NCBI GenBank assembly: GCA_030699905.1
Contig: JAUYKQ010000010.1
Span: 2,554-66,553, forward strand
Length of the DNA: 64,000 bases
From: a bacterium
Lineage (GTDB): Bacteria > Patescibacteriota > Minisyncoccia > Phycocordibacterales > GCA-002787175
Direction of reading: 5' to 3'
Numbering within the stretch: the first letter of the stretch is position 1; every line of letters starts with the position of its first letter. The position numbers and the translations under genes are program-made. The notes beneath the pieces were generated by a model. That model was not told where the DNA came from. It did no database searches and saw only the letters and a program-made list of their open reading frames with translations. Of this stretch, positions 1-64,000 are shown piece by piece.

Positions 1-938
1 AGCTGACTATATCGGTAGAATCCCAGGGAAGCGGATTATCGCGGATAAAAACGCAGATGAACGCTGATTGGGACAATACCGAGGGAAGATTTGTGTACTA
101 AATAGTGGGAAACAGGACAATGAATAAATTCCTTCTGGAACTGCGTGCGTTCGGATACGTTCGGCCGTACACCCTTAAATGGGAAGCATCCAGATGTTCC
201 GACTTGAATTTATTTAGGCATGAGTGCTGGTGCCATGCTGTCTTGATCGTTCATCGACCCACTAAGGAGGAATCACCACCCTGCGCAGTATATTCCTCCT
301 TCCTACTATTTAGTACATGAATCGCCCGTAGAGACTAAACGTCAGCCACCCTAAACAGCATGTGTTCGGGTGAAGCTATAGTCCGATCCTCTGAAGTAAT
401 TCAGAGAGACAGGCAGAAATGTCCTGTCCGCGTTTCAGATTCGGGTATGATTCGGGATCGTCTTGATTCGAGTCAATTCGGATTTGTTTACGGAGTAACA
501 AGATGCGTAAGACAGGTTGGTCTCCTATCTACTGCAGGCGTTGATTCTTGAAGGGAGTCATCCCTAGTACGAGAGGACCGGGATGAACTGACCTCTGGTC
601 TACCTGCTGTTCCCGCCAGGGGCAACGCAGGGTAGCTATGTTGGGAGTGGATAACTTCTGAAAGCATCTAAGAAGGAAGCCAACCCTAAGATTAGGAATC
701 GAGCGTGCGAAGCACGCAGTTCATCAAGTTGAAAGTTCATAAAGTTGTAAAGTTTATAAAGTAAAAACAAAATTTTCTGTTCTTACTTGATAAACTTGAT
801 AAACTTTTTACTTTACAAACTTGTGATTTGCGCGCTTCGCGCGTGAAGGCCCGTGGCAGATGACCACGTTGATAGGCACCAGGTGTAAGCGTCGTAAGGC
901 GTTCAGCCGAGGTGTACTAATTCGCCGATTCTATTAGG
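1..938 (+). rRNA. rrl: 23S rRNA, 3' portion (partial at window start). Positions 1-~480 are the 3' part of a group I intron (R-like element cccgtagagactaaacgtc at ~336-352, S-like gaagctatagtcc at ~375-388). Mature 23S sequence resumes by ~500; helix 98 carries a 140-nt insertion (703-843).
   Basis: Sarcin-ricin loop agtacgagaggaccgg at ~560-575. ctgaaagcatctaag and the 3'-terminal gttgataggc...gtaagcg...gtactaat match the conserved 23S domain VI. Positions 1-480 lack the conserved peptidyl transferase centre motifs and contain group I P7-like elements. Confidence 0.8.
703..843 (+). repeat. Hairpin insertion module in 23S H98. GC-clamp mini-hairpins gcgtGCGAAGCacgc and gcgcGCTTCGCgcg flank an AT-rich imperfect palindrome built from ataaagt and gataaactt units.
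   Basis: Directly visible inverted symmetry. The same clamp pair flanks a module in 16S V3 (10861-11005), and a variant flanks one in 16S V1. Confidence 0.7.
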
Positions 939-1099
939 AAACTTGTAAATCCTCCATATCATATTTAATATGATATGGAGAAAACTTAATCCTGTTACAT
1001 GGAATTTGATTTAAGCTACGTAGAGATACGTATGAAAAAAGCATGGCTTTTATGCAGGACAAAAAGGAAATTCAGAGTTGAAGTGCATTTGAAAATCCT

Positions 1100-1345
1100 G
1101 TGTTGGTGATTTAACGCCGTGGGTACACCCGATCCCATTCCGAACTCGGCAGTTAAGCGCGGTAGTGGCGATGGTACCCGGCGCTTTGCGCGGAAGCGGC
1201 AAGGCAAGTTCGTCAAGTTATAAAGTGTAAAGTTCATCAAGTTAGAGAATTTCTTACTTGAAGAACTTGATGAACTTTTAACTTGATAAACTCACTTTGT
1301 CCGCTTGTGAACAAAGCGCCGGGGAGAGTAGCTAGTCGCCAACAC
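1100..1345 (+). rRNA. rrf: 5S rRNA carrying a ~145-nt hairpin insertion (~1178-1322) in the helix IV/V arm.
   Basis: 5' gtgttggtg pairs with 3' cgccaacac. Conserved ccgaactcggcagttaagcgcggtagtggcgatggtac and gggagagtag are present. The inserted sequence is ~90% identical to the insert in 16S at 12984-13082. Confidence 0.7.
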
Positions 1346-1407
1346 AGGGAGTTTAAATTTCAATCTCTTTTTCAATTTCTTGTTTTTCATAAAGCGGATA
1401 AAACCAT

Positions 1408-1432
1408 GAAGCGGACACCCCCGCTTTTTTGT
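1408..1432 (+). terminator. Rho-independent terminator after 5S (stem agcgg/ccgct plus T6).
   Basis: GC stem followed by tttttt. Confidence 0.5.
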
Positions 1433-1456
1433 TATTGAAAATATTGTTATCATATA

Positions 1457-1493
1457 GGGACTGTTGCCAAAACGGATATTCGGCAACAGTCCC
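1457..1493. mobile_element. Minimal MITE-like hairpin: gggactgttgcc / ggcaacagtccc 12-bp perfect inverted repeat with a 13-nt spacer. Same terminal repeat as the 164-bp element at 34055-34218.
   Basis: Perfect inverted repeat seen in sequence. Shares GGGACTGTTGCC termini with the longer copy. Confidence 0.55.
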
Positions 1494-1501
1494 ATCTAAC
1501 A

Positions 1502-2257
1502 ATGCCTTTATCTTGGTCATCAAAAAGACAGCTTAAGATTCTGTCGGCGTTAACCGCTCTGGTTCTTTTTCTCGTGGCTCTTCCTGCTTTTTTCGTCCTT
1601 TACGAAGAACCGACTTGTTCAGACGGCAACAAAAACCAAGGTGAACAAGGCGTTGACTGTGGCGGGCCATGTCCCGTTCTTTGCGAGGCGGAAGCTCTTT
1701 CGCCCGTAGTTCACTGGCAGAGGGCTTTTAAGGTTCAAGACGGCGTCTACAACGCGGTGGCTTATGTGGAGAACCCAAACCTTAATTCAGGAGCTTACGA
1801 TGTCCCTTACATTTTCAAATTATACGATTCGGAAAATATTTTAGTCCAGGAAAAGCGCGGTAGGGCTGATATACTGCCAAGGAAAATAACAGGCATCTTT
1901 GAAAGCGGTCTTTTGACCGGCAAACGCGTTCCCGCGCGAGCGACTTTTGAATTTTCAGGGAATTTTCTGTGGGTCAAAGAAGAGCCGGAGGATTTAGACG
2001 TGCGCGTAGTGAGCCGCATCCTTAAAAATGAAGAAACCGCGCCGAGAATTGACGCGGTGGTGGAAAATCTGTCTTTGGAAGAGGTTGTGAACGTTGAGAT
2101 TGTGGTTATAGTTTACAATACCGAAGGCAATGCCATGGCTTCATCTAAAACAATAGTGGACAAAATTCCCAAAGAAGGACAAGCTACCATCACTTTCACA
2201 TGGCCTGCTCCTTTCGGCGAGTCATCGGGAAGGATAGAGACGATAATAAACAGGTAA
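1502..2257 (+). CDS. Hypothetical protein: N-terminal TM anchor plus Cys-rich segment (CSDGNKNQGEQGVDCGGPCPVLCE).
   Basis: ORF with a hydrophobic N-terminus. No recognisable family. Confidence 0.45.
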   Translation: MPLSWSSKRQLKILSALTALVLFLVALPAFFVLYEEPTCSDGNKNQGEQGVDCGGPCPVLCEAEALSPVVHWQRAFKVQDGVYNAVAYVENPNLNSGAYDVPYIFKLYDSENILVQEKRGRADILPRKITGIFESGLLTGKRVPARATFEFSGNFLWVKEEPEDLDVRVVSRILKNEETAPRIDAVVENLSLEEVVNVEIVVIVYNTEGNAMASSKTIVDKIPKEGQATITFTWPAPFGESSGRIETIINR

Positions 2258-2262
2258 CTCTA

Positions 2263-3411
2263 ATGTTCGCAAACATCATAAGCTCTTTCGGCGCGCTTTG
2301 GAAGAGACAAAACATTGATTGGGTATTGGCAGGGTCTGTATTACCACTCGTGGTTTCCGGCCTTGTAACAATGAACTCTTTTACCGGAGAGTCGTTTTTC
2401 TTTGAACGTCAGCTTGTGTGGGCTTCTCTCGGTTTTTTTGTCATGTTTGTTTTGAGTTTTGTGGATTGGCGGTTTCTGCGGAGAACAGATGTTTTAGTTA
2501 CCCTGTTTTCAGCGACTTGCGTGGTGCTTTTTCTCTTGTTTTTTTTAGGTAAGACCGTTAAAGGCGCTCAAAGTTGGTTTGACTTCGGTTTTTTCTCTTT
2601 TCAGCCGTCTGATCCGGCAAAAATAATGGTAATACTTATTCTTGCCAAATATTTTTCCAGACGGCATATAGAAATAGCCCATATCAGGCATATTCTTGTT
2701 TCCGGTTTTTACGCTTTTACGCTCTTTCTTCTGGTTTTTCTTCAGCCGGACTTTGGTTCCGCGATCATCATTTTCATGATTTGGTTTGGAATGGTTTTGG
2801 TTTCCGGCTTGTCAAAAAAACATGTTTTTGCCGTTTTTGCCGTTGCTGTTGTGACTTTTTCCGCCTTGTGGTTTTACGTTTTTGAGCCGTATCAAAAATT
2901 GAGGATAATGAATTTTATCCATCCGCTTGCGGATGTTCGCGGTTCCGGATATAACGCGCATCAGTCAACAATAGCAGTAGGTTCCGGAGAGGTTTTAGGC
3001 AAGGGCTTGGGATATGGAACACAGTCGCGACTTAAATTTCTGCCTGAATATGAGACCGATTTTATATTCGCGGCCTTCGCGGAGGAGTGGGGTTTTGTCG
3101 GTGTTACAATACTTTTCGCTTTTTTTGCGATGGTGATTTACCGCATACTTATGAACGCGGTATATGGAGCCACTAATTTTGAAACTCTTTATGCTTTAGG
3201 TTTGGCCATTCTTTTTATGAGTCATTTTGTAATACACATCGGCATGAATATCGGTGTCTTGCCGGTTACCGGTACGACGGTGCCTTTTTTAAGCTACGGA
3301 GGCAGTCATCTGCTCACGGAGTTTTTGGGGCTTGGGATACTCATGGGAATGCGTCGTTACAACAGGGCGACGCACAGAGAGATGGTGAAAAATGAAATAG
3401 TTGGTATATGA
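2263..3411 (+). CDS. SEDS-family peptidoglycan glycosyltransferase (FtsW/RodA).
   Basis: 10-TM protein with the FtsW/RodA signature GSGYNAHQSTIAVGSGEVLGKGLGYGTQSRLKFLPEYETDFIFAAFAEEWGFVG. Start chosen at the internal MFANIIS so it does not overlap the upstream ORF. Confidence 0.85.
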   Translation: MFANIISSFGALWKRQNIDWVLAGSVLPLVVSGLVTMNSFTGESFFFERQLVWASLGFFVMFVLSFVDWRFLRRTDVLVTLFSATCVVLFLLFFLGKTVKGAQSWFDFGFFSFQPSDPAKIMVILILAKYFSRRHIEIAHIRHILVSGFYAFTLFLLVFLQPDFGSAIIIFMIWFGMVLVSGLSKKHVFAVFAVAVVTFSALWFYVFEPYQKLRIMNFIHPLADVRGSGYNAHQSTIAVGSGEVLGKGLGYGTQSRLKFLPEYETDFIFAAFAEEWGFVGVTILFAFFAMVIYRILMNAVYGATNFETLYALGLAILFMSHFVIHIGMNIGVLPVTGTTVPFLSYGGSHLLTEFLGLGILMGMRRYNRATHREMVKNEIVGI

Positions 3412-3426
3412 TATCGTCTAAGTCGC

Positions 3427-4713
3427 TTACGCGTCGTACACGTTGACTGTTTTTATTAGCATTTCTTCAAATGAAAAGTCGGACATTATTTTTTCTTTGA
3501 GTTTGGCGCCAAACTGTTTTCTGTGGTTTTTACGAAGTATCAGGAATTTAATGGCGCTCCTTAACTCTTCGGCCGATTCCGGCCTTACTAAAATTCCAGA
3601 TTCCATGTCAGTGATTATTTCCGGTATTCCGCCGACACTTGAAGCCACTACCGGCAGACCGGCGGCTCCCGCTTCCAAAACGGCGTAAGGCAGACCTTCT
3701 TTTAGGGAAGGGAACAAGAACAAATCAAGTCCTTTCAAGAAGACAGACGCCTCTTCCATATGACCCTTGAATTTGACGCTGTCTTGAATTTCGTACTTTA
3801 AAACCTGACTTTCCAGATTCTGTCTTTCTTCTCCTTCGCCTACCACGACCAAGACAAAATGTTTATAAGGCAATCCATACAGTTCTTTGTCTTTTAAAAT
3901 GTCGGCAAAGGCCTTTATCGCAAAAAACAGGCCTTTGTTTTTATGAAGTTCTCCAAGAGTTCCTATCATGAATGTTTCTTTGCCGTGTTTGTCATCCGAC
4001 ATTTCTTCTCTGGATTCGGACATTTTTTTGAATTTTTGAGGTCTGACGCCGTTTCTTATGAGGGTGATTTTGTCTTTGGATGTTAAGAAGCAAGGGGAAA
4101 GGTTCTCGTCATCCTTGGAAACGGCAATAACTCGGTCGGAGAAAAACACTGAAAGCCAAGATCCAAAAAACGATACGGCGCGAAAAAAGATGCCCCGTTT
4201 TTCTTTAAATGGCCAGCCGTGAACAGTGAATACGACTCGCGCGGAACTCGCCGTTTGGCTGTCCGTGTTCAAAAATGGAATATGGGAAACAAAATTTGTT
4301 AAAAAAGATGCTAAAGAGCCGAGGAATGCCGCCTTGGGACTGTTTAAATGTATAATGTCAGGCCTTTCTTTTCTTAGGATTTTTACAAGTTCCCAGAGTG
4401 ATTTAAATTCTCCCAGAAAAAAAATTTCCCGCGTAAAAGTTTTGACAAAAACAGTCCTGACTTTTTTTAGGGAAAGTTTTCTCGCAAGCTCTCCGGGTGC
4501 GCTTCCCATGGCACCCGTCCCGCCAAGCACTACCACGTTTTCGTATTTTTCCTTTGGCAGGGAAGTCGCCAAGTCATAAACGTATCTTTGAGCTCCTCCC
4601 CAGTTGCTTTTGGTTATCACAAAAAGCACTTTCTTTTTCAGCACCGGTTCCATGTCTGTATTATATTTCTTTTTTTGGTTTTCCGCCATAAAACTGGAAA
4701 TTGCGCGCCCCAT
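3427..4713 (-). CDS. Glycosyltransferase family 4 (GT-B, group 1). Start may instead be MAENQ (4689) or MEPV (4653).
   Basis: C-terminal EX7E-type motif EGLPYAVLEAGAAGLPVVASSVGGIPEII. Confidence 0.75.
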   Translation of the reverse strand: MGRAISSFMAENQKKKYNTDMEPVLKKKVLFVITKSNWGGAQRYVYDLATSLPKEKYENVVVLGGTGAMGSAPGELARKLSLKKVRTVFVKTFTREIFFLGEFKSLWELVKILRKERPDIIHLNSPKAAFLGSLASFLTNFVSHIPFLNTDSQTASSARVVFTVHGWPFKEKRGIFFRAVSFFGSWLSVFFSDRVIAVSKDDENLSPCFLTSKDKITLIRNGVRPQKFKKMSESREEMSDDKHGKETFMIGTLGELHKNKGLFFAIKAFADILKDKELYGLPYKHFVLVVVGEGEERQNLESQVLKYEIQDSVKFKGHMEEASVFLKGLDLFLFPSLKEGLPYAVLEAGAAGLPVVASSVGGIPEIITDMESGILVRPESAEELRSAIKFLILRKNHRKQFGAKLKEKIMSDFSFEEMLIKTVNVYDA

Positions 4714-4731
4714 GTTGTATCATGTGGGTAC

Positions 4732-6081
4732 ATGTCAGTGAACAACCGCAAAGAAGCCATAGTATTGCTTTTGGGCGACATAATACTTTTGTATTTCGGT
4801 CTCTGGCTCACTTTGTTCGCGCGCCATGGCCGATTGCCGGATAGCGAGCTTCTTTTGGCTCACATAGTTCCTTTTTCTTTCATTTTTCTTGCGTGGCTTA
4901 CTGTCTTTTTTGTAGCCGGTCTTTACGGAAGCCACACTCTTATTTTCAAAAGACGTCTGCCCGGTCTTCTGTTCAAATCTCAAATAGTAAACAGTATTAC
5001 GACTGTTGTTTTTTTCTACGTTATTCCATACTTCGGCATCACTCCGAAAACCATACTTTTCATTTATCTTGTGATTTCTTTCGGTCTGGTTTTGTTTTGG
5101 CGTCTTTACGGTTTCTCCGCTGTCATAAACCCCGCGAAAGAAAACGCAATAATAATCGGCCGTGGAGAAGAACTGAAGGAAATTTTCTACGAAGTCAATT
5201 ATAATCCCAGATACAGCATGAAGTTTATTTCCTCAATAGACACCGACGCGTTGGAGATGATTGACTTTCAGTCCGAAATAGTTGAAAGGGTTTATTCTGA
5301 AAATGTCACTCTTTTTGCCTTGGATTTGCATAATGAAAAGATAAAACCGTTTGTCCCGCATCTTTACAACCTTATCTTTTCCGGCGTCCACTTTGTGGAT
5401 ATGCATAAAATGTATGAAGATATTTGGGGAAGAGTGCCACTGTCGCTTGTTAAATACAACTGGTTTTTGGAAAATATCTCCAGCACGCCCAAGTCATTAT
5501 TTGACGTGTTTAAAAGAAGTATGGATATATTGGTCTCAATACCTCTTCTTTTTGTGCCGGCGGTTTGTTTCCCTTTTGTTTTTGTGGCTATGAAATTGGA
5601 AGACGGCGGTGGCGTCTGGAGCGTGCAGGAGAGAGTAGGCAAGAATAACCTGAAAATAAAGATACTGAAGTTTCGCACAATGACTGTTTCAAACGATTTC
5701 GGCCAGTGGGGCAAAGTTCAAAATAAAGTAACTCGGGTCGGAAATTTTCTAAGAAGGACAAGGTTGGACGAGTTTCCGCAGTTGTGGAACGTGCTTAAGG
5801 GAGACATTTCGCTCATAGGTCCTCGGCCGGAATTTGCCGAAGCGGTAAAACATTATACGGACGAGATACCCTATTACAACGTTAGGCATCTTATAAAACC
5901 GGGTCTTTCCGGATGGGCACAGCTTTATCACGAAAATCATCCTCACCACAAAGCGGACGTTTCCGAAACAAAAGTCAAACTTTCTTACGATTTGTATTAC
6001 ATCAAGAATCGTTCGTTTTGGTTGGATTTTAGGATAGCCCTGCAGACGGTGCGGACATTGTTGTCGCGGTCGGGAATGTAA
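4732..6081 (+). CDS. Polyprenyl-phosphate sugar-phosphate transferase (WbaP/bacterial sugar transferase family): N-terminal TM segments plus a cytoplasmic catalytic domain.
   Basis: C-terminal bacterial sugar transferase motifs KFRTM...DEFPQLWNVLKGDISLIGPRPE. Start at MSVNNRKE. Confidence 0.8.
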   Translation: MSVNNRKEAIVLLLGDIILLYFGLWLTLFARHGRLPDSELLLAHIVPFSFIFLAWLTVFFVAGLYGSHTLIFKRRLPGLLFKSQIVNSITTVVFFYVIPYFGITPKTILFIYLVISFGLVLFWRLYGFSAVINPAKENAIIIGRGEELKEIFYEVNYNPRYSMKFISSIDTDALEMIDFQSEIVERVYSENVTLFALDLHNEKIKPFVPHLYNLIFSGVHFVDMHKMYEDIWGRVPLSLVKYNWFLENISSTPKSLFDVFKRSMDILVSIPLLFVPAVCFPFVFVAMKLEDGGGVWSVQERVGKNNLKIKILKFRTMTVSNDFGQWGKVQNKVTRVGNFLRRTRLDEFPQLWNVLKGDISLIGPRPEFAEAVKHYTDEIPYYNVRHLIKPGLSGWAQLYHENHPHHKADVSETKVKLSYDLYYIKNRSFWLDFRIALQTVRTLLSRSGM

Positions 6082-6192
6082 AGCAGAGCGTGGAACGTGT
6101 AGCATGTAGCATGGAACATAAAAAGAAAATTCTTTTTCTGAATTTAAGGGCGAGTTTGGCGATTTGTTTGAATATGTTCCAGCCCGCCATAA

Positions 6193-6297
6193 CCCCACGA
6201 CACTTTGGCCGACAATTCCTTGGCAAAGAAACTTATCGGTTGGGAGCCGGAGGTGACGCTGGAGGAAGGGATTGATAAACTTAAAGAATTCTGTCAT
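6193..6297 (+). pseudogene. Orphan C-terminal fragment (~34 codons) of an NAD-dependent sugar epimerase/dehydratase gene: ...SLAKKLIGWEPEVTLEEGIDKLKEFCHDKF*.
   Basis: Translated frame gives the typical epimerase C-terminus. No upstream coding continuation (stop at 6190). A second copy of 55 nt of it sits at 6779-6840. Confidence 0.45.
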
Positions 6298-6332
6298 GAT
6301 AAGTTCGTAAGTTTTATAGTAAATACAAAAAT

Positions 6333-6731
6333 ATGAAAAATTCTAAAAACAGTAGATGGGTTAGCGTGATAGTCGGGACACTTTTTCTGTTCGTCGGAAT
6401 ACTATGGTCTATTTCGTCATTTCAGGGTTTCGAACGACATTTTATCAATACGATTCTTATACCGACAGTTTTCATATTTGTCGCGTTTGTATTATTCAAC
6501 TTGCCTTCGGAAAAAGATGGGGATAATTTAGAAACAAAAACAAACCGCTTAGCATCTGTAAGGGGTTCCGCCATTGTCTTTTTAGTGAGTATTGTGGTTG
6601 TTTTTGTCGTTCTTTACTTTGATGTTTCATCAGGAGGTTTGGGCATGTCTTCAATATTTACAATTCCATTGGCAGTAATTTGTTTTATCGTTCTGGTAAT
6701 TCAGCTAATTCTTTATTTCGGTAAAATGTAG
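6333..6731 (+). CDS. Small integral membrane protein (4 predicted TM), hypothetical.
   Basis: ORF with hydrophobic segments. Bracketed by the duplicated epimerase remnant. Confidence 0.4.
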   Translation: MKNSKNSRWVSVIVGTLFLFVGILWSISSFQGFERHFINTILIPTVFIFVAFVLFNLPSEKDGDNLETKTNRLASVRGSAIVFLVSIVVVFVVLYFDVSSGGLGMSSIFTIPLAVICFIVLVIQLILYFGKM

Positions 6732-6778
6732 AGTGGGATTAAAATGGAAAAAGCAAAACTTACAAAAGAAGAGAAAGG

Positions 6779-6840
6779 ACTGCTTGGCAAAGAAACTTAT
6801 CGGTTGGGAGCCGGAGGTGACGCTTGAGGAGGGGATCGGG
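6779..6840 (+). repeat. Second copy of the epimerase C-terminal remnant (direct repeat of 6218-6280; 42 nt identical, ~55 nt similar).
   Basis: cttggcaaagaaacttatcggttgggagccggaggtgacgct is identical in both copies. Confidence 0.6.
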
Positions 6841-6868
6841 GAGTTAAGTAGAAGTTTTAAAAGTTAAC

Positions 6869-7282
6869 ATGAAATTTGTGAACATGAGCCGAACAAAAAT
6901 AACAGCTGTTATAGCGGCAATAATGCTTTTTGTGGCGGGAATATTTATATATGGGATTAGAAAACCGATCTGGTTTGATAGCGGTTTACCAAATGAATTT
7001 TATGGAGGGATTGTTATCCTGTTTAGCATTTTCCACCTACATATCGCGCTTAGTAAAGAAAAATACGATTACCTCACGGGACTGAATGTATCAAGCATAA
7101 TTGCATCTATTTATTATTTTTTGATATGGAATTACGAATTAAATAATCCTACTTCCAATCTTGGTTTAGAGTTCGTCGTTGAGTTCCCGATTATGGTTGC
7201 CGTAATTTTGTTTTATGCGCTTGCTCTTATTCTGAATATTGCCGATTTTCTTTCAAAGATTATTCAAAAAGTAAGAAAATAA
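6869..7282 (+). CDS. Small integral membrane protein, hypothetical.
   Basis: ORF with hydrophobic segments. Confidence 0.4.
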   Translation: MKFVNMSRTKITAVIAAIMLFVAGIFIYGIRKPIWFDSGLPNEFYGGIVILFSIFHLHIALSKEKYDYLTGLNVSSIIASIYYFLIWNYELNNPTSNLGLEFVVEFPIMVAVILFYALALILNIADFLSKIIQKVRK

Positions 7283-7332
7283 TTACCTTTTGACAAGGAA
7301 CCCGAATAAAACCTTTGTTTCTAAGGTAAAAA

Positions 7333-7366
7333 ACGCCTAATACTGACCAGTATTAGCCGTTTTTAG
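7333..7366 (+). terminator. Rho-independent terminator (ctaatactg/cagtattag stem plus T5).
   Basis: Hairpin followed by ccgttttt. Confidence 0.55.
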
Positions 7367-7517
7367 AGGTCCGCACTCATTTCATTACTTTGAGTTACGA
7401 AACTCTATAGGCGGTTCGTTGGAATTGCGTGTAAAAAATTGTGTCATAATTTGAACATTCAAAAAACGGCTATGGCAAAACATTGAAAATTCTGTTGATA
7501 TCCGCTATCATACCGGT

Positions 7518-8801
7518 ATGCTTAAGCACAGAATATGGGCCGTCATAATTTTACTTGCCGCTGTCGGTTTGGGTTTTTTTGTTTTCTCGTCCGAGAAAAA
7601 CAAAACCGATTTCGCTTTTGAATACGGTCTGGACCTTACCGGCGGTACCCATCTTGTTTATAAAGCTCAAACTCAAGAAATTCCTTCCGGTGAACGAGAT
7701 GAGGCGATGCGCTCCCTTCGCGATGTTATTGAAAGGCGTGTCAATCTTTTTGGCGTTTCAGAGCCAATTGTCCAGGTTGAAAAGAGCATTCTCCAAGACG
7801 ATGACCGTCTGATAGTGGAGTTGCCGGGAGTCACAGACGTTGAAGAGGCCGTAAAAAGGATAGGCCAAACGCCGGTTTTGGAATTCCGACTCGGTCTTGA
7901 TATTTCGGATTTCACCGAAGAAGAAATATCCGCTTTAACTGGCGAAGATTTCTGGCAGTACACGGGTCTTACCGGCCGTCTTGTAAAGAGAGCTCAAGTT
8001 TCTTTTGAGGGTGGAGCCACGGGAGTGGCCGAGCCCGCTGTGCTTTTGACCTTCAATGATGAAGGTGCGGAGCTTTTCGCGAGCATTACCAGAGACAATA
8101 CCGGCCAGGTTTTAGGCATATTTCTTGATGGGATACTGATATCGGATCCGGTAATACGGGAAGAGATTCCTACCGGTACTGCCGTTATCTCCGGCAATTT
8201 CAACGCCCAAGATGCCCGTGAGCTTGTTCGAGACCTGAATTTCGGCGCCTTGCCTGTTCCTGTTGAACTCATCTCCACAGAGTCCATCGGCCCCACTCTC
8301 GGTAAAGAGGCCTTACAAAAAGGGCTTAAGGCCGGAGCCGCGGGGCTCTTCCTTGTGGTCGTGTTCATGCTTCTCTGGTACCGTTTGCCCGGTTTAGTCG
8401 CTGTTTTGTCTTTATCTGTTTATCTGGTGTTGATGCTCGCGGTATTCAAGCTCGTGCCGGTTGTTCTTACGGCAGCCGGAGTCGCGGGATTCATAATTTC
8501 AATAGGAATGGCGGTGGACGCCAACATTCTGATTTTTGAACGTCTGAAAGAAGAAATACGCGAAGGCAAGACCGGAGCCGAAGCGGTGCATAGCGCTTTT
8601 AAACGCGCGTGGCTCGCTATTCGTGATGGGAATCTGACCAGCATTCTTACCGCCATCGTGCTTTTTTACGCAGGCACTTTTCTTACACAAAGCTTTGCCT
8701 TAACATTTGGCATGGGTGTTTTGCTTAGCATGCTGACGGCGGTAACCATAACGAGGACATTTCTTTTGGCAATAGTTCGCAAATCTTATTCGGGTAATTA
8801 G
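7518..8801 (+). CDS. secD: Protein translocase subunit SecD.
   Basis: N-terminal TM, large periplasmic domain, C-terminal 5-TM SecD/SecF domain (LAVLSLSVYLVLMLAVFKLVPVVLTAAGVAGFIISIGMAVDANILIFERLKEE). Confidence 0.9.
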   Translation: MLKHRIWAVIILLAAVGLGFFVFSSEKNKTDFAFEYGLDLTGGTHLVYKAQTQEIPSGERDEAMRSLRDVIERRVNLFGVSEPIVQVEKSILQDDDRLIVELPGVTDVEEAVKRIGQTPVLEFRLGLDISDFTEEEISALTGEDFWQYTGLTGRLVKRAQVSFEGGATGVAEPAVLLTFNDEGAELFASITRDNTGQVLGIFLDGILISDPVIREEIPTGTAVISGNFNAQDARELVRDLNFGALPVPVELISTESIGPTLGKEALQKGLKAGAAGLFLVVVFMLLWYRLPGLVAVLSLSVYLVLMLAVFKLVPVVLTAAGVAGFIISIGMAVDANILIFERLKEEIREGKTGAEAVHSAFKRAWLAIRDGNLTSILTAIVLFYAGTFLTQSFALTFGMGVLLSMLTAVTITRTFLLAIVRKSYSGN

Positions 8802-8830
8802 AGTTTTTAAATTCGGGACTGATTAGAGAT

Positions 8831-9769
8831 ATGACTATTATAAAATACAAAAAAATATTCTTTATCGTTACGGCTATTTTCATAGTGGCCGCCATCGCGT
8901 CTATTTCCTTCTTTGGTCTTTCCGTGAGCATTGATTTTACCGGTGGATCCATATTTGAAATAAACTACTCGGCAGAAAGGCCGACAAAAGCGGCGCTTGA
9001 GGAAAGGTTAAGTGGGGAAGGGATAAACGGCTTTTCCGTCCGTCCTTTGGGAGATAGAGGTTTTATCATACGCACGCCCGAGGCGGGGGACGACGAGAGA
9101 GCAAAGGTAGCAAGCGCGATATCTTGGGAAAGTTACGAGTCGTCAATAGACCGTTTCAGCTCTATCGGTCCGACCGTCGGCAGTGAACTGAAAACCAAGG
9201 CCCTTATCGCCATCATCGTTGTTCTTTTGATTATAATTTTCTACATTGCCTACACTTTCAGAAAAGTCGGCGGAGAAAAAGACAGCGTTTCGGCAAGGAC
9301 GGAAGTGGAAACGTTGCCTTCTTCTTTGAAATACGGACTTACCGCCATAATAACTTTAGGACACGACATTATCGTGCCAGCGGGAGCTTTTGCCGTTTAC
9401 GGGTATTTTACAGGCGCTCAAGCAGATGTTCTTTTTGTCATGGCGCTTCTTGCCATACTCGGTTATTCCGTCAATGACACCATAGTCATTTTTGACCGCG
9501 TACGAGAGAATCTTCTCAATAACAAAAAAGATAACCACAAAGAAACATTTGACGAAACGGTCGGCAAAAGCTTGTCTCAAACATACGCTCGTTCCATAAA
9601 CACTTCTCTGACCACTCTTTTTGTTCTCATAACTCTGTTTTTTATCGGTAGCGAAACAACCGCCGCCTTTGCCTTTACTTTGCTTGTTGGCGTCATCGCC
9701 GGCTCGTACTCGTCCATCTGTTTCGCCGCGCCGCTTCTTACGTCGTTCGCGAAAAAAACCCATAATTAA
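8831..9769 (+). CDS. secF: Protein translocase subunit SecF.
   Basis: SecF architecture and motifs (DFTGG..., ITLGHDIIVPAGAFA, DTIVIFDRVRENL). Confidence 0.9.
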   Translation: MTIIKYKKIFFIVTAIFIVAAIASISFFGLSVSIDFTGGSIFEINYSAERPTKAALEERLSGEGINGFSVRPLGDRGFIIRTPEAGDDERAKVASAISWESYESSIDRFSSIGPTVGSELKTKALIAIIVVLLIIIFYIAYTFRKVGGEKDSVSARTEVETLPSSLKYGLTAIITLGHDIIVPAGAFAVYGYFTGAQADVLFVMALLAILGYSVNDTIVIFDRVRENLLNNKKDNHKETFDETVGKSLSQTYARSINTSLTTLFVLITLFFIGSETTAAFAFTLLVGVIAGSYSSICFAAPLLTSFAKKTHN

Positions 9770-9819
9770 AGTCGTGGCAGTCAACCGTCTTCCTGTGGCT
9801 TTTTTGTTGATTAACTTCA

Positions 9820-9847
9820 TTGACAACACATTCAATATGAGTATAAT
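9820..9847 (+). promoter_or_regulatory. Consensus sigma70-type promoter TTGACA-16-TATAAT, ~340 nt upstream of 16S. Candidate rRNA promoter.
   Basis: ttgaca (9820-9825), 16-nt spacer, tataat (9842-9847). Confidence 0.55.
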
Positions 9848-11675
9848 AGCCGATACTGCCTTCAAAGGAGAAGGTGTGGACTTTGACAATTAAAACTTGA
9901 AATATTAAAGATTTGAGACGTGCAAGGTCTCAAAGTCTATTCCTTCCCGGCAGTAGAGAATTAAAAATTTTCACTGCGGGAAAAAAATGATTCCACCGGC
10001 TGACTAAGACAGCCGGCAGAGCAAGTTCAAACTCTTAAAACAACAAACAAAATTTCAGCAAAAACTGTCTTTTGTTTTGTTCCGTTCTAAAAATGCAGAC
10101 AAGATGCAAACAAAACTCCGGCGGACGAGGGAGGCAACTCCTCCGTAGGTCGGAGCGATGTAGGCAATAATGTCCTCATTTCTTAAATTAGAGTTTGATC
10201 CTAGCTCAGGATGAACGCTGGCGGCGTGGATAAGGCATGCAAGTCAAGGGTGTGTGCGGAGCACACAGTTTATAAAGTTATAAAGTCATAAAGTTCATAA
10301 AGTCAGAATCTTCTGCTTTACAAACTTTTTACTTTACGAACTTGTAACTTGTGCGCTTCGCGCACAACCGGCAGACGAGGTAGTAATAAGTAGGAATGTC
10401 CCCAAGAGTCAGGCATAGCTACGCGAAAGCGTGGGTAATTCCTGATGGTCTGACCGCATCACATGGAATGTGAATTAAGTTTATCAAGTTCATAAAGTTG
10501 CAAGTTTATAAAGTAAGACCAATGCCGGATTTTTTAGGCTCGCTTTTCTTACTTGATGAACTTTATAACTTTTTACTTTATAAACTTATTTCGCCTCTCA
10601 TGTGATGCGGTCAGTAAAGTCGCAAGACGCTTTTGGAACAGCCTACTCGGTATCAGCTAGATGGTAGGGTAATGGCCTACCATGGCTATGACGCCTAGGG
10701 GGGGTGAGAGCCCGATCCCCACCGATCGGACTGAGATACGGCCGATACACCTACGGGTGGCTGCAGCCGAGAATATTCCGCAATGGGCGAAAGCCTGACG
10801 GAGCGACGCCGCGTGGTTGATGAAGTTCTTAGGAATGTAAAAACCTTTTATTAGGGAGGAAGCGTGCGAAGCACACTGTACATGACACTGATGACACGAA
10901 TGTAAAGAACGAATGACACGAATAAAATTAACAAGACTTGATTTTATTCGTGTCATTCGCATCTTCTATTCGTAGATTCGTGTCGAGTTCAGCGCGCTTC
11001 GCGCGTTTGACGTTACCTGATGAATAAGGGGTTGCTAAACTCGTGCCAGCAGCAGCGGTAATACGAGTGCCCCGAGCGTTATCCGGAATCATTGGGCGTA
11101 AAGGGTGTGTAGGCGGCTTTGTTAGTCCTCTGTTAAATTCTTCGGCTCAACCGGGGTCTTGCAGGGGATACGGCAAAGCTTGAGGGTGTGAGGGGTGAAT
11201 GGAACTCATGGTGTAGGGGTGAAATCCGTTGATATCATGGGGAACACCAAAAGCGAAGGCAATTCACTGGCGCACTCCTGACGCTGAAACACGAAAGCGT
11301 GGGTAGCGAATGGGATTAGATAATCCTTGCCCGCTAATAAAACATAGGCAAAAGGTGTCTCTCCCGAAGGCGACTTCGGGATGAAAATCTAGCTGTATCG
11401 GGGAAACTCTCTGACACTATGCGCTTACTGGCGCGTTGGAGACAATCCCGAGGGAAGTTTTCTTGCATTGAAAGAAGGTTAATTTACCTGCATTGTAATT
11501 CTTGGAGCAATGCTGGTGCGAGTAAGGGAAAAGAAAAACAACTGTCCATAGTCGGAGGGTTGGGTGTTGCGGGGCTATCTGCACATCTCTTTGTCCAGGA
11601 AAAACCACCAACAGAAAGCGTGAGTAATTCGTGAAAGCGTGAATATGTGTCCCTTACTCAATTTGTTCTTTGGGC

Positions 11676-11754
11676 GCGGATGTAGCTCAGTTGGAATGAG
11701 TATCACCTTGATAAGGTGAGGGTCGCAGGGTTCGAATCCTTGCCATCCGCTCCA
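11676..11754 (+). tRNA. tRNA-Ile(GAU)-like sequence embedded in the 5' half of the 16S site-788 intron. Cloverleaf with a slightly long variable/T region; may be a functional tRNA, a pseudo-tRNA or a tRNA-like intron domain.
   Basis: Acceptor gcggatg/catccgc, D-arm gctcagttggaatgagt, anticodon stem tcacc/ggtga with loop ttGATaa, T-loop ggttcgaatcc, 3' tcca. ~70% identical to bacterial tRNA-Ile(GAU). Confidence 0.55.
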
Positions 11755-11871
11755 TTTTTCCGCCGAATTTTCGAAAAATTTGGCACCTTCTTTCAGTGCA
11801 AGACGACCCCGTAGAGACTATGAAATTGAGCAAGATAGTTGGTGCATTTTCTGTCGTAATGCAAAAAATAT

Positions 11872-12639
11872 ATGCAAAACGCGGATTCAAAATATGTGCC
11901 TTTGTCGAATCAAGTGCGAGCCATTATTCTAGGGTCAATTCTTGGAGATGGGTCGCTCAAGATTCAAAACGAGTACGCCAATGCGAATTTACAAATTCGT
12001 CATTCGGAAACTCAAAAAGACTATCTCTTATGGAAAGCGAATGTGCTTAAAGAGATAGCCGGAGATGGTAGTGTGAGCGTGCAAAAGCCGGATGGATACA
12101 GTACGAAGCCAAAGTGGAGGTTCAGGAGCAAGAGAACTCCAGCATTGACCGAACTGCATCATTTGACCTATAAGCACAATGCCTTGCGCATCAGGCGCAC
12201 ATGGTTAAATCAAATGAACGCTTTGTCGCTCGCCGTATGGTGGTGCGATGACGGTTCACTTATTGGCTACGGAGGCAGAAAAGGGGTGTTTTGTACCGAC
12301 GGCTTTGATGAAGAGTCAGTCAAAATACTTGCTCGCTATCTTGGAGTGGTTTGGAACATACGAGCGATAGTTGCTCCTGTCGGGCGAAAGCGCGATGGAA
12401 AGCAAGATCAGTATTGGCGGTTATGGATTCGTTCGCAGGAAGAATTGAAGAAATTTCTGCGTATTATCCTGCCGTACATACCTGTTTCGAGTATGCTCAA
12501 AAAAGCCATTCTACTCTATAAAGACCCTCAATTTCAACAACGCTGGATATCTGAAGTAATCAAGCTAAGTCCTTTTCCAGAATCTGTCATACTGGCGGAA
12601 TTTGAAAAAAAGAAAGCTAAATGGAATTGCTACAGATAA
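11872..12639 (+). CDS. LAGLIDADG homing endonuclease, double-motif, intron-encoded.
   Basis: Motifs LGSILGDGSL and LAVWWCDDGSL. Located inside the 16S intron. Confidence 0.85.
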   Translation: MQNADSKYVPLSNQVRAIILGSILGDGSLKIQNEYANANLQIRHSETQKDYLLWKANVLKEIAGDGSVSVQKPDGYSTKPKWRFRSKRTPALTELHHLTYKHNALRIRRTWLNQMNALSLAVWWCDDGSLIGYGGRKGVFCTDGFDEESVKILARYLGVVWNIRAIVAPVGRKRDGKQDQYWRLWIRSQEELKKFLRIILPYIPVSSMLKKAILLYKDPQFQQRWISEVIKLSPFPESVILAEFEKKKAKWNCYR

Positions 12640-12818
12640 AGATATAGTCCGGACTGCATGGAAACATGTAGAGCGAGGCAGAAATGCCCTCGCCTCCGCA
12701 TCAGGCGGAAGTAACATTTTCAACCCCAGTAGTCCACGCCCTAAACGATGTTCATTTGCTTTTCGGAGTATCGACCCTCTGAGAGGCGTAGCTAACGCGT
12801 TAAATGAACCGCCTGGGT

Positions 12819-12850
<32 letters not shown>

Positions 12851-13267
12851 AGACGGGGACTTGCACAAGCGGTGGATCATGTGGTTTAATTCGATACTAA
12901 ACGAAGAACCTTACCAAGCCTAGACATCCAAGGGAACTCCAGTAGAAATATTGGAGGCCACCACTTTGCGCGGAAGACGCAAAGTGAGTTCGTCAAGTTA
13001 TAAAGTATAAAGTTCATCAAGTTAGAGAATGTCTTACTTGATAAACTTTAAGAACTTTTGACTTGATAAACTTACTTTGTTCGCTTGCGAACAAAGTGCG
13101 GGGAGGAAGGCGAGGATGACGCCAGATCAGCATGACCCTTTGACGGCTTGGGCTACACACGTGATACAATGGCTGTTACAACACGTTTGCGACGGAGTAA
13201 TCCTGAGCTAATCGTTATAAAAGCAGCCCCAGTTCGGATTGAGGTCTGCAACTCGACCTCATGAAGT

Positions 13268-13314
<47 letters not shown>

Positions 13315-13322
13315 TCAAGTCT

Positions 13323-14262
13323 TGTACTCGGGTCGCCATGCGATCGAGTACGCTAGTTGGTGACCCGTCCTTCGTTAAAATTACGGAGGGCACGGTCCAG
13401 CTGTAATTTTTGAGCTTAATTAAATAAAAACCCCTGCTTATTTTATAAGGGGGGTTTAGGATCTAGAACTCTGAAAGCTGTTGTTGCGAGTTTCTATCTC
13501 TATTCTGCGGGACCGGCGTTGGATCTATTCAAACCAACCGCTTTCGCTTTTGGGGACTGATTTCGAACATTCTTCCAGAACTCCCTGACAAGATCCCTAA
13601 TTAATTAGGTCAGGACTATGTTACATGTTATCATATCTTGTGTTATCAGTCAAGAGCTTGAAAATTACAGCTGGACACGTTTTCGCTGAAGCTATAGCGA
13701 GGCGAGGAAATCCAACCAAGACAATTCACAGTGTCTTGAAGCGAAATACTAGTCTACTGTCCGCGAGGACTATAGATGAAGGAGTAAAGTAGCATTTCTT
13801 AGCTTGAATGCCAGTCATGGCGCATAACAGAGGTTATCCTGCGAGTACATGGAGAAACCTACTGTGTTACAAAAACTGTTATGCGTATCGTGGCATCGAG
13901 ATGAGAAAAAACAGTGTATTCGGTTACCGTGGGAGATCTCACTTGTTCTTTGTTTTTAAAGAGCAAAGTAAGCAATATATTAGGACGGGCAAAAATTTCC
14001 TAAAGTATTGATTAACAATAAGTGAGAAGTCTGCAGAGTCCGTAGTACCTATCGAAGTAAAATTTGATAGGGAAGGGACGAACTTAGAGGTTGTATGTAA
14101 TTTTTAATTTTGCATTGCTTGTCCCGTAGCGAGTTCTGCTCTGCTACAGGGATCATTTTGCATTTTGAGATTTGCATTTTAAATTTCTAAGAACCGCTAG
14201 GGTGCGGGAAAACCGCTTGCCCAGTGGTGTTTGGCTATTGAAAATAAATATCAATTGACCGA
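13323..14262 (+). other. ~940-nt ORF-less insertion in 16S near E. coli site ~1390, between cttgtac and accgcccgtca. Contains a long-range inverted repeat (13395-13411 / 13664-13680). Possibly a degenerate intron or other intervening sequence.
   Basis: Flanking conserved 16S segments gaatacgttctc...cttgtac and accgcccgtcaactcaagggagt. No ORF longer than 67 aa. Confidence 0.5.
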
Positions 14263-14353
14263 AAAACCGCCCGTCAACTCAAGGGAGTTGGGAATACCCG
14301 AAGCGCACGCTTTGCGTGCACTACGGTAAGCTCAATAACAGGGAGTAAGTCGT

Positions 14354-15287
14354 TATTGTAAAATACAATTGCGACCTGTCAAGGAAACTTGACAGAAAAA
14401 TCCAACTGAAATCGGTGAACCCCTCCTCTTTAATTTGTTATAATTAAAGGCATGAAGGCAATACCGAGGGAAGCTGGGAGAGTCACTTATTCAACGGAGA
14501 TTCGAAAGTTAAAAAATATTTCTTTTACCGAGGAGCAAAGAGCTCTCATTATTGGAAGTATTTTAGGCGACGGATGTCTGTGTGATAATTGGTCAAAGAC
14601 CAATTATCGTTTGTTTATCAATCATTGTCTGGGACAAAAAGATTACGTATGGTGGAAATACGGTGTTCTTAAGAATTATATCCTTTCAGAACCTAGATAC
14701 TATGATAGGAATAATTCCCTTACTATCCGGACCATTAGTCACTCTGAATTATCAGAATTGCGGAATGTTTTCTACAGAGATAAACAAAAAATAATTCCTC
14801 AAAATATTCAAGAATTTCTAAAGGATCCTCGCGTGCTTGCAGTATGGTTTATGGATGATGGTAACAATGTTATCCGGAATGGAAAAATTATTGGTTACCA
14901 CATCAACACACAATCATTCACACGAAAAGAAAATAAATTGCTTGCAAAATGTCTGTATGCCATTTACGGCATAGAAGCTCTGTTAGAACGAAATCATAAA
15001 AGGTATAGATTAGCAATTTGGAAGCGAGATTCGAGGTTGAAAATTAGAAACTTGGTAAAGCCGTATGTATTGGAAAGTATGCAATACAAACTCGGTTGAA
15101 TAAGCGACTCTCCTTAGCCCCGTAGAGACTGGATTCCGCTTAAAAGCGGATGAAGATAGCATGCACATAATGTGTCGCAGTGCCTCGACATTGCGATTAC
15201 GGTGCTATAAAACGTTGGCTCCATTGATAATTATCAATCGGATGAAGATATAGTCCATGCCCCAATGAAAATTGGGGAGAGAACATG
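14354..15287 (+). mobile_element. Group I intron at 16S site 1506 (between GUCGU and AACAAGG) with an internal homing endonuclease ORF. 5' exon ends in U; intron ends in G (omega G at 15287). R-like ccgtagagactgg ~15123-15136, S gaagatatagtcc ~15243-15256, P9-like hairpin ccccaatgaaaattgggg.
   Basis: Precise restoration of gtaagtcgt|aacaaggcacgggtagcggaagctgc (h45). Canonical P7 elements are present. Confidence 0.75.
14452..15099 (+). CDS. LAGLIDADG homing endonuclease, double-motif, intron-encoded.
   Basis: Motifs IIGSILGDGCL and LAVWFMDDGN. Confidence 0.85.
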   Translation: MKAIPREAGRVTYSTEIRKLKNISFTEEQRALIIGSILGDGCLCDNWSKTNYRLFINHCLGQKDYVWWKYGVLKNYILSEPRYYDRNNSLTIRTISHSELSELRNVFYRDKQKIIPQNIQEFLKDPRVLAVWFMDDGNNVIRNGKIIGYHINTQSFTRKENKLLAKCLYAIYGIEALLERNHKRYRLAIWKRDSRLKIRNLVKPYVLESMQYKLG

Positions 15288-15765
15288 AACAAGGCACGGG
15301 TAGCGGAAGCTGCTCGTGGAATATTTCAAGTGAACAATGTCAGGAGCGGATTATCGCGGATAAAAACGCTGATAGACGCCGATGACTGAACGAGTCGATA
15401 TCGCTATCTCTACGGAGTAAGCGGTGGATAAGATTAATATCCTAAAAAAAATCTGACAGACCGGAAAGACGGCACCCGCCGTATCACATGGAATGTGATA
15501 GCGGAAATCCAAAGCACGAAATACTAAATCCTAAACAATATCAAAATTCAAATGACAAAAATTCCAAACAGTAGTCTCTATTTTGAATTTAATATTTTGA
15601 TAATTTGAATTTGTTTCGGATTTCGGTATTAGAATTTCGGATTTTCCGCATCATCGTGTCTCATGTGATGCGGCGGTAAGGAACGGAACAAAACAAAGGA
15701 CAGAAGGTAAAAGAAATTTCAATTTCTAATTGTCTAATTCACATAGATGAAGACAAAGAAGGGTC

Positions 15766-15799
15766 AAAAAAACGGCTAAATATATTTAGCCGTTTTTTT
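15766..15799. terminator. Bidirectional rho-independent terminator: palindrome cggctaaata|tatttagccg flanked by A7 and T7.
   Basis: Perfect palindrome with flanking A/T runs. Confidence 0.6.
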
Positions 15800-15842
15800 G
15801 TTGCTATAGCGCGCTATTTTTGGTATATTTTCAGAGTAATTT

Positions 15843-15919
15843 GCGAGTGTAGCTCAGGTGGTTAGAGCACTCCACTGATAATGGAGAGGTCCCAAGTTCG
15901 AGTCTTGGCACTCGCACCA
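15843..15919 (+). tRNA. tRNA-Ile(GAU), with encoded CCA.
   Basis: gcgagtg ta gctc aggtggtta gagc a ctcca ctGATaa tggag aggtc ccaag ttcgagt cttgg cactcgc a cca: a canonical cloverleaf. Confidence 0.85.
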
Positions 15920-15973
15920 CTAATTCCTAATGTCGCTTAAAATGTCATACGCCTTTGTTGCGCGCTCCGTTCT

Positions 15974-16924
15974 TTATTTTCCTCCAACCAAACACACTAC
16001 GGTCCCATCAAAATTTCTGTTTTCTCTTACGGCTTGAATCAAACCGGCTATGGCTAACACCCCGTTTGGAGTCAGTTCCAAATCTGCTTTTTCTTTGACT
16101 AACTTTTGGGCCACCAGAATTTCTTCATTTGAAACAATCCAAGCCCCGCCACCGCTTTTATTTACAAAAAGTTTTACCCGCTCTTTGCGATGCCCGATTT
16201 TATCAACAATGGCGTCAGCGAGCGACTTTTCCTCTGCGACTTCTTCCGCCTTTTTTCCCAAAAGCAGACGAGCAATAGCATTACACCCGCTTGTCTGCGT
16301 AATATGATGGGCTACGAGTTTGTTTCTCCGGTAGATGTCCGCGGCGAGTCCTTCCGCCGTAGTACCCGAAGAACAGGCGGTGAAAATGTCTCTGACGTCG
16401 GGAATCTCCAAAATTTCCTCCGCCAGCTCAAAATATCCGATAAGAGCCGTGTCGTCGGTTGATTGTCGCAAACTCCGCACCTCGCCGCTTTTCGTAAATT
16501 CCAAAAGTTTCTGCTTAGGCCGTTCCTCTTCTATTATTTCAATTCTCCCGTCCTTCGTTTTCGCGAGTTCTTTTTTCTTTTCCTCATTTATATTTTTGCC
16601 GATAAAGACGGTAAGCGACAGGTCCTTTTCCGAAAGTGTTGCGAAGTGTCTTACCGCCGCCAGTCCTGCGTTTCCTGAAGAAGAAATGGCAAAACGGCGC
16701 GTCCCTTCGCTTTTGTACAGGTCAATCATGCGGGGAATAGAACGACCCTTATGCGAGCCGTACGGATGCAAGTCCTCCCGTTTTAAAAACAACCTTCTCA
16801 GCCCCAATGACGCGGTCAGTTTAGGATATTCCTCAGCGGGAGTTACGGTTTTAAATTCAGTTTCTCCGTCACTCCTTTCCGCTGAGTCGTTCCCGACAGT
16901 CAACGTTTTTTCCTGTTTTGACAT
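15974..16924 (-). CDS. PLP-dependent fold-type II enzyme, threonine synthase-like.
   Basis: PLP-lysine motif HPYGSHKGRS (compare ThrC PTGSFKDRG) and the glycine loop SSSGNAG. Confidence 0.6.
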   Translation of the reverse strand: MSKQEKTLTVGNDSAERSDGETEFKTVTPAEEYPKLTASLGLRRLFLKREDLHPYGSHKGRSIPRMIDLYKSEGTRRFAISSSGNAGLAAVRHFATLSEKDLSLTVFIGKNINEEKKKELAKTKDGRIEIIEEERPKQKLLEFTKSGEVRSLRQSTDDTALIGYFELAEEILEIPDVRDIFTACSSGTTAEGLAADIYRRNKLVAHHITQTSGCNAIARLLLGKKAEEVAEEKSLADAIVDKIGHRKERVKLFVNKSGGGAWIVSNEEILVAQKLVKEKADLELTPNGVLAIAGLIQAVRENRNFDGTVVCLVGGK

Positions 16925-17027
16925 AGTGTATGGGATTTAGCGTATAGCTTACAGCTAAGAAAGTCAATTGAATTTATGCGGGTTTCAGGTAGAATATAGA
17001 GCGTTATACTTTTAATCACAAATCAAT

Positions 17028-17102
17028 CTCTAATTTCTGCTCGAATCCTCTCGAATTCCGATTCGGGACGATTAGAGTTCTTAATTCGGGATTGATTAGA
17101 GA
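17028..17102. repeat. Intergenic repeat, family 'ctctaatc / attcgggatt / gattagag', copy 1.
   Basis: Shares 8-15-nt blocks with copies at 18893-19020, 20327-20412 and 24721-24765. Confidence 0.5.
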
Positions 17103-17104
17103 AA

Positions 17105-17272
17105 ATGAAATTAATTTGTATTGAATGCAAAAACGAAATTGATACGTCTCCGTATCCGAACTTGTCAAAAAACCAGACATTGGAATGCAACCACTGTGGC
17201 ATCTCTCTTCTGGTGTCTGACGTAAAAGACAGTGGGGAAGTGGAAGTGGAAATCGCCGATGAGGGTAAATAG
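17105..17272 (+). CDS. Small (55 aa) Cys4 zinc-ribbon protein (CxxC...CxxC) with an acidic C-terminal tail; LysW-like in organisation. Not in the ORF track (<60 aa).
   Basis: MKLICIECKNEIDTSPYPNLSKNQTLECNHCGISLLVSDVKDSGEVEVEIADEGK. Two CxxC pairs ~25 aa apart. Confidence 0.35.
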   Translation: MKLICIECKNEIDTSPYPNLSKNQTLECNHCGISLLVSDVKDSGEVEVEIADEGK

Positions 17273-17346
17273 AATAATGTAACGTGTAGCTTGTAACGCA
17301 AAACATCAGGAAGTGACGCAAGGCGGACTTCCTTAAACTTGTTGAA

Positions 17347-18813
17347 TCACGAATCTTTAATCTGTCTTACCGTTTCCTCTATCATCCCCCTGAAACCGTG
17401 AGAACCGAGAAAGGATACCACATCTCCTTTTCTAATATTCGCTTTGATATACTGAATCACTTCCTCGTCTTTTTCTATGTATTTTGTGTTTACAAGTGTT
17501 TTGGATATCGTATGCGCGAGCTCGGCCCCTCCCATCGGAGCTTCCTTTTCCGGAGAAATTTTCTGTTTTGTAAGGCGAGGGATAATTACCAAGTCAGCAT
17601 CTTTAAAAGCGTCATCATAGGTTTTTTTCGCCATCTTCTCCCGTCCTCCGATATTCGGCTCAAAAATAGCAATGATTTTGGAGTTGCCATAAATAGAGCG
17701 GAGTTCCGCGAGAGTAAAGCGAGCTTTGCTTGGCGAGTGGGCTATGTCGTCAATAATGACAATGTCGTTCGCGTATCGTTTCTCAAGGCGACGTTTTAAG
17801 CCCTTAAATTCCGCCAAGGCCTTTTTTATAGTTTCCGGCTCAATTCCGATTTCTCGGGCCATGGCGAAAGCACCTGTAATATTTTCGGCATTGTAAAGTC
17901 CGATCATCGGCGAATTGATACGATGTGCCGTATTATTGTGGACAATCTCAAAAGTCAGCCCGTTCTTGTCTTGCCGGACATTTTCGTATCGGTACGTAGA
18001 GTCGGAACTTTTTCCGTATGAAGTAACTTGACTGCCTTCAATAACTTTTTTCACGCCCGGGTCGTCTATGTTTGCCAAGATATTTTTTTTGTCAGGAATA
18101 GAGTTAACAAGATTTTGAAAAGTTTCAAAATACGAGTCCTCTGTCTCATACATATCGGCGTGGTCCCAAGACACAGCAGTCAAAAGCAATCGGGTTGGTT
18201 TGTAATACGCAAATTTCGGCTTCTTGTCCCAAATGGCGGCTTGATACTCGTCTCCTTCAACGACACTCAAGTCGCTACCCGTGATTTTTCCGCTCGCGTG
18301 AGATAGCGAAAGTCCGCCAAAAAAATAGTTCGGATTGACTCCGGCGTATTCAAGTATAAAAGAAAGCAGGGCCGATGAAGTCGTTTTTCCCCATGTTCCG
18401 GCTACGACAACGGACTCATTTTTGACAATAAATTTGCCGACCGCCTCGGCAAAAGACAAAATGGGGATGTTTTTTTCTTTGGCAAAAATAATTTCCGGAT
18501 TGCTTTCACTTGTTCCGCCACCACCCGCTACCACCAAGTCAGGAGTTCCCACTCTTTCGTTTCCTCCCTGCTCCACCCCTCCTCTTTGAGGAGGGGTGTC
18601 CGTTCTGACGGACGGGGTGGTGTCTTTTGTTTTCATCCTCTCCGGATGCCAGCCCGCCCAAAATTCCACCCCTGCCTCTTTAAGTGCGTTTGATACGGGT
18701 GGGAAAAAGCCCTTGTCGCTTCCTGTTACTTTGTATCCGGCCGTTTTAAGCGCGACTGCAAGCGCTGATGTTCCAACACCGCAGATTCCAATAATGTGTA
18801 TGTGATTGGTCAT
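17347..18813 (-). CDS. murC: UDP-N-acetylmuramate--L-alanine ligase-like (MurC/Mpl family) with an in-frame low-complexity insertion (TTPSVRTDTPPQRGGVEQGGNERVGTP) encoded by two perfect GC-rich palindromes.
   Basis: N-terminal IHIIGICGVGTSALAVALKTAGYKVTGSD and ATP-binding VVVAGTWGKTTSSALL. Start at MTNHIHIIG. Confidence 0.65.
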   Translation of the reverse strand: MTNHIHIIGICGVGTSALAVALKTAGYKVTGSDKGFFPPVSNALKEAGVEFWAGWHPERMKTKDTTPSVRTDTPPQRGGVEQGGNERVGTPDLVVAGGGGTSESNPEIIFAKEKNIPILSFAEAVGKFIVKNESVVVAGTWGKTTSSALLSFILEYAGVNPNYFFGGLSLSHASGKITGSDLSVVEGDEYQAAIWDKKPKFAYYKPTRLLLTAVSWDHADMYETEDSYFETFQNLVNSIPDKKNILANIDDPGVKKVIEGSQVTSYGKSSDSTYRYENVRQDKNGLTFEIVHNNTAHRINSPMIGLYNAENITGAFAMAREIGIEPETIKKALAEFKGLKRRLEKRYANDIVIIDDIAHSPSKARFTLAELRSIYGNSKIIAIFEPNIGGREKMAKKTYDDAFKDADLVIIPRLTKQKISPEKEAPMGGAELAHTISKTLVNTKYIEKDEEVIQYIKANIRKGDVVSFLGSHGFRGMIEETVRQIKDS

Positions 18814-18892
18814 AAGTTGTTCAATCCGCACTGCGCCCGCCATAGCTTCAAAGCGAAGGCGGGGATGCCGATGATGTGTATGTGTGAAGTCA

Positions 18893-19020
18893 TAATCTCT
18901 AATCAAACCCGAATTCTCTAATCAGACACGAATTAAAGTCGCGAATACTCCCTAATATCAGATTCGAGATTGATTCGGGATAAAATTCTTATTTTACTAT
19001 TCGGGTTTATTAGTGATAAT
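18893..19020. repeat. Intergenic repeat, family 'ctctaatc / attcggg', copy 2, immediately upstream of the murC-like gene.
   Basis: atctctaatcaaacccgaattctctaatcag...gattgattcggg. Confidence 0.5.
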
Positions 19021-19079
19021 AACTGAAAATCGTCGGAAAATACAGGTGTTGACAGACCGTTGTATCGCTTGTTCTACGA

Positions 19080-19571
19080 GTGTATAATTATAGCAGTTTA
19101 ATCAATTTAACTTTAAATATGGAAAAGCATAATAATTTCGAGGCCGTGGCTATTGAGGCAGACATGGAAAATAATGAAAAGGAGGGGTGGTTGGCGCACA
19201 GAGTGTCTACTTTAAGAAGTTTTGTATTAGCTGATGTGGTAAAGGTCATCCAAAAAAAGATGGCTGATGATTTGCGTCTTAAAAAAGCAAGTGACAGGAG
19301 GGGAGGATCTACCGCATTGTCACTAAATTTTTCTGATATGGCAGGGGTTAGAACGGATTTACGGCCAGCGTCACGAGATAGAATCGATTGGCTTTTGGTT
19401 GATAATGACGGTTATGGAAAAGACATCCCTTTAAGTGCCGTATTGGAGGTTGTGAAAAAAGAACTGATGATTAGATATGAAGAAAAGTTGGAGTTGCTTG
19501 GAAGTGATTCGTCGGAAGAAGACCTTTCGCAAGTTGCGTTTGAACCCATTCCCGGTAGAGAAAATGTATAA
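19080..19571 (+). CDS. Hypothetical protein (start possibly MEKHNNF at 19122).
   Basis: ORF. Upstream TTGTAT-17-TATAAT promoter-like sequence at ~19060-19087. Confidence 0.4.
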   Translation: MYNYSSLINLTLNMEKHNNFEAVAIEADMENNEKEGWLAHRVSTLRSFVLADVVKVIQKKMADDLRLKKASDRRGGSTALSLNFSDMAGVRTDLRPASRDRIDWLLVDNDGYGKDIPLSAVLEVVKKELMIRYEEKLELLGSDSSEEDLSQVAFEPIPGRENV

Positions 19572-19606
19572 TCTACCTGACTTCAGGTATATCTCACACA
19601 TACCAT

Positions 19607-19634
19607 ATCCATTATTCGGCCGGATAATGGATAA
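19607..19634. terminator. Bidirectional terminator hairpin between convergent genes (tccattattcgg|ccggataatgga).
   Basis: Perfect 13-bp palindrome in an AT-rich context. Confidence 0.5.
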
Positions 19635-19640
19635 AATAAT

Positions 19641-20324
19641 TTAAGATTTGTTGAGGGGTAATTCATTCAATAGCTTTTTTATTGCTTCCGTGTCCGTGTT
19701 CCACTCGTTCCCGTCAAACCATTCCATGCCTTCAAATTGGAGTTTGTACGTGTCAGAAGGTCTCTGGAGTGAACCTATGTAAAAATATTTTCTGCCGTCC
19801 TCTTTTGCTTGTTGAATTGCAAGAAGCATCATGCCGAGACCTGTGTCTTTTGGGGCTTCAGATTCGTAAAAAGGATAGGAGTAGTGAAAAATATTCGGCG
19901 AGTCGTAACAGATTGTGTAAGCAAACGTGTAGCGTGTAGCGTGTAGCGTGTAGCGGAGGAGGCAGTTGAAATTGCTTTTTTCGGGATTAGTTAAAAGTTC
20001 TTTAATTTTGTTCGCGCTAAAGTCCGCATCGCGGGACGCATAAAAGTCCTTGGCCATTTTGCCGATGGGCCAGGAATAGCGTGTATCGTCTGAAGACAAA
20101 GACAAGGGGAGAGGGAGTTTCTCCATCTTCAATCCTTCGCATTTTTTTAAGATACGCCGGTTCTCGCTTGAGAGCTCAAATTTTGAAAGGGCAATTCTCG
20201 CGCTTCTGGTTTGGTGCATTACTCCTTTGCCAAGACGGGTGAAAACATAACCATTGTTGTACAAGGCCTCAACGCTTTCGTGAGAAAAGTCGGTAATGGT
20301 TTTTTCGTTCCAGTGTAAATACAT
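19641..20324 (-). CDS. Aminoacyl-tRNA--protein transferase-like protein (Bpt/Ate1 C-terminal family). Contains an in-frame (gtgtagc)x4 tandem repeat.
   Basis: C-terminal YFYIGSLQRPSDTYKLQFEGMEWFDGNEW resembles the Bpt motif YLGYW...SxKMxYKxxFxPxE. Confidence 0.45.
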   Translation of the reverse strand: MYLHWNEKTITDFSHESVEALYNNGYVFTRLGKGVMHQTRSARIALSKFELSSENRRILKKCEGLKMEKLPLPLSLSSDDTRYSWPIGKMAKDFYASRDADFSANKIKELLTNPEKSNFNCLLRYTLHATRYTFAYTICYDSPNIFHYSYPFYESEAPKDTGLGMMLLAIQQAKEDGRKYFYIGSLQRPSDTYKLQFEGMEWFDGNEWNTDTEAIKKLLNELPLNKS

Positions 20325-20326
20325 GT

Positions 20327-20412
20327 TCTCTAATCAATCTCTAATTTTCATCTCAAATTTCCCGAATCCCTATTCGGGATTATTAGTGTTTAGATTTGGG
20401 ATTGATTGGTGA
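20327..20412. repeat. Intergenic repeat, family 'ctctaatc / attcgggatt', copy 3.
   Basis: gttctctaatcaatctctaat...cccgaatccctattcgggattattag...gggattgattgg. Confidence 0.5.
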
Positions 20413-20416
20413 CTTA

Positions 20417-21595
20417 TCAATGCAGAGCTATCCATATTCCTGTCATTACAAATGCCAAATGTATTATCCAGAAACGCATTATGACTTTCTCCTCGCTCCA
20501 GCCAATAAGCTCAAAATGGTGGTGCAGAGGCGCCATTTTAAAAATCTTTTTGCCAAAAATGGTTCGGGATGCTATTTGCAATACTACCGACAGAGCTTCC
20601 ACGTAAAACATAAAAGCCAAGAAAACCAAGGCCACCATTTGATTTATAACTATGGCATTTATTGCCAAAAGAGCCCCAAGTCCCAAAGAACCGACATCAC
20701 CCATCTGAAATCTCGCCGGTTTGATGTTAAAATAAGTATAAGTTACAAGGGCTCCAACCACTGTCGCGTTTAAAATCGCAACTTCCGTAAAACCGCCCAT
20801 CCAAGAAAGGATCAAAAGGGAACCGAAGGTTGGAATAAGCATACCGCCGGCAAGTCCGTCCATACCGTCCGCGATATTCACCGCGTTGGCTGTAAACATC
20901 ACTACAAAAATAATAAGCGGAATCAAAAGAATCCCGATATTTAAAAAGCTGTCTGCTCCTGCCGGGCCTAAGAATGTTGAACCTCCGTTTTCTAAAAAAG
21001 GAATGTAGATTTCCCTCCAGTGTTCTCCAAGTTTAAAAAATATCCACCATGCCGTAATGGCGCCCGCCAAAAATTGCAAAATAAGTTTCTCGTGAACATG
21101 AACGCCTTTGCCGGGGTGCGACCCTATCCACATGGACATTCTCTTGAAAACAACCCAAGGCAGAGTGATGGCGAGCCATACTCGGGCTTTTAAGTCGTGA
21201 TGCACGCGGATAAGAAGCAGTGTTTGTTTCAGGCCACGACTCCTTCTTTTTGTGCCGAAAATGTTCAGGATGTCGTCTAAGGCGCCGAGAAAGGCAGAAA
21301 GAAGCATAACTCCAATCGGTACCCAAGTAAAACTACGTTCCCAGTTAAAAAGTAGGGTGATGACCGCGACGGTAAATATGACAAGAATCCCACCCATTGT
21401 CGGGGTGTTCATTTTGCTTTTGCGGGACTCCAAAAGCAGTGTCGGGTCATAGCCACCACGCCTTCCCACGGTAATGTCGTATTTATACAAAAAATGCGTC
21501 ATTATCGGCGCTAAGCCAAAAGACACCACTATGGCCATGGGAATAAAGCCGATAATCAAGGAAAGGTTGGATGCGTCTAAAACAACTTCAGACAT
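20417..21595 (-). CDS. mraY: Phospho-N-acetylmuramoyl-pentapeptide transferase MraY.
   Basis: 10-TM protein with MraY motifs NAVNIADGMDGLAGG and HHHFE. 392 aa. Confidence 0.9.
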   Translation of the reverse strand: MSEVVLDASNLSLIIGFIPMAIVVSFGLAPIMTHFLYKYDITVGRRGGYDPTLLLESRKSKMNTPTMGGILVIFTVAVITLLFNWERSFTWVPIGVMLLSAFLGALDDILNIFGTKRRSRGLKQTLLLIRVHHDLKARVWLAITLPWVVFKRMSMWIGSHPGKGVHVHEKLILQFLAGAITAWWIFFKLGEHWREIYIPFLENGGSTFLGPAGADSFLNIGILLIPLIIFVVMFTANAVNIADGMDGLAGGMLIPTFGSLLILSWMGGFTEVAILNATVVGALVTYTYFNIKPARFQMGDVGSLGLGALLAINAIVINQMVALVFLAFMFYVEALSVVLQIASRTIFGKKIFKMAPLHHHFELIGWSEEKVIMRFWIIHLAFVMTGIWIALH

Positions 21596-21741
21596 AGGGG
21601 AATATTATCACATGTTTGCAAAACCGATAACACGAAGAAAAACCCGAGTCGCCGGCCGAGACGCGCCTCATCTGGAATTCCGTAGTCGGCATTCTCGGCT
21701 TGTCTTTAGAGAAGTCAAGTTAACGAGGTAGTAAAATCAAT

Positions 21742-23757
21742 CTAAAACCATTTAAGTCGCCTGATGCTAACTTCTGACTTTTTCGCTCTTTCTTGGGTGA
21801 GGTTTTCCGCGCCCATTTTTCCATTTTCCACCCATTTTTGCTCGGAAACGGGTTTTGTAACGTCCGTGATTTCTATAACGCCCTCTCTCACGCCGTGGCC
21901 GTAAGGTCCATCAGAAGGCCATGCCAGCGAGTGAACGTATTTTAACTTCAGGGGAGTTTCTTCTTGGCGCTTGACTTCGGAAATCACGACCATGTGGTTA
22001 AACTGCCTCTCGTCTTCACTGTCGTGCAACATGCTTATAAAGTCGCCCGGGGACACTTCGTCAATTCTCACTTCTTTGCTGTTTGCGTCGTGGGAAAAAG
22101 TGGCTACCGAGGTGTTTTGTATCGTGCGCAGACGAGAGAGAAGCGCTCGCGAGAACGATTTTGAATTTGAAAAAGAGATACGAGATTTTAAAGCTCCACA
22201 GCCGCGAGCGATGCCCTCGGCATTTAAAACGTGGTAGGCAAAACCGGAGCAGTCCACGCCGATCCTGTTGTCAACCAGGATTTTGATGATATTTTCTTTA
22301 TCAAGTTTGGAAAAATCCATGTGGTTTTTCATAAAGATAAGTTCTGCCTCTTCTTTTATTTCCTCAACACTGCCTTTTCCTATGGCCGCTTTTACCGCTC
22401 CGCGAATTCCCGATCTGCGGTTGTTGAAGTAGGGGCAGGGCACAGGCACCGGAAGGGGTAGGTGAAGGTAGTTGTTCACAATGGCAATAGCTTCCGGCAA
22501 AAGTTTTTTTGTCGTGACATTAAACAGAGGGAGAAGACGTTTTATCTTTTCGCCGTTTTGATTTAAGTTTTTTTGATCGGCAAGCACGCTGTCTTGGCTT
22601 TGTATTTGCAAGATGGCGGCGTTCGGCTTGTCTTCATTTTTCGCGTGAACCGAAAGTCCTTCTTTTCCAAATTTGTCAGTTTTAAGAAGAGGGGCTGTGT
22701 TTAACCAGTCGTCAGTTAGGCGCTGAATTAGCTGTCCGCCATTTCTAAGTTCCGTGGAAGGCAGGTCGGGCAGGGGCATTTCCAGAAGAGCTAAGAGGTG
22801 CTCTTCAAAAACAGAAAGGCCGGTAGGGTCGTTTTTCTTCTGCAAAGTGGCTTCCCACGCGACATTGGCTGTTTGTCTGGCGTTTACCTCCAAAAGATAA
22901 ATTCTACGCGTTTTTTCGTCCATCGCAAAATCCGCCCCGAAAAGTCCGCGCCACTTATGTTTTTGGAAAATCATGCCGATGTCGCTCATTATTTCTCTTA
23001 TCTGCAACGTCTGTTCTTTGGATAGCATTTTCTTGGGTAGTCCCCAGTCGTTGCCTACGGATGAAAAAGGCAAGTCGGTAAAAGGAGACAGTCCGGTAAT
23101 TTGAAAACTTATGTTGCCGTGAGCTATTTTCGTATCAAAGACCACGGCGTTTGTCGTAAACACCGGCCCTTTTATGTATTCGCTCAAGCGGACTTCTCTT
23201 TCCGGAAATTTCGTTTTAAGTTTTGAAAGTTCGGCGTTGTTTGTTACAAGCAGTGTTCCTTCGCCTGAATGGGCGTGGTTAAACTGTATTATTGAGGGAT
23301 ATTTTTTCAGGTTAATTTCTTTTATCTTTGAAATCACATGAGGAGGCAGAAACTTTGACGAGTTCTCAAGCCACTGTCCTTGACTCGTTTTTTCTTCGGC
23401 CAGACGGGCGATCTCTGACGGCGGATTTAAAAGAGTGATGCCCAGTTCTTTTGCCGTTCTTTCAATGGCGAGAGTGTTCTTGAAAACCAATAAACCGGCC
23501 TTGCCAAGGCGGGAAAAAAGCTCTATTGACTCTTCGCGTTTCAAAAGCTCGTGCGTGTCAAGTTTTTTTTCTGAAACAACAACCGTTACGTTTTCTTTCG
23601 TTCCATAAAGAGGGTCTGCATCTTTTCGCGCTTTGTTAGTGATAATATGGTATCCCTCGGTAGGCAATGGCAAGCCACACGCCCTTTCCAAGTCGCGGGT
23701 AACATAGACCACGGGGTTGTTCTTGATATTTTCGTACAACGGAGAATGTTGACTCAT
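21742..23757 (-). CDS. Fusion protein: N-terminal ATP-grasp domain plus C-terminal papain-like (NlpC/P60- or CHAP-like) Cys/His peptidase domain. Putative cell-wall peptide ligase/hydrolase.
   Basis: ATP-grasp core LLEVNARQ. C-terminal VDCSGFAYHVLN...FNHMVVISE arranged as Cys...His. Confidence 0.5.
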   Translation of the reverse strand: MSQHSPLYENIKNNPVVYVTRDLERACGLPLPTEGYHIITNKARKDADPLYGTKENVTVVVSEKKLDTHELLKREESIELFSRLGKAGLLVFKNTLAIERTAKELGITLLNPPSEIARLAEEKTSQGQWLENSSKFLPPHVISKIKEINLKKYPSIIQFNHAHSGEGTLLVTNNAELSKLKTKFPEREVRLSEYIKGPVFTTNAVVFDTKIAHGNISFQITGLSPFTDLPFSSVGNDWGLPKKMLSKEQTLQIREIMSDIGMIFQKHKWRGLFGADFAMDEKTRRIYLLEVNARQTANVAWEATLQKKNDPTGLSVFEEHLLALLEMPLPDLPSTELRNGGQLIQRLTDDWLNTAPLLKTDKFGKEGLSVHAKNEDKPNAAILQIQSQDSVLADQKNLNQNGEKIKRLLPLFNVTTKKLLPEAIAIVNNYLHLPLPVPVPCPYFNNRRSGIRGAVKAAIGKGSVEEIKEEAELIFMKNHMDFSKLDKENIIKILVDNRIGVDCSGFAYHVLNAEGIARGCGALKSRISFSNSKSFSRALLSRLRTIQNTSVATFSHDANSKEVRIDEVSPGDFISMLHDSEDERQFNHMVVISEVKRQEETPLKLKYVHSLAWPSDGPYGHGVREGVIEITDVTKPVSEQKWVENGKMGAENLTQERAKKSEVSIRRLKWF

Positions 23758-23827
23758 GGAGAGTAGTATAAGGTAGAAAGGGTAAAGTATAAAGGAGAAA
23801 AGCAGAGCTTTAAACGTCTATACTGTG

Positions 23828-23968
23828 AATTACGAAATACTTGCTTTTTACCCCCCCCACTCGGAAAGCTCCCAAAAAAGTGACCGCTCCAAGGGCGCTT
23901 GCCGGGGGCTCAAGTCACTTTTTTGTGACTTTCCTCGTGGGGGGGTGCCTGCCGTATTTCGTAACTCA
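23828..23968. repeat. ~140-nt long imperfect palindrome with nested stems (cgaaatac/gtatttcg, tacccccccc/gggggggt, aaaaaagtgac/gtcacttttttg) in the divergent region between the ATP-grasp gene and rsmI. MITE-like or regulatory.
   Basis: Inverted symmetry is visible. The C8/G7 homopolymer arms are atypical for this AT-rich genome. Confidence 0.55.
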
Positions 23969-24035
23969 AAGTGTGTTCAGTATTCATTTCTCGCATGCTC
24001 ATTGCGTGTTTAGCGTTCCGTGGTATTGTACTTTA

Positions 24036-24728
24036 ATGATGAAAAGTGATGGCATTTTATACGTTGTAGCCACTCCAATAGGTAATATGGAAGATATCAC
24101 CCTGCGCGCTTTGCGGACGCTTAAAGAGGCCGATATCATTCTCTGTGAAGACACCCGCGTAACGAAGCGGATTTTAGACAGGTACGAAATAAAAGATAAA
24201 AAGTTGTCCGTTTGGAACGAAGAGAGAAGTGGCGTATCTGCCGATAAAGTCACTGAATGGCTTGGAGAGGGGAAGAAGATCGCGCTTGTTACAGATGCTG
24301 GTACACCGGGAATTTCAGATCCGGGTGGAAAGCTTCTAATATCAATCAAGGAGAGCTTGCCTGAAGTTAAAATTGAGGCAATTCCCGGCCCAAGCGCACT
24401 TACATCTGCGCTTTCTGTCGCAGGTATTCCCCTGCACGATTTTGTTTTCCTGGGTTTTTTGCCTCACAAAAAGGGAAGGGAAACTATTTTTAAAGAAATT
24501 GCCACCGCAAAAAGGCCGTATGTTTTTTACGAGTCGCCGCATCGCATTTTAAAAGCCCTTGAGTCCCTTAAAAAGTTTTCGCCGGAGAAAAAAATTACCA
24601 TTTGTCGTGAGCTTACCAAAATCCACGAAGAAGTCGTATCCGGCACGGCTAACGAGCTTTTGGAGTATTTTGAAAATAACAAGGAAAAGGTAAGAGGGGA
24701 GTTTGTGGTAATAATATCGGATCTCTAA
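24036..24728 (+). CDS. rsmI: 16S rRNA (cytidine1402-2'-O)-methyltransferase RsmI.
   Basis: ILYVVATPIGNMEDITLRALRTLKEADIILCEDTRVTKRIL...VTDAGTPGISDPG: the tetrapyrrole-methylase-fold RsmI signature. Start at MMKSDG. Confidence 0.8.
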   Translation: MMKSDGILYVVATPIGNMEDITLRALRTLKEADIILCEDTRVTKRILDRYEIKDKKLSVWNEERSGVSADKVTEWLGEGKKIALVTDAGTPGISDPGGKLLISIKESLPEVKIEAIPGPSALTSALSVAGIPLHDFVFLGFLPHKKGRETIFKEIATAKRPYVFYESPHRILKALESLKKFSPEKKITICRELTKIHEEVVSGTANELLEYFENNKEKVRGEFVVIISDL

Positions 24729-24765
24729 TCAAATTCTAATTTTTCCTCGAATAATCACTAATAAA
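24721..24765. repeat. Intergenic repeat, family 'ctctaatc', copy 4.
   Basis: atctctaatcaaattctaatttttcctcgaataatcactaat. Confidence 0.4.
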
Positions 24766-24766
24766 T

Positions 24767-25012
24767 ATGGACACAGTAACTACAATAGGGACAATAGGTG
24801 CGGGGATTATCCTTGTTTTCTTTCTTCTAAACCAGGCGCACAAAATAGATAGAGACAGTATGGCTTATGATGTGGGGAACTTTATAGGAGGAGGGCTTTT
24901 GGTCGTATACTCAATCTTCATACAATCTTGGCCTTTCCTTGCTTTAAATATCGTCTGGACGCTCTTTTCTTTCAAAGACATGTTTTTAAATTTTAAAAAA
25001 CGCCACTTTTGA
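24767..25012 (+). CDS. Small membrane protein (2 TM), hypothetical.
   Basis: ORF with hydrophobic segments. Confidence 0.4.
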   Translation: MDTVTTIGTIGAGIILVFFLLNQAHKIDRDSMAYDVGNFIGGGLLVVYSIFIQSWPFLALNIVWTLFSFKDMFLNFKKRHF

Positions 25013-25080
25013 CAGGCGGTAAAACCGGCGTTTTGCTTTGAGCGAAGCGGAACTTTAAACTTTTAACTTGTAACTAGAAA

Positions 25081-25107
25081 ATAGACCGGCTACAGCCGGT
25101 CTATTTT
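25081..25107. terminator. Bidirectional terminator (atagaccgg/ccggtctat), overlapping the stop codon of the PCD gene.
   Basis: 9-bp perfect stem with A/T flanks. Confidence 0.55.
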
Positions 25108-25416
25108 CGCCGCCAATATAAAATCGTTTTCCGTAAGACCGCCGATGGAGTGAGTGTAAAGAGTAACTTCCACGTATCCCCATCCGAATTTAATATCCGG
25201 ATGATGGCCCTCTTTTTCGGCTATTTCGCCGATTTTATTTACGAAAGCAAGCGCTTCGGCAAAATCTTTAAATTCAAATTTACGCTTAAGTCGCTCGTGT
25301 TCTTCCCATGTCCAGTCCGGAACTTGCCGTGAAAATTCCTTGATTTCATTCAACATCAAGTGCCCCCTGCCCAGCTCGCATGATTCGCATGTTTCTTTGT
25401 GGAGTTCTTTACTCAT
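25090..25416 (-). CDS. Pterin-4a-carbinolamine dehydratase (PCD/PhhB).
   Basis: EGHHPDI...GWGYVEVTLYTHSIGGLTENDFILAAKID. Start at MSKEL. Confidence 0.7.
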   Translation of the reverse strand: MSKELHKETCESCELGRGHLMLNEIKEFSRQVPDWTWEEHERLKRKFEFKDFAEALAFVNKIGEIAEKEGHHPDIKFGWGYVEVTLYTHSIGGLTENDFILAAKIDRL

Positions 25417-25578
25417 ATGTTTGTATTTTACCATAAGTAATCTTGAATTACGAAGCATAGCGTGGTTGGTGTGGTCGGTGGACGGCATCATAAACTTATC
25501 TTCAGTTAGTGGCAGCCAAGGTTACGGGTTTACATTTTCCGCGCTCGGTACATAATTAAGTAAGATAAGGAGGTATGC

Positions 25579-25929
25579 ATGAAAAATACAAAAGAAAAGG
25601 TCGCTGACCTGGAAGCGGCAGAGGCCCGTCTCAGAAGAACTTTAAATGAGGCGGTAGAGCAAGAGGAGAAGCTCAATAAAGAGCTTGATAGGGCTACGCA
25701 CCTAAGGGTGGAACTTGTGAAGCTCCGTGCAGAGTTTAGTGCCGAACGAGAATCTTTGCCCGCCGATCCGAATGCCATTGTAAGCTGGCGAAAGCGGTTT
25801 ACTGATGCCATTAAGGAGATCAGTCACGCCTGCGACGCCATTTATCAGCGCATGCAAAAGGCCCAAAGGGCCGCGGAAAAACGCAACACGGCTTCAGAAG
25901 AAGCCGAGGAAGAGAAAAAGAAAAAATAA
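25579..25929 (+). CDS. Coiled-coil protein with a Lys/Glu-rich tail, hypothetical. Strong SD aaggagg 7 nt upstream.
   Basis: ORF with a canonical RBS. Confidence 0.5.
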   Translation: MKNTKEKVADLEAAEARLRRTLNEAVEQEEKLNKELDRATHLRVELVKLRAEFSAERESLPADPNAIVSWRKRFTDAIKEISHACDAIYQRMQKAQRAAEKRNTASEEAEEEKKKK

Positions 25930-25934
25930 TCACA

Positions 25935-25976
25935 AGGCCGCGCGTTTTTCCACCTGCGCGGCCTTTACTTTTTTAT
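25935..25976 (+). terminator. Rho-independent terminator (aggccgcgc/gcgcggcct plus T-run).
   Basis: GC stem followed by ttactttttt. Confidence 0.6.
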
Positions 25977-26056
25977 GTTAAGATATCTCATGTACCACAT
26001 TTCCTATTCACTTATTTACAGTATTCGGATATAATCTGTAGATTCGCATTATAATT

Positions 26057-26401
26057 ATGGCCAAATCAAAAACTCTCATAACATTAAGCATTTTTCTGAT
26101 TTTGTTGCCTTTTTTGGGTTTTCCGATATCATGGGATCGTTTTTTTGTTGCAAGCATAGGAGTTGTCTCCGGTCTTTTAGGTGTGTCATATTACAGAAAA
26201 GAAAAAGAAAAAATGAGAAGGCAAAATAGAAAAAGTGTGGCGACTGATACTCCGATATTTATGGAAAACAAGCTCGCCGGCAGTCCTTATTTTAACAAAA
26301 ACGACTCATATTCTCCTTACGGCAAAGGACTTTCCAAAGAGGGAGTGAATGATATGACTAACCAAAAAGTCCGAAATGCCGAGACCACTGAAACAAATTA
26401 A
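26057..26401 (+). CDS. Small membrane protein, hypothetical.
   Basis: ORF with an N-terminal double TM. Confidence 0.4.
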   Translation: MAKSKTLITLSIFLILLPFLGFPISWDRFFVASIGVVSGLLGVSYYRKEKEKMRRQNRKSVATDTPIFMENKLAGSPYFNKNDSYSPYGKGLSKEGVNDMTNQKVRNAETTETN

Positions 26402-27701
26402 AAGGGAAGAAAAAAAGCAAAATCCACGCGTTTTTCTTTTACTGGCCGGAGGGTCTTTTTCTTTGATGTTTGTTGCCGGTTTTTTATCTTTTTATTTTAC
26501 TCCGGAAGCGCTTCCTTTTGAATACCAATCTCTTGAAAACGGCAGGGCCAGTATTTCTTTTCCTTTGGATGTTAAAGAAGAAAAAGATAAGAAGAACAAT
26601 GTCTTTGTCGCGCATGTCGCCACACCCGAAGCAGTCAAAGCCATCTACATGACGAGCTGTGTGGCAGGCACGCCGTCTTTCCGAGAGAAACTCATTCGTC
26701 TCGCGGAAGAAACGGAAATAAACAGCATAATCATAGATGTCAAGGACTACAGCGGTCGTTTGGCTTTTCCTCCGGAGAGCGAGAGTTTGTCCCACGCTTA
26801 CCCAAGCACGTGCGCCGTGGCAGACCTAAGAGGGGTCGTTGAAGATTTGCATGACAGAGGCATTTACGTTATAGCTCGCATCACGGTTTTTCAAGATCCT
26901 CATCTGGCCATGTTGCGTCCGGACCTTGCAGTTTTGAAGGAAAGCGACCGCAGTGTCTGGAAAGACAACAAGGGCTTGTCTTTTACCGACCCCGGAGCCA
27001 GAGAAGTGTGGGATTATACAGTGCGAATAGCAAAGGAAACGCATGCTTTGGGTTTTGACGAGCTTAACTTTGACTACATACGTTTTCCTTCAGACGGTCC
27101 GATGAAAGACATTTATTTTCCCAAAAGCCAAAACCGTCCCAAAGCGGATGTCCTGGAGGATTTTTTTAAATTTCTTTCCGAAGAACTTGATTACACGGAT
27201 GACTCTGGCCATAAGCCGGTACTTTCCGCCGACCTTTTCGGCATGACCACGAACGCCGTGTCAGGTTTTGACTTAAACATAGGCCAGGTTTGGGAAAAAA
27301 CCTTGCCTTACTTTGACTATATTTCACCGATGGTCTACCCATCACACTATCCTTCCGGATTTAACGGCTGGAAAGACCCCAATAAACATCCTTACGAGAT
27401 CGTAAACTTTGCCATAAGCGAAGCTGTAAAGAAGACCGTAGCGACTTCCACCAGAGTATTTACCATAGGTTCCACTGAAATAGCTTCAACTTCTCCCGCG
27501 TTATACACCAAAAAAGCATACGATAAAAATAAAGTTCGCCCTTGGCTTCAGGATTTTGATTATGGAGGCAACTACGACATAGCGGAAGTCAAAGCGCAAA
27601 TACAGGCGGTGTATGACGTCGGTCTTTCTTCTTGGTTGCTTTGGTCGCCAAGCAATGTTTATACTCGGGGTGCCCTTTTGTCGTCTCAAGATGTTAACTG
27701 A
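26376..27701 (+). CDS. Membrane-anchored putative TIM-barrel glycoside hydrolase (GHL/DUF4015-like).
   Basis: N-terminal TM. GTPSFREKLIRLAEETEINSIIIDVKDYSG and DELNFDYIRFP blocks typical of the glycoside-hydrolase-like families. Confidence 0.4.
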   Translation: MPRPLKQIKREEKKQNPRVFLLLAGGSFSLMFVAGFLSFYFTPEALPFEYQSLENGRASISFPLDVKEEKDKKNNVFVAHVATPEAVKAIYMTSCVAGTPSFREKLIRLAEETEINSIIIDVKDYSGRLAFPPESESLSHAYPSTCAVADLRGVVEDLHDRGIYVIARITVFQDPHLAMLRPDLAVLKESDRSVWKDNKGLSFTDPGAREVWDYTVRIAKETHALGFDELNFDYIRFPSDGPMKDIYFPKSQNRPKADVLEDFFKFLSEELDYTDDSGHKPVLSADLFGMTTNAVSGFDLNIGQVWEKTLPYFDYISPMVYPSHYPSGFNGWKDPNKHPYEIVNFAISEAVKKTVATSTRVFTIGSTEIASTSPALYTKKAYDKNKVRPWLQDFDYGGNYDIAEVKAQIQAVYDVGLSSWLLWSPSNVYTRGALLSSQDVN

Positions 27702-27749
27702 ACGAAACAGAAATTTTACAAATTTACCTACATGATGTATTATAAGTGT

Positions 27750-27829
27750 GGGCCGGACTGCGGATTTGTGCCAAAAAGGAGGTGTGCTTCCCTTCTTTCT
27801 TTTAGGGTCCGCGGTTCCGGCCCTTTTTG
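27750..27829 (+). terminator. Long hairpin (gggccggactgcgg / ccgcggttccggccc) plus T5; candidate terminator for the upstream gene.
   Basis: 14-bp stem with a 45-nt loop followed by tttttg. Confidence 0.4.
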
Positions 27830-27876
27830 TATCCCGAGTTTTCATATATCTGCATCTTGAGTTATCCCCACCCTTC

Positions 27877-27904
27877 TTGACTCTATTTTAAAAAGCAGTA
27901 GAAT
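27877..27904 (+). promoter_or_regulatory. Sigma70-like promoter TTGACT-16-TAGAAT driving the candidate ncRNA.
   Basis: ttgact (27877-82), 16-nt spacer, tagaat (27899-904). Confidence 0.45.
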
Positions 27905-27911
27905 GTTTATC

Positions 27912-28301
27912 CAGGGTACATCATGAAGCACGGGTTTGTTTATTGCGGTGCGGACGTACCGCGCAAATCCTATGATGCGGGGAAAAATGCGAGGGCGATG
28001 CCATAGGCATACGCTCTCAAGAATCAAAGTTGTTATGGCACGAGAAGACGTAGTGGTGCGAGATCGTCTGGCGATGGAAGTGTTTGACGACAAAAATGGC
28101 CCGAGGAATCCATTGGAGATTCCCGGAAGCAGCGAAAGAATGGCACTCCTTAAAATGTGTCCACGGGGAGTCTCGGATAAGAGATGGCCCGAGGGGGTGA
28201 GGGATGCCGGCGGTAACACAATCTGTCGGGCTGGTTGAGAAGGTGAAGTCAGTCGGATCTTTTCCTGGCGCGAAGTGGAACTTCGCGCCAGTGTTTTTTT
28301 T
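27912..28301 (+). ncRNA. Candidate structured RNA (~390 nt), GC-richer than its flanks, promoter-to-terminator bounded. Class unknown: no RNase P, tmRNA or SRP signature found. Alternatively a 5' leader for the downstream ATPase gene, or a degraded small gene.
   Basis: Bounded by the promoter (27877-27904) and a strong terminator (28265-28301). Only low-complexity non-protein-like ORFs on either strand. Confidence 0.35.
28265..28301 (+). terminator. Strong rho-independent terminator (ctggcgcgaagt / acttcgcgccag plus T8).
   Basis: 12-bp perfect stem, 3-nt loop, tgtttttttt. Confidence 0.7.
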
Positions 28302-28413
28302 ATATTCTTTAAATAGTTGTATAATATAACCAACAACCTACTGCATACCGCCAACAACAAAAGTAAAGAAAACCCCGCTTTATTTTTTGCATAGTTGTAA
28401 GTTGTTGATTGCC

Positions 28414-30246
28414 ATGGAGGACTCCAACAAAATCACATACTTGGCCCAAACCGATTCCAGAAATCGTAAAGTGCCTTTCGGCATAAAAGCTCGCGACCGT
28501 TCGAGACATGTTTACGTTATCGGCAAAACAGGAATGGGAAAGTCCACTCTTCTTGAAAACATGGCCGTCCAGGATATGAGAGAAGGCAACGGCATGGCCT
28601 TCATAGACCCGCACGGCAAAACGGCCGAGCTTTTGCTTGATTACGTTCCGGAACACAGAATAAAAGACGTTTTGTATTTCGCCCCTTTTGACATGGAGTA
28701 TCCTATATCTTTCAATATTCTGGAAGACGTTGGCCCGGACAGACGCCACTTGGTGGCCAACGGTCTTATGAGTACTTTTGAAAAAATTTGGGTGGACGCT
28801 TGGAGCGCCCGCATGTCATATATTTTAAACAACACCATTCTCGCCCTTTTGGAATTTCCGGATGCCACGCTCCTCGGCGTAAACCGCATGTTTGCCGACA
28901 AAGAGTACAGAAAAAGAGTGGTGGACAATATAACAGACCCGTCCATCAGATCATTCTGGGTGGACGAATACGCCAAGTACACTGACCGTTACACTCAAGA
29001 GGCCACTCCGGCAATACAAAACAAAGTCGGCCAGTTTACCTCAAACCCGCTTATACGAAACATCATAGGCCAGCCACGGTCATCTTTTGACTTGCGTAAA
29101 ATAATGGACGAAAAGAAAATCGTAATCGTCAATCTCTCAAAAGGGCTCGTGGGAGAGGGGAACGCGAACTTGCTTGGCTCCATGCTTATAACCAAAATGT
29201 ACCTATCGGCCATGAGTCGCGCCGACACCCATGAAGTTGAGTCGCGCCTTCCGAATTTCTACCTTTACGTTGATGAATTTCAGTCCTTTGCCAACAAATC
29301 GTTCGCCGACATTTTAAGCGAAGCCAGAAAGTATAAACTGAATCTGACCATCGCTCATCAATATATAGAGCAAATGGAGGAAGAAGTTCGAGCCGCCGTA
29401 TTCGGCAATGTCGGCACCACGGTCGCTTTTCGTGTAGGAGCTTTTGATGCCGAGGTTTTGGAAAAAGAGTTCGCCCCGCAGTTTACGGCGGAGGATTTGG
29501 TAAATCTCGGGTTTGTCCAAATTTATTTAAAGCTCATGATAGACGGTATTTCGTCTCCGCCTTTTTCGGCGACTACTTTGCCTCCCATTGAAAAACCCCT
29601 TGTCTCTTATAAAGACCGAGTCATCGCCTCTTCGCGGGAAGTTTTCGGCCAGCCCCGTTTCAAAGTGGAGGAAAACATATGGGCTTGGCATTCTGAATTT
29701 AAATACGAAAACAATCGTTCGGATCCCAGAGATAATCGTTCGGATCTAAGAGAGAAACCGAAAAACACCAAGCCGGATATCGGCAACAGGCCGAACGTTC
29801 ACATGGAAAGGCAGAATGCTCCATATCGTGGCAACTCTTCGGAAGACAGGAGAAACCCGACAAAAAACAGAAACGAAATACCCATAAACAAAACGAATGT
29901 TTTTACAGGAAACGGAAACGCTGTTTCCGGTGGCCCCAAAAGTCCCTCTTTGCATCTTTCTAATCTTCAAGCGCCAAGAAAAGTTGACGTTGAGCAGAAA
30001 AAAGCGCCGACCGGACAGCACCTTTCTGAACTTAGAGCCGCTTTAGCGTCAGTTCTTGAATCGGAAAACAACAAAAATAACACTGCCGGCGCTCTGAAAG
30101 AGAGCCAATTTAAGAGGCCGGAACCCAGACCGGTAAATCCGCAAAGGCCTGAAGAAAAAAAAGAACCCAAAGCTCCGTCCTCCTTGGCAGGGCAGGAGGT
30201 GCCGGAAAATATTTTGAGGGAAACTTTGCGGGTGGAAGGGGAGTGA
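28414..30246 (+). CDS. P-loop ATPase of the TraD/TraG/VirD4 coupling-protein / DUF87 family, with a ~200-aa disordered, charged C-terminal tail.
   Basis: Walker A VIGKTGMGKST, Walker B LYVDEFQ, conserved TrwB-like blocks. Tail rich in R/N/P/E/K. Confidence 0.6.
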   Translation: MEDSNKITYLAQTDSRNRKVPFGIKARDRSRHVYVIGKTGMGKSTLLENMAVQDMREGNGMAFIDPHGKTAELLLDYVPEHRIKDVLYFAPFDMEYPISFNILEDVGPDRRHLVANGLMSTFEKIWVDAWSARMSYILNNTILALLEFPDATLLGVNRMFADKEYRKRVVDNITDPSIRSFWVDEYAKYTDRYTQEATPAIQNKVGQFTSNPLIRNIIGQPRSSFDLRKIMDEKKIVIVNLSKGLVGEGNANLLGSMLITKMYLSAMSRADTHEVESRLPNFYLYVDEFQSFANKSFADILSEARKYKLNLTIAHQYIEQMEEEVRAAVFGNVGTTVAFRVGAFDAEVLEKEFAPQFTAEDLVNLGFVQIYLKLMIDGISSPPFSATTLPPIEKPLVSYKDRVIASSREVFGQPRFKVEENIWAWHSEFKYENNRSDPRDNRSDLREKPKNTKPDIGNRPNVHMERQNAPYRGNSSEDRRNPTKNRNEIPINKTNVFTGNGNAVSGGPKSPSLHLSNLQAPRKVDVEQKKAPTGQHLSELRAALASVLESENNKNNTAGALKESQFKRPEPRPVNPQRPEEKKEPKAPSSLAGQEVPENILRETLRVEGE

Positions 30247-30278
30247 TTTTAACCGAACCGCGGACACGCGTCTGAGAA

Positions 30279-31844
30279 ATGTCATTAAATTTTAAAAAAG
30301 CGGTACTCTTTTTTTCGGTTTCATTTTTTTTGACTTTTCCGGCTTTTGCTGAAGTTGTTCAATTCAAATTTGTTTCCGAACCTCAAAACGTGCCAGCCGG
30401 AGAGGTTTCAAAACAAATAACCATTCAGGCGCAGAATTCCTCGGGTGACAGCGAGGGTATAAGCCAGACGGCCTGCGTTTACCTGTCCACGTCGTCACTT
30501 TCAGGGCAGTTTTCTTCCAGTCAGGCAGATTGGGTTTCTACCAATGTTCTTACCGTAAATAAAACATGGGCCAACCGAAATTTTTATTACAAGGACACAT
30601 CTTCCGGTTCCCATGAAATAAAGGCGGTCATAGCTTTTAGGCCGGAAAGCGAAAGCCGCTCTTGCGTCGGGTGGCCTGTGGAGGAATGGGGCGTAAATTA
30701 CCGGATATCGCAGACGATTCTCATCGGGGAAGTCACCGGGGAAGCGGGGGTTGAAAATTTCGTTTCAAGCGCGCCGGAGGGGACTGCTACCGAGAACGAA
30801 AAAAGCGGCGTTTTATCAACACCCTCTGTCTCTCGCGTCAGAGCTTTTATAGATGCGCCGGAAGTGGGAACAGCTCGAGGTTCGGTTTTCTTTGATGGTA
30901 AAGCGTTTGATGAAAAAAACGAGCTTTTAAAAACAGCCGATTACTATTGGAGTTTTGGAGACGGCGCGACCGCTATGGGGGAGAATGTTTCGCATATATA
31001 CCGAGAACCCGGCAAATATGCCGTTTCCTTAAGGGTTGAGAAGGATGGAGAAAGTTCTCTTGCCCGCGCCACTGTGAAAGTGGTAGCGGGGAACTTTCAT
31101 ATCTCTCAAATCAAAGAGGGTCCGAATGGATATATAGAGATAAGAAATGATAATACCCATGAACTGGACATGTCTTTGTGGAGGATTGAAAACGGTGGCA
31201 GATTTTTTTCTTTTCCACGAAATACCGTTATTCTTGGAAGTACCGCGGTTTCTTTTCCGGCTTCAGTTACGCAAATTGTCGCCAGTTCTTTTTCTTCAGC
31301 GCCTCGTCTTCTTTTTCCGGACGGCAAAGTGGCCGCCGAGTACTCGTTTGAAAGTAAAAAAGAGACAGAAGATGTTTTAAAGAACCAACCGACTGAAAAA
31401 GACAGCTCACCGGCAGTCACAAGCTCTGTTCAAGACGGCCAAGACGAAGATGCGTCTGTTGTTCCGGAGACCTTTTTCGCAGGGACGGAAGATAATCCGC
31501 CCAAGGAAGACGCTCGGAATGAAAAACTCGCGGTTAACGAGAACGACAGGGAAGAGGGATTAGTAGAGACAGACCGGAGCGAATCTGAAGAATTAAAGCA
31601 GGTGCATAACTTGGCCTCAGTTTCATCCGCGTACGGCGACGAAAGGAAAGATAGTCGCCTGCCGGCCAAATGGCTTTGGGGCGCGTTTCTATTTTCTGTC
31701 TTGGGAATTGTCGCCTCCGCTTCAGTCGGTCGTTTGGCCACTTTGTCGCAAAGAAGCACGATTTTGGAAGATGAAGAAAGCTTTCCGGTTTCGGACAACA
31801 AGCAATCGGATTTAAACGCGGATGACTTTACTGTTATAAGGTAA
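30279..31844 (+). CDS. Secreted/surface protein: signal peptide, PKD domain, lamin-tail (LTD) domain, acidic linker, C-terminal TM anchor.
   Basis: PKD motif YYWSFGDGATAMGENVSHIYREPGKYAVSLRV. LTD-like ISQIKEGPNGYIEIRNDNTHELDMSLWRIENGG. C-terminal WLWGAFLFSVLGIVASASVG. Confidence 0.6.
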   Translation: MSLNFKKAVLFFSVSFFLTFPAFAEVVQFKFVSEPQNVPAGEVSKQITIQAQNSSGDSEGISQTACVYLSTSSLSGQFSSSQADWVSTNVLTVNKTWANRNFYYKDTSSGSHEIKAVIAFRPESESRSCVGWPVEEWGVNYRISQTILIGEVTGEAGVENFVSSAPEGTATENEKSGVLSTPSVSRVRAFIDAPEVGTARGSVFFDGKAFDEKNELLKTADYYWSFGDGATAMGENVSHIYREPGKYAVSLRVEKDGESSLARATVKVVAGNFHISQIKEGPNGYIEIRNDNTHELDMSLWRIENGGRFFSFPRNTVILGSTAVSFPASVTQIVASSFSSAPRLLFPDGKVAAEYSFESKKETEDVLKNQPTEKDSSPAVTSSVQDGQDEDASVVPETFFAGTEDNPPKEDARNEKLAVNENDREEGLVETDRSESEELKQVHNLASVSSAYGDERKDSRLPAKWLWGAFLFSVLGIVASASVGRLATLSQRSTILEDEESFPVSDNKQSDLNADDFTVIR

Positions 31845-31865
31845 ATTGTCCGACACCTCTTCATC

Positions 31866-32876
31866 GTGTATATTGTTTGTATGAAAATCGTCATTGCCAC
31901 AGGTATTTATCCTCCGCAAATCGGCGGTCCTGCCCAATATGCCAAAAATTTGGCCCTCGCATTTGAGTCGCTCGGGCACGCTGTTTCTGTCGTTCATTAC
32001 AAGTTTGAAAACCTGCTTCCTACCGGTCTGCGTCATGTTTTCTTCTTTTTGCGTGTTTTCGGCAGAATGCTAAAAGCTGATTTTGTCGTATCACTGGACT
32101 CTTTCAGTGTTGGTTTCCCGACTGCCGTGGCCACCGGAATTTTGGGGAAAAAACATGTCATGCGCACCGGCGGAGATTTTCTGTGGGAGTCGTATGTGGA
32201 GAGAACGGGAGACACTGTTCTTTTGAAAAATTTTTACGACACAAGATTGGCCAAACTGTCTTTTAAAGAAAAAGTCATTTTCTCTTTAACGAAGTGGACT
32301 CTGAAAAAGGCCGACAAGGTGGTTTTCAGCACCGACTGGCAGAGAAGCATCTGGGCTCGGCCTTATGAGATGAACTGGCAAAATACTGCCATTATTGAAA
32401 ACTACTATGGACCGAAAGAAAAGTCGGAAAAACCGACAGTAAAGACCTTTTTGGGGGCGACACGCAAACTAAAATGGAAAAACCACGCCCGACTCAAATC
32501 GGCTTTTGCCATGGCGAAAGTGAAGGAGCGAGATATAGAGCTTGATCTTGAAAACGAGCCATACGATAAATTTATTCAAAAAATGAAGAAATGTTATGCC
32601 GTGGTACTTTTGTCTTTGGGTGACATAAGTCCGAATATGATATTGGACTCTGTACGCTTTTCCAAACCCTTTATATTGACCAGAGAAAACGGTCTTTACG
32701 ACAGGTTGAAAGACGTCGGAATGTTCGCGGATCCTGAAGATGAAAACGATATCGCGGAAAAGATAAAAGACCTATGCCAGCCGGAGGTTTATGAAGAGTA
32801 CCGAAGAAGAGTGGAGGGTTTCACTTTCGTGCACACTTACGAAGATATCGCGAAAGAATTTTTATCACTGTCATGA
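31866..32876 (+). CDS. Glycosyltransferase, GT4-like (GT-B).
   Basis: N-terminal MKIVIATGIYPPQIGGPAQYAKNLA typical of the GT4 N-domain. Confidence 0.55.
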   Translation: MYIVCMKIVIATGIYPPQIGGPAQYAKNLALAFESLGHAVSVVHYKFENLLPTGLRHVFFFLRVFGRMLKADFVVSLDSFSVGFPTAVATGILGKKHVMRTGGDFLWESYVERTGDTVLLKNFYDTRLAKLSFKEKVIFSLTKWTLKKADKVVFSTDWQRSIWARPYEMNWQNTAIIENYYGPKEKSEKPTVKTFLGATRKLKWKNHARLKSAFAMAKVKERDIELDLENEPYDKFIQKMKKCYAVVLLSLGDISPNMILDSVRFSKPFILTRENGLYDRLKDVGMFADPEDENDIAEKIKDLCQPEVYEEYRRRVEGFTFVHTYEDIAKEFLSLS

Positions 32877-34054
32877 AGGTCTTATCCATAGGAACAGACA
32901 GAAAATTATTTGAAGAAGAAAGCGACGTCCTGTCGCGAACTTTGGAGTACGCGAAACTTTTTGACGAGCTTCATGTTATCGTCTTCACGACAAAAAAATT
33001 CAAGATTCGAAATTTGAGATTTAAGAACGGAGACAGGAAGATGGCGATATCGGATAATTGTTGGATTTATCCGACCTGTTCACGGAATCGCTGGTTTTAT
33101 GTTTTTGACGCAATTGCCCTCGGTGTTCAGATCCTAAGTCATAAATCTGAAATTACAAATCAGGAAAACGGCTTTGTTGTTTCCTGTCAAGACCCTTTTG
33201 AATGCGGTCTTGCCGGCGCGCGTATTGCAAAAAAAACCGGCGCTAAACTTCACGTACAGATTCATACCGACTTTTTGAGTCCTTATTTTAAAAAAGGAGG
33301 TTTTCTAAACATGGTTCGGCTATTTTTAGCCGGCCGTGTCTTGCCTAAAGCAGACGCCATACGGGTGGTATCAAAACGCATTGCCGATTCTTTGGTCTTT
33401 AAATATAAAAATATAAAGGTGTCAAAACTTTCAATTCTGCCCATGTTTTTGGATGAGGGAAAAATAAAAAACGCTCCCGTAACCGCGGATTTACATAAAA
33501 AATATCCAAAGTTCACTTTTATCGTTCTTGTGTTGTCTCGTTTTACAAAGGAGAAAAACATACTCTTGGCCATTGACGCTTTTTCCAGAGTCGTCCTAAA
33601 ACATCCGCGCGCCGGCCTTGTCATTGTCGGTTCCGGTCCACAGATGTCGTTCCTCAAGGCGCAAGTGGCGCGAAGCAATTTATCTCAAAACGTCGTGTTT
33701 GAAGGTTGGACTTCCGACCCATACTCCTACATCAAAAGTTCTGATTTGGTTTTGCAGACGTCTTGGTACGAAGGTTACGGTCTTGCTGTCGCGGAATCTC
33801 TTCTTTGCGGTATACCGGTTGTTTCCACTTCTGTCGGGGTGGCGACGGAACTTCTCATGGATAACGCGTATTCGTTTGTTTGCGAACCCGGGGACGCAAA
33901 ATGCCTTTCAGAAAAAATGACGGCTTTTATGGAAAAAAGAACTCTTTTCGGATTTGTGGTTGAAAATGCGCGGAGGAAATTGCAAGGCGGCCTTCCCACA
34001 AAAGAAGAGTACTTGAGAAAATACAAAAATTCGGTTTTTTCAGTATTTTCTTAA
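32873..34054 (+). CDS. Glycosyltransferase family 4.
   Basis: EGYGLAVAESLLCGIPVVSTSVGVATELL (EX7E). Confidence 0.7.
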   Translation: MKVLSIGTDRKLFEEESDVLSRTLEYAKLFDELHVIVFTTKKFKIRNLRFKNGDRKMAISDNCWIYPTCSRNRWFYVFDAIALGVQILSHKSEITNQENGFVVSCQDPFECGLAGARIAKKTGAKLHVQIHTDFLSPYFKKGGFLNMVRLFLAGRVLPKADAIRVVSKRIADSLVFKYKNIKVSKLSILPMFLDEGKIKNAPVTADLHKKYPKFTFIVLVLSRFTKEKNILLAIDAFSRVVLKHPRAGLVIVGSGPQMSFLKAQVARSNLSQNVVFEGWTSDPYSYIKSSDLVLQTSWYEGYGLAVAESLLCGIPVVSTSVGVATELLMDNAYSFVCEPGDAKCLSEKMTAFMEKRTLFGFVVENARRKLQGGLPTKEEYLRKYKNSVFSVFS

Positions 34055-34218
34055 GGGACTGTTGCCGAATAGGCTTTTGAGTTGATTTTTTCAAAATTCG
34101 TGCGAGGCGAAGTTTCAAATTTATGGCTTAATGCTCTAAAGTATTGGCCAAAAATTTGAAACAAGCCGTAGCCGAATTTTGGGGAAATCAGCCAAAATGG
34201 ATATTCGGCAACAGTCCC
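34055..34218. mobile_element. MITE-like element, 164 bp, with perfect 17-bp terminal inverted repeats GGGACTGTTGCCGAATA. Inserted exactly at the TAA stop of the upstream glycosyltransferase gene, with TTAA on both flanks (possible target site duplication).
   Basis: Left TIR 34055-34071, right TIR 34202-34218 (reverse complement). The same 12-nt termini form the hairpin at 1457-1493. Confidence 0.7.
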
Positions 34219-34445
34219 CTTAAAGCATGTTTGAAAAACCTATCGCGATGCCGATTTTGCAAAATTTGAGGAAAAAATGGTGAAGATGAGGGAAGTGTAC
34301 CGAGGTGCTCTGACCGAAGATGAGTCATTTTTTACCGAATTTTGCGGAATCGGCGCGCGAAACAGTCCGCTTGCGGATTTCTTAAATATCTGTGGTAGGG
34401 TTTTCAAACATGTTCTAAATTCAGATTTTGATATAAAATGTTTCA

Positions 34446-35402
34446 ATGTCCAAAAATCTTCTTATAGGATTTATAGGCCAGGGCTACATCGGCAGAAACT
34501 ATGCAGATGATTTTGAAAGGCGGGGATACTCCGTGACGAGGTACGCCTTGGAGCCAGAATATTCCGCCAATAAAGAAAAGATAAAAGAATGCGACATCGT
34601 ATTCATTGCCGTGCCTACACCGACTGTGCCCGCCGAAGCTTTACGCAAAGGCGCGGATGTGCCCGCCGACTTGTCCGCCAAAGCTTTAGCGTCGGAGGAA
34701 GCTTCCCGTGAAGGAGGGCGACTTTCCGTGAAATTTGACGATTCAATCTTGCGCGATGTAGTTCCTCTTGTCGGCAAAGGCAAGATAGCCGTTATAAAAT
34801 CCACCATTTTGCCGGGGACTACGATGTCAATTCAGCGTGAAAATCCTGATGTCATTGTTTTGAACTCCCCTGAATTTTTAAGCGAAGCGACAGCCGATAA
34901 AGACACAGGGATGCCTTTTATGAACATTGTCGGAATGCCGGAAGACAGCCCGAGTTTCCGTTCTGCGGCCGAGAGGGCGCATTCGGTATTGCCGAAAGCT
35001 CCTTTCTCGCTGACTTGCAAAAGTATTGAAGCGGAAATAATAAAATACGCTCATAACGGATCGGGTTATACGCAGATAATTTTCTTCAATGCAATGTATG
35101 ATATTGCGCGGAAACTTGGTGCTGACTGGGAGCCGATAGAAAAGGCGATCTTGAACGACCCTTTGGTCTGTGGCCGTTACGCGAAGCCCGTCCACAAAAG
35201 CGGTCGAGGAGCGGGAGGAAATTGTTTTATAAAAGATTTCGCCGCTTTGTCAAAGTTTTATGCGGAAAATACCTCTGACTCAAAAGGCGCGGCATTTTTC
35301 CAAGCAGCCGAGAGAAAAAATATTGAGCTTTTGCGTTCCACAGGCAAAGACACAGGACTTTTGAAAGGAGTTTATGGCGAAGATGTTTCAAATAATCCCT
35401 AA
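34446..35402 (+). CDS. UDP-glucose/GDP-mannose dehydrogenase family protein. Short (318 aa, lacks the C-terminal UDP-binding domain) with an in-frame Ala/Glu/Ser-rich insertion.
   Basis: Rossmann N-terminus IGFIGQGYIG, IAVPTPT, NPEFLSEATA, GRGAGGNCFIKD. Confidence 0.6.
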   Translation: MSKNLLIGFIGQGYIGRNYADDFERRGYSVTRYALEPEYSANKEKIKECDIVFIAVPTPTVPAEALRKGADVPADLSAKALASEEASREGGRLSVKFDDSILRDVVPLVGKGKIAVIKSTILPGTTMSIQRENPDVIVLNSPEFLSEATADKDTGMPFMNIVGMPEDSPSFRSAAERAHSVLPKAPFSLTCKSIEAEIIKYAHNGSGYTQIIFFNAMYDIARKLGADWEPIEKAILNDPLVCGRYAKPVHKSGRGAGGNCFIKDFAALSKFYAENTSDSKGAAFFQAAERKNIELLRSTGKDTGLLKGVYGEDVSNNP

Positions 35403-35445
35403 AATGCAAACTTGTACTTTTGTATCCAAGATATATAATTAACCG

Positions 35446-35712
35446 ATGTCTAAATCCCTCCAAAACAAATCTTCTAAAACCGTTCAAGCGAAAGAATATA
35501 CAGGTGATGATGTCAAGCGGTTTATAAATATAATCCAGGAGGAAAACAGGGCTAATTTTAAGATGATGTGCGAGCGGTTTGATTGCATACAAAGGACTTT
35601 GGACATTCACACTAAAATGCTAATGGAGTCAATCGTCTGCATGACAAAAACATCGGGGCGATTCATCAATGTCATACGCGTATCCGTTATTGAAAAGAAA
35701 GTCGCGCAATGA
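35446..35712 (+). CDS. Small hypothetical protein.
   Basis: ORF overlapping the next gene start by 4 nt. Confidence 0.3.
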   Translation: MSKSLQNKSSKTVQAKEYTGDDVKRFINIIQEENRANFKMMCERFDCIQRTLDIHTKMLMESIVCMTKTSGRFINVIRVSVIEKKVAQ

Positions 35713-36746
35713 AACTTCTTATCGTTACGCAGAAAGTTGATAAAAAAGACCCGACACTCGGGTTTTTTCACAGTTGGATTGAAGAGTTTGCCAAACGTTG
35801 CGAGTCCGCAATTGTGATTTGCCTTGAAAAAGGCCAGTATAATCTGCCTCATAACGTGCAAGTTTTCTCTCTCGGCAAAGAACAAAAAGCTTCTCGTTTT
35901 AAAATACTTTTTACTTTTTACTTTTTACTTTTCAGCTTGCGTCATCGCTATGACGCCGTCTTTGTTCATATGAACGAGGAGTACGTTTTGCTGGCAGGCC
36001 TTTTTTGGAGATTGACGGGCAAGAAAATCTTTTTCTGGCGAAATCACCCGAGGGGTGGAATATTCACTCGTTTGTCCGTTTTTCTTTCGGACAGAGTATT
36101 TTACACTTCAAATCTGTCTTTTACCGCGGGCTTTAAAAATGCTTCCGTGATGCCCGCTGGCGTGGACACGTCCATTTTTAAGCCGTCTGAAAGTTTCCAA
36201 AGAAGAAAGCATTCTATATGCATGGTTGGTCGAGTGGCCAAGATAAAAGGTATTGACGTGGCCCTGCGCGCTTTGAAGTTTACAGCGGAAATTTATCCTG
36301 AAACGGTTTTGACTATCGTGGGCCCTACCGCTGTTGAGGATGAAAAATATCGCGCCGAACTCCAAAAATATATCCAAGAAAACAACCTTTCGGGAAACGT
36401 GGTTTTTAAAGGCGCTCTGCCACAGTCAGAACTTCCTGTAATTTACGGCGGTCATGAAATATACTTGAATCTTACTGACGACGGTTCTTTTGACAAAACA
36501 ATAGTGGAAGCGGCCGGTTGCGGTTCTTTCGTCGTTACCTCAAACTCTTTTTTGTTCGGCCATCTTCCAAAAGAATGCGCGACTGAAAAAGACCCTCAAA
36601 GCGTGGCGCGCTCTTTAACCGACGCGTTTAAACTCCAAAACAGAGAAAAAATAGCCGGAGAATTGGAGGTGTTCGCGAACAACCATTCTCTTTCAAAACT
36701 TATGGAAAAAGTTACCGCTGAGATGATTGCATTCGGCTTAAAATAA
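35709..36746 (+). CDS. Glycosyltransferase family 4.
   Basis: VGRVAKIKGIDVALRAL...EAAGCGSFVVTSN. Confidence 0.7.
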   Translation: MKLLIVTQKVDKKDPTLGFFHSWIEEFAKRCESAIVICLEKGQYNLPHNVQVFSLGKEQKASRFKILFTFYFLLFSLRHRYDAVFVHMNEEYVLLAGLFWRLTGKKIFFWRNHPRGGIFTRLSVFLSDRVFYTSNLSFTAGFKNASVMPAGVDTSIFKPSESFQRRKHSICMVGRVAKIKGIDVALRALKFTAEIYPETVLTIVGPTAVEDEKYRAELQKYIQENNLSGNVVFKGALPQSELPVIYGGHEIYLNLTDDGSFDKTIVEAAGCGSFVVTSNSFLFGHLPKECATEKDPQSVARSLTDAFKLQNREKIAGELEVFANNHSLSKLMEKVTAEMIAFGLK

Positions 36747-36767
36747 TATATATTAGAGGAAACCGAC

Positions 36768-37745
36768 ATGTTGTCTTTTTTTATAAAACAAACTCGTATA
36801 AAAATACGCCATATAAGCAACACTTTCCGTTCGCCAACCGGCAAGTCGCCCAAAATCATAATAACAGGTGGTCTGGGGTTTATCTTTTCTCATGTTACTG
36901 AATACTACGTTCAGAAGGGCTGGGACGTGGTTGTCATAGACAACCTCTCTGAAGGCAGTTGTCCGGAAATAATAGACGATTCTTTTACGCACTACCACTA
37001 TCACATGGCCGACCCAAGAGTGGTGAATCTCATACTTCGGGAGAACCCCGATTATGTAATCCACGCGTCTTCCGTTACCGATGTGGACTACTCAATCAGA
37101 GAACCGTACAGAACCGTCCGTAAAAATATTTTAAGCACCCTGCATGTTTTTGAGGCCTGTCGGATTCTGCCTAATCTTAAAAAACTGATTTACGTTTCCA
37201 CCGATGAGGTCTTTGGTGAGTGCGACCATAAAATGCGTGAAGATGAAATAATGCTCCCGAAAAATCCATACTCCTGCGCCAAAGCGGCCGGCTCTCTTGT
37301 CAGGGTCGCTTACGACAACACTTATCCGGCTTTGCGAGGCAAGACGGCGGAAACAAGATTTTGCAACGTGTTCGGCCCGAGGCAAGACAAGGCCAAGATA
37401 ATGTCGGCCATAAAGAAAAGTATAGAAGAAGGATATTCAATACCTCTTCATCAGGAAGGCAAGGGATACAGAGAATATATTTACGTCAAGAACATTCCGC
37501 CTGCCATTGACCTTATTCTTGAGAAGGGGCTCGGTGTTTACAATGTCACGCTAAATGACGGCTTCACTACAAAAAGTTTGATAGAAAAAGCCAGAGAGGT
37601 TACGGGCATGGAAATTAAAACTCATCCCTCTCACAGGCCGGGCATGGATCTTAAATATCAAATGGACGGTTCAAAGATACGAGAACTGGGGTGGGAACCG
37701 CTTTACACTTTTGAGGAGGGGTTGAAGGAATATCTTTTGGATTAG
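36768..37745 (+). CDS. NAD-dependent sugar epimerase/dehydratase, RmlB-like NDP-hexose 4,6-dehydratase family (SDR).
   Basis: GGLGFIFSHV Rossmann motif. Catalytic YSCAKAAGSLV (YxxxK, RmlB-like). Confidence 0.7.
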   Translation: MLSFFIKQTRIKIRHISNTFRSPTGKSPKIIITGGLGFIFSHVTEYYVQKGWDVVVIDNLSEGSCPEIIDDSFTHYHYHMADPRVVNLILRENPDYVIHASSVTDVDYSIREPYRTVRKNILSTLHVFEACRILPNLKKLIYVSTDEVFGECDHKMREDEIMLPKNPYSCAKAAGSLVRVAYDNTYPALRGKTAETRFCNVFGPRQDKAKIMSAIKKSIEEGYSIPLHQEGKGYREYIYVKNIPPAIDLILEKGLGVYNVTLNDGFTTKSLIEKAREVTGMEIKTHPSHRPGMDLKYQMDGSKIRELGWEPLYTFEEGLKEYLLD

Positions 37746-37837
37746 AAAAAAGATAAAAGGAAAGGAGGCCTTTGGGGCCTCCTTTTTGAAGAACGAAGTA
37801 TATCCGAAGCTTCGCTTCGGAGACAGGACGAAAGGTT

Positions 37838-38362
37838 TTACAGCCAGCCCCTGTAAACAGAATAGTAGCGAACCATTAGCTCGTACGGTCTGTTTAACCA
37901 TTTTCTCCTGGCCCACCATTGGCTGTTTTTCGGGTCGTAAATTTCTTCTATACCCGAAGGCACGAGAGGAATAAGTCCCACATTCCTTGCGGACTGAAAC
38001 GCTCTCCAGTAGTGAGGGTAGTATGAAACCATGACTACCCTCTTGACACCTAATTTGTCACAATGAGATTTTAGCCAAAGGGTTATATCCCATGTGTTGA
38101 GGTAATTCGGCGATGCTTCCGTCTGGCGTAAACTAACGGCAGTTAGCGGAACATTCGGCAGGTATGGTTTCAGCTCTCCTTGAATTATTACTGGCACTCT
38201 CAGTTGAGCATAGAGAGTTTCTACGACGCTTGCCAGAAATATGTTGACCATACTTGGCTTAGAATCGCTGTTTTCTGCGGCCGCATGCGACATGATCGCT
38301 CCGGCATCCTTGATGCTTGTTTCCGGCACTTGCCATGAGGTAGTACACTTCCAAATTTTCAT
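37838..38362 (-). CDS. DUF218 (YdcF/ElyC-like) domain protein.
   Basis: KRVVMVSYYPHYWRAFQSARNVGL resembles the DUF218 C-terminal motif. Paralogous to 52005-52538. Confidence 0.4.
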   Translation of the reverse strand: MKIWKCTTSWQVPETSIKDAGAIMSHAAAENSDSKPSMVNIFLASVVETLYAQLRVPVIIQGELKPYLPNVPLTAVSLRQTEASPNYLNTWDITLWLKSHCDKLGVKRVVMVSYYPHYWRAFQSARNVGLIPLVPSGIEEIYDPKNSQWWARRKWLNRPYELMVRYYSVYRGWL

Positions 38363-39033
38363 TCCATCTCCTTTGCCAACCCCAGATTCTTATTTGTGTT
38401 CTCCACGGCTTTGATGAAGCCGTGGAGAAGGTTGACGTAATCGATGGCCAGTTTCTTTGCTTTGGGAAGGCGAAGTTTTGGCGGATACTCGATGATATTG
38501 TTTCTCAAATCGTCGAGTACACTTTTGGGCTCGTGATAAGTTGAGGCGGGATTTCGCTTTCCGTCCAAGTACTCGAATTCGAAAGCGGGAATATCGGACT
38601 GGAATTGCCCGGCTCGAATTATCACCGACGGCATGAGATTTGATAGACGATCGGCGTCCATCAATACTTGCTGGACGAGCGATTGGTCGTCTCGGTTCAG
38701 TTCGGCGTGTCTTAGCACTGCCTGAACAATTTCTTCCAGTTCTTGAGGGGTGAAGTATCCCTCGGGTAGGAATGCGAGGCGTTTTCTAACATGATACTCT
38801 TCCGCTCCCTTATCTCCCTTCGGAACAATTCTGTCGGTGGAGTGGAGCATGGAAGCAACCCACGCTTTGGTTCCCGTCCGTGCGTCCGGCGATATCATAA
38901 CCGCGATTTGGGCGACGGTGATATCGTGGTCAAGGCCGTGGCCTTGATGTTGTCTCGTTGAATTTTCATGGCCGGCTTTTACCGCTTCATAAAAGCGGGC
39001 AAACTTTTGCCGGAATACTTCAAAACTTCTCAT
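38359..39033 (-). CDS. HD-domain phosphohydrolase-like protein.
   Basis: HQGHGLDHDITVAQIAV...D metal-binding His/Asp pattern. Confidence 0.45.
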   Translation of the reverse strand: MRSFEVFRQKFARFYEAVKAGHENSTRQHQGHGLDHDITVAQIAVMISPDARTGTKAWVASMLHSTDRIVPKGDKGAEEYHVRKRLAFLPEGYFTPQELEEIVQAVLRHAELNRDDQSLVQQVLMDADRLSNLMPSVIIRAGQFQSDIPAFEFEYLDGKRNPASTYHEPKSVLDDLRNNIIEYPPKLRLPKAKKLAIDYVNLLHGFIKAVENTNKNLGLAKEME

Positions 39034-39128
39034 TCGTTCCCTTTCTTTTTGGTTCTTGTTTTACCGTGTTCCACAAATATATTAGCATAACTATGTGCAA
39101 GTGTCAATGCATGTAATGTTTTGCGGAT

Positions 39129-41327
39129 ATGATAAAATTTACGCATTATATGAGAAAGGTAAAGCTATTTAAACCATTTGTCAGCTGGTATGCCGTCTGG
39201 AATGTCATCAAAACACTCCGAAGTAGCCAGCTCGCGGAAGGTCCAAGGGTCAAAGAATTTGAAGAAAAGTTTGCCAAGAGGTTTGGGCTGGGAAATGTTG
39301 TGGCGGTCAATTCCGGGACGGCGGCTTTAGAGCTTGCCTATGAACTTGCGGGAATTGGAGAGGGGGATGAGGTCATAACCCCGATTTTGACATGTCTTTA
39401 TCAAAACGAAACGGTCTTGCTTTCTGATGGTCGTAAAATGTCGATAAAAAAAATGGTTAATCAAAAATATAACGGTGAAGTCGTTTCTTACAATCTAAAG
39501 ACTGGAGAATTTGAAAATAAAAAAGTCATCGGCTGGCATAAAAATCCCATTGCGGGCAGAAAATGGTATAGAGTATACTTTGAAAATTCTATTGTTTCTC
39601 GATCTCAGTCTGGTCGTAAAGGGGTGTGGCTTACTGAAAACCATCCTATTCTTACTAAGAGAGGGTATATTCTCGCAAAAGATTTGAAGAAAAATGATAT
39701 GGTTGCTACTTCTTTTTATTCACTAAATGACAAACAGAAAGAACTTTTTGAAGGCAGTATGCTTGGTGACGGGTATATTAGATTTGGCAGATCTGATAAC
39801 TCTTCGTGCAGATTTGGTTTTTTGCAGCAAAAGGTAAATGAGGATTATGTTAACTTGAAAATTAAAGCATTGAACTCTTTTGCGCATCAAAGTTATAACA
39901 AAGGGAAGTACAAACAGAGCGGTGAAGCTGTCGGGGCGATTTTTCGTTCTTCGCCTATCTGGAACTTAGAAAGGAAAAATTGGTATAAAAACGGTAAGAA
40001 AATTTTACCGACTTCGTTTCGAGAAATTACACTTTTTTCTCTTGCTGTCTGGTATATGGATGACGGAAGTAGGCAGGGGAATTCCGCGGTCATTTGTTCA
40101 GAATCTTTTACCCTTGCAGATAATGAGAGATTGATAAGCATATTGAATGATAGTCTTGGTGTGAAAGCTTCAATACAAAGTAATTATAGACACGGTAAAT
40201 TGGTTCCACGTATATACATAGGTAATGGCCACAATGGAGGTAAAATAATTAAAAAAGCGAATGCTTTTAAGTTTTTTAGAATGGTAGCCCCTTATATCCC
40301 GGAATCTTTGAGATATAAGTTGCCAGAGGATATAAGGTTGAATTGCCCATTTAATCCAAAATTGTGGGAGCTGAATAGGTCAAGGATTTTTTATGATTCT
40401 GTTTCCGTTATAAAAAATAAAAAACCTCTTGATGTTAAAAAGCACTTAAATTGGGTTTACTGCATTGATGTTGAAGACAATCACAATTTTATTTCCAAGA
40501 ACATAATTTTACACAATTGCACCGCCACAAATATCCCATTCGTCAGAAGAAAGGCAAAAATAATATTCGCCGATATTGACCGTGATTTGAACATAAGCGT
40601 GGAGGATGTCAAAAGGAAAATCACTGCCAAAACAAAAGCCATAATTTTCGTCCATTTCGGAGGCAACAATCGGGGATTGAAAGAGCTTTTGGAAATCGCT
40701 CGAGAAAAAAACATCATTTTGATAGAAGACGCGGCTCAAGCTGTCATCTCTGATTTTTGGGGTAAAAGCGACTATACTTGCGTTTCGTTTCAAGCAATAA
40801 AAACACTGACAACCGGAGACGGCGGCGCATTGCTGTGCAAGAAAAAAGACGATTATGAAAAAGCAAAAAAACTTCGCTGGTTCGGTTATGACAGAGAAAA
40901 AAAACAAAAATTCGGCGATGTTGACCTGAAGGATGCCGGATACAAATATCACATGAACGATATAAGCGCTTCTATTGGCCTCGGTAATTTGAAAGTTTTT
41001 GATAAAGCCGTGGCGCATCACAGAAAACTTATGACCACTTATAAAGAGTGCGGTATCACAGCGTATCCGTGGTTTGCTTTGCTATTGACGGAGAAACGAG
41101 ATGAGCTTAGAGCATATCTGAAAGACCACGGCATAGAGAGCGGTATGCAACACTACCGAAACGATATTTATACGATATTCGGCGGAAGAAAGAATTTTCC
41201 CATAATGGATGAGATTGAGAATAAGTATTTGCTTTTGCCTCTGCATATGGGAGTGACAATATCCGATGTAAAAAAGATATGTAATTTAATTAAAATATTT
41301 AATGAATCTTCTGATACGACCGCTTAA
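39129..41327 (+). CDS. DegT/DnrJ/EryC1/StrS-family PLP-dependent NDP-sugar aminotransferase (ArnB/perosamine synthetase-like), interrupted by an in-frame intein.
   Basis: Extein N-part ...GNVVAVNSGTAALELAYELAGIGEGDEVITPILT, then intein, then extein CTATNIPFVRRKAKIIFADID...SFQAIKTLTTGDGGALL... Confidence 0.85.
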   Translation: MIKFTHYMRKVKLFKPFVSWYAVWNVIKTLRSSQLAEGPRVKEFEEKFAKRFGLGNVVAVNSGTAALELAYELAGIGEGDEVITPILTCLYQNETVLLSDGRKMSIKKMVNQKYNGEVVSYNLKTGEFENKKVIGWHKNPIAGRKWYRVYFENSIVSRSQSGRKGVWLTENHPILTKRGYILAKDLKKNDMVATSFYSLNDKQKELFEGSMLGDGYIRFGRSDNSSCRFGFLQQKVNEDYVNLKIKALNSFAHQSYNKGKYKQSGEAVGAIFRSSPIWNLERKNWYKNGKKILPTSFREITLFSLAVWYMDDGSRQGNSAVICSESFTLADNERLISILNDSLGVKASIQSNYRHGKLVPRIYIGNGHNGGKIIKKANAFKFFRMVAPYIPESLRYKLPEDIRLNCPFNPKLWELNRSRIFYDSVSVIKNKKPLDVKKHLNWVYCIDVEDNHNFISKNIILHNCTATNIPFVRRKAKIIFADIDRDLNISVEDVKRKITAKTKAIIFVHFGGNNRGLKELLEIAREKNIILIEDAAQAVISDFWGKSDYTCVSFQAIKTLTTGDGGALLCKKKDDYEKAKKLRWFGYDREKKQKFGDVDLKDAGYKYHMNDISASIGLGNLKVFDKAVAHHRKLMTTYKECGITAYPWFALLLTEKRDELRAYLKDHGIESGMQHYRNDIYTIFGGRKNFPIMDEIENKYLLLPLHMGVTISDVKKICNLIKIFNESSDTTA
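39393..40517 (+). mobile_element. Intein (375 aa) with a LAGLIDADG homing endonuclease domain, inserted at the conserved PxxTF(I/V)ATAN motif of the DegT aminotransferase.
   Basis: Starts CLYQNETVLLSDGRK (intein block A) and ends NIILHN followed by +1 Cys. Internal LAGLIDADG motifs SMLGDGYI and LAVWYMDDGS. Length divisible by 3. Confidence 0.8.
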
Positions 41328-42090
41328 ATATATCAATAGTTTGCCGTTTCCCGTCACCGTTCGCCATTACGCATCGTTTGGTCACATAGGGAGACGTCTG
41401 AAAGATGGCGAATTGCGCTCAAAAGAAAGCTGGCAAACTCTTCGAGATGAACATCCCCGCTACAGAATCCCGCAAGACAGAGAGACATGGATACACGAAC
41501 TTTCTTTAAACAAGGATGGTCAGGACGACAAGTTGCAGGAAAGGATAAATGCCTTTGTTGCCCTAATTGAAAAAGAAGGTATAAGGACTGTATATTCTAT
41601 TGGAGCCGGTGGTGGGGTTTTTGAGTATTATTTAAAAAAACGATTGCCTTATATTAAGATCGTAGCATCTGAGTTAACCCAAATGGGCGTCGATCGGTTG
41701 CGACGGGTTTTTATTGAATGTGATACTGTGGAGCGTTTTGATGCCCTTAACGCGGAACATTGGAAGAAAATTGGTTCGGACCCGGAAGGTGTCGTTTTCA
41801 TATACCGCAACGAGCGTGAGTTTTCAGATGAGGACTGGAGGAAAATGTTTCGTTACATGGACGAAGCTGGCGTTCAAAAAGTATTTTTGGGGATTATGTA
41901 TATGCTAACGGTGTCTGCTTTTGTCCAAGAAAAAATAAGGAATTTAAAGCGCAGGTTTCGGGGAGAATCCGTTACGTTTGTCGGATACTTGAGAAGTCAC
42001 GAAGCATTTAGAACTTTTTGGGAAGACAGGTATAATGAACGGGAGATAAGCTTTCCAAATTGTCGAGGACTGTATTTAACCAGAACTTAA
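41302..42090 (+). CDS. Class I SAM-dependent methyltransferase-like protein.
   Basis: Motif I VYSIGAGGGVFEYYL. Confidence 0.45.
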   Translation: MNLLIRPLKYINSLPFPVTVRHYASFGHIGRRLKDGELRSKESWQTLRDEHPRYRIPQDRETWIHELSLNKDGQDDKLQERINAFVALIEKEGIRTVYSIGAGGGVFEYYLKKRLPYIKIVASELTQMGVDRLRRVFIECDTVERFDALNAEHWKKIGSDPEGVVFIYRNEREFSDEDWRKMFRYMDEAGVQKVFLGIMYMLTVSAFVQEKIRNLKRRFRGESVTFVGYLRSHEAFRTFWEDRYNEREISFPNCRGLYLTRT

Positions 42091-42095
42091 TTTAT

Positions 42096-42926
42096 ATGAA
42101 AACAGCAAAAAAGTTAGCCGTTATCGCCGGGGGGTGGCATTTCCCCATAGCATTCTTTGAACAGATAGCGGCGCAAAAGATACCTGAAGCATGGGAGGTT
42201 CAAATGTTTTTGGTATCACATCGTGATCCGTCATACGCCATAGAGGAAAAAAAGAATCTATTGCTGAATTTAGGGTATGACCGAAGAGCTCTCTATGACC
42301 GTCTTTTGTATCGTAAGGTCGCAACCGTGGAAGAAATAGAGGCATTAGGATGGAAATACGTATTGGAGCCGAATACGATGGGAGATTGGGGAAATACCAA
42401 CCAGTGGCTTGAGAAGAACGATTATAAAAATTATGACAAGTTTCTCGTCACGCACGATGACAACTTCATCCTTACCGACCGGATGTTCATGGACATTCTT
42501 CCGCAAGAAGATTGGCTTATTTTGACGAATTCTACCGGCAACGCGCAACGACGACTCCGTCAATGGTTGCATTTACCAAAGCCGTTCGCCTTACGCGGTT
42601 CGTTTGAATTTTTTACGCGCGAGATGTTTGATCTTATGGGCGGGAAATTTGATCTTTCACGCACCACTCTTACTCGCGAGGGTCAATTTACCACCTCGGG
42701 GGATTTTTCAGAGTTGAGTGACTGGAATCAAAACGATAAACCATTGAGGGATTTTATTTCGGCCCACAATCTTAAAGATAAAATAAAAGCCCTGTCACCG
42801 TTTTACCGCATGAGCAAATACTGTCTGGAAGGAGAAAGGGGATATATTCACAAGACAGAAAAATCCAACACCAAGGAAGAAGAAAAAGGACTTGACGCGG
42901 TAGAGGTGTATTATGGCAGAAAATAA
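42096..42926 (+). CDS. Hypothetical protein.
   Basis: ORF in operon context. Start at MKTAKK. Confidence 0.4.
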   Translation: MKTAKKLAVIAGGWHFPIAFFEQIAAQKIPEAWEVQMFLVSHRDPSYAIEEKKNLLLNLGYDRRALYDRLLYRKVATVEEIEALGWKYVLEPNTMGDWGNTNQWLEKNDYKNYDKFLVTHDDNFILTDRMFMDILPQEDWLILTNSTGNAQRRLRQWLHLPKPFALRGSFEFFTREMFDLMGGKFDLSRTTLTREGQFTTSGDFSELSDWNQNDKPLRDFISAHNLKDKIKALSPFYRMSKYCLEGERGYIHKTEKSNTKEEEKGLDAVEVYYGRK

Positions 42927-42950
42927 AACCAAGCCGTTCTTTGGATTAAC

Positions 42951-44336
42951 ATGACCGACTTTTTCCGAAAACATAAAATAGTGGTTATCATCTTTGCTCT
43001 GGCGCTTATCGCCAGGGCGGCTCTGTTTTTCATAAATCTGGACGCGAATGGCGGTAATTTTGAAGAAACCGTTCACGGTTCCGACTGGTATTTTGAAGTG
43101 GCGAAAAACTTGGAGGCAGGAGAGGGTTTTGCCATATTTGCCGGAGAGCCGAGCGCCATACATGTGCCGTTATATCCTCTGTTTTTGTTTTTTTCGCTTT
43201 TTCTCTTCGGCAACTTCGCTTTCGCTGTCGTGGTTCAGGTCATAATCGGGTCTATCATACCCGTATTGGGCAAAATTGTGGCATTCAAAATAGTGCCGTC
43301 CGAAAAAATCTCGCTTCTTGTCGGTTTTTTTCTCGCTCTTGAACCGAACTTTGTCCTTTTTTCGTCAATTTTCTTTACTGAAACGCTTTTCATTTTCATC
43401 TTCCTTTTGTTTTTTATCGCCTTCCTGACGTATTTTAAAAATACCGACGCGCGGTTTCTGGCTTTAAGCGCTTTGCTTTTAGGCATGGCTACTCTTATAA
43501 AAACGGTAACACAATTTTTACCCATTATTTTACTTCCGCTTTTGTGGTGGTTTGTCAGAAAAAAACTGCCGATAAAAACCGTTTTTCTTCACTTCGGATT
43601 GTTTGCGGTTGTGTTTGTACTTGTCTTATCTCCGTGGTTGTATAGGAATTACAAGGTTTTTGGCGCTCCCGGAATGACCATTATGCCGACTTTGAACCTT
43701 TACGCCACTTTGGTCCCTTCCGTTTTGTCCGTGGAAAACGGAACGAGTTTTAACGAAGCGCGAGATGCTTTTCTAAAGCAGACCGGAGTGGATCTCAAAA
43801 CTTTAACTTTCGCCAATGCTTCAGATTTTAACAAAGAGGCCTTTGGGGAGCTGTGGCAAAACAAACTATCGTTCATTAAAGTGTCAGCCGTTAACATATT
43901 TACTTTCTTTACACACGACGGCATGCTCACTGTTCTTGAAAACGCCGGAATAACTCCGGAGAGGTATCTTTCAAGGTCGGCGCTTGAGCTTTTCTTTTTC
44001 TCACCCGTCCAATTTGCAAAAACGGTCTACCAATATATTTTCTCTCCTTTCGTTCTTGTGCTCGTTATGCGTCTCTTTTGGCTACTTGTAACCGCGCTTT
44101 TCTTAGTGGGAACAATACTGCTTTTGCGCCGGAAAATGTTCACTGTTTCAGTCGCTCTTTCTCTGGCGACGGTTCTGTATTTTGCCGGTACGACCCCTTC
44201 AAACGGTCTTACCGTAAACGCGCGTTTTAGAATGCCTGTTTATCCGATAATACTGACAATCGCTCTATACTCCGTCTTTGAAAGAAAAAGGCAAAAGGAC
44301 GACTATTCTTCTCTAAATCCTGTTTCAACAAAATGA
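42951..44336 (+). CDS. GT-C fold glycosyltransferase (ArnT/PMT, GT39/GT83-like), polytopic membrane protein.
   Basis: ~12 TM. N-terminal loop with conserved acidic residues (DANGGNFEETVHGSDWYFEVAKNL). Operon context with GT2 and the aminotransferase. Confidence 0.55.
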   Translation: MTDFFRKHKIVVIIFALALIARAALFFINLDANGGNFEETVHGSDWYFEVAKNLEAGEGFAIFAGEPSAIHVPLYPLFLFFSLFLFGNFAFAVVVQVIIGSIIPVLGKIVAFKIVPSEKISLLVGFFLALEPNFVLFSSIFFTETLFIFIFLLFFIAFLTYFKNTDARFLALSALLLGMATLIKTVTQFLPIILLPLLWWFVRKKLPIKTVFLHFGLFAVVFVLVLSPWLYRNYKVFGAPGMTIMPTLNLYATLVPSVLSVENGTSFNEARDAFLKQTGVDLKTLTFANASDFNKEAFGELWQNKLSFIKVSAVNIFTFFTHDGMLTVLENAGITPERYLSRSALELFFFSPVQFAKTVYQYIFSPFVLVLVMRLFWLLVTALFLVGTILLLRRKMFTVSVALSLATVLYFAGTTPSNGLTVNARFRMPVYPIILTIALYSVFERKRQKDDYSSLNPVSTK

Positions 44337-45469
44337 AAATCACCTATATCGTAAATACACGAATGCCTAATCAAAGGGCTCACGGTTTTCAAATAGCCAA
44401 AACCTGCGAGAAATTTGCCGAATTGGGAAACGACGTTGAACTGTGGCATCCTTACAGAATAAACGACATAGGCGATGACGTTTTCGCCTATTACGGGTTG
44501 AAGAAAAATTTCAAAATCAGGGTTATTTCGGTTTTCGATCCTTTGTTTTTGGAAAGGTATATAGGAGCTCTGGCTTTTCATTTACAGTCGATGGCGTTTT
44601 TTCTTACGGTCTTTTTTTCGCCGATTGAAAAGGGCAGGGTGGTATTTACTCGCGATTTTATGGTGGCTTTTCTTTTAAGGGCGCGCGGATTTGAGGTTGT
44701 TTACAACGCGCACAATTGGTCCGGACACCGTTCTTTTTTTTCATTCCTTCTGGACAAGAAGGTGAAAATTGTCTGCAATTCCGAAGGTACATGCGCAAAG
44801 TTGAAAGATAGAGGTTTTGAAAATTCTCTTGTGGCGCGTAACGGCGTTGAAATTTCTGAATTTACCACAGTGGAGAGCAAGTCAGACATAAAGAAAAAAC
44901 TGTCTATACCCGCGGATAAAAAAGTGATAATGTATGCGGGTAACCTCTATAGATGGAAAGGCGTTGATGTTATCTTGGAAGCAGTCAAACTGCCGGAAGT
45001 CAAAAGCTTGAATGCTGTAGTTTTTATAGTCGGTGGCGACGAAAACGACGTAGAGGCATACAAGAAAAAAGTGGAAGAGGAAAACATTTCCGGCGTCGCC
45101 TTTTCCGGACATGTTTTGCGCAAAGACATACCTTTTTACCTTAAAGCGGCGGATGTCTTGATTTTGCCAAACAGCGCGGAGTCGGAAGAATCCGTAAGCT
45201 ATACTTCGCCTATAAAAATGTTTGAATACATGGCAAGTGGCGTTCCGATAATCGCTTCCGACCTTCCTTCCATTCGTGAAGTGCTAAACGATAGGAGCTG
45301 TTTTTTTGTAAAACCGGACAGACCGGAAGAGCTCGGCGGGGCTATTTCCAAAATGCTTTCAGACAGCTCGCTTTGCAAAAGAATCGCGGACCAAGCCCTT
45401 TTGGACGTAAAAAAATATACTTGGGACGAATATGCCAAGAAAATCATTCTGTTTCTTGAAAAGAATTAA
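44333..45469 (+). CDS. Glycosyltransferase family 4.
   Basis: PIKMFEYMASGVPIIASDLPSIREVL. Confidence 0.7.
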   Translation: MKITYIVNTRMPNQRAHGFQIAKTCEKFAELGNDVELWHPYRINDIGDDVFAYYGLKKNFKIRVISVFDPLFLERYIGALAFHLQSMAFFLTVFFSPIEKGRVVFTRDFMVAFLLRARGFEVVYNAHNWSGHRSFFSFLLDKKVKIVCNSEGTCAKLKDRGFENSLVARNGVEISEFTTVESKSDIKKKLSIPADKKVIMYAGNLYRWKGVDVILEAVKLPEVKSLNAVVFIVGGDENDVEAYKKKVEEENISGVAFSGHVLRKDIPFYLKAADVLILPNSAESEESVSYTSPIKMFEYMASGVPIIASDLPSIREVLNDRSCFFVKPDRPEELGGAISKMLSDSSLCKRIADQALLDVKKYTWDEYAKKIILFLEKN

Positions 45470-45470
45470 A

Positions 45471-46646
45471 ATGAAAAAGAATGTTGATTTTTACAATAAA
45501 GAAAGCCGGCTGTACTCCGAGAAAAGATATCTCGGTCCCACTGACAACTTTATAAAGTATTTCTTTAGACGACGCCTTTCCATTCTTTTGGAGTTTGTGA
45601 AAAGGGAAGCGTCCGGTCATCAAAGGGGCTTGTCTCTTTTGGATATCGGTTGCGCCGATGGTTTTGTGATGAGGGAAATTTGCGATAAAAACTTCAGATG
45701 GGCGGAAAAATTTACAGGCATAGACACCTCGCCTCAAATGGTAGAAAGAGCCGTGGCAAAGTACGGGGCCGACAAGAGATTTTCTTTTTTTGTAAGAGGG
45801 GAGGAGCCGAGAGAAAAATACGATATTGTCGTGGAAATAGGGGTTCCGTTGTCAGATTGGCGAGAGGAATTCAGATACGTTCTTTCAAAACTCAAAGACG
45901 ACGGCGTATACATATTTTCCACTCCCGGGTCAAAAAATTCTCTTTATTCAAGAATAAAAAAGGATTTTCACGTTGAAAACCCGATGTCTTTTAAAGAGTT
46001 TGATTCTTTGGTGTCCGAATTCTTTGAAGTCAAAAGAGTCAAGAATTATGCTTTTTTTGTGCCGTTTTTGTGGCGTTTTCCGAGAATAGCCAGAATAAAA
46101 CAGCCATTTTTTGAAGCGATTTTGGGATTTGTTTTTCCCAAAATCAGCCATGAAAAGATTTTTCTGCTCAAAAAAAAGGCAGATAAACCGTCGTTTAAAA
46201 TTTCAAACGCCGGTTTTGTGAAGTCGGTTTTTGACGGTTTGGTTTTGAAAAAACACATCTTTTTCTTTCTCGTCAGGTATCTTTTTGCCGGTCTAACTTC
46301 TTTTTTTACAAATATTTTTCTTTTGTTTTTGTTCGCGGGAGTTCTTGGCTGGTGGTACTTGTACGCTTCCACTTTGGCTTTCGCCATTTCGGTTTTGGTC
46401 AGTTTCGTTGTTCAAAAATTGGTTACTTTCAGGGACACCACAAGGGACAAAGTCCATTATCAGGCAGGCATGTATGTCGTAATAGCTCTTTTTAACATAT
46501 GCGCCAATGCCGTTATGATGCTTGTTTTTGTGGAGAAATTCGGCATTCCGTATATGTTTTCGCAAGTTATTTCTGCCGGTTTTATAGCAGTGTGGAGCAT
46601 ATTTGTTTATAGGTTTATTATATTTCCTCGGGGTAGAATATATTGA
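45471..46646 (+). CDS. Fusion: SAM-dependent methyltransferase (N) plus GtrA-like membrane domain (C).
   Basis: Motif I LLDIGCADGFVMREI. C-terminal 4-TM GtrA-like segment FLVRYLFAGLTSFFTNIFLLFLF...VQKLVTFRD. Confidence 0.55.
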   Translation: MKKNVDFYNKESRLYSEKRYLGPTDNFIKYFFRRRLSILLEFVKREASGHQRGLSLLDIGCADGFVMREICDKNFRWAEKFTGIDTSPQMVERAVAKYGADKRFSFFVRGEEPREKYDIVVEIGVPLSDWREEFRYVLSKLKDDGVYIFSTPGSKNSLYSRIKKDFHVENPMSFKEFDSLVSEFFEVKRVKNYAFFVPFLWRFPRIARIKQPFFEAILGFVFPKISHEKIFLLKKKADKPSFKISNAGFVKSVFDGLVLKKHIFFFLVRYLFAGLTSFFTNIFLLFLFAGVLGWWYLYASTLAFAISVLVSFVVQKLVTFRDTTRDKVHYQAGMYVVIALFNICANAVMMLVFVEKFGIPYMFSQVISAGFIAVWSIFVYRFIIFPRGRIY

Positions 46647-46647
46647 T

Positions 46648-47379
46648 ATGTGGTACAGATTTTTGGAAAAATTGCACAACAAAATTCTTTTTCTTCTCGG
46701 ATTCGGAAATCCGGATATGCGCGCAAACGGCGAATTACGCGCTTTGAGTTATGTCAAAAGCCGTCTGTCGCTCTCCGGGTCGGGCAAGATGGTGGTTTTT
46801 GACGTGGGAGCAAATGTCGGTGAATATTCCAGGGCGGTTTTAGACATCTTTCCTGAAGCTGACCTTTATCTTTTTGAACCGCAAAAAGAGCTTTTTGCCA
46901 AACTCTCAAAAGAATTTACGAATGTTTTCAAACTGGGACTAAGCGACAAGGCGGGAGTCGGACCTATTTACGGGAACAAAGACAAAAAAGGACTGGCTTC
47001 TCTTTACAATCGGAATTTGGAACACTTTAACTTGGAGCTTGCCAAACAGGAGGACGTGGAACTCGGCACCGTTTCAGGTTTTTGCGCCGGAAGAAAAATC
47101 TCCAGAATACACCTTCTCAAACTTGACGTTGAGGGGCACGAACTTCGTGTTCTTGAGGGAGCGAAAGAGATGTTTGGGAATATTGACTTTATCCAATTTG
47201 AATTTGGCGGTTGTAACATTGATTCCAAAACTTTCTTTCAGGACTTCTGGCGGTTACTCTCTAAACGTTATAAAATTTACAGGATAACCGGTGGGGGACT
47301 TAGGGAAATAAATCGGTACGAGGAGAGAAATGAAATATTTTTAACGTCAAATTATTTGGCGGAAATCAAAAAAAAATGA
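46648..47379 (+). CDS. FkbM-family methyltransferase.
   Basis: VVFDVGANVGEYS...YLFEPQ...KLDVEGHELRVLEGA. Confidence 0.7.
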   Translation: MWYRFLEKLHNKILFLLGFGNPDMRANGELRALSYVKSRLSLSGSGKMVVFDVGANVGEYSRAVLDIFPEADLYLFEPQKELFAKLSKEFTNVFKLGLSDKAGVGPIYGNKDKKGLASLYNRNLEHFNLELAKQEDVELGTVSGFCAGRKISRIHLLKLDVEGHELRVLEGAKEMFGNIDFIQFEFGGCNIDSKTFFQDFWRLLSKRYKIYRITGGGLREINRYEERNEIFLTSNYLAEIKKK

Positions 47380-48095
47380 CAAATAAAAAACTTTCAATAA
47401 TAATACCGGCGTGGAACGAAGAAAAGACGGTCGGCAAAGTAATTGAAAAGGTTTTAGCCGCGCCATTTCCCGTTGGTTGGCAAAAAGAAGTTATCGCCGT
47501 AAATGACGGTTCTTCAGACGGAACAAAAGCGGTGATTGACAGTTTTTCCACGAGGATAAAAGCCGTTCACATGTCCAAAAACGGTGGGAAAGGGAGCGCC
47601 GTGAAGGAAGGGTTGAAAAAAGCTTCTGGAGATTTTGCCGTCATTCAGGATGCCGACCTTGAGTGTGATCCCGCGGAGATAGCTCTGCTTCTTGAAGCTC
47701 TTCAGAAATCGCCTCAAGAAAAAACAGCTGTCATGGGTTCTCGTGAGATGTTTTACGGCAACCAGAAGGACTGGTCTTTGTCGCGACTTGGTTCTCTGTC
47801 CATAACCACTCTTATCAACTTTCTTTACGGCTCTTCTTTTTCGGACGCTCTCATGTGTTACAAGCTTTTTCCTCGCCGAACTTTCGGTTATTTTCAAGGG
47901 GGAGGTTTTGACTCCGAAATGATTTTCCTTGTAAATCTTTTGAAGGACGGCTATAAAGTCATTGAGGTGCCTGTTACTTATAATCCAAGAGACAAGGGTC
48001 AAGGTAAAAAAATAAGCTATATCCACGGAGTGCAGATTATCTTTAAAATTTTGCGTTTGTGGATTTCGCATAAGTTTGGTAAAAAAAATGAATAG
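47376..48095 (+). CDS. Glycosyltransferase family 2 (polyprenyl-phosphate glycosyltransferase, DPM1/ArnC-like).
   Basis: LSIIIPAWNEE...VIAVNDGSSDGT...VIQDADLECDP. Confidence 0.75.
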   Translation: MTNKKLSIIIPAWNEEKTVGKVIEKVLAAPFPVGWQKEVIAVNDGSSDGTKAVIDSFSTRIKAVHMSKNGGKGSAVKEGLKKASGDFAVIQDADLECDPAEIALLLEALQKSPQEKTAVMGSREMFYGNQKDWSLSRLGSLSITTLINFLYGSSFSDALMCYKLFPRRTFGYFQGGGFDSEMIFLVNLLKDGYKVIEVPVTYNPRDKGQGKKISYIHGVQIIFKILRLWISHKFGKKNE

Positions 48096-48798
48096 CCAAA
48101 ACAAACTAAGTTCCGTTTCTTTTTTCTGTCCGGCCTATAGGGAGGAGAAAAACCTTCCCGACCTTATTCCAGTCGTCTCGGATTTTTTGGAGAAAAACGC
48201 TTTGAAATACGAGATTTTGATAATTGAGGACGGCAGTCCGGACAACACTTTTCAAGTGGCAAAAGATTTGGCCAAACGTTTCCCTCATGTACGCGTTATT
48301 CATCATGAAAAAAACGCCGGTTACTCGGCGACTCTTAAGGAGGGTTTTGAAATATCGCAATATGATTATGTAATGTATACGGATGGCGACAATCAATACA
48401 ACGTTTTTGATTTTGAACCCGGTTTGCATTTGCTTGAGAGCAATGACGTCATAGCCGGATACGCCATAAAAAAAGCGGTTTCTCCCTTTAGGAAGTTTCA
48501 GTCATGGACGCACAATTTTTTAATATCTTTGCTTTTTTTCACCGCTTTTCGGGATATAAACTGTTCAATGAAAATATTTAAGAGAAAGGTTATAGAAAAT
48601 TTGGAGATTAAAAGCAATCCTCGTGGGGCTTTCATTGATGCCGAAATGATGATAAAAGCCAAGCGTACGGGTTTCAAAATAAAGCAATTCCCGGTGACTC
48701 ATTATGAAAGGAAGGTTGGGATAGCTATCGGTTCAAAGCCGAGTGTTATTTTCCATACAATCACAGACATGATAAAGCTTAGACTGGGCTTGCTGTAA
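48076..48798 (+). CDS. Glycosyltransferase family 2 (polyprenyl-phosphate glycosyltransferase-like).
   Basis: SFFCPAYREEKNL...ILIIEDGSPDNT...YVMYTDGDNQY. Confidence 0.75.
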   Translation: MVKKMNSQNKLSSVSFFCPAYREEKNLPDLIPVVSDFLEKNALKYEILIIEDGSPDNTFQVAKDLAKRFPHVRVIHHEKNAGYSATLKEGFEISQYDYVMYTDGDNQYNVFDFEPGLHLLESNDVIAGYAIKKAVSPFRKFQSWTHNFLISLLFFTAFRDINCSMKIFKRKVIENLEIKSNPRGAFIDAEMMIKAKRTGFKIKQFPVTHYERKVGIAIGSKPSVIFHTITDMIKLRLGLL

Positions 48799-48802
48799 AA
48801 AT

Positions 48803-49567
48803 TTGTCAATGAGAGAAAAATTCTATAAAACCTACTTTAAGATTGAGAAAGAGCATTGGTTGATGAAAGTGCGTCGGCGCGTTGTTTTTGACGTCCTTCA
48901 TAACGTACTTGAAAAAAATAAAGAGAGTAAAATCCTTGATTTCGGATGCGGTTCCGGGATTCTCGTGGAAGAATTATCTTCCGAGGGTTACAAAGCATTT
49001 GGTGTAGATGTTTCAAGAGAAGCGATTAGGTTTGGAAATTCAGAAGGTATTAAAAATATTAAAGTCATGGCCTCGGACAAGATAGATTTTCCGGATAACG
49101 TATTTGATGTCGTAACGGCTCTTGATGTATTGGAGCATTTAGAGAATGAAAAGTTGTCGATGAAAGAGATTGAAAGAGTCTTAAAACCCGGTGGAGTCCT
49201 CATCGTTATGGTTCCTGCTTATATGTTTTTGTGGGGGGTTCAGGATGAAGTGGCGCATCATTATAGAAGATATACCGAGAGCTCTCTGCTTACGGTGATT
49301 AAGAAATCCGGATGTATTTTACCATTCAGGACAACATACTTTAATAGTTTTCTTTTTTTTCCGATTGCGGCTGTTCGCCTGTTGAGCAGGGCGTTGAATC
49401 TAAGGAATAGAGAATCTGATTTTGATATCAACAATGTATTTTTGAATAAATTGTTTTTTGCTATTTTTAATTTGGAAAGAATTCTTCTAAAAAAAATTAG
49501 TTTTCCTTTCGGAGTTTCTATATTGTCGGTATGTAAAAAGTCAGAAAAATCTGGAGATCTGTTTTAG
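48803..49567 (+). CDS. Class I SAM-dependent methyltransferase.
   Basis: ILDFGCGSGILVEEL...LKPGGVLIVMVP. Confidence 0.7.
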   Translation: MSMREKFYKTYFKIEKEHWLMKVRRRVVFDVLHNVLEKNKESKILDFGCGSGILVEELSSEGYKAFGVDVSREAIRFGNSEGIKNIKVMASDKIDFPDNVFDVVTALDVLEHLENEKLSMKEIERVLKPGGVLIVMVPAYMFLWGVQDEVAHHYRRYTESSLLTVIKKSGCILPFRTTYFNSFLFFPIAAVRLLSRALNLRNRESDFDINNVFLNKLFFAIFNLERILLKKISFPFGVSILSVCKKSEKSGDLF

Positions 49568-49568
49568 T

Positions 49569-50948
49569 TCATTGTTCTTTTATGATGAGATTACTTACGG
49601 AAGAATTTTTACTATCTGGGATATGTAGAGTTAGTTCGGATACTTTTGAAGAAAGTGAGTATGTATAGATTTGAAGAAGGTTTATCGTTATCTTATAAAG
49701 TCGTTTGTCAGCATTCGTTAGGTACGCGGTGTAGTCGTCCACCCTTATTTTTCCGGCTTCTCCCGTCGTTTCAAAATCATTATTATAGCTAAAAGAAAGT
49801 TCTATATTACCAGAGACATTATCAGTGGTGAGCACAAATTCCACCGTGGTGAGTTCCTCAGGATCAAATTCACCGGACTTTATAAGCACGTTACCTTTGA
49901 CATGGTCACTCCTGAAGCTTTCTTGTGAATCTTCAGGGGGAGACGCTTCCATTCTAAGGCGAACAGGAGACGTGTAATATGTTCTGATCGCGGACCCTTC
50001 TTTTCCCAGAAGCCTTAAAAACTCGGGGTTGGTTGAATCTCTAACGCTTGAGACCGTTTTTACGGTTTTGGTCTTGACATCCGGAGGCATAAATTCGTTT
50101 TGCGCAAGTGCAATCGGCGTATCTGTCCCGAAGAACCAAATGTAGTCGGCCAAAGTGTATCCGGGCATTCCTTGAAAAATATGCGCTCCGGTGAGGTTCG
50201 GAATTGTTACAGGTTCGCCGTTTTGGGAAAGAGCGGCCAGTTCTTTGATTAAAGTGTCTTCCAGTTTGAGGACGGCCTCCTTTCTTTGGACGGATTCTTC
50301 CTTTAACCTTAAAGAATGGAATGAAAAAACTTGCTGAAGAGCCAATATGACGATTATTGTCGCGATGACAACTTTTCCGGCAGTTTCTTTTTTTGCTCTT
50401 ATAAACCACAAAGCTCCGAGGGTCAAAAATATGGAATAAAAATAGTACGGCGGTCCGGCATATCTGTAGTCAAAATCCGGCACAGTGTTGTGGTCCGGCC
50501 GAGCCAATATCACCATCAAAATTGAAATAAATATTCCCAAAAGGAGGTAAGCGGTTATATAATGTTCTTTCTTGGACGAGTATTTATGGACAAGCCACAG
50601 CAAAGCTCCATTCAGTAACAAAATCAAAATCTCTAAAGTCGGCCACAGTTTTTCCGCGCTTTTCACTACGGCTGGGTGGGCCGCTATTTTTTCCATATCT
50701 GGAGCAAAAGCGGAAAGGGAAACGCCGGAAGCGAACAATGAAGAAAAGTTCCTTGCCAGAGGAACAGGTCTCCAGTTCTCTTTTCTTTGTATGGAAGAAT
50801 CTGTTTCCAATATGCCTCCATCAAGCGACGTCAGAAATGTTCCCGGCTGTATGACGGTAAATGTGATAAAGAAAAACAAAGCATATAGCACGGCAACCGC
50901 GGTTACTAAGGCGAGAGGTATTTTGTTTTCTTTAAGAAATTTATTCAT
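49569..50948 (-). CDS. Integral membrane protein with a large extracytoplasmic C-terminal domain, hypothetical. May be the 3' half of a split gene with 50941-51852.
   Basis: Multiple TM segments. 8-nt overlap with the upstream ORF. Confidence 0.4.
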   Translation of the reverse strand: MNKFLKENKIPLALVTAVAVLYALFFFITFTVIQPGTFLTSLDGGILETDSSIQRKENWRPVPLARNFSSLFASGVSLSAFAPDMEKIAAHPAVVKSAEKLWPTLEILILLLNGALLWLVHKYSSKKEHYITAYLLLGIFISILMVILARPDHNTVPDFDYRYAGPPYYFYSIFLTLGALWFIRAKKETAGKVVIATIIVILALQQVFSFHSLRLKEESVQRKEAVLKLEDTLIKELAALSQNGEPVTIPNLTGAHIFQGMPGYTLADYIWFFGTDTPIALAQNEFMPPDVKTKTVKTVSSVRDSTNPEFLRLLGKEGSAIRTYYTSPVRLRMEASPPEDSQESFRSDHVKGNVLIKSGEFDPEELTTVEFVLTTDNVSGNIELSFSYNNDFETTGEAGKIRVDDYTAYLTNADKRLYKITINLLQIYTYSLSSKVSELTLHIPDSKNSSVSNLIIKEQ

Positions 50949-51852
50949 GTATGTTATGTGTGCGTGGGTTTCCGTCTTTGAAACTTTTTACAGCAATCAT
51001 AAATATGATAATGGTCGGTATGGTCCAGATGCCGGACGTGTCCACTAATAATGAACACATCAAAGCAGTGGCAAAAATAGTCATATATTTTTTTTCCCGC
51101 GAGTCAAGCCAAGCGAGATAACTCCACGTCGCTATGGAAAAAAATAAAAGCACTTGCGGGTAAACGGTCATTATGTAAAAACCGGTAAATATCTCCGTCC
51201 AGCCGGAGGCGCCGGCAAAGATGATTAAGAAAATGAAAAAACTTGAGAGTTCAAACCCCAGTCGTTTGAAAGTTAGATAAGTGAAAAAGGGAATGAGAGC
51301 GAAAAGTACGAAAAAGAAAATGTTGTAGGGAAGCGGATTTAGTCCGAATAAAAGGTCAAGAGCTTTCATTTCGGCAATAAAGAGAAGGAGGACGTGGTCG
51401 TTGCCGTGAGGCAGAAGAATTGACTCGGAAAAAGGCAGGGAATGATTGAGGCCGACAATTTCAAAATCGTCCATGTTAAAGTAGCCGTTTAGAATGTTTC
51501 CGCCGTGGCTTAAGAATACAAACAGAAGACAGATTAAGAGAATCAGCGTGTTTTGTTTCGCGTTGCTTAATGATTCAAAAAAACGCTTTAAATTTTCCAA
51601 AATTTGCCGTAACTTTTTTTGGAAAAATAAAAAAGAACCAAAAGCGATGAGTGATATAATGACGGATAGTATAAGGCCGTTTTTTATGCCTGCGAAATAT
51701 ATTTTGGCGGTTGGGCCGAAAAGTTCCAACCTTGACATGTCAAAATTAAGGACGACCGCGAGTGCGAAGGAGGACAGTAAAAAAGCGCCACCCAAAATAA
51801 AAAAATGAATATTTTGAATAAAAAAAGCCGAAAATTTTCCTGCGGTTTTCAT
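50941..51852 (-). CDS. Polytopic membrane protein, hypothetical (possibly the N-terminal part of a GT-C/polymerase-like protein).
   Basis: 8-9 TM segments. Confidence 0.4.
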   Translation of the reverse strand: MKTAGKFSAFFIQNIHFFILGGAFLLSSFALAVVLNFDMSRLELFGPTAKIYFAGIKNGLILSVIISLIAFGSFLFFQKKLRQILENLKRFFESLSNAKQNTLILLICLLFVFLSHGGNILNGYFNMDDFEIVGLNHSLPFSESILLPHGNDHVLLLFIAEMKALDLLFGLNPLPYNIFFFVLFALIPFFTYLTFKRLGFELSSFFIFLIIFAGASGWTEIFTGFYIMTVYPQVLLFFSIATWSYLAWLDSREKKYMTIFATALMCSLLVDTSGIWTIPTIIIFMIAVKSFKDGNPRTHNIHE

Positions 51853-52004
51853 TGTTGTAAATAGTAACCTTTTTTGTCGGAGCTGTCATGACAAGGTGCT
51901 ATTGACAATAGTTATTAAGATGGTACTCTTATCAGAAGTGGATTGTGGCCAGCTATCTTTTGTGCTACAACTTCGTGTTTTCAGGATAAGCTCTTAAAAA
52001 TATT

Positions 52005-52538
52005 TTGATTATGAAATACCTACTGATCCCATCGTGCGAAGTCGCGAGACGTGACAAGTTGTCCGGCACGACCACGGAGAGACGTCTCAAGAGGGGAATT
52101 TCTCTCTGGAAAAGTGGAGGGTTTGACAGGATAATTGTCTCAGGAGGGATATGTTTTCCTCCGGACGTGCAGACATTATCAATGGCTTTTCTCATGTTCT
52201 CGTGGCTTAAAGAACGTGGCATCTCTGGGGAAGTTATACTGTGCGAAGGTATGTCAAAAGACACCTTTGAAAACATCGCCTTCTCGCTTGCTTTTATAGA
52301 GAGTGACCGAGACGCTGAAATCACGATAGTCACTCATTGGCAACACGCCCTACGGTTTTGGGCAACCTTGCGGTTTGGATATAGGGATTGTGTCGCCAGC
52401 GTAATACCGATGTGGTATTGGGTGAATCTGAAAGATTTCACTCTGGAATGGGCGATGCTTCTTGTTCATCTATTGGATCCGAGAGGCAAATGCTTCATTG
52501 CTCAATGGAATAGAAGACGACGCTCATTTTTCATTTGA
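52005..52538 (+). CDS. DUF218 (YdcF/SanA/ElyC-like) domain protein.
   Basis: RIIVSGG and MSKDTFENIAFS motifs. Confidence 0.55.
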   Translation: MIMKYLLIPSCEVARRDKLSGTTTERRLKRGISLWKSGGFDRIIVSGGICFPPDVQTLSMAFLMFSWLKERGISGEVILCEGMSKDTFENIAFSLAFIESDRDAEITIVTHWQHALRFWATLRFGYRDCVASVIPMWYWVNLKDFTLEWAMLLVHLLDPRGKCFIAQWNRRRRSFFI

Positions 52539-52698
52539 GCCATTCAAAACTGATCGGCATACTATCATGCGAGGTCAGTTTTTTTGTCTTCCTAATACTA
52601 TGATTCCAGTAAAATAAAATATTGTTAACTGCTTTTGTCACGCTTTTTTTACTCCAATCTTTATTCCTGTCATCCATTGTGAAAAAAGTTAACGAATC

Positions 52699-52726
52699 TT
52701 GGCAAGGTTTTTTAAAGTGGTATCAT
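52699..52726 (+). promoter_or_regulatory. Sigma70-like promoter TTGGCA-16-TATCAT.
   Basis: ttggca (52699-704), 16-nt spacer, tatcat (52721-726). Confidence 0.35.
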
Positions 52727-52767
52727 GTAAAAAGTTAGGTAAACAACGAACCAAGAAAGGGTATAGC

Positions 52768-53265
52768 ATGTTAACAAAAGGTGAGGAAGCGGAATTGGCC
52801 AAACTTATAGAAAAAATGGAATGGCCTTTGCCCCATGATGTTTTCCACGCGCTTGTGAAAAAAATAATCACAGTGCCGGTTGAATTGGCGGTCTTTGACA
52901 AGGGAATGGGACGAATTCTACTGCACTACAGGGAAGATGAGGAGTTCAAGGGGTGGCATATGCCGGGTACTGTGGTCAGGGACAACGAAGATGTCAAAGG
53001 AGCGATACAACGACTCCTTACGGACGAGTTGGAGTTGGAAGACAATTCCAGCGTAACTTGGCCGGAGAATCACGGTTGGTTGGAAGTCAAAAGGAAGATC
53101 GGAGTCAGACACTTAATCTCGCTTCTTTTCTCTTGTCGCATGGTCAAGGACTACGGTGGTCCTGGCGATTTTTTTGAGGTAAATAGGTTGCCAAACGACA
53201 CTCTCAAGCACCACAGGGTGCTGGTAAAAGAGATCCTTGCAAGGATGGGACGAGGAGGGTTATAA
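52768..53265 (+). CDS. Nudix hydrolase-like protein.
   Basis: Degenerate Nudix box GTVVRDNEDVKGAIQRLLTDELEL. Start at MLTKGEE. Confidence 0.35.
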   Translation: MLTKGEEAELAKLIEKMEWPLPHDVFHALVKKIITVPVELAVFDKGMGRILLHYREDEEFKGWHMPGTVVRDNEDVKGAIQRLLTDELELEDNSSVTWPENHGWLEVKRKIGVRHLISLLFSCRMVKDYGGPGDFFEVNRLPNDTLKHHRVLVKEILARMGRGGL

Positions 53266-53283
53266 AACCTGATACATTTTTCA

Positions 53284-53323
53284 AGCGGCAGGAAAACGAG
53301 AGTTTTCCTGCCGCTTTTATTTG
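53284..53323 (+). terminator. Rho-independent terminator (agcggcaggaaaac / gttttcctgccgct plus T-run).
   Basis: 14-bp perfect stem and tttatttg. Confidence 0.65.
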
Positions 53324-53352
53324 AAATCGCAATATGCTATTCTGAAAGAATT

Positions 53353-54315
53353 ATGAAAATTCTTATCACGGGAGGGGGAGGTTTTCAGGGCAGTCATTTG
53401 ACCGAATACCTCATATCAAAAGGTCACGATATTTCAGTTTTGAATACATATTCGGAGGCCTCCAAAGCCAACTTGTCTCAAGTGAAAGACAAGATAGATC
53501 TTATCTGGGGAAGCATAACCGATAAAGAGATAGTGGATAAAAGCGTCAGAGGCCAAGATGTCGTATTCCATTTGGCTGCTCATATAAATGTTGACGAGTC
53601 GCTGAAAGAAGACCCTATGGTTTTTTTCCACGGCAATATTTTAGGCACATACAACGTTTTGGAGGCGGTTAAAAAAAACGGTAATCGTTTGATACTTACT
53701 TCTACCTGCGAAGTTTACGGAGACGGCCATGACTTGAAAGACAGCGAGCTTCTTGACGAGACGGCGGAGCTTCGTCCAAACAGTCCTTACGCCGCTTCCA
53801 AAGTGGCCGCCGATAGAATAAGTTACTCGTATTTCAAATCATTCGGAGTGGATATAACTATTGTCAGACCATTTAACTTGTTTGGAGAAAGGCAAAAAAG
53901 CGGACGCTTCGGAGCTCTCATCCCGATTTTGGTGGCAAATGCCATGAGAGGAGAAGATTTGGTCATTTTCGGAACAGGGGAATCCACGAGAGATTATACT
54001 CACGTGAGCGACATAATACAGGCCTACGATATTGTATTGAATAACGGCGAGGCCCTCAAAGGCAAAGCTATCAACTTTGCAAGCGGTCAAAACACCAAGA
54101 TTAAGGATATCGCGGAATATATCGCGAAACGTTTCGGCGTCAAGGTGGTCCACGGTCCGGAAAGGCCGGGGGAAGTCCTGCGTTTTCCTTCCGACATATC
54201 TTTCGCCAAAAGCTTTGGCTATTCTCCAAAGGTTTCAGTTTGGGACGGCATAGACAAATATATAGAGTGGGCGATATCCGAAGAGTATAAGAAGTCCATA
54301 AAGTCGACTTATTAA
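53353..54315 (+). CDS. NAD-dependent sugar epimerase/dehydratase (SDR).
   Basis: MKILITGGGGFQGSHL. Catalytic YAASKVAADRI (YxxxK). Confidence 0.75.
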   Translation: MKILITGGGGFQGSHLTEYLISKGHDISVLNTYSEASKANLSQVKDKIDLIWGSITDKEIVDKSVRGQDVVFHLAAHINVDESLKEDPMVFFHGNILGTYNVLEAVKKNGNRLILTSTCEVYGDGHDLKDSELLDETAELRPNSPYAASKVAADRISYSYFKSFGVDITIVRPFNLFGERQKSGRFGALIPILVANAMRGEDLVIFGTGESTRDYTHVSDIIQAYDIVLNNGEALKGKAINFASGQNTKIKDIAEYIAKRFGVKVVHGPERPGEVLRFPSDISFAKSFGYSPKVSVWDGIDKYIEWAISEEYKKSIKSTY

Positions 54316-55253
54316 TAATTCACTAAAGTGCAGTATTTGTTCTCAAAGTAGGAATTCTTGTCGCTATAGTATTGCCAGTCCATTTTATCTTTTTTGAAGA
54401 TGATGTGGGGGATATTTCCGTACCATGAAGCAAAAGCGCCGAAACTGGAGTCGGAACCTATAATTGTCCGGGTTTTTGCTAAAAGGAAAAGGTCGGTCAC
54501 GGCATCCTCTTTCGAAATATAAACATTCAATCCATTGAAGAATTTGCTTTGGACCGCGCCATCGGACGTTATCACAAAAAGCGTGTTGCTTTCATCTATG
54601 TTATTCTCTCGCATGTACTCATCAAGAATTTCTCTGACTCTTTTTTGTTCAATAAAATATTCTCCGCTCTTGAAAAAAGCATAGTCGCCTTGCCGTATGT
54701 GGACTCCTACTATGTTGTTGTATTTTAAACGCAAGGGTCGTAATATTTCTTCCGTCCGATTCATGATTTCTTTTTTCGGCGCAAAAACATCAAGCAGTTC
54801 TTTTCTGAATTTTCTTAACCCTTCCGGATTTCTAAAAAGCCAGCCAACCATGTAAACGACATCGCTGTCCTCCTCTTTTCTAAAAAGTTCCGGCGGTCTT
54901 TGCGTCGGCGGGAGGCAATACGTTTTGCTTTCCAAGTTTTCGGATGAGACAACTTTTTGCGAAAACATAATCTCAATCGGTTTCAGGTAAATTATCTTAT
55001 AAATCAATTTCGCTATTTTAACACGCAGGCCGTTTCTTCTTTTCCTATATGATTTGAAAGGGGAGAAGAAAAGCGTTTTTATAAACTTATTTCCGACCGG
55101 CATGTTGAAAAACTCTCCGTATTGGAAAAAAGAATAGTTTAGGCATTCACGGTCGTGTTCCAAACAGTAAGCATAAATACTTGCAAAATTCCAAAGCTGG
55201 TTTCCCAGCTCGCCTCCGCCATGCCAAAGTATTATTGTTTTTTTCCGTTTCAT
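54312..55253 (-). CDS. GT11-like glycosyltransferase (alpha-1,2-fucosyltransferase family).
   Basis: N-terminal GGGELGNQLWNFA (compare GT11 GGLGNQMFQYA) and HIRQGDY (HxRRxD motif). Confidence 0.55.
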   Translation of the reverse strand: MKRKKTIILWHGGGELGNQLWNFASIYAYCLEHDRECLNYSFFQYGEFFNMPVGNKFIKTLFFSPFKSYRKRRNGLRVKIAKLIYKIIYLKPIEIMFSQKVVSSENLESKTYCLPPTQRPPELFRKEEDSDVVYMVGWLFRNPEGLRKFRKELLDVFAPKKEIMNRTEEILRPLRLKYNNIVGVHIRQGDYAFFKSGEYFIEQKRVREILDEYMRENNIDESNTLFVITSDGAVQSKFFNGLNVYISKEDAVTDLFLLAKTRTIIGSDSSFGAFASWYGNIPHIIFKKDKMDWQYYSDKNSYFENKYCTLVNY

Positions 55254-56023
55254 TTTTGAAAATGATACAACCCCGTGCCAAATCCTTTTGATTTGTCGTA
55301 TTGAGCGGTCATTTTATCTCCGTAAATATACATCTCCTCTGCTAATTTCAAGGACGAGAATATTTCCAATACATAGTCGCGCCTAAAAGCCCTGTGGGCG
55401 TTGAAATACGTGATATTGTCGCGGTCAACCGGAACCGAAACATACAAGTTTCCGCCTTCCGCGAGAACTCTGGAAAGCTCTTTTACCGATTTTTCCGAAC
55501 CGAAAGAGTCAAGCGGGTCTCCGTATCGTCCGAGCCCAACGTGTTCTATGACGCATATTGAACTTAGTGATTTTATACTGCCGTTTTCAAAAGGGAGGTC
55601 TAAAAGGTCTCCTTTCGTGAAGGAGAGTCCCTGCATTGAAAAGGGCAGTGGTCTTATGTCTATCATGGTTGTCGGCGTGAACTGCGAGATGATGCCCATC
55701 ATTTTGGCGTCCGAACCGATATCAAAGTGCCTCTCCGGTTTGTTTTCAAAAATTTTTTTGGCGCACCAGGAATTCTGGAAAAAATACACGGGGGCAAGAG
55801 GAGTGATGTCCGTTTTGTCAAAAATACGCGGATACAAGTCCTCCGTCTTTAAGGTGAAATTGTTATTTGGTTTTATATTTTTGTATTTCCGATAATCACC
55901 AAAAAAAATCAAAAGAGTTCGACATTTCTGAAAAGTACCATATTGTCCTTTGAATGTTTGGAAAATAATGACAATAAACTTCAGAAAAGAAATCTTTTTT
56001 AATGTTCGCCTCGGTGTTTTCAT
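55250..56023 (-). CDS. Putative class I SAM-dependent methyltransferase (DUF268-like).
   Basis: FDIGSDAKMMG...LAEGGNLYVSVP. Confidence 0.4.
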   Translation of the reverse strand: MKTPRRTLKKISFLKFIVIIFQTFKGQYGTFQKCRTLLIFFGDYRKYKNIKPNNNFTLKTEDLYPRIFDKTDITPLAPVYFFQNSWCAKKIFENKPERHFDIGSDAKMMGIISQFTPTTMIDIRPLPFSMQGLSFTKGDLLDLPFENGSIKSLSSICVIEHVGLGRYGDPLDSFGSEKSVKELSRVLAEGGNLYVSVPVDRDNITYFNAHRAFRRDYVLEIFSSLKLAEEMYIYGDKMTAQYDKSKGFGTGLYHFQK

Positions 56024-56035
56024 GTTTATGAATAG

Positions 56036-56941
56036 CTATCTCGCGATGTATGAATCGGTTTTCTTGATTTGATAAGCTTTCTTTTCGTTTAATTCAATAA
56101 AAAACTTGTTTCTGTTCGGGAACATCAGTGTGTACAAAAAACTGAAAACGGGGTCAAAAATTTTCCATCCGAGTTTTGATTTGCCGTAAAAGAACAATTT
56201 TACAAAAAAAGGCAAGATTCCGCCCTTTTTTGATATGTCCGACTGTTCGTCTCTGTACTTTTTCATGTTGTCCGTGAGTTGTCCTTTGTTCTTTCTAAAC
56301 CGGCTGACAGTGGAGTTTAGCGACCACAGTTTAGCCCGTTTGGCGAACTCTATCCATAGGTAGTAATCTCCGGCGAGCTTGTATTTATCGGGAACACTTC
56401 CGATTTTCCGCCAAAGCTCTCGTCTCCAGAAAACGCTATCCTGATGAATAAAATAGGTGTATCTTCCGTATATTCCTTTTGCTATCCACTTGCGGTTATA
56501 AATATAACATATGCCCGGCTCGTCTTTGTTCTCGTCTTCAAAGCGAAACGAAGTAATGCCTTTAAGCCATGATACTTCGGCAAAATGGGAAAAAACGGCT
56601 GAAATTTTGGCAAACGCTTCCGGCAGGTATGTGTCATCGGAATTTATCCACGCGTAAATGTCTCCCGTGGCTTTTGTAAACCCTTTGTTTATGGCGTCAT
56701 ACATTCCTCTGTCTTTTTCAGAAGTCCATTTTAAGCTAACCCCTCGGCATTTCAAAGGGAAAGAACCGGAAGACACTTTCTCCGCGTATGACTTTATGAT
56801 TTCGGTCGTGCCGTCAGTTGAACCGCCGTCTTCTATGATGTATTCAATCTCAAAATCGCCCTCTTGGGAAAGGACGCTCTCAATGGTCTCGGCTATGTAT
56901 TTTTGGCCGTTATAAACGGGGGTGACGATACTGAATTTCAT
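56036..56941 (-). CDS. Glycosyltransferase family 2.
   Basis: FSIVTPVYNGQKYIAETIESVLSQ...IIEDGGSTDGT...WINSDD. Confidence 0.75.
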   Translation of the reverse strand: MKFSIVTPVYNGQKYIAETIESVLSQEGDFEIEYIIEDGGSTDGTTEIIKSYAEKVSSGSFPLKCRGVSLKWTSEKDRGMYDAINKGFTKATGDIYAWINSDDTYLPEAFAKISAVFSHFAEVSWLKGITSFRFEDENKDEPGICYIYNRKWIAKGIYGRYTYFIHQDSVFWRRELWRKIGSVPDKYKLAGDYYLWIEFAKRAKLWSLNSTVSRFRKNKGQLTDNMKKYRDEQSDISKKGGILPFFVKLFFYGKSKLGWKIFDPVFSFLYTLMFPNRNKFFIELNEKKAYQIKKTDSYIAR

Positions 56942-57020
56942 GGTAGATGCGCTTATAAATAGTGGCAGATACCCTTACAAATGGGACATGCGAATAAAAG
57001 AAGTTGCGAAGAGTGGGCGT

Positions 57021-57887
57021 TCATGTCAGATATTTTTCGTATTCGTCGTACTTTTCATTTTGATTTTTGACTCGCCAGAGATAAAGGGGGATTTTGAAAG
57101 CAAAGCTCTTCTTAAATGTTTCTGCGACTTGGAAATTGAAATCACGATCAGCGCCACGCCCGACAAATGTCGGCCAAACACGATGGTCTCTTTTCCTAAA
57201 TTTCACTTTTTCCAAAATTTCTCGTTTGAAAAGGGGACTGTTCCCCGCGCAGGGGTATGGGTCAAGGGATCTGAAGAAAAGTTTGTTTATAAATCTGAGC
57301 TGTTTTATGCGGAAAGGGACGAGAGAGTGTAAGTTCCCAAATAGTGACATGGCGATTCCTTTTGTCCGCTGTCTAAGCTTCTCTATTTCCTTCGGGTTCA
57401 TAACGGCATCAGGATGATCTTTTAAAATTCTTTCGAAATCAAGTTTTTTGCCAGAAAGGGAAGGGTCGAATTTTTGCCAGTCGATACACACATGGTTTGA
57501 ATCGTATTTTAATGCCAATTCATATTCGGTTTCGATCCTGTTTAAGAGCGAGACATCGTCTGCGTCTTGGAAAGTAATCCATTGGCCTTGAGCTTTTTCA
57601 AATCCGTAATTTCTGGCAATCCAGCCCGCGTTTATGTTTCTGCCTTGCTCATTGAATCTCTCCGGGTCGTCATACCTAAGGGGGTAATAAAAGACATTTC
57701 CCAATCCTTTGAATTTTTCTACAACCTCTTTTGTGCTGTCTTCGCTGTTGTCATCAATAACGATAATTTCCAGATTTTTATAGGTCTGATTCAGCATACT
57801 CCGTATGGCGCCTTCTATCGTCGCAGAAGAATTATGCGCCGGAATAATGACCGATATAAGGGGCTGGTTTTTATCGCCTAGCGTCAT
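57021..57887 (-). CDS. Glycosyltransferase family 2.
   Basis: ISVIIPAHNSSATIEGAIRSMLNQTY...IIVIDDNSEDST...QDADD. Confidence 0.75.
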   Translation of the reverse strand: MTLGDKNQPLISVIIPAHNSSATIEGAIRSMLNQTYKNLEIIVIDDNSEDSTKEVVEKFKGLGNVFYYPLRYDDPERFNEQGRNINAGWIARNYGFEKAQGQWITFQDADDVSLLNRIETEYELALKYDSNHVCIDWQKFDPSLSGKKLDFERILKDHPDAVMNPKEIEKLRQRTKGIAMSLFGNLHSLVPFRIKQLRFINKLFFRSLDPYPCAGNSPLFKREILEKVKFRKRDHRVWPTFVGRGADRDFNFQVAETFKKSFAFKIPLYLWRVKNQNEKYDEYEKYLT

Positions 57888-57893
57888 TTGGAT

Positions 57894-59096
57894 CTATAAT
57901 TTAAGAATATTATCAATAAAGCCGGCAAATGTCCTGCTAAACGCTTCTTTCGTGTGGTTTTTCCTCGCGAACGACCACACTTCGCGAGAGAGCTTTTTGA
58001 CCTCCTTCGGTGGAAGAGTTGAAAAGTCCTCTACCGCTTCAGCGATATTTTCTATTGAAGGTTCGTCTATAACCTTGCTCGGAGCTTCCTCATAGATGCC
58101 TGTATTTCGCGTTACGATAGGGAAGATGCCCGCCTGCATGGCGTGTACGGTAGCTCCGCCACCGCCTTCGGAAGCTGACATGTATACGGTCGCGCCACAT
58201 TTGTTGAAGATGTCTAAAATGTTGATGCCGTCAGTCATGATTTTTCCGTCTTTCATGATTTTGGGTCGGCTATAGCGTTTTATATTCGGCAGAGAAAGCT
58301 CGCGCGCATATATTCTCTCAAATTCTTTCTCAAACGCGGATGGTCCCACGACGGAGAGATTTAGATGGGGGAGGGAAGCGAATGTCTCTACAACGAGATC
58401 GAGACCCTTCAATATCGCTCCGCCTCCTCCGAACCATAAGAAGTTCTTTCTGGCCTTATTGAAATCTTTATTTTCCGGAAACTCGTATATGTCCATTGCC
58501 GGCACGGGGACTTTTAGTATTTCTTTTCCAAATTTTTCGTATGTACCATGCACGGTCTTGTTGCCGTATCCCAGGATGAAGTCCGCGACAGACGGGTCGC
58601 TGGTCATGGGGTCTGTTCGTTTGGCCGGGAGGGTTACCCCCCGCCTTTTCTCAAAATTCCTCAATCTTTTTGCCTCAGCTTCGTTTTGGAATGAAGGATG
58701 AGAGGCCACGAGAAACATAACTTTTTTGCATTCTTTGGGAAGGTAACGCGATAATCTTTCAAGATTATACTGCATGTCTATACAAACAGCGTATTTTTTT
58801 CTCGGGACGAACCTAAAGTCGTCCCAGTTTGTAACATCAACATCGTATCCCCGATCCAGGAAAAGTTTTGCGATTTCTAAACATGTCCAATAATTCGGAT
58901 GCGGGTCGGTAAAGTATTCTCCCGGCGCTTGGATAAAGGGGCCTGTTATAAAAGAAAGCAATACTACCCCTTTTTTATTTTCCGGGGTATGGAGAGAAAC
59001 AAGCCCAAAGGCCTTATTCGTGATTTTGTTTTTATATGCGGTTATATACCGTCCCAATATATTTGTCATATATTTGTTTGATGGGATTCCAGCCAT
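57894..59096 (-). CDS. GT-B fold glycosyltransferase (GT1/GT4-like).
   Basis: C-terminal EGGGGATVHAMQAGIFPIV (GT-B nucleotide-binding motif). Confidence 0.5.
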   Translation of the reverse strand: MAGIPSNKYMTNILGRYITAYKNKITNKAFGLVSLHTPENKKGVVLLSFITGPFIQAPGEYFTDPHPNYWTCLEIAKLFLDRGYDVDVTNWDDFRFVPRKKYAVCIDMQYNLERLSRYLPKECKKVMFLVASHPSFQNEAEAKRLRNFEKRRGVTLPAKRTDPMTSDPSVADFILGYGNKTVHGTYEKFGKEILKVPVPAMDIYEFPENKDFNKARKNFLWFGGGGAILKGLDLVVETFASLPHLNLSVVGPSAFEKEFERIYARELSLPNIKRYSRPKIMKDGKIMTDGINILDIFNKCGATVYMSASEGGGGATVHAMQAGIFPIVTRNTGIYEEAPSKVIDEPSIENIAEAVEDFSTLPPKEVKKLSREVWSFARKNHTKEAFSRTFAGFIDNILKL

Positions 59097-60817
59097 AGCT
59101 CAAGACAGAAAAGTACCCAGACCTTGTAATACATACCCTTGTTTTTTTTACTGTAAAAAAGGGAAACAATCTCTCGCACGGCTTCTTTTTCAAGAAATTC
59201 ATACACATGCGCCGTGTTCCCGAATTTTTCCAGAATAAGCGTTTTCAGTTCCTTTGTACGCAACCATTCTTCAACCGGCGCGCCAAAACCTTGTTTTCGC
59301 CGATAGACAAATTCTTTCGGCATGATTTCAGCGAGGATTTCCTTCAAAATGATTTTGTTTTCGTTTTTGTTCATCTTGTACTCTATCGGCAGATTATACA
59401 CGAATTCAGCCAGTTTATAATCAAGAAAAGGGGAGCGTACCTCAAGTCCGTGCATCATGCTCATCCTGTCTATCTTGGTTAAAAGCTGTCCGGGAAGATA
59501 CACGGACAAATCAAAAAGATTTATCTTTTCAATATCATTCAAACCCTCGAAACTTTTGAGATTGAAATCCGACGAACTTTTCTGTCCGCGAAGTTTTCTT
59601 ATCTCCCCGGGAGTGAAAATAGATATGTTTTTCAAGTATCCTTTAAATGGGCTAAGAAACAGTTTTTGGAAAGTGTGTTTTTTCCACGAAAGGTGCCAGT
59701 GCTTCTGATACCAGCCGTATCCCATGAATAGTTCGTCCGCGCCGTCTCCGGAGAGGGCGACCTTGACCCTCTCCGAAGCGAATTTAGAAAGGAGGGATTG
59801 AGGAAAGAGAGATGAATCCGCGTGAGGTTCGTCAAGGTATTTCAAACAATCTTTTAAGACGTCAATCTGGTCTTCGCTGGCTTGGAGAGTGAAATGGTCT
59901 GTGCCTATTTTGTCAGATGCTTCTTTGGCGTATGGCAATTCGTTTCGGTGCGACCCGTATCCCAAGGAGAAAGTTTTAATCGGTAAAGGTGAAAATTTTT
60001 GAGCGTATGCCGTCACCATAGTTGAATCAACTCCTCCCGATAAAAAGCTTCCAATTTCCACATCAGCCACCATTCTTTTCCTAACCGCTTCGGTAAAAAG
60101 TTTTTTTATTTCTTCTTTGGCGTCTTCGTAAGTAATATCCAAGGGTCTCTGCTCCGGTTGCCAGTATCTACTTTTTTGAAGCTTGCCGTTTTCGTATACG
60201 GCGTATTCGGCAGGGGAGAGTGTGAAGATGTTTTTATAAACCGTCTTCCACGGCGGAATATACATGAGGGTGAGGTAGTCGTCTATGGCTTCAGGTGATA
60301 TCTCGCCCTTAATCTTTCCGGATGCAAAAAGGGCTTTTATTTCCGATGCTACCAAGAGGTTATTTGAATCATCGTAGGCGTAATAAATGGGCTTCTTTCC
60401 GAAACGATCGCGAGCCATGAAAAGCTTCTGCTTTCCTTCGTCCCAAATTGCAAAAGCGAACATGCCATCCAAATATTTCGGGCAGTCGGTTCCGTATTCC
60501 TGATATGCTTTGAGGATTACTTCAGTGTCGGAGTTGGTGCTAAAAATGTAACCTTTCGTTTGAAAATCCATTTTCAGTTCTTTGTAATTGTATATTTCTC
60601 CGTTGAAACTTATGGCGATATTTCGCTTATTGTCGCGCATCGGCTGATGCCCGCCGGAGAGGTCTATTATGGAGAGACGAGTTTGCCCCAAAATACAGTT
60701 GGGGAATTCCAATATGCCTTTATCGTCCGGCCCTCTTTTTTCAAGAGAAGCAATCATTGCATTTGTATTTATGCGACAATCCGACGATTTTTTTACTATT
60801 GCGATAATTCCACACAT
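59066..60817 (-). CDS. asnB: Asparagine synthetase B (glutamine-hydrolysing) family amidotransferase; glycan-modifying WbpS-like in this context.
   Basis: N-terminal MCGIIAIV (Ntn Cys) and PP-loop SGGVDST. Confidence 0.8.
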   Translation of the reverse strand: MCGIIAIVKKSSDCRINTNAMIASLEKRGPDDKGILEFPNCILGQTRLSIIDLSGGHQPMRDNKRNIAISFNGEIYNYKELKMDFQTKGYIFSTNSDTEVILKAYQEYGTDCPKYLDGMFAFAIWDEGKQKLFMARDRFGKKPIYYAYDDSNNLLVASEIKALFASGKIKGEISPEAIDDYLTLMYIPPWKTVYKNIFTLSPAEYAVYENGKLQKSRYWQPEQRPLDITYEDAKEEIKKLFTEAVRKRMVADVEIGSFLSGGVDSTMVTAYAQKFSPLPIKTFSLGYGSHRNELPYAKEASDKIGTDHFTLQASEDQIDVLKDCLKYLDEPHADSSLFPQSLLSKFASERVKVALSGDGADELFMGYGWYQKHWHLSWKKHTFQKLFLSPFKGYLKNISIFTPGEIRKLRGQKSSSDFNLKSFEGLNDIEKINLFDLSVYLPGQLLTKIDRMSMMHGLEVRSPFLDYKLAEFVYNLPIEYKMNKNENKIILKEILAEIMPKEFVYRRKQGFGAPVEEWLRTKELKTLILEKFGNTAHVYEFLEKEAVREIVSLFYSKKNKGMYYKVWVLFCLELWLESHQTNI

Positions 60818-60854
60818 ATAGATTAGTCCATAAAGTCGAAAGTTTAAGATTGAT

Positions 60855-61730
60855 TTAAAGTTTTAACCAACTATGGGGAATAATATCTGCTGGTTCAGTC
60901 GTCTTATCTAAAAACCATTTTTTAGGAGCAATTACGGTCTTATTTGCATTTTCATTTAACCACGCACCCCACCAGCTAAAACTAGAATTTGCAATAATAT
61001 TACTTTTACACTTCGTCATTAGTATCATCTCTTCAAAGTCGCTAAGCGAAAAGTCAGATGCAAATACGGGGCTATTTAAGAAATGCAAATTATTCTTCAC
61101 CCAATCAGTGTCATCCGAGAATACATAGAATTTCGGGTTAGGATATTTTTTGCCGATCTCGTTTACGGCTTTATTGTAATATTCTGCGGAACATAACCCG
61201 TAATTTTTTAAAAGTTCGGGATTTGAAACATAATCTCCTCTCCGTATATGGATCGATACCGAATCAGATGAAGCGATCTCTTCAATCCTCTGCGACATTT
61301 CTGGAGGGATTTCCTTTAGTGTAAATTCCCTCCGAATCGTCTCTTCAATGTCTTTGAAATATTTTTCGCTCTGCCAATACCCATCCATGTACACATCGTC
61401 CTTTAATTCAAGTACGTGAGGATTAAAACCGAATCCCTTCTCTGTTATATAAATGGAGCTGTCGGCGACCATTCTGTTGTATATAAATCTGAAATATCTG
61501 ATATTACTTTTCTTATATATCTTGAAACGTCGGATATCCTTTTTCGAGGCATTGTCTCCCGTTATGTTAAATTTATCAAGCGAAAATGACCGCACGGTGG
61601 AATTTCCACCTCCACTGAAAAAACTCAAATCAAGTTTAAGCTCGGCCTTGTTTACTTTCGCCACTCTTCGCGCCGTTGCATACTGAAACATCTGATTGCC
61701 GAGACCTCCCATTAGTTTAACCATTATCAT
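60855..61730 (-). CDS. GT11 alpha-1,2-fucosyltransferase family glycosyltransferase.
   Basis: MVKLMGGLGNQMFQYA and SIHIRRGDY. Start at the internal Met so as not to overlap the upstream GT2 gene. Confidence 0.7.
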   Translation of the reverse strand: MIMVKLMGGLGNQMFQYATARRVAKVNKAELKLDLSFFSGGGNSTVRSFSLDKFNITGDNASKKDIRRFKIYKKSNIRYFRFIYNRMVADSSIYITEKGFGFNPHVLELKDDVYMDGYWQSEKYFKDIEETIRREFTLKEIPPEMSQRIEEIASSDSVSIHIRRGDYVSNPELLKNYGLCSAEYYNKAVNEIGKKYPNPKFYVFSDDTDWVKNNLHFLNSPVFASDFSLSDFEEMILMTKCKSNIIANSSFSWWGAWLNENANKTVIAPKKWFLDKTTEPADIIPHSWLKL

Positions 61731-62620
61731 ACGAATTTTTTTAAAAACTTTCTGTAATTTCTCTGCTTCATGTGAATGAAAAAAGCTCGCGGAAGACGGA
61801 TTAGGAGCAAGAGGGCGCATAGAGGGCGGTACGAAGTTCCTTTCAGGGCTTCCATATGGCTTTTGAAGTAGGTGTCAAACCGGCCATAAGGGAACATGTG
61901 GTTTTTCGGGTCTTTTATGATTATTCTTTTCACCGAGCTTACGCTGTCATTTTTGGTTGAATTGGGACTTGAAAATCCGCCGTGCCTTTTTTTGAAAAGC
62001 ACTCGCGAATCCACATAGACCTTAAAACGACTCACAACCGCCAAACTGAAATGATAATCCGAACCCCACTCTCTTTTTTGCGGATAGATTTCCCACGCTT
62101 TTCGTACGACTTCGGTTTTGAAAAGGGCGTACATAAAGTGGTTTTTTCCCAATATTTCCGGCTGGAGAACATATTTCGTTACCTGCCTTATCCCCGGTTT
62201 TCCGGAAAACTTTGTGAATTCCGTCATTTCTCGTAAATTTCTGCCGTAAGAATCCACGTCCGCGACGACTGTTTGCGCGACATCAACGTTTCTTTTTTCT
62301 ATATTTTCAACGCACACTTTGATAAAGTCCTTTTCCCAGATGTCATCGTGAGAGGCCCACATGAAATATGGCGTATCTGCTTGGTCCATTACAAATTTTA
62401 AGTTGGGAAACATTCCCAGATTTTTTTCTTGTTTGCAGTATTTCACTCGCGCGTCTCTTCTCATGTATTCCATGCATATTTTTTCCGTAGTGTCTTTGGA
62501 CGCGTCATTGGATATGAAAAGGGTAATGTCCCTAAACGACTGACCAAGAAGGGACTCTATGGCTTGTCGCATAGTCGCTTCTCCGTTATATACAGGCATT
62601 CCTATAAATACTTTTGACAT
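61727..62620 (-). CDS. Glycosyltransferase family 2.
   Basis: VFIGMPVYNGEATMRQAIESLLGQSF...FISNDASKDTT. Confidence 0.75.
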   Translation of the reverse strand: MSKVFIGMPVYNGEATMRQAIESLLGQSFRDITLFISNDASKDTTEKICMEYMRRDARVKYCKQEKNLGMFPNLKFVMDQADTPYFMWASHDDIWEKDFIKVCVENIEKRNVDVAQTVVADVDSYGRNLREMTEFTKFSGKPGIRQVTKYVLQPEILGKNHFMYALFKTEVVRKAWEIYPQKREWGSDYHFSLAVVSRFKVYVDSRVLFKKRHGGFSSPNSTKNDSVSSVKRIIIKDPKNHMFPYGRFDTYFKSHMEALKGTSYRPLCALLLLIRLPRAFFIHMKQRNYRKFLKKFV

Positions 62621-62623
62621 AAG

Positions 62624-63322
62624 TTATTTGACCCTTTTTAAGTATCCGTTAACATTGAATGTCGCGTTCTTACCGAACATATCGCAATATTTTATATCAA
62701 CTTCAAAATTGCTGTCAGAATTTAAAAACTCTCTAATCGCCCTAAGAGGACCTCCATTAAATCCCTTTTCTTTGGACAGATAATTTACAATACCGTCTTC
62801 CACGATAAAATAGGAACCGATTGAAACGAGCGGGGCGAATTTGCGAAGGGCTCCAATAGTATCTTCATACATATGAGATCCGTCCTCTATTACGAGCACT
62901 TTAGAAAATCCTTTGGTTTCCTTGATATCATATTTCTCCCATCCTTCTGTGAACAGTTTAATTCTCGGATGCCGCGCCAGTGATTCGTCTGATTGTTTTT
63001 TTATGTCTATAGTGTGAATGGTTCCATGTCCCAGTGTTTCCATGATGTCTGCCATATACAGGGTCCCTCCACCTATGTTTGTTCCGATATCAATAACAAG
63101 GTCCGGCTTTACGGAACAAATTATCATCTGGTAAATTACATAATCAAAAGGGCATTTAAGAGCTGGAATTCCTCTGTAAGTAACCTCAAAATGTCCCGAG
63201 TAGATGGAGTTCGTGTCAAAATATATCTGCTCATTTTTCGGAGCAAACATGAATTGTTTTTTTAGTAACCGATAAATAAAAAACACTTTATCCGGCAAAA
63301 ATTTTCTTAGTATCTGTTTCAT
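62624..63322 (-). CDS. Cephalosporin hydroxylase (CmcI)-family class I SAM methyltransferase (sugar O-methyltransferase-like).
   Basis: PDLVIDIGTNIGGGTLYMA and VLVIEDGSH motifs. Confidence 0.65.
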   Translation of the reverse strand: MKQILRKFLPDKVFFIYRLLKKQFMFAPKNEQIYFDTNSIYSGHFEVTYRGIPALKCPFDYVIYQMIICSVKPDLVIDIGTNIGGGTLYMADIMETLGHGTIHTIDIKKQSDESLARHPRIKLFTEGWEKYDIKETKGFSKVLVIEDGSHMYEDTIGALRKFAPLVSIGSYFIVEDGIVNYLSKEKGFNGGPLRAIREFLNSDSNFEVDIKYCDMFGKNATFNVNGYLKRVK

Positions 63323-63389
63323 AAAATTCAGGATTTATAGTTTTTATATAGTCCCTCGGGGCAGATCCTCTGGGGACCATATAAGCTCC

Positions 63390-63550
63390 TCGGCTCGCCC
63401 CGTTAGAAGCTTTGCTTCTAACGGGGCTCGGGAGTGAAAAGTCAAAGCACTTTTCACTCCTCTCGCATAACGATCGCTTATATAGACATACTATATAAGC
63501 TCCTCGGCTCGGGAGTGAAAAGTCAAAGCACTTTTCACTCCTCTCGCTCT
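63390..63550. repeat. Two direct copies of a ~55-nt unit, each with a 12-bp perfect hairpin (ggagtgaaaagt caaagc acttttcactcc). The first copy carries an extra nested hairpin (ccccgttagaagc/gcttctaacgggg).
   Basis: ataagctcctcggctcg...ggagtgaaaagtcaaagcacttttcactcctctcgc is repeated. Confidence 0.55.
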
Positions 63551-63557
63551 ACGTCGC

Positions 63558-64000
63558 TTATAAACCATCCTTGGTCTCATAATCGCCACCCCAACAGGAT
63601 CTTATCCGTTTTAGTGTGCTGAAGGCCTCATCAATGGCTTTAAGTGCGTTATTGATGTTAAATTTACTGTCATAATATTTTTTTACTTTGCCATCTTTTT
63701 TGTCATTTAGCATCAGCATAATTTGATTGGCTATGTCGTCAGGGTCTAATCCGTCAAAGTAATAACCGTAATTTCCTAGTTGTTCAACGTGTCCCGGTAA
63801 GTTGGTACAAGCTACCGGACAATCCAACTCCGCTGCCTCAAGAAGAGGCATGTTGGTTGGTCCCAGCAACGTCGGCATGACCAGACCTTGAGATTTGTTG
63901 TAGAGCCAACGCAATTCTTCCAGTGAGACAAATCCCAAATCAATCACATTATTTTCCAGTTTCAGGTCAGTAATAGTTTTTAGTATGTACTTCTTGTTAC
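63558..64000 (-). CDS. Glycosyltransferase family 4, C-terminal part (gene continues past the window end).
   Basis: LVMPTLLGPTNMPLLEAAELDCPVACTNLPG (GT-B C-domain). Confidence 0.55.
   Translation of the reverse strand, partial: NKKYILKTITDLKLENNVIDLGFVSLEELRWLYNKSQGLVMPTLLGPTNMPLLEAAELDCPVACTNLPGHVEQLGNYGYYFDGLDPDDIANQIMLMLNDKKDGKVKKYYDSKFNINNALKAIDEAFSTLKRIRSCWGGDYETKDGL

Follow-up and report, generated by a model that had tools for sequence, protein, structure and literature searches.

A GAU cloverleaf with a tRNA-Gly-type body in the hypervariable hairpin of a Patescibacteria 16S rRNA intron

The split 16S rRNA gene and its intron

The window, i.e., the whole 64-kb stretch of DNA that was analyzed, contains a 16S rRNA gene interrupted by a group-I-like intron. 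The intron carries a homing endonuclease gene and, upstream of it, a long hairpin that holds a tRNA-like cloverleaf. A canonical tRNA-Ile lies downstream of the 16S gene. The features are listed below; all are on the plus strand.

10183–11322, +, 16S rRNA exon 1 (to about E. coli A794); Rfam SSU_rRNA_bacteria, 646 bits; ends GGGATTAGATA
11323–12723, +, group-I-like intron at 16S position 794/795, 1401 nt; the 16S breaks off after GGGATTAGATA (11322) and resumes with CCCCAGTAGTCC (12724)
11323–11457, +, conserved core at the 5′ end of the intron, with the P1 partner, P2-type hairpins, P3 5′ strand, and P4–P5; ends CGAGGGAAG
11458–11806, +, hypervariable hairpin, probably P6a, 349 nt, between two conserved anchors
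11461–11479, +, 5′ arm of the basal stem (TCTTGCATTGAAAGAAGGT); 19 uninterrupted pairs with 11785–11803
11480–11675, +, non-coding, structured cargo ahead of the cloverleaf; the fold of 11455–11810 (z −6.4) shows several hairpins here
11676–11754, +, tRNA-like cloverleaf; anticodon GAU, tRNA-Gly(GCC)-type body, 6-bp T stem, U73, encoded CCA
11762–11784, +, terminal hairpin GCCGAATTTTCGAAAAATTTGGC; abuts the 3′ arm of the basal stem
11785–11803, +, 3′ arm of the basal stem (ACCTTCTTTCAGTGCAAGA)
11807–11871, +, conserved CCCCGTAGAGACTATG... segment with the P6 3′, P7 5′ (GACTAT), and P3 3′ strands and a P8-type hairpin
11872–12639, +, LAGLIDADG homing endonuclease gene, 255 aa; Pfam LAGLIDADG_2, 109 bits
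12639–12723, +, 3′ part of the intron: J8/7, P7 3′ strand (AAGATATAGTCC), P9, P9.1, and P9.2 hairpins; ends ...GTAACATTTTCAA
12724–13330, +, 16S rRNA exon 2 (from about E. coli C795)
15843–15919, +, canonical tRNA-Ile(GAU) with encoded CCA, the ordinary copy of the host; ARAGORN; Rfam, 72.1 bits

Exon 1 holds three expansion inserts, and the intron boundary is ambiguous by 1 nt, with an A at both flanks. Counting from the 785F/806R primer region, we place the insertion site at E. coli A794/C795, in place of the site 788 that the original prediction had given. The same site, after GATTAGATA, carried an insertion at 40 loci from many Patescibacteria lineages. The 5′ exon can be read as ending at U793, and many relatives end in ...TG/ACCCC (the slash marks the junction), which fits the omega G of group I introns. 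The subfamily to which the intron of the window belongs ends in ...TTCA/ACCCC, i.e., without a terminal G. A Coxiella 23S intron without the canonical omega G is on record in the reference list of PMC11270868.

At the 3′ end of the intron, the match to the Rfam model Intron_gpI scored 34 bits (gathering score 50; E = 1.4e-6 in a 1.5-kb search) and was strong in J8/7, P7, and P9. The core is interrupted by the cargo and by the endonuclease ORF, which reduces the score. Sub-threshold matches were obtained at the same place in 6 relatives, and in the relative L004, model positions 60–140 matched just upstream of the insert. The 3′ part had high posterior probabilities in the Rfam alignment, and its P9 hairpins covary among the relatives. 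The P3, P4–P5, and P6 topology was present in the minimum-energy fold. The 5′ core was 75–94% identical to that of the relatives, and the CCCCGTAGAGACTATG... segment was conserved in all of them; its GACTAT is complementary to ATAGTC at 12644–12649. Homologues of the endonuclease numbered 969, mostly from Patescibacteria. Judged by its sequence, the host element is a LAGLIDADG-encoding homing intron of group-I-like type, and its family is common in Patescibacteria (CPR).

rRNA introns with endonucleases are already known in Patescibacteria, where they have been regarded as consisting of a ribozyme and a homing gene. LAGLIDADG-encoding group I introns of CPR 16S genes were described by Brown et al. 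(2015), as summarized in PMC11270868, and by Tsurumaki et al. (2024; PMC11270868). Like the intron of the window, those surveyed in PMC11270868 occupy a universally conserved site, carry a LAGLIDADG_2 gene, and have J8/7, P7, and P9 of group I type; they are patchily distributed across Patescibacteria, with several introns per gene. The survey mentions no tRNA (the word has zero occurrences in it), nor does it report small ORFs in a variable hairpin that carries cargo. The Patescibacteria intron paper likewise describes no tRNA inside a 16S intron, and in the literature searched we found no precedent for such nesting in group I or rRNA introns. The presence of a tRNA-Ile(GAU) inside an rRNA intron had been called unusual.

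The hypervariable hairpin and its cloverleaf

The anchors of the hairpin, CGAGGGAAG and CCCCGTAGAG, enclose a segment of 13–349 nt in the related intron copies. Its length was 13–65 nt in 29 relatives and 107–291 nt, with unrelated content, in 16 others. The inserts' own ends pair in 40 of 40 distinct inserts, through 31 different arm sequences. In the window, the basal stem of 19 bp (about 22 bp with the flanking pairs) had a mean pair probability of 0.98. The intron flanks (11250–11476 and 11780–11900) were 75–94% identical to the relatives, and the stretch from 11477 to 11779 matched nothing there. The flanks of L043 and L047 were even 92–99% identical to those of the window, with completely different inserts.

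In six of the long relatives, this hairpin contains a small, unrelated ORF that has a ribosome-binding site. ATG ORFs of 33–65 aa with ribosome-binding sites were seen together with a terminal hairpin in L001, L002, L006, L003/L048, L043–46, L047, and L169/170. The encoded peptides are small and hydrophobic or basic, and a Pfam scan of them returned nothing above threshold. In the inserts of L001, L002, L006, L043, L047, and L169, the terminal hairpin stands at a position equivalent to that in the window. The cargo at 11480–11675 yielded no ATG ORF with a ribosome-binding site and no Rfam family. A 71-aa ORF at 11419–11634 looks spurious; it starts in the conserved core. Compared with the other inserts, the non-tRNA cargo showed no homology beyond a 24-nt motif in common with the L004 insert, which is too weak to build on. 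The same applies to a 19/21-nt match between this cargo and the window's own 16S, which was equalled by 1 of 300 shuffles.

ARAGORN called exactly two tRNAs in the 64-kb window, the cloverleaf and the downstream tRNA-Ile, both on the plus strand and both with the anticodon GAT. This was the scan that the original prediction had proposed for the two copies, and both were recovered at the coordinates listed above. The cloverleaf reached 57.5 bits with the Rfam tRNA model RF00005 (gathering score 29; E = 8.8e-10 for the window). The two methods thus agree on the predicted GAU cloverleaf inside the 16S intervening sequence, in the 5′ half of the intron (intron positions 354–432 of 1401). The endonuclease start codon follows at a distance of 117 nt. 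The cloverleaf sits in the distal part of the hairpin and does not belong to the conserved portion of the intron.

The minimum-energy structure of the isolated 79-mer was exactly the cloverleaf (ensemble frequency 0.45, z −3.2). In a fold of the intron's 5′ part (549 nt), all four stems retained mean pair probabilities of 0.69–0.97. A fold into a canonical intron P-domain, named beforehand as the result that would speak against a tRNA, was not obtained; the cloverleaf folds independently inside an extension of the P-domain. Two independent public assemblies, Logan SRR13727534 and SRR26726065, contained the identical intron sequence, including the cloverleaf; in one of the two, the 16S exon, the cloverleaf, and the endonuclease gene are contiguous. 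The cloverleaf is therefore not an assembly artefact, and 11676–11754 is a genuine, independently folding cloverleaf.

Its geometry includes the 7-bp acceptor stem, U8, A14, G18G19, U33, and GGTTCGAATCC in the T arm. The nucleotides for further tertiary contacts (G15–C48 and A37) are intact, and all four stems are perfectly paired. Deviations were found in the T stem, whose 6 bp Infernal accommodates by an inserted base in either strand, and at position 21, which is U. The cloverleaf is thus complete, as had been claimed, but with the 6-bp T stem, U21, and U73 it is not fully canonical. The 5′ leader (UGGG) was predicted to pair with U73-CCA at a probability of 0.5–0.6; such pairing might hinder recognition by RNase P and the 3′-end enzymes.

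Glycine-type body and isoleucine anticodon

The best five near-full-length matches of the cloverleaf in a 7.3-Gb database were all tRNA-Gly(GCC) genes. Over nearly the full length, the cloverleaf was 81–85% identical to genes of this type from three phyla: Nocardia (85%), Tsukamurella (83%), Nonomuraea (82%), Parabacteroides (82%), and Klebsiella (81%). Alignment with the Nocardia gene showed identity in the acceptor stem, U73-CCA, anticodon stem, variable loop, and T loop; the acceptor end of both is GCGGATG...CATCCGC-T-CCA. The cloverleaf differs from bacterial tRNA-Gly(GCC) in having GAU in place of GCC, 6 bp instead of 5 in the T stem, an extra D-loop base, U21, and a site inside an rRNA intron.

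The identity elements are divided between two amino acids. U73, G1–C72, and C2–G71, which make up the glycine acceptor identity, are all present in the cloverleaf, and the combination of U73 with G71 has been reported only in tRNA-Gly (PMC9976931). The anticodon nucleotides C35/C36 of tRNA-Gly are replaced by A35 and U36. The anticodon loop, UUGAUAA, has the G34, A35, U36, A37, and A38 of tRNA-Ile(GAU), and the anticodon is a strong determinant for IleRS (PMC9976931). The E. coli tRNA-Ile set given in the same source further comprises the discriminator A73 and the minor determinants C4–G69 and C29–G41; these are absent, and the cloverleaf has U73, G4–C69, and A29–U41. By this comparison, the cloverleaf is a tRNA-Gly(GCC) body in which C35A and C36U alone give the "Ile" reading. 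Since the body is that of tRNA-Gly(GCC), the likeness to the classic spacer tRNA is one of anticodon only. The host's tRNA-Gly lies outside the window, and from the window alone a local capture of the cloverleaf cannot be separated from a foreign origin.

The comparisons with tRNA-Ile gave lower values. The cloverleaf was identical to the downstream tRNA-Ile at 53 of 73 positions (73%) and to the other tRNA-Ile(GAU) at no more than 0.67, in a panel of 171 tRNA sequences, of which 49, counting the query's own copy, are Ile(GAU). With the tRNA-Ile genes of 10 Patescibacteria, it had 45–55 matches per 70–74 aligned positions, and its best match in E. coli was tRNA-Val, not tRNA-Ile. As a pseudogene test, the Infernal score was set against the baseline of the relatives' tRNA-Ile genes. 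The 57.5 bits of the cloverleaf were the lowest among the tRNA-Ile genes compared; the 10 relatives ranged from 69.7 to 79.4.

The downstream gene had been predicted to be a canonical tRNA-Ile(GAU) with encoded CCA, and both ARAGORN and Rfam confirmed this. It was identical to a Vogelbacteria tRNA-Ile at 71 of 74 positions, and its best E. coli match was tRNA-Ile. The gene lies about 510 nt past the 16S end, from which it is separated by a terminator-like hairpin (15765–15800) and a promoter-like site (15801–15829). No 23S gene follows it, and a minus-strand ORF is found at 15974–16924; the 23S 3′ end and the 5S are at 542–1219 of the window. Its description as the classic 16S–23S spacer tRNA could thus not be maintained. 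Both the cloverleaf and the downstream gene encode CCA, which the tRNA-Ile genes of the 10 relatives do not.

Origin and possible roles of the cloverleaf

We favor the reading that the cloverleaf is a tRNA-Gly(GCC)-derived, anticodon-changed, lineage-specific cargo in the probable P6a hairpin of the homing 794/795 intron, with a probability of about 0.55. Recombination may have brought it into a slot in which inserts are tolerated and exchanged. The cloverleaf would be transcribed within the pre-16S rRNA, and splicing would be independent of it. RNase P and the 3′-end enzymes would probably be able to clip it from the precursor or from the excised intron, because the acceptor/T minihelix, the T loop, and the CCA are intact. 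After clipping, the long basal stem would keep the two intron halves joined. In translation, the cloverleaf is probably inactive or weak, a poor decoder: its glycine acceptor is without C35/C36, its isoleucine anticodon is without A73, C4–G69, and C29–G41, and its acceptor/T stack has 13 bp instead of 12. Two observations count against a passenger. The perfect stems and intact contacts represent more order than is expected of an old, freely decaying pseudogene, and the additional T-stem pair, which needs an added base on both strands, hints at structural selection. A search for diverged copies of the cloverleaf found none, so that selection is neither shown nor excluded.

A possible but doubtful alternative is that the cloverleaf has been kept as a processing handle, at which cuts by RNase P and RNase Z would detach the downstream endonuclease mRNA from the intron's 5′ half or start intron turnover. 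Its intact minihelix, T loop, and CCA, its position 117 nt ahead of the endonuclease start codon, and a structure preserved despite a scrambled decoding identity are consistent with this, and the basal stem could hold a nicked ribozyme together. Against it stand the predicted pairing of the leader with the CCA end and about 50 homologous introns that express the same endonuclease family without a tRNA. Because these relatives lack the cloverleaf, such a handle is not required for the intron family. Tentatively, and with similarly low confidence, the probable P6a hairpin can be seen as a cargo bay through which small genes pass from intron to intron; in this lineage the load would be a chimeric tRNA, and the cloverleaf would be selected and expressed. 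It would then serve either as a substrate released by RNase P/Z that controls endonuclease expression or intron turnover, or as an identity-switched tRNA that affects host translation. That the mobile intron carries a working decoder, either an extra tRNA-Ile that IleRS would charge via the anticodon loop or a mis-sense tRNA that GlyRS would charge via U73, G1–C72, and C2–G71, appears unlikely. The cloverleaf is complete, with GAU, U33, A37, and A38, it combines the strong IleRS determinant with the glycine signature, and the ORFs in six relatives indicate that the slot can carry apparent genes. However, the other determinants of either enzyme are missing, the near-universal A21 is replaced by U21, the score is the lowest in the comparison, and the host already has a canonical tRNA-Ile(GAU) 4 kb away. 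The 6-bp T stem moreover results in a 13-bp acceptor/T stack, and a stack of this length disfavors EF-Tu binding, as in tRNA-Sec.

Mitochondrial TyrRS (CYT-18) and LeuRS are splicing cofactors of some fungal group I introns. By analogy, the tRNA shape might stabilize P4–P6 or recruit a tRNA-binding protein, e.g., an aminoacyl-tRNA synthetase, for splicing; the cloverleaf is located in the P4–P6 half of the intron, and its stems are well preserved. We regard this role as very unlikely. ARAGORN and Rfam (including its E-value mode) found no tRNA in the introns of 40 species-level relatives and 11 close copies, some of which have only a 13–15-nt hairpin at this place, and this contradicts the earlier suggestion of a tRNA-like structural domain of the intron. 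The cloverleaf is also one of several branches in the 349-nt insert, which a long stem insulates from the core. The capture of a 16S–23S spacer tRNA-Ile(GAU), also proposed earlier, has hardly any probability left. The common anticodon and the CCA encoded in both copies would fit, but the identity to the host copy is low, the tRNA-Gly(GCC) type is evident in the acceptor stem, discriminator, anticodon stem, and variable loop, and the flanks resemble neither other parts of the window, its post-16S region included, nor the post-16S regions of the relatives. An assembly chimera or a chance cloverleaf can practically be dismissed. The source is apparently a metagenome-assembled genome, as are its closest relatives, and rRNA regions are often misassembled; yet the two assemblies with the identical sequence come from different runs, one of them covers the junctions of exon, cargo, and endonuclease, and the Rfam E-value argues against chance.

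Several known systems resemble the locus in part. Salman et al. reportedly described in 2012 an S795 group I intron in the 790 loop of the 16S gene of giant sulfur bacteria. It is likened to the present intron by its position, which is about the same; its hosts belong to another phylum, and we know of no tRNA-like insert in it. rRNA transcripts are punctuated by tRNAs in bacterial rrn operons (spacer tRNA-Ile/Ala) and between the pieces of the Tetrahymena mitochondrial LSU (tRNA-Leu). These also lie within an rRNA precursor, at points where cuts by RNase P and 3′-end processing would fall, but they are working tRNAs between genes or pieces, whereas the cloverleaf has a scrambled identity and sits in a peripheral hairpin of an intron. 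The mascRNA of MALAT1 is a tRNA-like module that is recognized by RNase P and RNase Z and defines the MALAT1 3′ end. Like the present cloverleaf, it lies within a longer non-tRNA transcript; it has no decoding role. In contrast to the present cloverleaf, which was found in no related intron, mascRNA is eukaryotic and conserved across species. Phage tRNA genes are similar in that a tRNA-type gene travels on a selfish mobile element, although their carrier is a virus and that of the cloverleaf is an intron with no close phage match. A phage origin was considered and rejected: a degenerate pattern of the cloverleaf had no match in IMG/VR, no member of the endonuclease family was found there, and the best match in 50,697 phage records was 87% over 55 nt, to tRNA-Val. 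Among the matches listed (at least 120) from a metagenome scan with a loose pattern (Ile-anticodon tRNAs with a 6-bp T stem), there was no close relative and none inside a 16S gene.

The locus suggests that one peripheral hairpin of the intron is a tolerated, fast-changing cargo slot, and that a complete RNA of tRNA shape can occupy it. Were the cloverleaf processed or charged, it would represent a bacterial example of a tRNA within an rRNA intron, and also a natural tRNA with disagreeing acceptor and anticodon identities. It would then bear on intron–host conflict, on rRNA maturation in reduced genomes, and on the evolution of tRNA identity. For annotation, anticodon-based calls would give the genome a second "tRNA-Ile", although the body of this molecule is that of a tRNA-Gly.

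The host intron and its insertion site

The upstream exon of the 16S gene ends in GGGATTAGATA (last base 11322), and the gene restarts with CCCCAGTAGTCC at 12724. Reckoning from the 785F/806R primer region, we take the split point to be E. coli A794/C795, which replaces site 788 of the original prediction. The elements are as follows.

11323-12723, intron interrupting the 16S sequence, 1401 nt
11480-11675, structured non-coding cargo, branch of the distal 305 nt of the variable hairpin
11676-11754 (+), cloverleaf, branch of the same 305 nt
11762-11784, hairpin, branch of the same 305 nt
11872-12639, LAGLIDADG_2 endonuclease gene, 255 aa
15843-15919 (+), downstream tRNA-Ile(GAU)

Directly after the endonuclease stop codon, AAGATATAGTCC precedes a set of covarying hairpins, the arrangement typical of J8/7, P7, and P9 in group I introns. 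In a local search, the Rfam Intron_gpI model matched 3' of the stop codon with 34 bits against a threshold of 50 (E = 1.4e-6), and it also matched the homologous place in six relatives. Thermodynamic folding of the 5' part yielded the P3 5' strand, a P4–P5 hairpin, a P6 hairpin, single-stranded GACTAT, and the P3 3' strand, the order expected of a group I intron. The 3' part contains ATAGTC, the complement of GACTAT, which was therefore assigned to P7. The endonuclease has 969 homologues, mostly in Patescibacteria, and the same intron occupies the same 16S site in 40 species-level genomes. This group-I-like intron belongs to a known kind, the LAGLIDADG-encoding group I introns of CPR 16S genes, already described in these bacteria (PMC11270868). 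The one remaining non-standard point is the 3' end, which reads ...TTCA/ACCCC without a terminal G in the window's subfamily and ...TG/ACCCC in many relatives.

The variable hairpin and its cargo

Identity to the relatives was 75–94% at window 11250-11476 and 11780-11900, and 11477-11779 aligned to none of their introns. We delimited the variable segment by the conserved anchors CGAGGGAAG (ending at 11457) and CCCCGTAGAGACTATG (starting at 11807). The anchor-to-anchor length was 349 nt in the window and its identical copy L041, 107–291 nt in 16 further intron copies, and 13–65 nt in 29 others (13–34 nt in 25). Because the segment ends paired mutually in 40/40 distinct versions, with 31 different arm sequences, the segment is a genuine hairpin whose tip is free to vary. 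Its position suggests P6a. In the window, the basal stem runs for 19 pairs without interruption (11461-11479 with 11785-11803, pair probability 0.98), and the distal 305 nt are folded into several branches (fold z −6.4).

Insert equivalents of window 11458-11806 in loci fetched for comparison
L001, 2308-2585
L002, 2664-2939
L006, 2639-2929
L003/L048, 2738-2934
L043, 242-505
L047, 213-491
L169, 1241-1437

In each of six long inserts (L001, L002, L006, L003/L048, L043-46, and L047) and in that of L169/170, an ORF of 33–65 aa with an ATG start is accompanied by a ribosome-binding site and a terminal hairpin. Strong hydrophobicity marks several of the peptides (MSFGELVLLLVVIGGLVVFF..., a 60-aa two-segment peptide, and MDWIDLTVRSFGTCVVIAGVALLVLSF..., for example), and a family of ~60 aa is common to L001, L002, and L006; none matched Pfam above threshold. 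Such peptides, short and hydrophobic and encoded in highly structured RNA, might speculatively be likened to type I toxins. The inserts of L004, L010/L011, and L015 contained no convincing ORF. Outside the L001/L002/L006 group, which has the window's basal stem, the inserts are mutually unrelated, and those of L043 and L047 are completely different from the window's between flanks of 92–99% identity. The hairpin therefore acts as a rapidly exchanged cargo slot. From these sequence comparisons, the homing-intron hairpin in which the cloverleaf lies can be called dispensable and exchangeable, and among the introns compared the cloverleaf is unique to the present lineage.

The CPR insertion survey (PMC11270868) never mentions tRNAs in rRNA insertions. 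In this survey, in the Patescibacteria intron paper, and by full-text searches, we found neither a tRNA-like element described inside a CPR intron of this kind nor a P6a slot for small-gene cargo; as this coverage is incomplete, the silence is not proof of absence.

Two short similarities were seen in the cargo outside the tRNA. Window 11614-11634 (GAAAGCGTGAGTAATTCGTGA) agrees at 19/21 positions with 10425-10445, which lies in exon 1 of the window's 16S gene. This score was equalled by 1/300 shuffles, so the match may be due to chance or may be a trace of patchwork origin. The motif TGTCC(A/T)GGAAAAACCAC...CAAC is common to the window cargo (11590-11615) and the L004 insert (120-143), which is non-coding and otherwise unrelated; in L004 the motif forms a hairpin loop and 3' arm.

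Identity of the cloverleaf

ARAGORN, the scoring proposed with the original prediction, called exactly two tRNAs in the window, at 11676-11754 and 15843-15919, both with anticodon GAT on the + strand. They scored 57.5 and 72.1 bits, respectively, with the Rfam tRNA model (gathering score 29), and the former had an E-value of 8.8e-10 when the whole window was searched. The minimum-energy structure of the isolated 79-mer is the cloverleaf, and its stems showed mean pair probabilities of 0.69–0.97 when the first 549 nt of the intron were folded together. The intron's endonuclease protein occurs with identical sequence on contigs of two other sequencing runs. Both contigs have the DNA sequence of the window through the cloverleaf, and one covers the 16S exon, cargo, and endonuclease gene. 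The cloverleaf is therefore real, and an assembly artefact is excluded. These results bear out the predicted GAU cloverleaf inside the 16S interruption and the second tRNA-Ile(GAU) downstream.

The cloverleaf shares 53/73 positions with the downstream copy, and its identity to any other tRNA-Ile(GAU) is at most 0.67 in a panel of 171 tRNAs gathered from all fetched loci, which rules out a copy of the host tRNA-Ile. In a 7.3-Gb bacterial collection, blastn retrieved five near-full-length matches with 81–85% identity (Nocardia, Tsukamurella, Nonomuraea, Parabacteroides, and Klebsiella), all tRNA-Gly(GCC) according to ARAGORN. Aligned with the Nocardia gene, the cloverleaf has the same acceptor stem (GCGGATG/CATCCGC), discriminator U73, CCA, anticodon stem (TCACC/GGTGA), variable loop (GGGTC), and T loop. 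The differences are concentrated in the D arm and T stem and at two bases of the anticodon (GCC to GAT). Among E. coli genomes, the best match was tRNA-Val for the cloverleaf and tRNA-Ile for the downstream copy. The cloverleaf folds independently and is derived from tRNA-Gly; by the tests applied it is neither a tRNA-Ile isoacceptor nor a spacer tRNA.

Bacterial GlyRS determinants are U73, G1-C72, C2-G71, C35, and C36, the combination of U73 and G71 being reported as exclusive to tRNA-Gly; IleRS reads the anticodon, A73, and, as minor determinants, C4-G69 and C29-G41 (PMC9976931). Of the glycine set, the cloverleaf has the acceptor end but lacks C35/C36; of the isoleucine set, it has the anticodon but lacks A73, C4-G69, and C29-G41. 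Position 21 is U. Infernal alignment placed an inserted base in each T-stem strand, giving six pairs and hence a 13-bp acceptor/T stack. At 57.5 bits, the cloverleaf scores lower than each of the relatives' ten tRNA-Ile genes (69.7–79.4 bits), though inside the range of their other tRNAs (51.8–79.4 bits).

Possible roles and the surrounding rRNA locus

We propose that the cloverleaf entered the slot by recombination and would be transcribed as part of the pre-16S rRNA, with the ribozyme core insulated by the long basal stem. The acceptor/T minihelix is what RNase P and 3'-end enzymes recognise, so these could probably excise the cloverleaf. The cloverleaf would then be a passenger, possibly clipped and probably not decoding, a reading to which we assign a probability of about 0.55. 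What mainly disfavors a plain passenger is how intact the stems and tertiary-contact bases all are, the paired T-stem insertion included. The same cloverleaf might tentatively be seen as a processing handle maintained by selection; its way of working could be likened to that of tRNAs punctuating rRNA transcripts or of tRNA-shaped processing modules such as mascRNA. That it is a working decoder is unlikely, and it would probably be a poor substrate for GlyRS, IleRS, and EF-Tu. Function is disfavored mainly by the absence of diverged copies, which is only weakly established, since it concerns the matches listed from one metagenome scan.

A structural or protein-recruiting domain is very improbable. 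Against the tRNA-like structural domain first suggested, ARAGORN found no tRNA in the hairpin of 51 relatives' loci, where the segment can be as short as 13 nt; Rfam found none in 17 loci at the gathering threshold and in six in E-value mode. The captured spacer fragment, also suggested originally, is scarcely credible in view of the divergence from the downstream copy and the glycine-type body, and the identical DNA from two other runs leaves an artefact the least probable reading. The cloverleaf is a real, unusual structure with an instructive identity twist, known from one lineage by sequence alone.

The 16S gene (10183-15330) is a mosaic of exons and insertions. Exon 1, upstream of the studied intron, is enlarged by three expansion inserts of 95, 144, and 132 nt. 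The other elements of the locus are as follows.

542-930, 23S 3' end
1101-1219, 5S
~13331-14261, second 16S insertion, with a group II D1-D4 match at 14009-14078
14262-14343, short 16S exon
14344-~15287, third 16S intron, with a LAGLIDADG_2 gene (14452-15099) and a group I match (14941-15277)
~15288-15330, last 16S exon, reading AACAAGGCACGGGTAGCGGAAGCTGCTCGTGGAATATTTC
15765-15800, terminator-like element (A-run/hairpin/T-run)
15801-15829, promoter-like site with extended -10

The motifs CCCCGTAGAGACT and GATGAAGATATAGTCC occur in both the first and third introns. No anti-Shine-Dalgarno tail resembling GGATCACCTCCT was found near the last exon within two mismatches; either the 16S 3' end is atypical or a further interruption was overlooked. 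As the terminator-like and promoter-like elements follow each other directly, just upstream of the canonical tRNA-Ile(GAU), this tRNA may be its own transcription unit, separate from the 16S transcript. Both tRNA-type sequences of the window encode the 3' CCA, unlike the post-16S tRNA-Ile(GAU) genes of ten relatives (L001, L004, L006, L010, L012, L017, L019, L029, L036, and L037), where the full CCA is encoded in 0/10 and L017 and L037 end in CC only. Among the pattern matches listed, seven metagenome loci (L051, L070, L093, L127, L137, L141, and L155) have a tRNA-Ile-type 3' half (GATAAGG onward) after non-tRNA sequence; these may be tRNA-Ile genes that are split, by an intron or in another way, and bear no relation to the intronic cloverleaf. 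The rRNA genes are unlinked and unusually ordered, with the 23S 3' end and 5S ~9 kb upstream of the 16S gene and protein genes between. In the 23S match, about 257 model positions are spread over 389 nt, so the 23S may also contain an insert.

Follow-up and report, generated by a model that had tools for sequence, protein, structure and literature searches.

A gap in the conserved core of an insertion-rich 16S rRNA gene, probably an assembly or rare-variant artefact, and a family of rRNA hairpin modules

Layout of the 16S locus

In the window, by which we mean the whole 64-kb stretch of DNA analysed here, a 23S gene (3' end only) is accompanied by a 5S gene, and a single 16S gene, followed by a tRNA-Ile gene, lies about 9 kb further downstream (Table 1). 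Rfam, CM alignment and Pfam revealed that the 16S gene is interrupted by three large insertions, and the Rfam bacterial SSU model (SSU_rRNA_bacteria, RF00177) matched it at 10183-11392 and 12576-13354. No second SSU locus was detected in the 64-kb window by an Rfam scan at gathering thresholds. Exon 1 corresponds to model positions 1 to ~790 in a 646-bit match that itself contains inserts of 95, 144 and 132 nt, and the 5' domain, the central domain, the 530 loop and the 790 loop are all present. The 530 loop has the variant form GTGCCAGCAGCAGCGGTAATAC, which the window has in common with L007, one of the related loci described below.

A tRNA-Ile(GAU)-like gene is embedded in insertion 1, in addition to the regular tRNA-Ile gene downstream of the 16S. 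It scores 57.5 bits, has an encoded CCA and is followed by a T-run, and the introns homologous to insertion 1 in relatives do not contain the ~300 nt surrounding it (11476-11780). The window is matched at 100% identity by Logan contigs L001 and L002 over 11297-12750 and by Logan contig L022 over 14403-15306. Insertion 2 lies between CTTGTACTC and ACCGCCCGTCA; an insertion is found at the same ~1391 site in L003 (~8456-8860), L014 and L018 (~950-1263), and none in L007. In blastn comparisons, L007 was contiguous across the sites of both insertion 2 and insertion 3, and exon 3 aligned to its positions 4360-4446.

The overall organization resembles that of the intron- and insertion-rich 16S and 23S genes described for CPR bacteria (Brown et al. 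2015, as reported in PMC9297842): the window gene likewise has helix-tip inserts as well as multiple large insertions, two with LAGLIDADG ORFs and one lacking an ORF but matching group II D1-D4, its lineage is of Parcubacteria type, and the rRNA genes are not linked to one another. In contrast to those genes, which keep a complete core once the insertions are removed, the assembled 16S of the window lacks ~125 nt.

Table 1. Coordinates of the features at the 16S locus and of related elements elsewhere in the window
Feature	Position	Strand	Basis or remark
16S exon 1 (E. coli ~1-790)	10183-11330	+	Rfam SSU_rRNA_bacteria, 646 bits; 3' boundary approximate
Helix-tip insertion of exon 1, h6	10246-10365		recurring insert design
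Helix-tip insertion of exon 1, h9/h10	~10455-10610		recurring insert design
Helix-tip insertion of exon 1, h17	~10862-11005		recurring insert design
Insertion 1, group-I-like intron	11331-12725	+	boundaries approximate; weak group I match 12474-12671
tRNA-Ile(GAU)-like gene embedded in insertion 1	11676-11754		tRNA calls
LAGLIDADG ORF of insertion 1	11872-12639	+	Pfam LAGLIDADG_2
16S exon 2, left part (E. coli ~795-1027)	12726-12961	+	CM alignment; ends at breakpoint
h32 5' strand, CCAAGCC	12914-12920	+	base-by-base reading
gacatcc	12923-12929	+	base-by-base reading
h33 5' strand, CCAAGGG	12928-12934	+	base-by-base reading
h33a, CTCCAGTAGAAATATTGGAG	12937-12956	+	base-by-base reading
G + CCAC (h33b start, GCCAC)	12957-12961	+	base-by-base reading
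h40-type hairpin module	12962-13098	+	arm match to h40 inserts of relatives; rod fold; recurring insert design
16S exon 2, right part	13099-13337	+	CM alignment, high posterior probability; seven-sequence alignment
h40 3' strand, CGGGG	13099-13103	+	directly 3' of module; then AGGAAGGCGAGGATGACG
GGAGGAAGGCGAGGATGACG	from 13102	+	base-by-base reading
h32 3' strand, GGCTTGG	13145-13151	+	
Insertion 2, ORF-less (E. coli ~1391)	13338-14263	+	group II D1-D4 match 14009-14078
16S exon 3, h44 with decoding-site sequences aaACCGCCCGTCA ... AAGTCGT	14264-14353	+	motif search, one mismatch at 14264
Insertion 3, group-I-like intron (E. coli ~1506)	14354-15287	+	weak group I match
LAGLIDADG ORF of insertion 3	14452-15099	+	Pfam
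16S exon 4, h45	15288-15319	+	10-bp helix kept in 4/4 sequences, one compensatory pair
3' trailer	15320-15700	+	side-by-side trailers of window, L003, L007 and L011
Regular tRNA-Ile	15843-15919		
Insert design, 23S H98 region	~700-850		recurring insert design
Insert design, 16S trailer	~15470-15690		recurring insert design
~22-nt motif	8808-8830		
~22-nt motif	17081-17105		
~22-nt motif	18896-18935	-	
~22-nt motif	20327-20350	-	
~22-nt motif	24722-24729	-	

Anatomy of the core gap

An earlier note, made by reading the sequence, had reported that the 16S gene lacks its core between gacatcc and the region after a hairpin module. Alignment to the Rfam SSU CM bore this out: the confident signal is lost across this interval, what aligns to model positions ~1000-1180 is an AT-rich hairpin with low posterior probability, and positions ~1030-1170 are without a counterpart. 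Up to the breakpoint, the left part of exon 2 contains the h27-h32 5' strands, the h33 5' strand, h33a and the first bases of h33b (GCCAC). Beyond the module, the right part contains the h40 3' strand, the h38/h34 3' strands, the h32 3' strand, h41-h43 and the h29/h28 3' strands. The missing ~125 nt comprise the 3' half of h33b, the h33 3' strand, the h34 5' strand, h35-h39 and the h40 5' strand, so that the core of the 3' major domain (both strands of h34, and h35-h40) is not complete in the 16S of the window. The gap is flanked by the lineage-specific sequences CCAAGCCTAGACATCCAAGGGAAC and GGCTTGGGCTACACACGTGATAC. The rRNA-like sequence between gacatcc and the module amounts to only ~32 nt, rather than the ~50 nt given in the note.

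The conserved segment is missing from the entire window, as had been stated. Searches with GTCGTCAGCTCGTG gave only chance-level matches at up to three mismatches and those with GCAACGAGCGCAACCC gave none, and a blastn-short search with the 130-nt core of L007 returned no match above noise anywhere in the window.

Comparison with related 16S loci

Nine comparison loci (L003, L007, L011-L014 and L018-L020), all Ca. Taylorbacteria-like, were reached through the LAGLIDADG protein of insertion 1, whose relatives at 90% identity or above reside in Candidatus Taylorbacteria 16S genes. The exons of the window are about 88-96% identical to those of the nine relatives, with 94-96% identity to L007 and L014 over the left part of exon 2 up to 12928. 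Every one of the nine has the core, which reads ...GTCGTCTCACAAGGACGGCTAGACAGGTGCTGCATGG..GTCGTCAGTTCGTGG...GGTAACGAACGCAACCC...GAC[AT]GCCCC[GC], and every one has one insertion in the h40 loop, closed by CCCC[GC]/[CG]GGGG. This insertion starts with CACTTTGCG in four genomes (L003, L007, L018 and L020) and ends with CAAAGTG in all three of them for which the right end was recovered.

The hairpin module of the window corresponds closely to these h40 inserts. Its arm a agrees with the h40 arms of L003, L018 and L020 at 24 of 25 positions, its arm c is identical to that of L003, and its right junction, CAAAGTG followed by CGGGGAGGAAGG, has the same form as in the relatives. Since both the arms and the right junction match, the module appears to be the ancestral h40 insert and its right junction the original one. 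Its left flank, on the other hand, is h33b (GCCAC) without a partner strand. Judged from these alignments, it is the left junction that is the breakpoint, with the start of h33b joined to the first base of arm a. In L012 (~1950-2290) and L013, the h40 loop carries an insertion of ~400 nt in place of the hairpin module, and the h40 tip is a hot spot for differing inserts in this lineage.

The module-arm pattern matched only Taylorbacteria-like genes with an intact core in JGI metagenomes, and two GTDB scans, one with the module arm and one with a lineage-specific h31/h32 word, gave no match. SecF, encoded directly upstream of the 16S gene, had no homologue above 60% identity in the collection searched; the nearest being 60% identical, close kin of the organism are evidently absent from that collection. 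Other assemblies of 12750-13340 were sought by way of spurious ORFs, and a concatenated peptide, two exact look-ups in insertion 2 and ten exact small ORFs all remained without a match.

Hairpin modules at rRNA helix tips

The h40 module spans 137 nt and consists of arm a (CACTTTGCGCGGAAGACGCAAAGTG), an AT-rich central hairpin and arm c (ACTTTGTTCGCTTGCGAACAAAGTG). In a minimum-free-energy fold it is predicted to form a single long rod (z-score -8.3). The word TAAAGTTCATCAAGTT has 16 matches against 1.35 expected, every one of them inside rRNA inserts, and its sites in the genome are h6, h9/h10 and h40 of the 16S, the 5S and the 23S. A recurring insert design, in which two short GC hairpins enclose a long AT-rich one, is seen at the sites marked in Table 1. 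Among the relatives, the arms of the h40 insert are conserved and the centre of the module is different in each genome, a combination that suggests a genome-specific mobile or homogenised hairpin.

The 5S gene is likewise enlarged. It measures 247 nt (1101-1347), only 1101-1219 of which are covered by Rfam, and the tip of its helix IV (loop D) is replaced by a module of ~140 nt (~1182-1322). This module has arms of the 16S h40 type and a centre that aligns as nearly identical to that of the 16S h40 module, with exact runs of up to 23 nt in common, and its predicted fold is again a single long rod (z-score -8.9). Most Parcubacteria are instead reported to be without 5S helix IV/loop D (PMC9297842). 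The 5S copy with its h40-type arms sets a precedent for the copying of a whole module to a new helix tip.

The rRNA IVS are helix-tip insertions that RNase III cuts out without religation, and examples include Salmonella 23S H25/H45 and the 16S IVS of some Campylobacter, Helicobacter and Clostridium. The modules of the window share with them a long, near-perfect duplex rod in the predicted fold that replaces a hairpin loop, as well as a location at solvent-exposed tips, here of the 16S, 23S and 5S. At h40, the loop has been exchanged for such a duplex: a CCCCG/CGGGG stem closes the module in the relatives, and both the h40 and the 5S rods fold at the strongly negative z-scores given above. Going by these folds, the rods look like RNase III (IVS-type) substrates. 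Unlike IVS, the modules are three-part, with conserved arms and a genome-specific centre, and occur in 5S rRNA too.

The 3' end of the 16S gene

As the earlier note had observed, the gene has no anti-SD tail: GATCACCTCCTT is absent near the gene within two mismatches, and 15320-15843 contains no CCTCC. Its description of the sequence after h45 as intron-like fared less well, as the same type of trailer follows h45 in L003, L007 and L011. In the window, the trailer runs from AAUAUUUCAAGUGAA through a variable hairpin with a 24-nt block, GAGUCGAU, CCUAAAA, CUGAC and GGAAAGAC to a three-part hairpin module. The three relatives have A[AG][CU]A[UA]UUCAA[GU]U at the same place after h45 and, downstream, GAGUCGAU, CUUAAA, CUGAC and GGAAAGAC. 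Because the trailer is present in L007, which is without the two 3' introns of the window, it represents a lineage feature and neither an intron nor a product of decay. Similarly, the missing anti-SD, which had been taken as a sign of decay, is a trait common to these three relatives. An intron after h45 with an anti-SD exon further downstream was also considered and rejected, given that there is no CCTCC before the tRNA, no intron match, and a trailer in L007.

The 24-nt block that the note had found again in the 23S insertion is exactly duplicated, at 31-54 and 15346-15369. It is part of ~45 nt of similar sequence, lies in the variable hairpin of the 16S trailer and looks like a small hairpin element in two rRNA contexts. 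Between the trailer and the tRNA-Ile gene, a terminator-like hairpin is followed by a T-run (aaaaacggctaaatatatttagccgttttttt; 15750-15805).

SD-like 4-mers (GGAG, GAGG, AGGA) occur upstream of 4 of the 46 starts, compared with 13.5% at internal control codons. On this sequence evidence, the loss of the anti-SD is genuine: the lineage ends h45 with a non-CCUCC trailer and has no SD-led initiation. The anti-SD motif is present in only 48% of Parcubacteria 16S genes according to the available passages of Tsurumaki et al. 2022 (PMC9297842), and the window resembles the Parcubacteria subgroup without it in having neither CCUCC after h45 nor SD enrichment. Beyond what those passages describe, its h45 is followed by the conserved trailer motifs UUCAAGUGAA, GAGUCGAU, CUGAC and GGAAAGAC. 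This part of the analysis therefore adds one more case to a published pattern, well documented by the 16S tail, the relatives and the upstream regions of genes.

The trailer sequence ATCTCTA (15408-15414) was evaluated as an alternative anti-SD for the upstream motif TAGAGAT and set aside: it belongs to the stem of the variable hairpin, about five genes have the motif, and the complementarity is probably coincidental. Separately, the end of a ~22-nt motif, TTAATTCGGGAYTGATTAGAGA(T/A), precedes several ATG starts by 2-5 nt (SecF, a Mur ligase and others; sites in Table 1), and ATTAGAGA has nine occurrences against 2.1 expected. The ~22-nt motif may function as a promoter or leader element, or as an alternative ribosome-binding element.

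Integrity of the gene outside the gap

One explanation put forward in the earlier note was a nonfunctional or decaying rrs copy. The remainder of the gene speaks against it, being conserved outside the gap as in relatives, with compensatory changes and with the remaining functional centres present. Helix 32 covaries across the gap, reading CCAAGCC/GGCTTGG in the window versus CCAGGGT/ACCCTGG in the relatives; both flanks must therefore come from the same gene, and an inter-species chimera is ruled out. In a seven-sequence alignment, the predicted pairs of h41-h43 and their neighbours are kept at all but one or two positions, the exceptions being A-C at columns 34/52 and a G-C at 33/53 where most relatives have G-U. 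No damage is seen in h44 and h45, the h34 3' strand has stayed conserved in the absence of its partner, and the CM posterior probability is high outside the gap. Neither of the signs of a pseudogene, excess substitutions and broken helices outside the lesion, was found. The tRNA-Ile gene lies downstream of the 16S as in relatives, which is the ancestral arrangement, and CPR genomes are described as having basically one rRNA copy (PMC9297842).

Origin of the gap

Taken together, we consider the gap most likely to be an artefact of assembly or of a rare variant, and infer that it probably resides in the assembled sequence rather than in the working rRNA. Of the three explanations in the earlier note, mis-assembly thus fits best, because the breakpoint lies at the edge of a repeated module family and the lost segment is core sequence conserved across species; the decaying copy did not stand up, and of pieces encoded in trans the window contains none. 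A lethal deletion in the sole copy of the gene cannot be the majority genotype, and this, together with the undamaged remainder, favours a loss at the level of the assembly. The 16S would then probably be the organism's normal, intron-rich and single-copy CPR gene, and the reads of the organism would contain the core.

How the loss might have come about is suggested by the behaviour of other assemblies. The same strain is present in SRR13727534 and SRR26726065, and its Logan contigs stop at 12749/12750, where conserved exon sequence starts, which shows that assembly paths in these samples branch at conserved stretches of the 16S. The lost ~125 nt, as the most conserved part of the 16S, would be tangled with other species in the metagenome assembly graph, and the contig path would have led from h33b straight into the module and then into the h40 3' strand. 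Two routes could produce such a path. In route (a), a second module copy would sit in the h33b loop, and the resulting module-core-module loop would be traversed once. In route (b), a minority deletion or a chimeric junction would offer an unbranched shortcut past the tangle. Under an artefact, the true sequence would be expected to contain the joins CAAAGTG to GTGG...CCCTTGGACAGGTGCTGCATGG and ...GCCCCG to CACTTTGCGCGGAAGACG. Two observations count against route (a): none of the relatives has a module in h33b, and GCCAC is unlike the stems (CCCCG/CGGGG or CCGG/CCGG) by which the module is closed at its known sites in h40 and the 5S.

The arrangement resembles the repeat-mediated collapse or skipping known from short-read metagenome assemblies. 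A single repeat copy is left in the window, its left flank derives from the h33b site and its right flank from h40, giving the order h33b flank, h40-type module, h40 3' strand, and what has been lost is the stretch that other taxa share most. Unlike in a classical collapse, a second copy of the repeat is not observed here. It also counts against an artefact that the contig is exact wherever it can be checked, including 100% identity to the Logan contigs over two introns. Moreover, a de Bruijn assembler cannot invent the junction of GCCAC with CACTTTG, so some real or chimeric molecules carry it.

The necessary existence of that junction in some molecules is also what lends weight to a real deletion in the DNA, to which we assign a distinctly smaller but still appreciable chance. 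In this case, the window would represent a defective rrs allele or copy, either in part of the population or beside an intact second rrs. It would have arisen when two module copies recombined, or through a deletion associated with microhomology or with a hairpin. A very stable hairpin (z -8.3) does have one breakpoint at its base, where slippage or breakage is plausible, and an undecayed gene with an undecayed h34 3' strand would be expected if the event were very recent. However, the contig crosses the whole 5.7-kb gene into unique flanks, which is hard to achieve with short reads given a second, near-identical rrs; CPR genomes are usually single-copy (PMC9297842); and the ancestral tRNA-Ile is kept downstream. 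In a population with a single rrs, the lethal allele could not dominate.

Helix 34 is part of the A-site and of the head core and binds several head proteins. That the ribosome should truly do without h34-h40, as an extreme case of CPR reduction with the module as a substitute, is the reading we find hardest to credit. CPR rRNAs do lose surface helices, and the module, at 137 nt, is close in length to the lost ~125 nt; however, the losses reported (PMC9297842) concern the tips of surface helices, not core elements. Relatives at ~90% 16S identity keep h34 with a near-universal sequence, and in the window the orphaned h34 3' strand has remained conserved.

A functional split gene appears very unlikely as well; its h33b-h40 core would be encoded at another locus and would associate non-covalently with the rest of the 16S, and the module rod would help in processing or association. 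A split would account for the conserved partner strands of the missing helices (h34 3', h32, h40 3') and for the lack of any other sign of lost function in the gene, and the module would, by its predicted fold, make a good RNase III-type substrate. Yet an artefact would leave the partner strands just as conserved, the core is in cis in all relatives, and no core piece was found within the 64 kb by Rfam scan, motif search or blastn-short. Fragmented and scrambled rRNA genes do exist in organelles, for example in Chlamydomonas mitochondria, and the window gene is similar to them in having lost an internal segment while retaining its pairing partners. It differs in that no separate piece was found in the window, the setting is bacterial and the relatives are unfragmented. 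No bacterium is known to us in which an internal 16S segment has been relocated.

Implications

Until the reads have been checked, the 16S of the deposited MAG is best kept out of full-length reference sets, primer and probe design, and structure-based surveys of CPR rRNA reduction. Were the gap biological after all, then either a 16S could do without the h34 head core in cis, contrary to the accepted view, or this would be the first case of a bacterial 16S with an internal segment moved elsewhere. Regardless of the gap, the family of modules at many rRNA helix tips, the 5S included, offers the more interesting material.

Follow-up and report, generated by a model that had tools for sequence, protein, structure and literature searches.

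The window, a 64-kb stretch within a 92.5-kb contig of a metagenome-assembled genome, carries on its minus strand an intact gene for a MurC/Mpl-like Mur ligase, an essential enzyme of the cell wall. A profile search matched its product to the Pfam families Mur_ligase, Mur_ligase_M, and Mur_ligase_C, and the NCBIfam models for murC and mpl scored 275 and 221 bits, respectively, both under their equivalog cut-offs. Our alignment of 30 homologs showed that the P-loop GTWGKTT and the remaining invariant residues are all kept, and the AlphaFold2 (AF2) model had a mean pLDDT of 90.5. The protein is the only member of its cluster and shares 62% identity with its nearest relative; no near-identical strain with an empty site was present in the databases. 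The features of the locus are listed in Table 1.

Table 1. Positions of the Mur ligase gene, its extra loop, and the parts of the repeat unit in the window.
Feature	Position	Strand	Basis or remark
MurC/Mpl-like Mur ligase gene, intact host of the insert	17347..18813	minus	ORF, 488 aa from ATG
Extra loop, codons 61-88 (K61-V88, 28 codons), KTKDTTPSVRTDTPPQRGGVEQGGNERV	18550..18633	minus	homolog alignment, loop census, 3hn7 break, AF2 coil
47-nt repeat unit: pyrimidine arm, loop, purine arm, hairpin linker, third arm	18576..18622	plus (G-rich, template strand)	
Hairpin 1, CACCCCTCCTC / GAGGAGGGGTG	18574..18598	plus	11-nt arms, 100% complementary
Pyrimidine arm CCCCTCCTC	18576-18584	plus	
Hairpin 1 loop TTT, 3 nt	18585-18587	plus	
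Purine arm GAGGAGGGG	18588-18596	plus	
Hairpin 2, GTCCGT-TCTG-ACGGAC	18598..18613	plus	structured linker, purine arm to third arm
Third arm GGGGTGGTG	18614..18622	plus	mirror of purine arm, A -> T
Possible second third arm AGGGAGGA, linker TGGAGC	18562..18569	minus (sense)	7/8 triplets, 1 mismatch

The preliminary description of this DNA had reported an extra in-frame segment of 27 residues in the MurC-like gene (TTPSVRTDTPPQRGGVEQGGNERVGTP, which corresponds to residues 65-91 at positions 18541-18621). Comparison with homologs bore this out and placed the segment at 28 codons, K61-V88. The loop between the GWHP and PD motifs has 5 or 8 residues in 101 of the 120 nearest homologs, and 33 in the window's ligase; nearly all orthologs thus lack the segment, in agreement with the proposed insertion. 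Residues 4-129 of the ligase cover just 91 positions of the Pfam Mur_ligase profile, and the alignment with the Mpl structure PDB 3hn7 is broken at the same place, where query residues 55 to 90 face chain residues 72 to 80. The segment does lie ahead of the P-loop (G139-T144), by approximately 45 residues, as had been described; however, the AF2 model puts it within the N-terminal domain, where it follows helix 57-60 and precedes strand 93-96, and not between domains. In this model, residues 61-92 are coil and residues 64-85 have pLDDT values below 50. The insert is therefore predicted to be a disordered surface loop, consistent with the tolerated loop envisaged earlier, and the modelling indicates that the enzyme stays intact with it.

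The preliminary description had attributed the segment to two perfect palindromes. Both are perfect and non-random; however, the first has a 3-nt loop rather than the 4-nt loop given, and the two are not independent. The 9-nt arms of hairpin 1 are lengthened to 11 bp by CA/TG, G18598 is common to both palindromes, and the second palindrome only makes up the structured, self-paired linker of 17 nt that leads to a third arm, which had been overlooked together with the triplex code. The two palindromes and GGGGTGGTG are parts of one 47-nt unit with a G+C content of 66% in a genome of 43%. In a class II purine motif, a single strand carries, from 5' to 3', a pyrimidine arm, a loop, a purine arm, a loop, and a reverse-Hoogsteen arm (PMC4666352), and this order is found on the plus strand across the unit. 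A class II finder written for this analysis returned 9/9 Watson-Crick pairs for CCCCTCCTC with GAGGAGGGG, against a requirement of at least 6-8 nt with at most one mismatch, and 9/9 mirror triplets for GGGGTGGTG, which runs antiparallel to the purine arm; all of its triplets are G*G-C or T*A-T, where the code also allows A*A-T. Judged by its sequence, the unit follows the class II (purine-motif) code for an intrastrand DNA triplex, like the Escherichia coli BoxC/PIT/TM_ECO repeats. The unit encodes TTPSVRTDTPPQRGGV, within codons 64-80 of the intact gene. A possible second third arm on the sense strand might conceivably make the element two-sided, and two-sided copies occur elsewhere (e.g., L018 and L114).

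The unit was the sole perfect class II match in the 64 kb, and 20 shuffles gave none. The 25-mer of hairpin 1 was unique in the window and was matched in 0 of 100 shuffles; perfect 11-bp hairpins are expected by chance at an estimated 0.15 or so per 64 kb. ViennaRNA folding, which covers hairpins only and not triplexes, gave -45.9 kcal/mol for 111 nt of sense-strand RNA (z = -4.45), and the plus-strand DNA fold had a z-score of -4.87; no shuffle equalled either value. Elevated G+C was dropped as a signature because 80-nt stretches with at least 60% G+C are common in the window. Searches of the window for ACCACCCC and the word CCCCTCC revealed no further copy, and none of the 23 perfect hairpins that a generic scan found at a length of 9 bp or more is related to the insert hairpin. 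The comparison drawn earlier with hairpin modules of the rRNA accordingly found no footing, as the window, rRNA included, contains neither a second copy nor another perfect class II unit. Nor was support found for the suggested similarity of the insertion in the UGDH-like gene (34620-34730), which has direct repeats and AAGCTT palindromes and neither a pyrimidine/purine hairpin nor a third arm.

The three closest homologs of the Mur ligase each have a long, differing expansion at the same loop. Because all three are long-looped there, part of the 28-residue loop may be older than the 47-nt unit. No homologous, non-palindromic segment was shared by these relatives. The loop of homolog P0002 has 21 residues unrelated to the window insert, and a decayed triplex unit sought in it was not found. 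In P0003, the nearest homolog but one, this loop is occupied by a palindromic triplex unit other than that of the window, CCCCCTTT-ATT-AAAGGGGG-19 nt-GGGGGATT, with 0 mismatches; this unit is exactly the 16-codon insert of P0003, which was itself recovered from 11 contigs, among them three independent samples (ENA and JGI samples).

As the preliminary description had supposed, the unit belongs to a small palindromic repeat element with many copies elsewhere. When species-representative genomes were scanned with the hairpin as the sole pattern, at least 120 loci were found, whereas an estimated 10-20 matches would arise by chance. The motif [AC]CCACCCC / GGGGTGG[TG], which was not part of the search pattern, lay within 60 nt of the hairpin in 101 of the 139 matches listed and on both sides in 11; among the listed matches, the third arm was spaced by 14-16 nt with a linker hairpin and by 3-5 nt without one. 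The triplex architecture was repeated in at least 100 copies (67 + 42) from Acidobacteriota, Burkholderiales, Bacteroidota, Patescibacteria, and others, and more than 60 copies from unrelated phyla share with the window unit, without change, its 9+9+9 arms, the CA that precedes the pyrimidine arm, and the G...C-closed linker. With respect to genes, copies run in either direction, and some are intergenic.

The arms covary. GAGGAGGGG co-occurs with GGGGTGGTG and AAGGAGGGG with GGGGTGGTT (74/23 versus 8/25 in a 2x2 table, p = 1.7e-7), and unselected hairpins had a perfect arm of their own mirror in 54 of 70 cases against 104 of 910 for the mirrors of other stems (p = 9e-33); both p-values are inflated by the non-independence of copies that share a genome. 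At least 10 stem types obey this mirror rule, with third arms of both the G/T and the G/A kind, and two copies (L076 and L077) break it. The purine-motif code is preferred because it alone fits both third-arm variants; a pseudoknot, G-U pairing, and a pyrimidine-motif triplex of the C-rich strand were each rejected by a hand check as explanations of the mirror arm, and mimicry of the anti-Shine-Dalgarno sequence or of the 16S 3' end was dropped as superficial. The linker differs between copies in sequence and in length (3-37 nt). An end-anchored stem of at least 4 bp was present in 29 of 52 unique long linkers, with 19 stem sequences, compared with 4.7% of shuffles, and only the structure of the linker is constrained.

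The linker stem GTCCGT/ACGGAC of the window unit was found on six metagenome contigs that represent three other contexts: a glutamyl-tRNA synthetase with the unit in frame (GluRS; L126), a 163-aa ORF that carries it at the end (L127), and a protein rich in Pro, Ala, and Glu from different projects (L128-L131). The window, L126, and L128-L131 read this subfamily in one frame, as TTPSV(R/G)TDTPP... Related units also lie in frame in other genes. TsaD has three gaps relative to its PDB homolog, and all three are in-frame triplex units; MnmA has an in-frame insert of approximately 24 residues with a related unit; and further examples are a family-2 glycosyltransferase (GT2) and an RmlD-like protein. 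Copies were also found at or just upstream of the N-termini of MutL and of a MiaA-like gene. Translations of the hairpin differ among genes and cover all three frames (PPxRGG, PLLxEEG, and PSSxRRG), and the open frames imply that in-frame copies are translated as extra peptide.

No vehicle was evident around the copies. Neither a RAYT nor another transposase was seen within 4 kb of the 120 copies listed, and an all-against-all BLAST of 2,366 ORFs from the 120 listed loci showed only generic families in common and no conserved neighbour. A phage vehicle was set aside, as the hairpin occurred on just one viral contig, as was a replication-strand bias (51 of 89 copies agreed with the local GC skew, which is not significant). 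The window unit has internal stems only and no terminal inverted repeats. The only candidate for a target-site duplication at the unit was an imperfect 10-nt repeat, AAAC[A/G]AAAGA, which was rejected because its 70-nt offset is not a multiple of 3 and is unfit for a frame-preserving insertion; no duplication flanked the window unit or L126-L131, a weak negative given the imprecise boundaries of the unit. Rfam returned no family for the window region at a permissive E-value (best hit DUF1874, E = 1.8, to the hairpin part only) and no match at gathering thresholds for 18 repeat-bearing loci. A full-text search with raw sequence strings gave only irrelevant papers, and we found no paper in the searchable literature that ties intrastrand triplex motifs to coding regions or to Patescibacteria.

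We consider it likely, with a probability of roughly three in four, that the insert represents one copy of a GC-rich DNA repeat that is dispersed and non-coding and whose constraint is structural and not protein-coding. The unit would have arrived in the ligase gene as DNA, probably once the L001 lineage had already split off, at a loop of the N-terminal domain tolerant of extra residues, and would now be transcribed and translated through within the 28-residue disordered surface loop. What is selected would be the element rather than the peptide; from the side of the host, the element would be a passenger that is tolerated and that supplies loop insertions specific to the lineage. It does not resemble an element spread by a classical transposase with terminal inverted repeats; as a best guess of low confidence, we suggest that some process acts on the single strand once it has folded, through a structure-specific enzyme or an error of replication or repair. 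More tentatively, and with somewhat less than even odds, we propose that tiny repeats found across phyla, in which only the triplex code is conserved and the linker is free-form and often a hairpin, colonise spacers and, in frame, essential genes of the candidate phyla radiation, where they generate many lineage-specific loops.

An origin in place, through template switching, quasi-palindrome correction, or slippage in a G-rich, glycine-coding context, would account for the differing expansions in the three closest relatives, the missing target-site duplication, and the single copy in the window, and the conserved coding sequence downstream is itself G-rich and resembles the third arm (GGTGGTAGCGGGTGGTGGCGG, which encodes VVAGGGG). 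However, we regard it as unlikely, since the arms, CA, and G...C-closed linker recur identically in the copies from unrelated phyla and the same linker stem recurs in three other gene contexts; an independent rise of the same string of approximately 31 nt is not credible. Action at the RNA level, in which hairpins of the mRNA or of an antisense transcript regulate translation, pause ribosomes between one folding unit and the next, or stabilise the message and the triplex code is incidental, would fit the strong sense-strand fold and the location of the hairpins within the coding sequence of the N-terminal domain. Against this, the mirror relation between the purine and third arms is inexplicable by Watson-Crick or G-U pairing, RNA forms no purine-motif triplexes (PMC4666352), and the mRNA corresponds to the C-rich strand, whose CACCACCCC arm misfits the pyrimidine-motif code. 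With copies in both gene orientations and between genes, and with no Rfam family matched, this possibility seems quite improbable.

Selection on the protein, for a flexible Pro/Gly/Thr-rich loop or an interaction site with the palindromes as a by-product, might be read from the shared frame of the window, L126, and L128-L131. We nevertheless judge it very unlikely: nearly all homologs do without the insert, disorder is predicted for it, other genes use every one of the three frames of the hairpin, and what is conserved is nucleotide structure (the triplet code and the covarying linker), not the peptide. An artefact of assembly or binning, in which reads that contain repeats were joined into a chimera, comes to mind because the source is a metagenome-assembled genome and such repeats often lie near contig ends in other assemblies. 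However, the insert is in frame, with the same well-folding gene on both sides, and is interior to the window, and analogous in-frame units occur in independent assemblies or samples (P0003 in ENA and JGI samples, L128-L131 in different projects), which makes an artefact the least probable of these explanations, at only a few chances in a hundred.

If the insert is indeed a dispersed DNA repeat, the loop insertions that are common and unexplained in proteins of the candidate phyla radiation gain a concrete, checkable origin, of which the three gaps of TsaD, all of them units, are an example. In-frame copies are recognisable by the three hairpin peptides and can be masked in alignments, phylogenies, and structure predictions. 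The biological reality of bacterial intrastrand triplexes is an old open question that covariation under the mirror rule makes testable; if true, three-way covariation over 10 or more stem variants would count as evidence from comparative genomics that the triplex fold is under selection in the cell.

Among known repeat systems, REP/BIME and MITE sequences resemble the window family in being short, G+C-rich, structured, and non-coding, and in occurring singly, in tandem, or as inverted pairs (mosaic clusters). The window family is dispersed in the manner of MITEs, with the hairpin loci noted above, three further contexts of the window subfamily, and one copy in the window; however, the MITE hallmarks of terminal inverted repeats and a target-site duplication are absent from the window unit. 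REPs are extragenic by definition, whereas the window unit is intragenic, with no RAYT near the listed copies. Rickettsia palindromic elements (RPE) are likewise small palindromic repeats that lie in frame in unrelated housekeeping genes, are translated, and are structurally tolerated (PMC10969869), and units of the window family are found in frame in unrelated conserved genes (Mur ligase, GluRS, TsaD, MnmA, GT2, and the RmlD-like protein), where their translation is inferred. However, RPE are approximately 100-150 bp long, are confined to Rickettsia, and encode a family-specific conserved peptide in one frame, whereas the window unit has 47 nt, crosses phyla, and is read in three frames. The window unit is also set by a triplex-type mirror rule, and the review of RPE mentions no triplex property (PMC10969869); this separation from RPE is one of size, host range, reading frame, and the mirror rule.

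The closest counterparts are the BoxC/PIT/TM_ECO repeats of E. coli and other Proteobacteria (Bachellier et al. 1990s; Hoyne et al. 2000; Holder et al. 2015, PMC4666352), which have the same class II order. Like the window family, TM_ECO has 9-nt arms, a first loop of 3-6 nt, and a G-rich mirror arm; it is G+C-rich and multicopy, occurs singly or as inverted pairs on opposite strands, has no associated transposase, phage, or plasmid, and shows no strand-orientation bias. Its single strand forms a triplex in vitro by CD and NMR, whereas DMS footprinting did not detect the triplex in vivo, and its repeats, single or in inverted pairs, have no associated transposase (PMC4666352). The sequence families differ, with CCCTCNCCC/GGGNGAGGG in TM_ECO and CCCCTCCTC/GAGGAGGGG/GGGGTGGTG in the window; the TM_ECO consensus CCCTCNCCC-N3-6-GGGNGAGGG-N3-GGGNGAGGG had 0 matches in the window and 125 loci, and a BLAST search of 5,426 E. 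coli genomes gave no match to the window unit. The second loop is 3 nt in TM_ECO and a 17-nt hairpin in the window unit. Published loop limits for intrastrand triplex motifs are 1-6 nt (ITxF) and 0-10 nt (Hoyne et al.; PMC4666352). The 3-nt first loop of the window unit fits these limits and its second loop exceeds them, so that published finders would miss the window copy because this loop is 17 nt long and self-paired; sister copies with 3-5-nt linkers stay within the limits. Finders restricted to loops of at most 6-10 nt would therefore miss a large hairpin-linker subclass and underestimate the abundance of the motif. Finally, TM_ECO is always intergenic in MG1655 (PMC4666352), whereas the window copy and many of its relatives lie in frame inside genes, and the hosts of the window family, unlike those of TM_ECO, comprise Patescibacteria and at least six other phyla.

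On its sequence, the palindromic segment in the MurC/Mpl-like Mur ligase gene of the window reads as an intrastrand-triplex repeat of the BoxC/PIT type whose linker is a hairpin, and it lies in frame in an essential gene. A domain search found all three Mur ligase domains in the protein; its nearest NCBIfam families were MurC and Mpl, with scores under the equivalog cut-offs of both, and its closest relatives were Parcubacteria/Paceibacteria-type proteins (Patescibacteria) at no more than 62% identity. The 27 extra residues cited in the preliminary description correspond to residues 65-91 (18541-18621), and an alignment with 30 homologs confirmed an insert between GWHPE(K/R)M and G-x-PDLV. The loop from GWHPE(K/R)M to PDLV had 5 or 8 residues in 101 of the 120 best homologs and 33 in the window protein; the long-loop exceptions among these 120 were P0002 (21 residues), P0003 (20), and P0028 (17). 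Alignment to the solved Mpl structure 3hn7 broke precisely at the insert. The surface loop proposed earlier corresponded in an AlphaFold2 model (mean pLDDT 90.5) to coil at residues 61-92, bounded by helix 57-60 and strand 93-96; pLDDT fell below 50 over residues 64-85, and the insert thus looks like a disordered loop within the N-terminal domain. Because the P-loop and other invariant residues were intact in the 30-homolog alignment and the fold around the loop was well modelled, the gene looks functional.

Both palindromes were perfect, as first described, with a first loop of 3 nt rather than 4. They are not a product of chance, since the palindrome-1 25-mer was unique in the window and absent from 100 shuffles, and the region folded far better than shuffles (z = -4.45 as RNA and -4.87 as DNA). 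On its G-rich strand, the unit has the form 5'-CCCCTCCTC-NNN-GAGGAGGGG-linker-GGGGTGGTG-3'. Hoyne et al. and Holder et al. (PMC4666352) call this succession of pyrimidine, purine, and third arms 'class II', and our own class II finder detected exactly one perfect unit in the window and 0 in 20 shuffles. The G-rich strand is the template strand of the gene and has a positive GC skew. A weaker second third arm may make the window element two-sided, like some other copies.

Features of the Mur ligase gene and its repeat unit (window coordinates), and copies of the unit in other genes (L-numbers, loci from genome and metagenome scans)
Feature	Position	Strand	Sequence or length	Remark
Mur ligase gene	17347-18813	minus	488 aa from ATG	
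Palindrome 1	18574-18598		CACCCCTCCTC-TTT-GAGGAGGGGTG	perfect
Palindrome 2	18598-18613		GTCCGT-TCTG-ACGGAC	perfect
Class II unit	18576-18622	plus		perfect
Weaker second third arm	18562-18569	sense	AGGGAGGA	7/8 triplets
Glutamyl-tRNA synthetase	L126		read as SPTTPSVGTDTPPRAGGEG	in frame
ORF	L127		163 aa	at end of ORF
Pro/Ala/Glu-rich protein	L128-L131			within protein
TsaD	L072 752-1879			units in frame, coinciding with all three gaps vs solved E. coli-type homolog; low-G+C genome
MnmA	L081 3172-4422		~24 extra residues	unit in frame; low-G+C genome
Family-2 glycosyltransferase (GT2), RmlD-like protein				related units in frame; low-G+C genomes
MutL, MiaA-like gene				unit at or just upstream of N-terminus; low-G+C genomes

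The organising principle of the repeat is a triplex code. The third arm is the purine arm mirrored, with A replaced by T, and when laid antiparallel to the purine arm it forms exclusively G*G-C and T*A-T triplets; in other copies the third arm is GGGGAGGAG, giving A*A-T triplets. The T and A variants are the two forms permitted for the purine (reverse-Hoogsteen) motif. Neither Watson-Crick nor wobble pairing of the third arm accounts for the mirror relation, and the C-rich strand of the unit does not fit a pyrimidine-motif triplex.

The third arm covaried with its stem in hairpins that were not selected for and were located near ascertained ones. There, AAGGAGGGG preceded GGGGTGGTT rather than GGGGTGGTG (2x2 table 74/23 vs 8/25, p = 1.7e-7), and a perfect own-mirror arm lay within 45 nt in 54 of 70 hairpins, compared with 104/910 for mirrors taken from other stems (p = 9e-33). 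Because same-genome copies are non-independent, both p-values are generous; the count of distinct stem types that follow the rule is the stronger argument. Stems carrying their own mirror arm included AGGGAGGGG, GGGGAGAGGGG, GGGAGAGGG, AAGGGGAGG, AAGGGGGAG, AAAGGGGG, GAGGGGGA, and AGGGGAGG. Two copies from Patescibacteria were exceptions (L076 5279-5342 and L077 3615-3672): their stem GAGGGGAGG is followed by GAGGGGTGG, a direct rather than mirror copy of the purine arm, against the triplex rule.

The first hairpin alone (CCCCTCCTC-NNN-GAGGAGGGG) occurred at at least 120 loci in one genome per species (596 Gb), against an estimated 10-20 chance matches. Its flanks, left unspecified in the search pattern, were strikingly constant: (C)ACCACCCC (= GGGGTGGT(G) on the opposite strand) lay within 60 nt in 101 of the 139 matches listed, on both sides in 11 of the 139 and otherwise on one. 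The spacing was either 14-16 nt or more, with a spacer consisting of a G...C-closed hairpin and then A, or 3-5 nt without a hairpin. The sense strand of the Mur ligase, CACCACCCC-GTCCGTCAGAACGGAC-A-CCCCTCCTC-AAA-GAGGAGGGG, has exactly the former layout, and both palindromes are parts of one unit that recurs across phyla. Hosts among the listed matches included Acidobacteriota, Burkholderiales, Gammaproteobacteria, Bacteroidota, Ignavibacteria, Rhodothermales, Verrucomicrobia, and at least eight Patescibacteria lineages; their genome G+C spanned 0.30-0.72. Units were single, tandem, or in inverted pairs 100-260 nt apart, and many lay close to contig ends. We found no protein family shared among the neighbourhoods of the listed loci, only one viral contig with the hairpin, and no matching Rfam model. 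A Flavobacteriales MAG (L028 1250-2000) carried a tandem array with a period of ~162 nt and two different triplex-type units per period in opposite orientations.

Across copies, the linker was 3-37 nt long and freely variable in length and sequence; among 52 unique long linkers, 29 had an end-anchored stem of 4 bp or more, compared with 4.7% of shuffles. Since these variable linkers used 19 different stems, palindrome 2, which forms the 17-nt hairpin linker of the window unit, is merely a structured spacer. Four Acidobacteriota loci (L022, L054, L114, and L123) had stems (CCCTCTCCC / GGGAGAGGG / GGGTGAGGG) like those of TM_ECO, the BoxC/PIT repeat of E. coli, with 20-40-nt hairpin linkers instead of the consensus 3-nt second loop; the hairpin-linker variant is therefore not confined to one stem family.

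The unit family is dispersed to unrelated genes. A metagenome scan for the window subfamily (third arm, linker stem GTCCGT...ACGGAC, and start of the pyrimidine arm) yielded six contigs with G+C similar to the window (0.43-0.47) and three further contexts. Patescibacteria-like loci totalling 111 kb, each ascertained for one copy, contained 44 units, of which 16 lay within ORFs of 150 aa or more. Two or three separate in-frame units were seen in single essential genes of Patescibacteria-like genomes (TsaD, MnmA, and the 1025-aa ORF of L097). The dispersed and in-frame copies are evidence for movement of the unit and for gene tolerance. The core of the earlier idea, that a palindromic element sits in frame in a loop able to accommodate it, is supported and sharpened.

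P0003, the second-closest homolog, has a 16-codon insert at the same loop that is exactly one unit of other sequence (CCCCCTTT-ATT-AAAGGGGG-19 nt-GGGGGATT), with no mismatch and on the antisense strand as in the window. P0002, on the related contig L001, is syntenic with the window (neighbouring gene, 88% DNA identity); it has an unrelated loop without a unit, and homology to the window ends at codon 58. The window unit was therefore probably acquired, or replaced, after these lineages diverged, and some of the 28 extra residues may predate it.

The unit would have entered the Mur ligase gene as DNA and would be translated straight through, the reading frame being intact, with selection maintaining the fold of the G-rich single strand. 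We found no target duplication, terminal repeats, linked enzyme, or strand bias for the unit. Selection on the protein loop itself is improbable: every reading frame of the hairpin is in use (PPxRGG in the window, PLLxEEG and PSSxRRG elsewhere), so that conservation is of nucleotide structure and not of peptide. An assembly artefact is likewise doubtful, as the P0003 unit was assembled independently from several samples. We also give little weight to a local origin of the segment by template switching and to a role of the structure at the RNA level.

Other features of the region were recorded. Compared with L001 (window 17558-18186 and 19609-20400), DNA identity was 88% in the neighbouring gene and the Mur ligase protein was only 62% identical, with residues ~240-330 near-identical to P0002; the gene appears to be a mosaic or to evolve unusually fast for its surroundings. 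Directly upstream of the true start (18816-18895, minus) the first 10 codons are present once more as an older copy, ATG ACT TCA CAC ATA CAC ATC ATC GGC ATC (MTSHIHIIGI, the P0002 N-terminus), followed by a 50-nt insert with an imperfect palindrome (18836-18863) and terminating in a stop. This copy matched the L001 upstream region and gene start at 87%, and the segment looks like the scar of a 5'-end insertion or recombination rescued by start duplication. No long ORF lies in the 420-nt gap at 16925-17346, where L001 carries a 276-aa gene. A short motif, (G)AATTCGGG(T/A)TTGATTAGAGA, occurs in both orientations in intergenic sequence upstream of genes (window 17016-17102 and 18896-18990; L001 93-217 and 986-1057) and may be another small repeat or regulatory site.

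The suggested kinship of the insert with rRNA hairpins found no support, the Mur ligase unit being the sole perfect class II unit in the window, nor did the suggested similarity to an insertion in the UGDH-like gene, which is not a triplex-type unit. The coding sequence of that apparent insertion (34620-34730, plus; VPAEALRKGADVPADLSAKALASEEASREGGRLS) combines imperfect direct repeats (GTGCCCGCCGA...AAGCTTTA) with palindromes centred on AAGCTT, for example GGAAGCTTCC. The 16S rRNA gene is interrupted within 10183-13354, with a tRNA-like match (11676-11751) and a 255-aa ORF (11872-12639) between its two matches (10183-11392 and 12576-13354); the first part contains a perfect 19-bp A+T-rich hairpin (10910-10959), and a group II intron D1-D4 match lies at 14009-14078.

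The TM_ECO consensus is CCCTCNCCC-N3-6-GGGNGAGGG-N3-GGGNGAGGG (Holder et al. 2015, PMC4666352). In vitro its single strand adopts a stable triplex, undetected in vivo by DMS footprinting; the repeats occur singly or in inverted pairs, lack promoter or terminator activity, correlate with local sequence instability, and had no mobile-element association (PMC4666352). The window unit resembles TM_ECO in architecture but not in sequence: the TM_ECO pattern matched neither the window nor any of 125 loci, and the unit had no BLAST match in E. coli. At 17 nt, its hairpin linker is too long for either published finder (loops of 1-6 and 0-10 nt). Our literature search found no link of intrastrand-triplex motifs to coding regions or Patescibacteria. 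Whereas TM_ECO in E. coli MG1655 is 'always located intergenically' (PMC4666352), the window unit lies in frame within an essential gene and belongs to a widespread, apparently undescribed sequence family.

Follow-up and report, generated by a model that had tools for sequence, protein, structure and literature searches.

In bacteria, small open reading frame (sORF) genes encode lineage-specific small proteins of under 100 amino acids, and such genes are usually missed or mis-called by annotation. Transcripts can be stabilised by 5'-terminal stem-loop leaders, as described for the ompA 5' UTR of E. coli and for the aprE and ermC leaders of B. subtilis. Dual-function small RNAs (sRNAs), e.g. 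S. aureus RNAIII/hld, E. coli SgrS/SgrT, and B. subtilis SR1/SR1P, carry an embedded small ORF. In AT-rich genomes, GC-rich intergenic islands are a classic signature for finding structured non-coding RNAs (ncRNAs). The transcription unit analysed here can be compared with all of these systems. It lies in a 64,000-nucleotide stretch of a Patescibacteriota (Parcubacteria/Paceibacterota, CPR) genome (the window, by which the whole stretch is meant), where the original prediction had placed, at 27877-28301, a GC-rich transcript of ~390 nt and of unknown class, bounded by a promoter and a terminator. The region is most likely explained in large part as a small gene, rather than as a 390-nt non-coding RNA or a new RNA class, and the unit can be read, with moderate confidence, as a small protein gene that is intact, unannotated, and an orphan, and that carries a conserved structured leader at its 5' end and a terminator of its own.

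As with sORF genes, the unit combines its own promoter and intrinsic terminator with an ORF (53-104 codons in the related loci) that falls into no Pfam or NCBIfam family; the record of the metagenome-assembled genome (MAG) has no CDS annotated at this position, and a gene caller took the opposite strand. Unlike sORF genes, it carries a leader of unusual length (~125 nt) whose conservation exceeds that of the ORF, and the ORF bodies can no longer be recognised as related between genomes that still share 55-66% identity in the flanking proteins, while leader, start codon, and terminator stay. By analogy with the ompA, aprE, and ermC leaders, a stable hairpin would lie no more than ~10 nt from the predicted 5' end, followed by an unpaired initiation region, and the hairpin of the unit is likewise conserved as structure more than as sequence. 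It differs from these leaders in that the 5' tail AUCCAGGG and a G-run behind the hairpin are conserved in sequence, which suggests a specific binding site beyond a generic protective hairpin; the 5'-proximal hairpin would then act as an mRNA stabiliser or as the binding site of a regulator. Like dual-function sRNAs, the unit is a defined transcript that runs from promoter to terminator over a few hundred nucleotides and joins a structured RNA domain with a small ORF, but it has no sequence or structure match to RNAIII/hld, SgrS/SgrT, or SR1/SR1P in Rfam. As in GC-island ncRNAs, its GC content (0.535) exceeds that of the window (0.429), and the same holds for the related locus L051 (0.52 vs ~0.32); unlike such ncRNAs, however, the relatives' ORFs are under protein-level selection, and the unit of the window is significantly folded only in the leader and the terminator.

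The unit is flanked upstream by a gene for a DUF4015 putative glycoside hydrolase (26376-27701) and directly downstream, on the same + strand, by a gene for a VirD4/TraD-like ATPase (28414-30246), after which comes a gene for a PKD/lamin-tail-domain protein. Homologues of VirD4-like coupling proteins abound in Patescibacteria, and most of their genes lie apart from virB4: a survey of 2,918 Patescibacteria genomes counted 5,713 T4CP homologues, only 148 of them near virB4 (PMC12102498). The closest relatives of the ATPase of the window come from MAGs of Taylorbacteria, Zambryskibacteria, and other Parcubacteria. The DUF4015 protein is identical to the NCBI MAG protein MDP3996350.1, the Logan contig L081 and the NCBI protein P0123 are identical copies of the window's genome, and the identical contig is present in Logan run SRR13727534. 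The protein collection searched contained no relatives at 66-100% identity, the best non-self DUF4015 match being at 66%. Comparisons were made with 80 loci carrying relatives of the ATPase and with extra loci obtained via DUF4015 homologues (L082/83, L085, L086, and L087-89). The order DUF4015 gene, gap, ATPase gene is frequent among the 80 ATPase loci. BLASTN and nhmmer searches of these 80 loci with the unit sequence returned no homologue of the unit, and the sole region matched was the promoter and leader of the ATPase gene (28310-28394), to locus L001. In at least 17 distinct Paceibacteria loci, a unit of the same kind nevertheless sits in this gap, with a DUF4015 gene on one side and an orphan VirD4-like ATPase gene on the other. 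The slot is optional, since some relatives have almost no gap between the two genes, and six (L009, L022, L042, L050, L063, and L075) carry in it a type IV pilin-like gene with the N-terminal sequence GFTLIELLVVIAIIGILSS, where a short AT-rich leader replaces the small-ORF unit; a comparison of these six pilin genes with the unit found no leader in common. The DUF4015-ATPase slot is a variable accessory position.

The boundaries of the transcript and its composition agree with what had been claimed for them. A near-consensus sigma-70-type promoter, TTGACT-16-TAGAAT, is present on the + strand at 27877-27904, with 10/12 in the consensus scan. Such a scan finds 3 promoter-like matches in the region vs 2.8 expected by chance, and the assignment draws also on the conserved arrangement: position and spacing are kept in relatives, as TTGAC(A/T)-16-TAG(A/C)AT, 5 nt, and then TCYAGGG, and the promoter stands at equal distance from this TCYAGGG 5' end in L082, L085, L086, and L024. 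The strong intrinsic terminator at 28265-28301 (+) consists of a stem of 12 pairs, eight of them G-C, with a 3-nt loop (28265-28291), followed by TG and the T8 tract at 28294-28301. The predicted transcript thus bounded runs from about 27909 to 28300, roughly 390 nt. The region is GC-richer than its surroundings, as stated; 383-nt windows outside the rRNA region have a GC content of 0.429 +/- 0.038, and the segment 27909-28291 is at the 99.9th percentile, the highest of all such segments. Its + strand has a GC skew of +0.25 and a purine content of 59%, both at about the 96th percentile.

The first third of the transcript is a structured leader (27909-28034, +), supported by the minimum free energy (MFE) fold, covariation, and a covariance model. 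It starts with the single-stranded 5' tail AUCCAGGG, followed by a long hairpin, P1 (27919-27977), whose closing helix pairs 27917-27925 with 27971-27979, then by the G-run GCGGGG, a second hairpin, P2 (27991-28018), and an unpaired A/U-rich stretch that reaches to the AUG. The MFE fold of the leader has a z of -2.55 relative to shuffles and leaves the AUG region unpaired. Homology of the leader is evident in the window, L082/83, L085, L086, and L087-89, in the order TCYAGGG, helix, GCGGGG, second hairpin, and AUGGCA. When seven leaders were aligned with MAFFT and analysed with RNAalifold, the closing helix of P1 was recovered with 89% of cells paired and compensatory changes in six of its eight pairs; the observed covariation score was reached by none of 500 shuffles, and slid controls collapsed. 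The same procedure on six diverse leaders gave 0 pairs, so that the helix is found only with closer leaders. A covariance model built from the seven-leader alignment (R1) has one match in the window, at 27909-28046 with 76.7 bits, and also finds L029, a locus absent from the training set and with a layout identical in kind. Covariation between orthologous regions, proposed in the original prediction as a check, thus supports the P1 helix of the leader. The leader is a conserved structure with covariation across relatives; the motif is absent from Rfam and marks a recurrent small-gene slot beside orphan VirD4-like ATPases. The idea of one class-less RNA of ~390 nt stands as to the bounds of the transcript, and it had overlooked the conserved structured 5' third.

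Within the leader, the top of P2 (27999-28005, UGCCAUA) is perfectly complementary, over 7 nt, to the stretch UAUGGCA that spans the start codon (28034-28040). Such an alternative pairing could occlude the AUG, and the complementarity may also be due to chance; an equivalent was looked for in the sequence of L082, and none was seen.

In the related loci, the unit has a recurrent layout. Its 5' part has a -10 box, a 5' end of the form UCYAG (ATCCAG or a close variant), P1, and usually P2; its 3' part has an unpaired A-rich stretch, the AUG, an ORF of 53-104 codons, the terminator, and then the TATAAT box of the ATPase gene itself. The ORF fills the space between leader and terminator in the window and in 16 other loci, and in the related loci the terminator lies 6-37 nt beyond the stop codon. 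The AUG falls in one aligned column in the window, L082, L085, L086, L087, and L024, and likewise in L020, L011, and L046. The start is AUGGCA in the window and in L082, L085, L086, L087, L020, L011, and L035, with products that begin MAR, MAK, or MAA. Gene callers give small + strand genes in relatives, and Shine-Dalgarno (SD) motifs precede the AUG in four units (L035, L051, L007, and L001). The longest ATG-initiated ORF exceeds that of dinucleotide shuffles in 13 of 13 units (p of 0.01-0.11 each), with a combined Fisher value of 4.5e-7 that is optimistic because the 13 units were chosen by eye.

For three pairs of relatives, substitution patterns show protein-type evolution of the small ORF. 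For L082 and L085, pN is 0.20 and pS 0.58 (pN/pS 0.34), and within a conserved C-terminal block of 38 codons the differences at codon positions 1, 2, and 3 number 8, 1, and 15, the first-position changes including synonymous ones in Leu and Arg codons. For L018 and L079 the values are 0.38 and 0.74 (pN/pS 0.51), and for L086 and L007 they are 0.42 and 0.64 (pN/pS 0.66). A conserved protein-coding signal in relatives, which the original prediction had named as an observation that would speak against it, is therefore present in the relatives' ORFs (three pairs, pN/pS 0.34-0.66). The small products of the relatives are hydrophilic and mostly basic, with a pI of at least 9.6 in 11 of 17, and nearly all of the ORFs are mutually unalignable.

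In the window, the candidate small protein gene occupies 28035-28238 on the + strand (67 codons plus TGA; MAREDVVVRDRLAMEVFDDKNGPRNPLEIPGSSERMALLKMCPRGVSDKRWPEGVRDAGGNTICRAG). The frame is open from a TTG start at 27936 (100 aa, 27936-28238), and the start at the ATG of 28035, the aligned AUG, gives 67 aa; the stop lies 26 nt upstream of the terminator. The product has a predicted mass of 7.4 kDa and a predicted pI of 7.8, is hydrophilic, shares a Met-Ala-Arg start with those of L082, L085, and L087, and includes the tryptic peptides LAMEVFDDK and NGPRNPLEIPGSSER. Of the six frames, this one scores best in codon usage, although it ranks at the 11th percentile when set among real genes and 11-13% of spurious stop-free frames score as high. 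G at the first codon position exceeds G at the second and third, and T at the first is low, both in keeping with a coding frame. The GC content at the three positions (0.63/0.49/0.54) is atypical when set against the coding sequences of the genome (0.47/0.36/0.46). The longest ATG-initiated ORF is longer than expected from dinucleotide shuffles (p = 0.03), and low T on the + strand makes long stop-free frames frequent by chance. The ORF has no SD motif, which is normal for this genome, since 33 of the 38 long genes of the window also lack one (SD-like motif in 5/38). As RNA, the segment 28035-28262 folds no better than shuffles (z -0.54). From this evidence, and from the behaviour of the relatives, we infer that the window's own ORF is translated.

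Searches for homologues of this ORF returned none in a metagenome tblastn scan with the 100-aa frame and no family in Pfam or NCBIfam. HMMER against 1.84 billion representatives gave only two matches, both to tandem-repeat proteins with summed scores, and these were judged artefacts. No similarity was found to the relatives' small ORFs in any frame; in the reverse direction, a search for a frameshifted pseudogene with the relatives' small proteins (tblastn against all frames of the unit) gave chance-level matches only. An exact-sequence look-up in the protein collection found neither the products of the + strand starts at 27936, 27972, 28035, and 28096 nor that of the - strand ORF. The AlphaFold2 single-sequence model of the product is poor (pLDDT 55, no helices).

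That only low-complexity ORFs occur on either strand was imprecise, as the + strand holds the 100/67-aa ORF and the - strand one of 172 aa (27842-28360). The latter was rejected as a gene: it spans promoter and terminator, has a codon score of about 0 and no family match, and lacks a consistent counterpart among relatives, 11 of 12 of which have only reverse-strand ORFs of 11-61 aa in their units. On the identical contig L081, a gene caller reports a - strand ORF of 165 aa at 2741-3238, equivalent to 27842-28339 of the window and running across promoter, unit, and terminator; this call is likely an annotation artefact.

Under the preferred reading as a small protein gene, transcription would start at about 27909-27911 from the unit's own sigma-70-type promoter, and the unit would be monocistronic. 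The first ~125 nt of the mRNA would form the leader, with AUCCAGGG at the 5' end, P1 closed by its covarying helix, and P2 as the second hairpin. Translation would begin at the unpaired AUG of 28035 without a Shine-Dalgarno sequence, as in most genes of the genome, and would yield a hydrophilic protein of 67 residues, lineage-specific and of a very rapidly diverging kind. The mRNA would end at the strong intrinsic terminator 26 nt past the stop codon, and the ATPase gene would use its own promoter. Judging from their conserved adjacency, the mostly basic small proteins may work together with the neighbouring orphan ATPase, which resembles coupling proteins of type IV secretion systems. The basic products of the relatives and the adjacency of the ATPase suggest an accessory factor that binds nucleic acid or the ATPase. 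If this is correct, the unit may hint at an accessory factor of the VirD4-like ATPase, and the leader motif, the stable frame around diverging ORF bodies, and a GC content uncoupled from that of the genome could guide the annotation of small genes in CPR bacteria.

Among the other explanations, the one that survives best, although unlikely, is a Paceibacteria-specific family of structured RNAs, non-coding or dual-function, to which the whole transcript of ~390 nt would belong; its conserved 5' domain and its GC-rich body would both function as RNA, and the ORF would be incidental or secondary. It draws on composition above all: besides the first rank of the 383-nt segment in GC content outside the rRNA region, the relatives' units are GC islands independent of genome GC. 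The small-ORF units of 16 loci have a GC content of 0.54 +/- 0.02 next to ATPase genes that range from 0.31 to 0.56, and the GC content at third codon positions (GC3) of small ORF and neighbouring ATPase gene is uncorrelated (r 0.03). In L051, positions 794-1150 form a sharp GC island of 0.52-0.53 in a background of 0.30-0.35, with a GC3 of 0.55 vs 0.18. A fixed GC content together with uncorrelated GC3 suggests selection at the RNA level; the GC constancy is unexplained by a plain coding model and thereby keeps a dual-function or RNA-level role alive. The full-length unit has a fold z of -3.0, and structure is also seen in the ORF parts of several relatives (mean z -1.4), strongly so in L046 (-5.3). 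Moreover, the ORF of the window is an orphan, its codon score is unconvincing, and its structure model is poor. Against such an RNA stand the shuffle-like fold of the window's ORF part, the protein-type substitution patterns of the three pairs of relatives, and a start codon that is conserved and kept unpaired; nor is there a conserved RNA body, because nothing outside the leader is alignable between loci. A novel sRNA of ~390 nt, one of the classes originally proposed, is thus not favoured, as significant structure is limited to the first ~125 nt and the terminator, and the counterparts in relatives are protein-coding.

Searches for known RNA families bear on the same explanation. Rfam 15, applied to the whole window at gathering scores, matched nothing at the unit, its matches being rRNA, tRNA, and a domain of a group II intron in other parts of the window; at E<=10 the segment 27700-28450 gave only chance matches of miRNA and snoRNA type (15-18 bits). 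This comparison covered RNase P, tmRNA, SRP, 6S, riboswitches, and large ncRNAs (OLE, GOLLD, ROOL, and raiA). ARAGORN found no tmRNA or tRNA in the unit, and Rfam found no match in the gaps of 16 related loci. A by-eye resemblance of GGUGAGGGAUGCCGGCGGUAAC and AUGGCCCG to the S domain of RNase P was dropped, as cmscan gave no RNase P match at E<=10. The earlier impression that RNase P, tmRNA, and SRP features are missing is thereby borne out by Rfam at both thresholds and by ARAGORN, and the match to a known family that might have overturned the original prediction did not appear.

A combined form can also be conceived, in which these are bifunctional transcripts specific to Paceibacteria: the leader (UCYAGGG, P1, G-run, and P2), as a new cis-regulatory motif, would control a hypervariable and mostly basic small protein that partners with the ATPase, and the body would owe its GC content of ~0.54, whatever that of the genome, to selection on the RNA. 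This is a speculative proposal, to which a low probability is given.

Quite improbable is a decaying remnant, i.e. a unit in which promoter, leader, and terminator persist while the ORF body, through drift or replacement, has lost the ability to encode a functional protein. Such decay would account for the want of similarity to any ORF of the related loci, for a codon score at the low end, for the low AlphaFold confidence, and for a pI of 7.8 that contrasts with the mostly basic products of relatives. Dissimilarity is, however, the norm for this small gene, because the relatives' own ORFs are nearly all mutually unalignable. The reading frame runs uninterrupted from the conserved AUG to a stop 26 nt ahead of the terminator, as in the intact relatives, and the excess of G and shortage of T at first codon positions agree with a coding frame. 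Of the decayed small basic protein gene that had been put forward as one possibility, the small protein is now the best-supported reading; no sign was seen that it is decayed or basic, the ORF of the window being intact and the predicted pI of its product 7.8.

A role as a long 5' leader or attenuator for the VirD4-like ATPase gene, with read-through of the terminator controlling expression, is very improbable: the unit does share the strand of the ATPase gene and lies directly upstream of it, in a conserved arrangement, but the terminator is strong (12 bp, U8), an independent TATAAT box follows it in the window (in the block shared with L001) and in all relatives inspected, many relatives are without the unit or have a pilin gene in the slot, and no alternative antiterminator pairing was seen in the folds. 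The proposal of a leader for the TraD-like ATPase gene at 28414 is thus not supported, in view of the conserved TATAAT box between terminator and ATPase start, which in the window is at 28320-28325. The segment 28310-28394 is 87% identical to L001 and includes a perfect block of 39 nt, while the flanking proteins are only ~65% identical; it carries the ATPase promoter and its ~90-nt 5' UTR, at whose 5' side AACCAACAACCUACUGCAUA shows partial complementarity to UGCAUAGUUGUAAGUUGUUG, just before the ATG. A TATAAT-like box between terminator and ATPase ATG was seen in every related locus inspected, and in other relatives it is often just 6-8 nt from the ATG, a distance that suggests leaderless ATPase mRNAs.

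A second structure lies in the gap between the DUF4015 stop codon and the unit. It is an extended hairpin of ~80 nt (27750-27823) with a U-tail to 27828, preceded by a promoter-like TTTACA-17-TATTAT (27715-27743). Its basal GGCCGG/CCGGCC stem has a bulged U, and the inner part has a purine-rich 5' arm and a pyrimidine-rich 3' arm. The hairpin is conserved in eight loci (the window, L001, L021, L024, L029, L082, L085, and L086), with compensatory changes in 8 of 17 pairs; Rfam gave only chance miRNA-like matches to it. It may be merely the terminator of the DUF4015 gene, or a separate small RNA. Elsewhere in the window, Rfam matches the 16S rRNA gene in two parts, at 10183-11392 and at 12576-13354, and in the ~1.2 kb between them a tRNA-Ile(GAT) is called at 11676-11754; a second tRNA-Ile(GAT) is found at 15843-15919. 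A match to the group II intron D1-D4 lies at 14009-14078, and the 3' end of the LSU rRNA (542-930) looks expanded, with 389 nt for 257 model positions.
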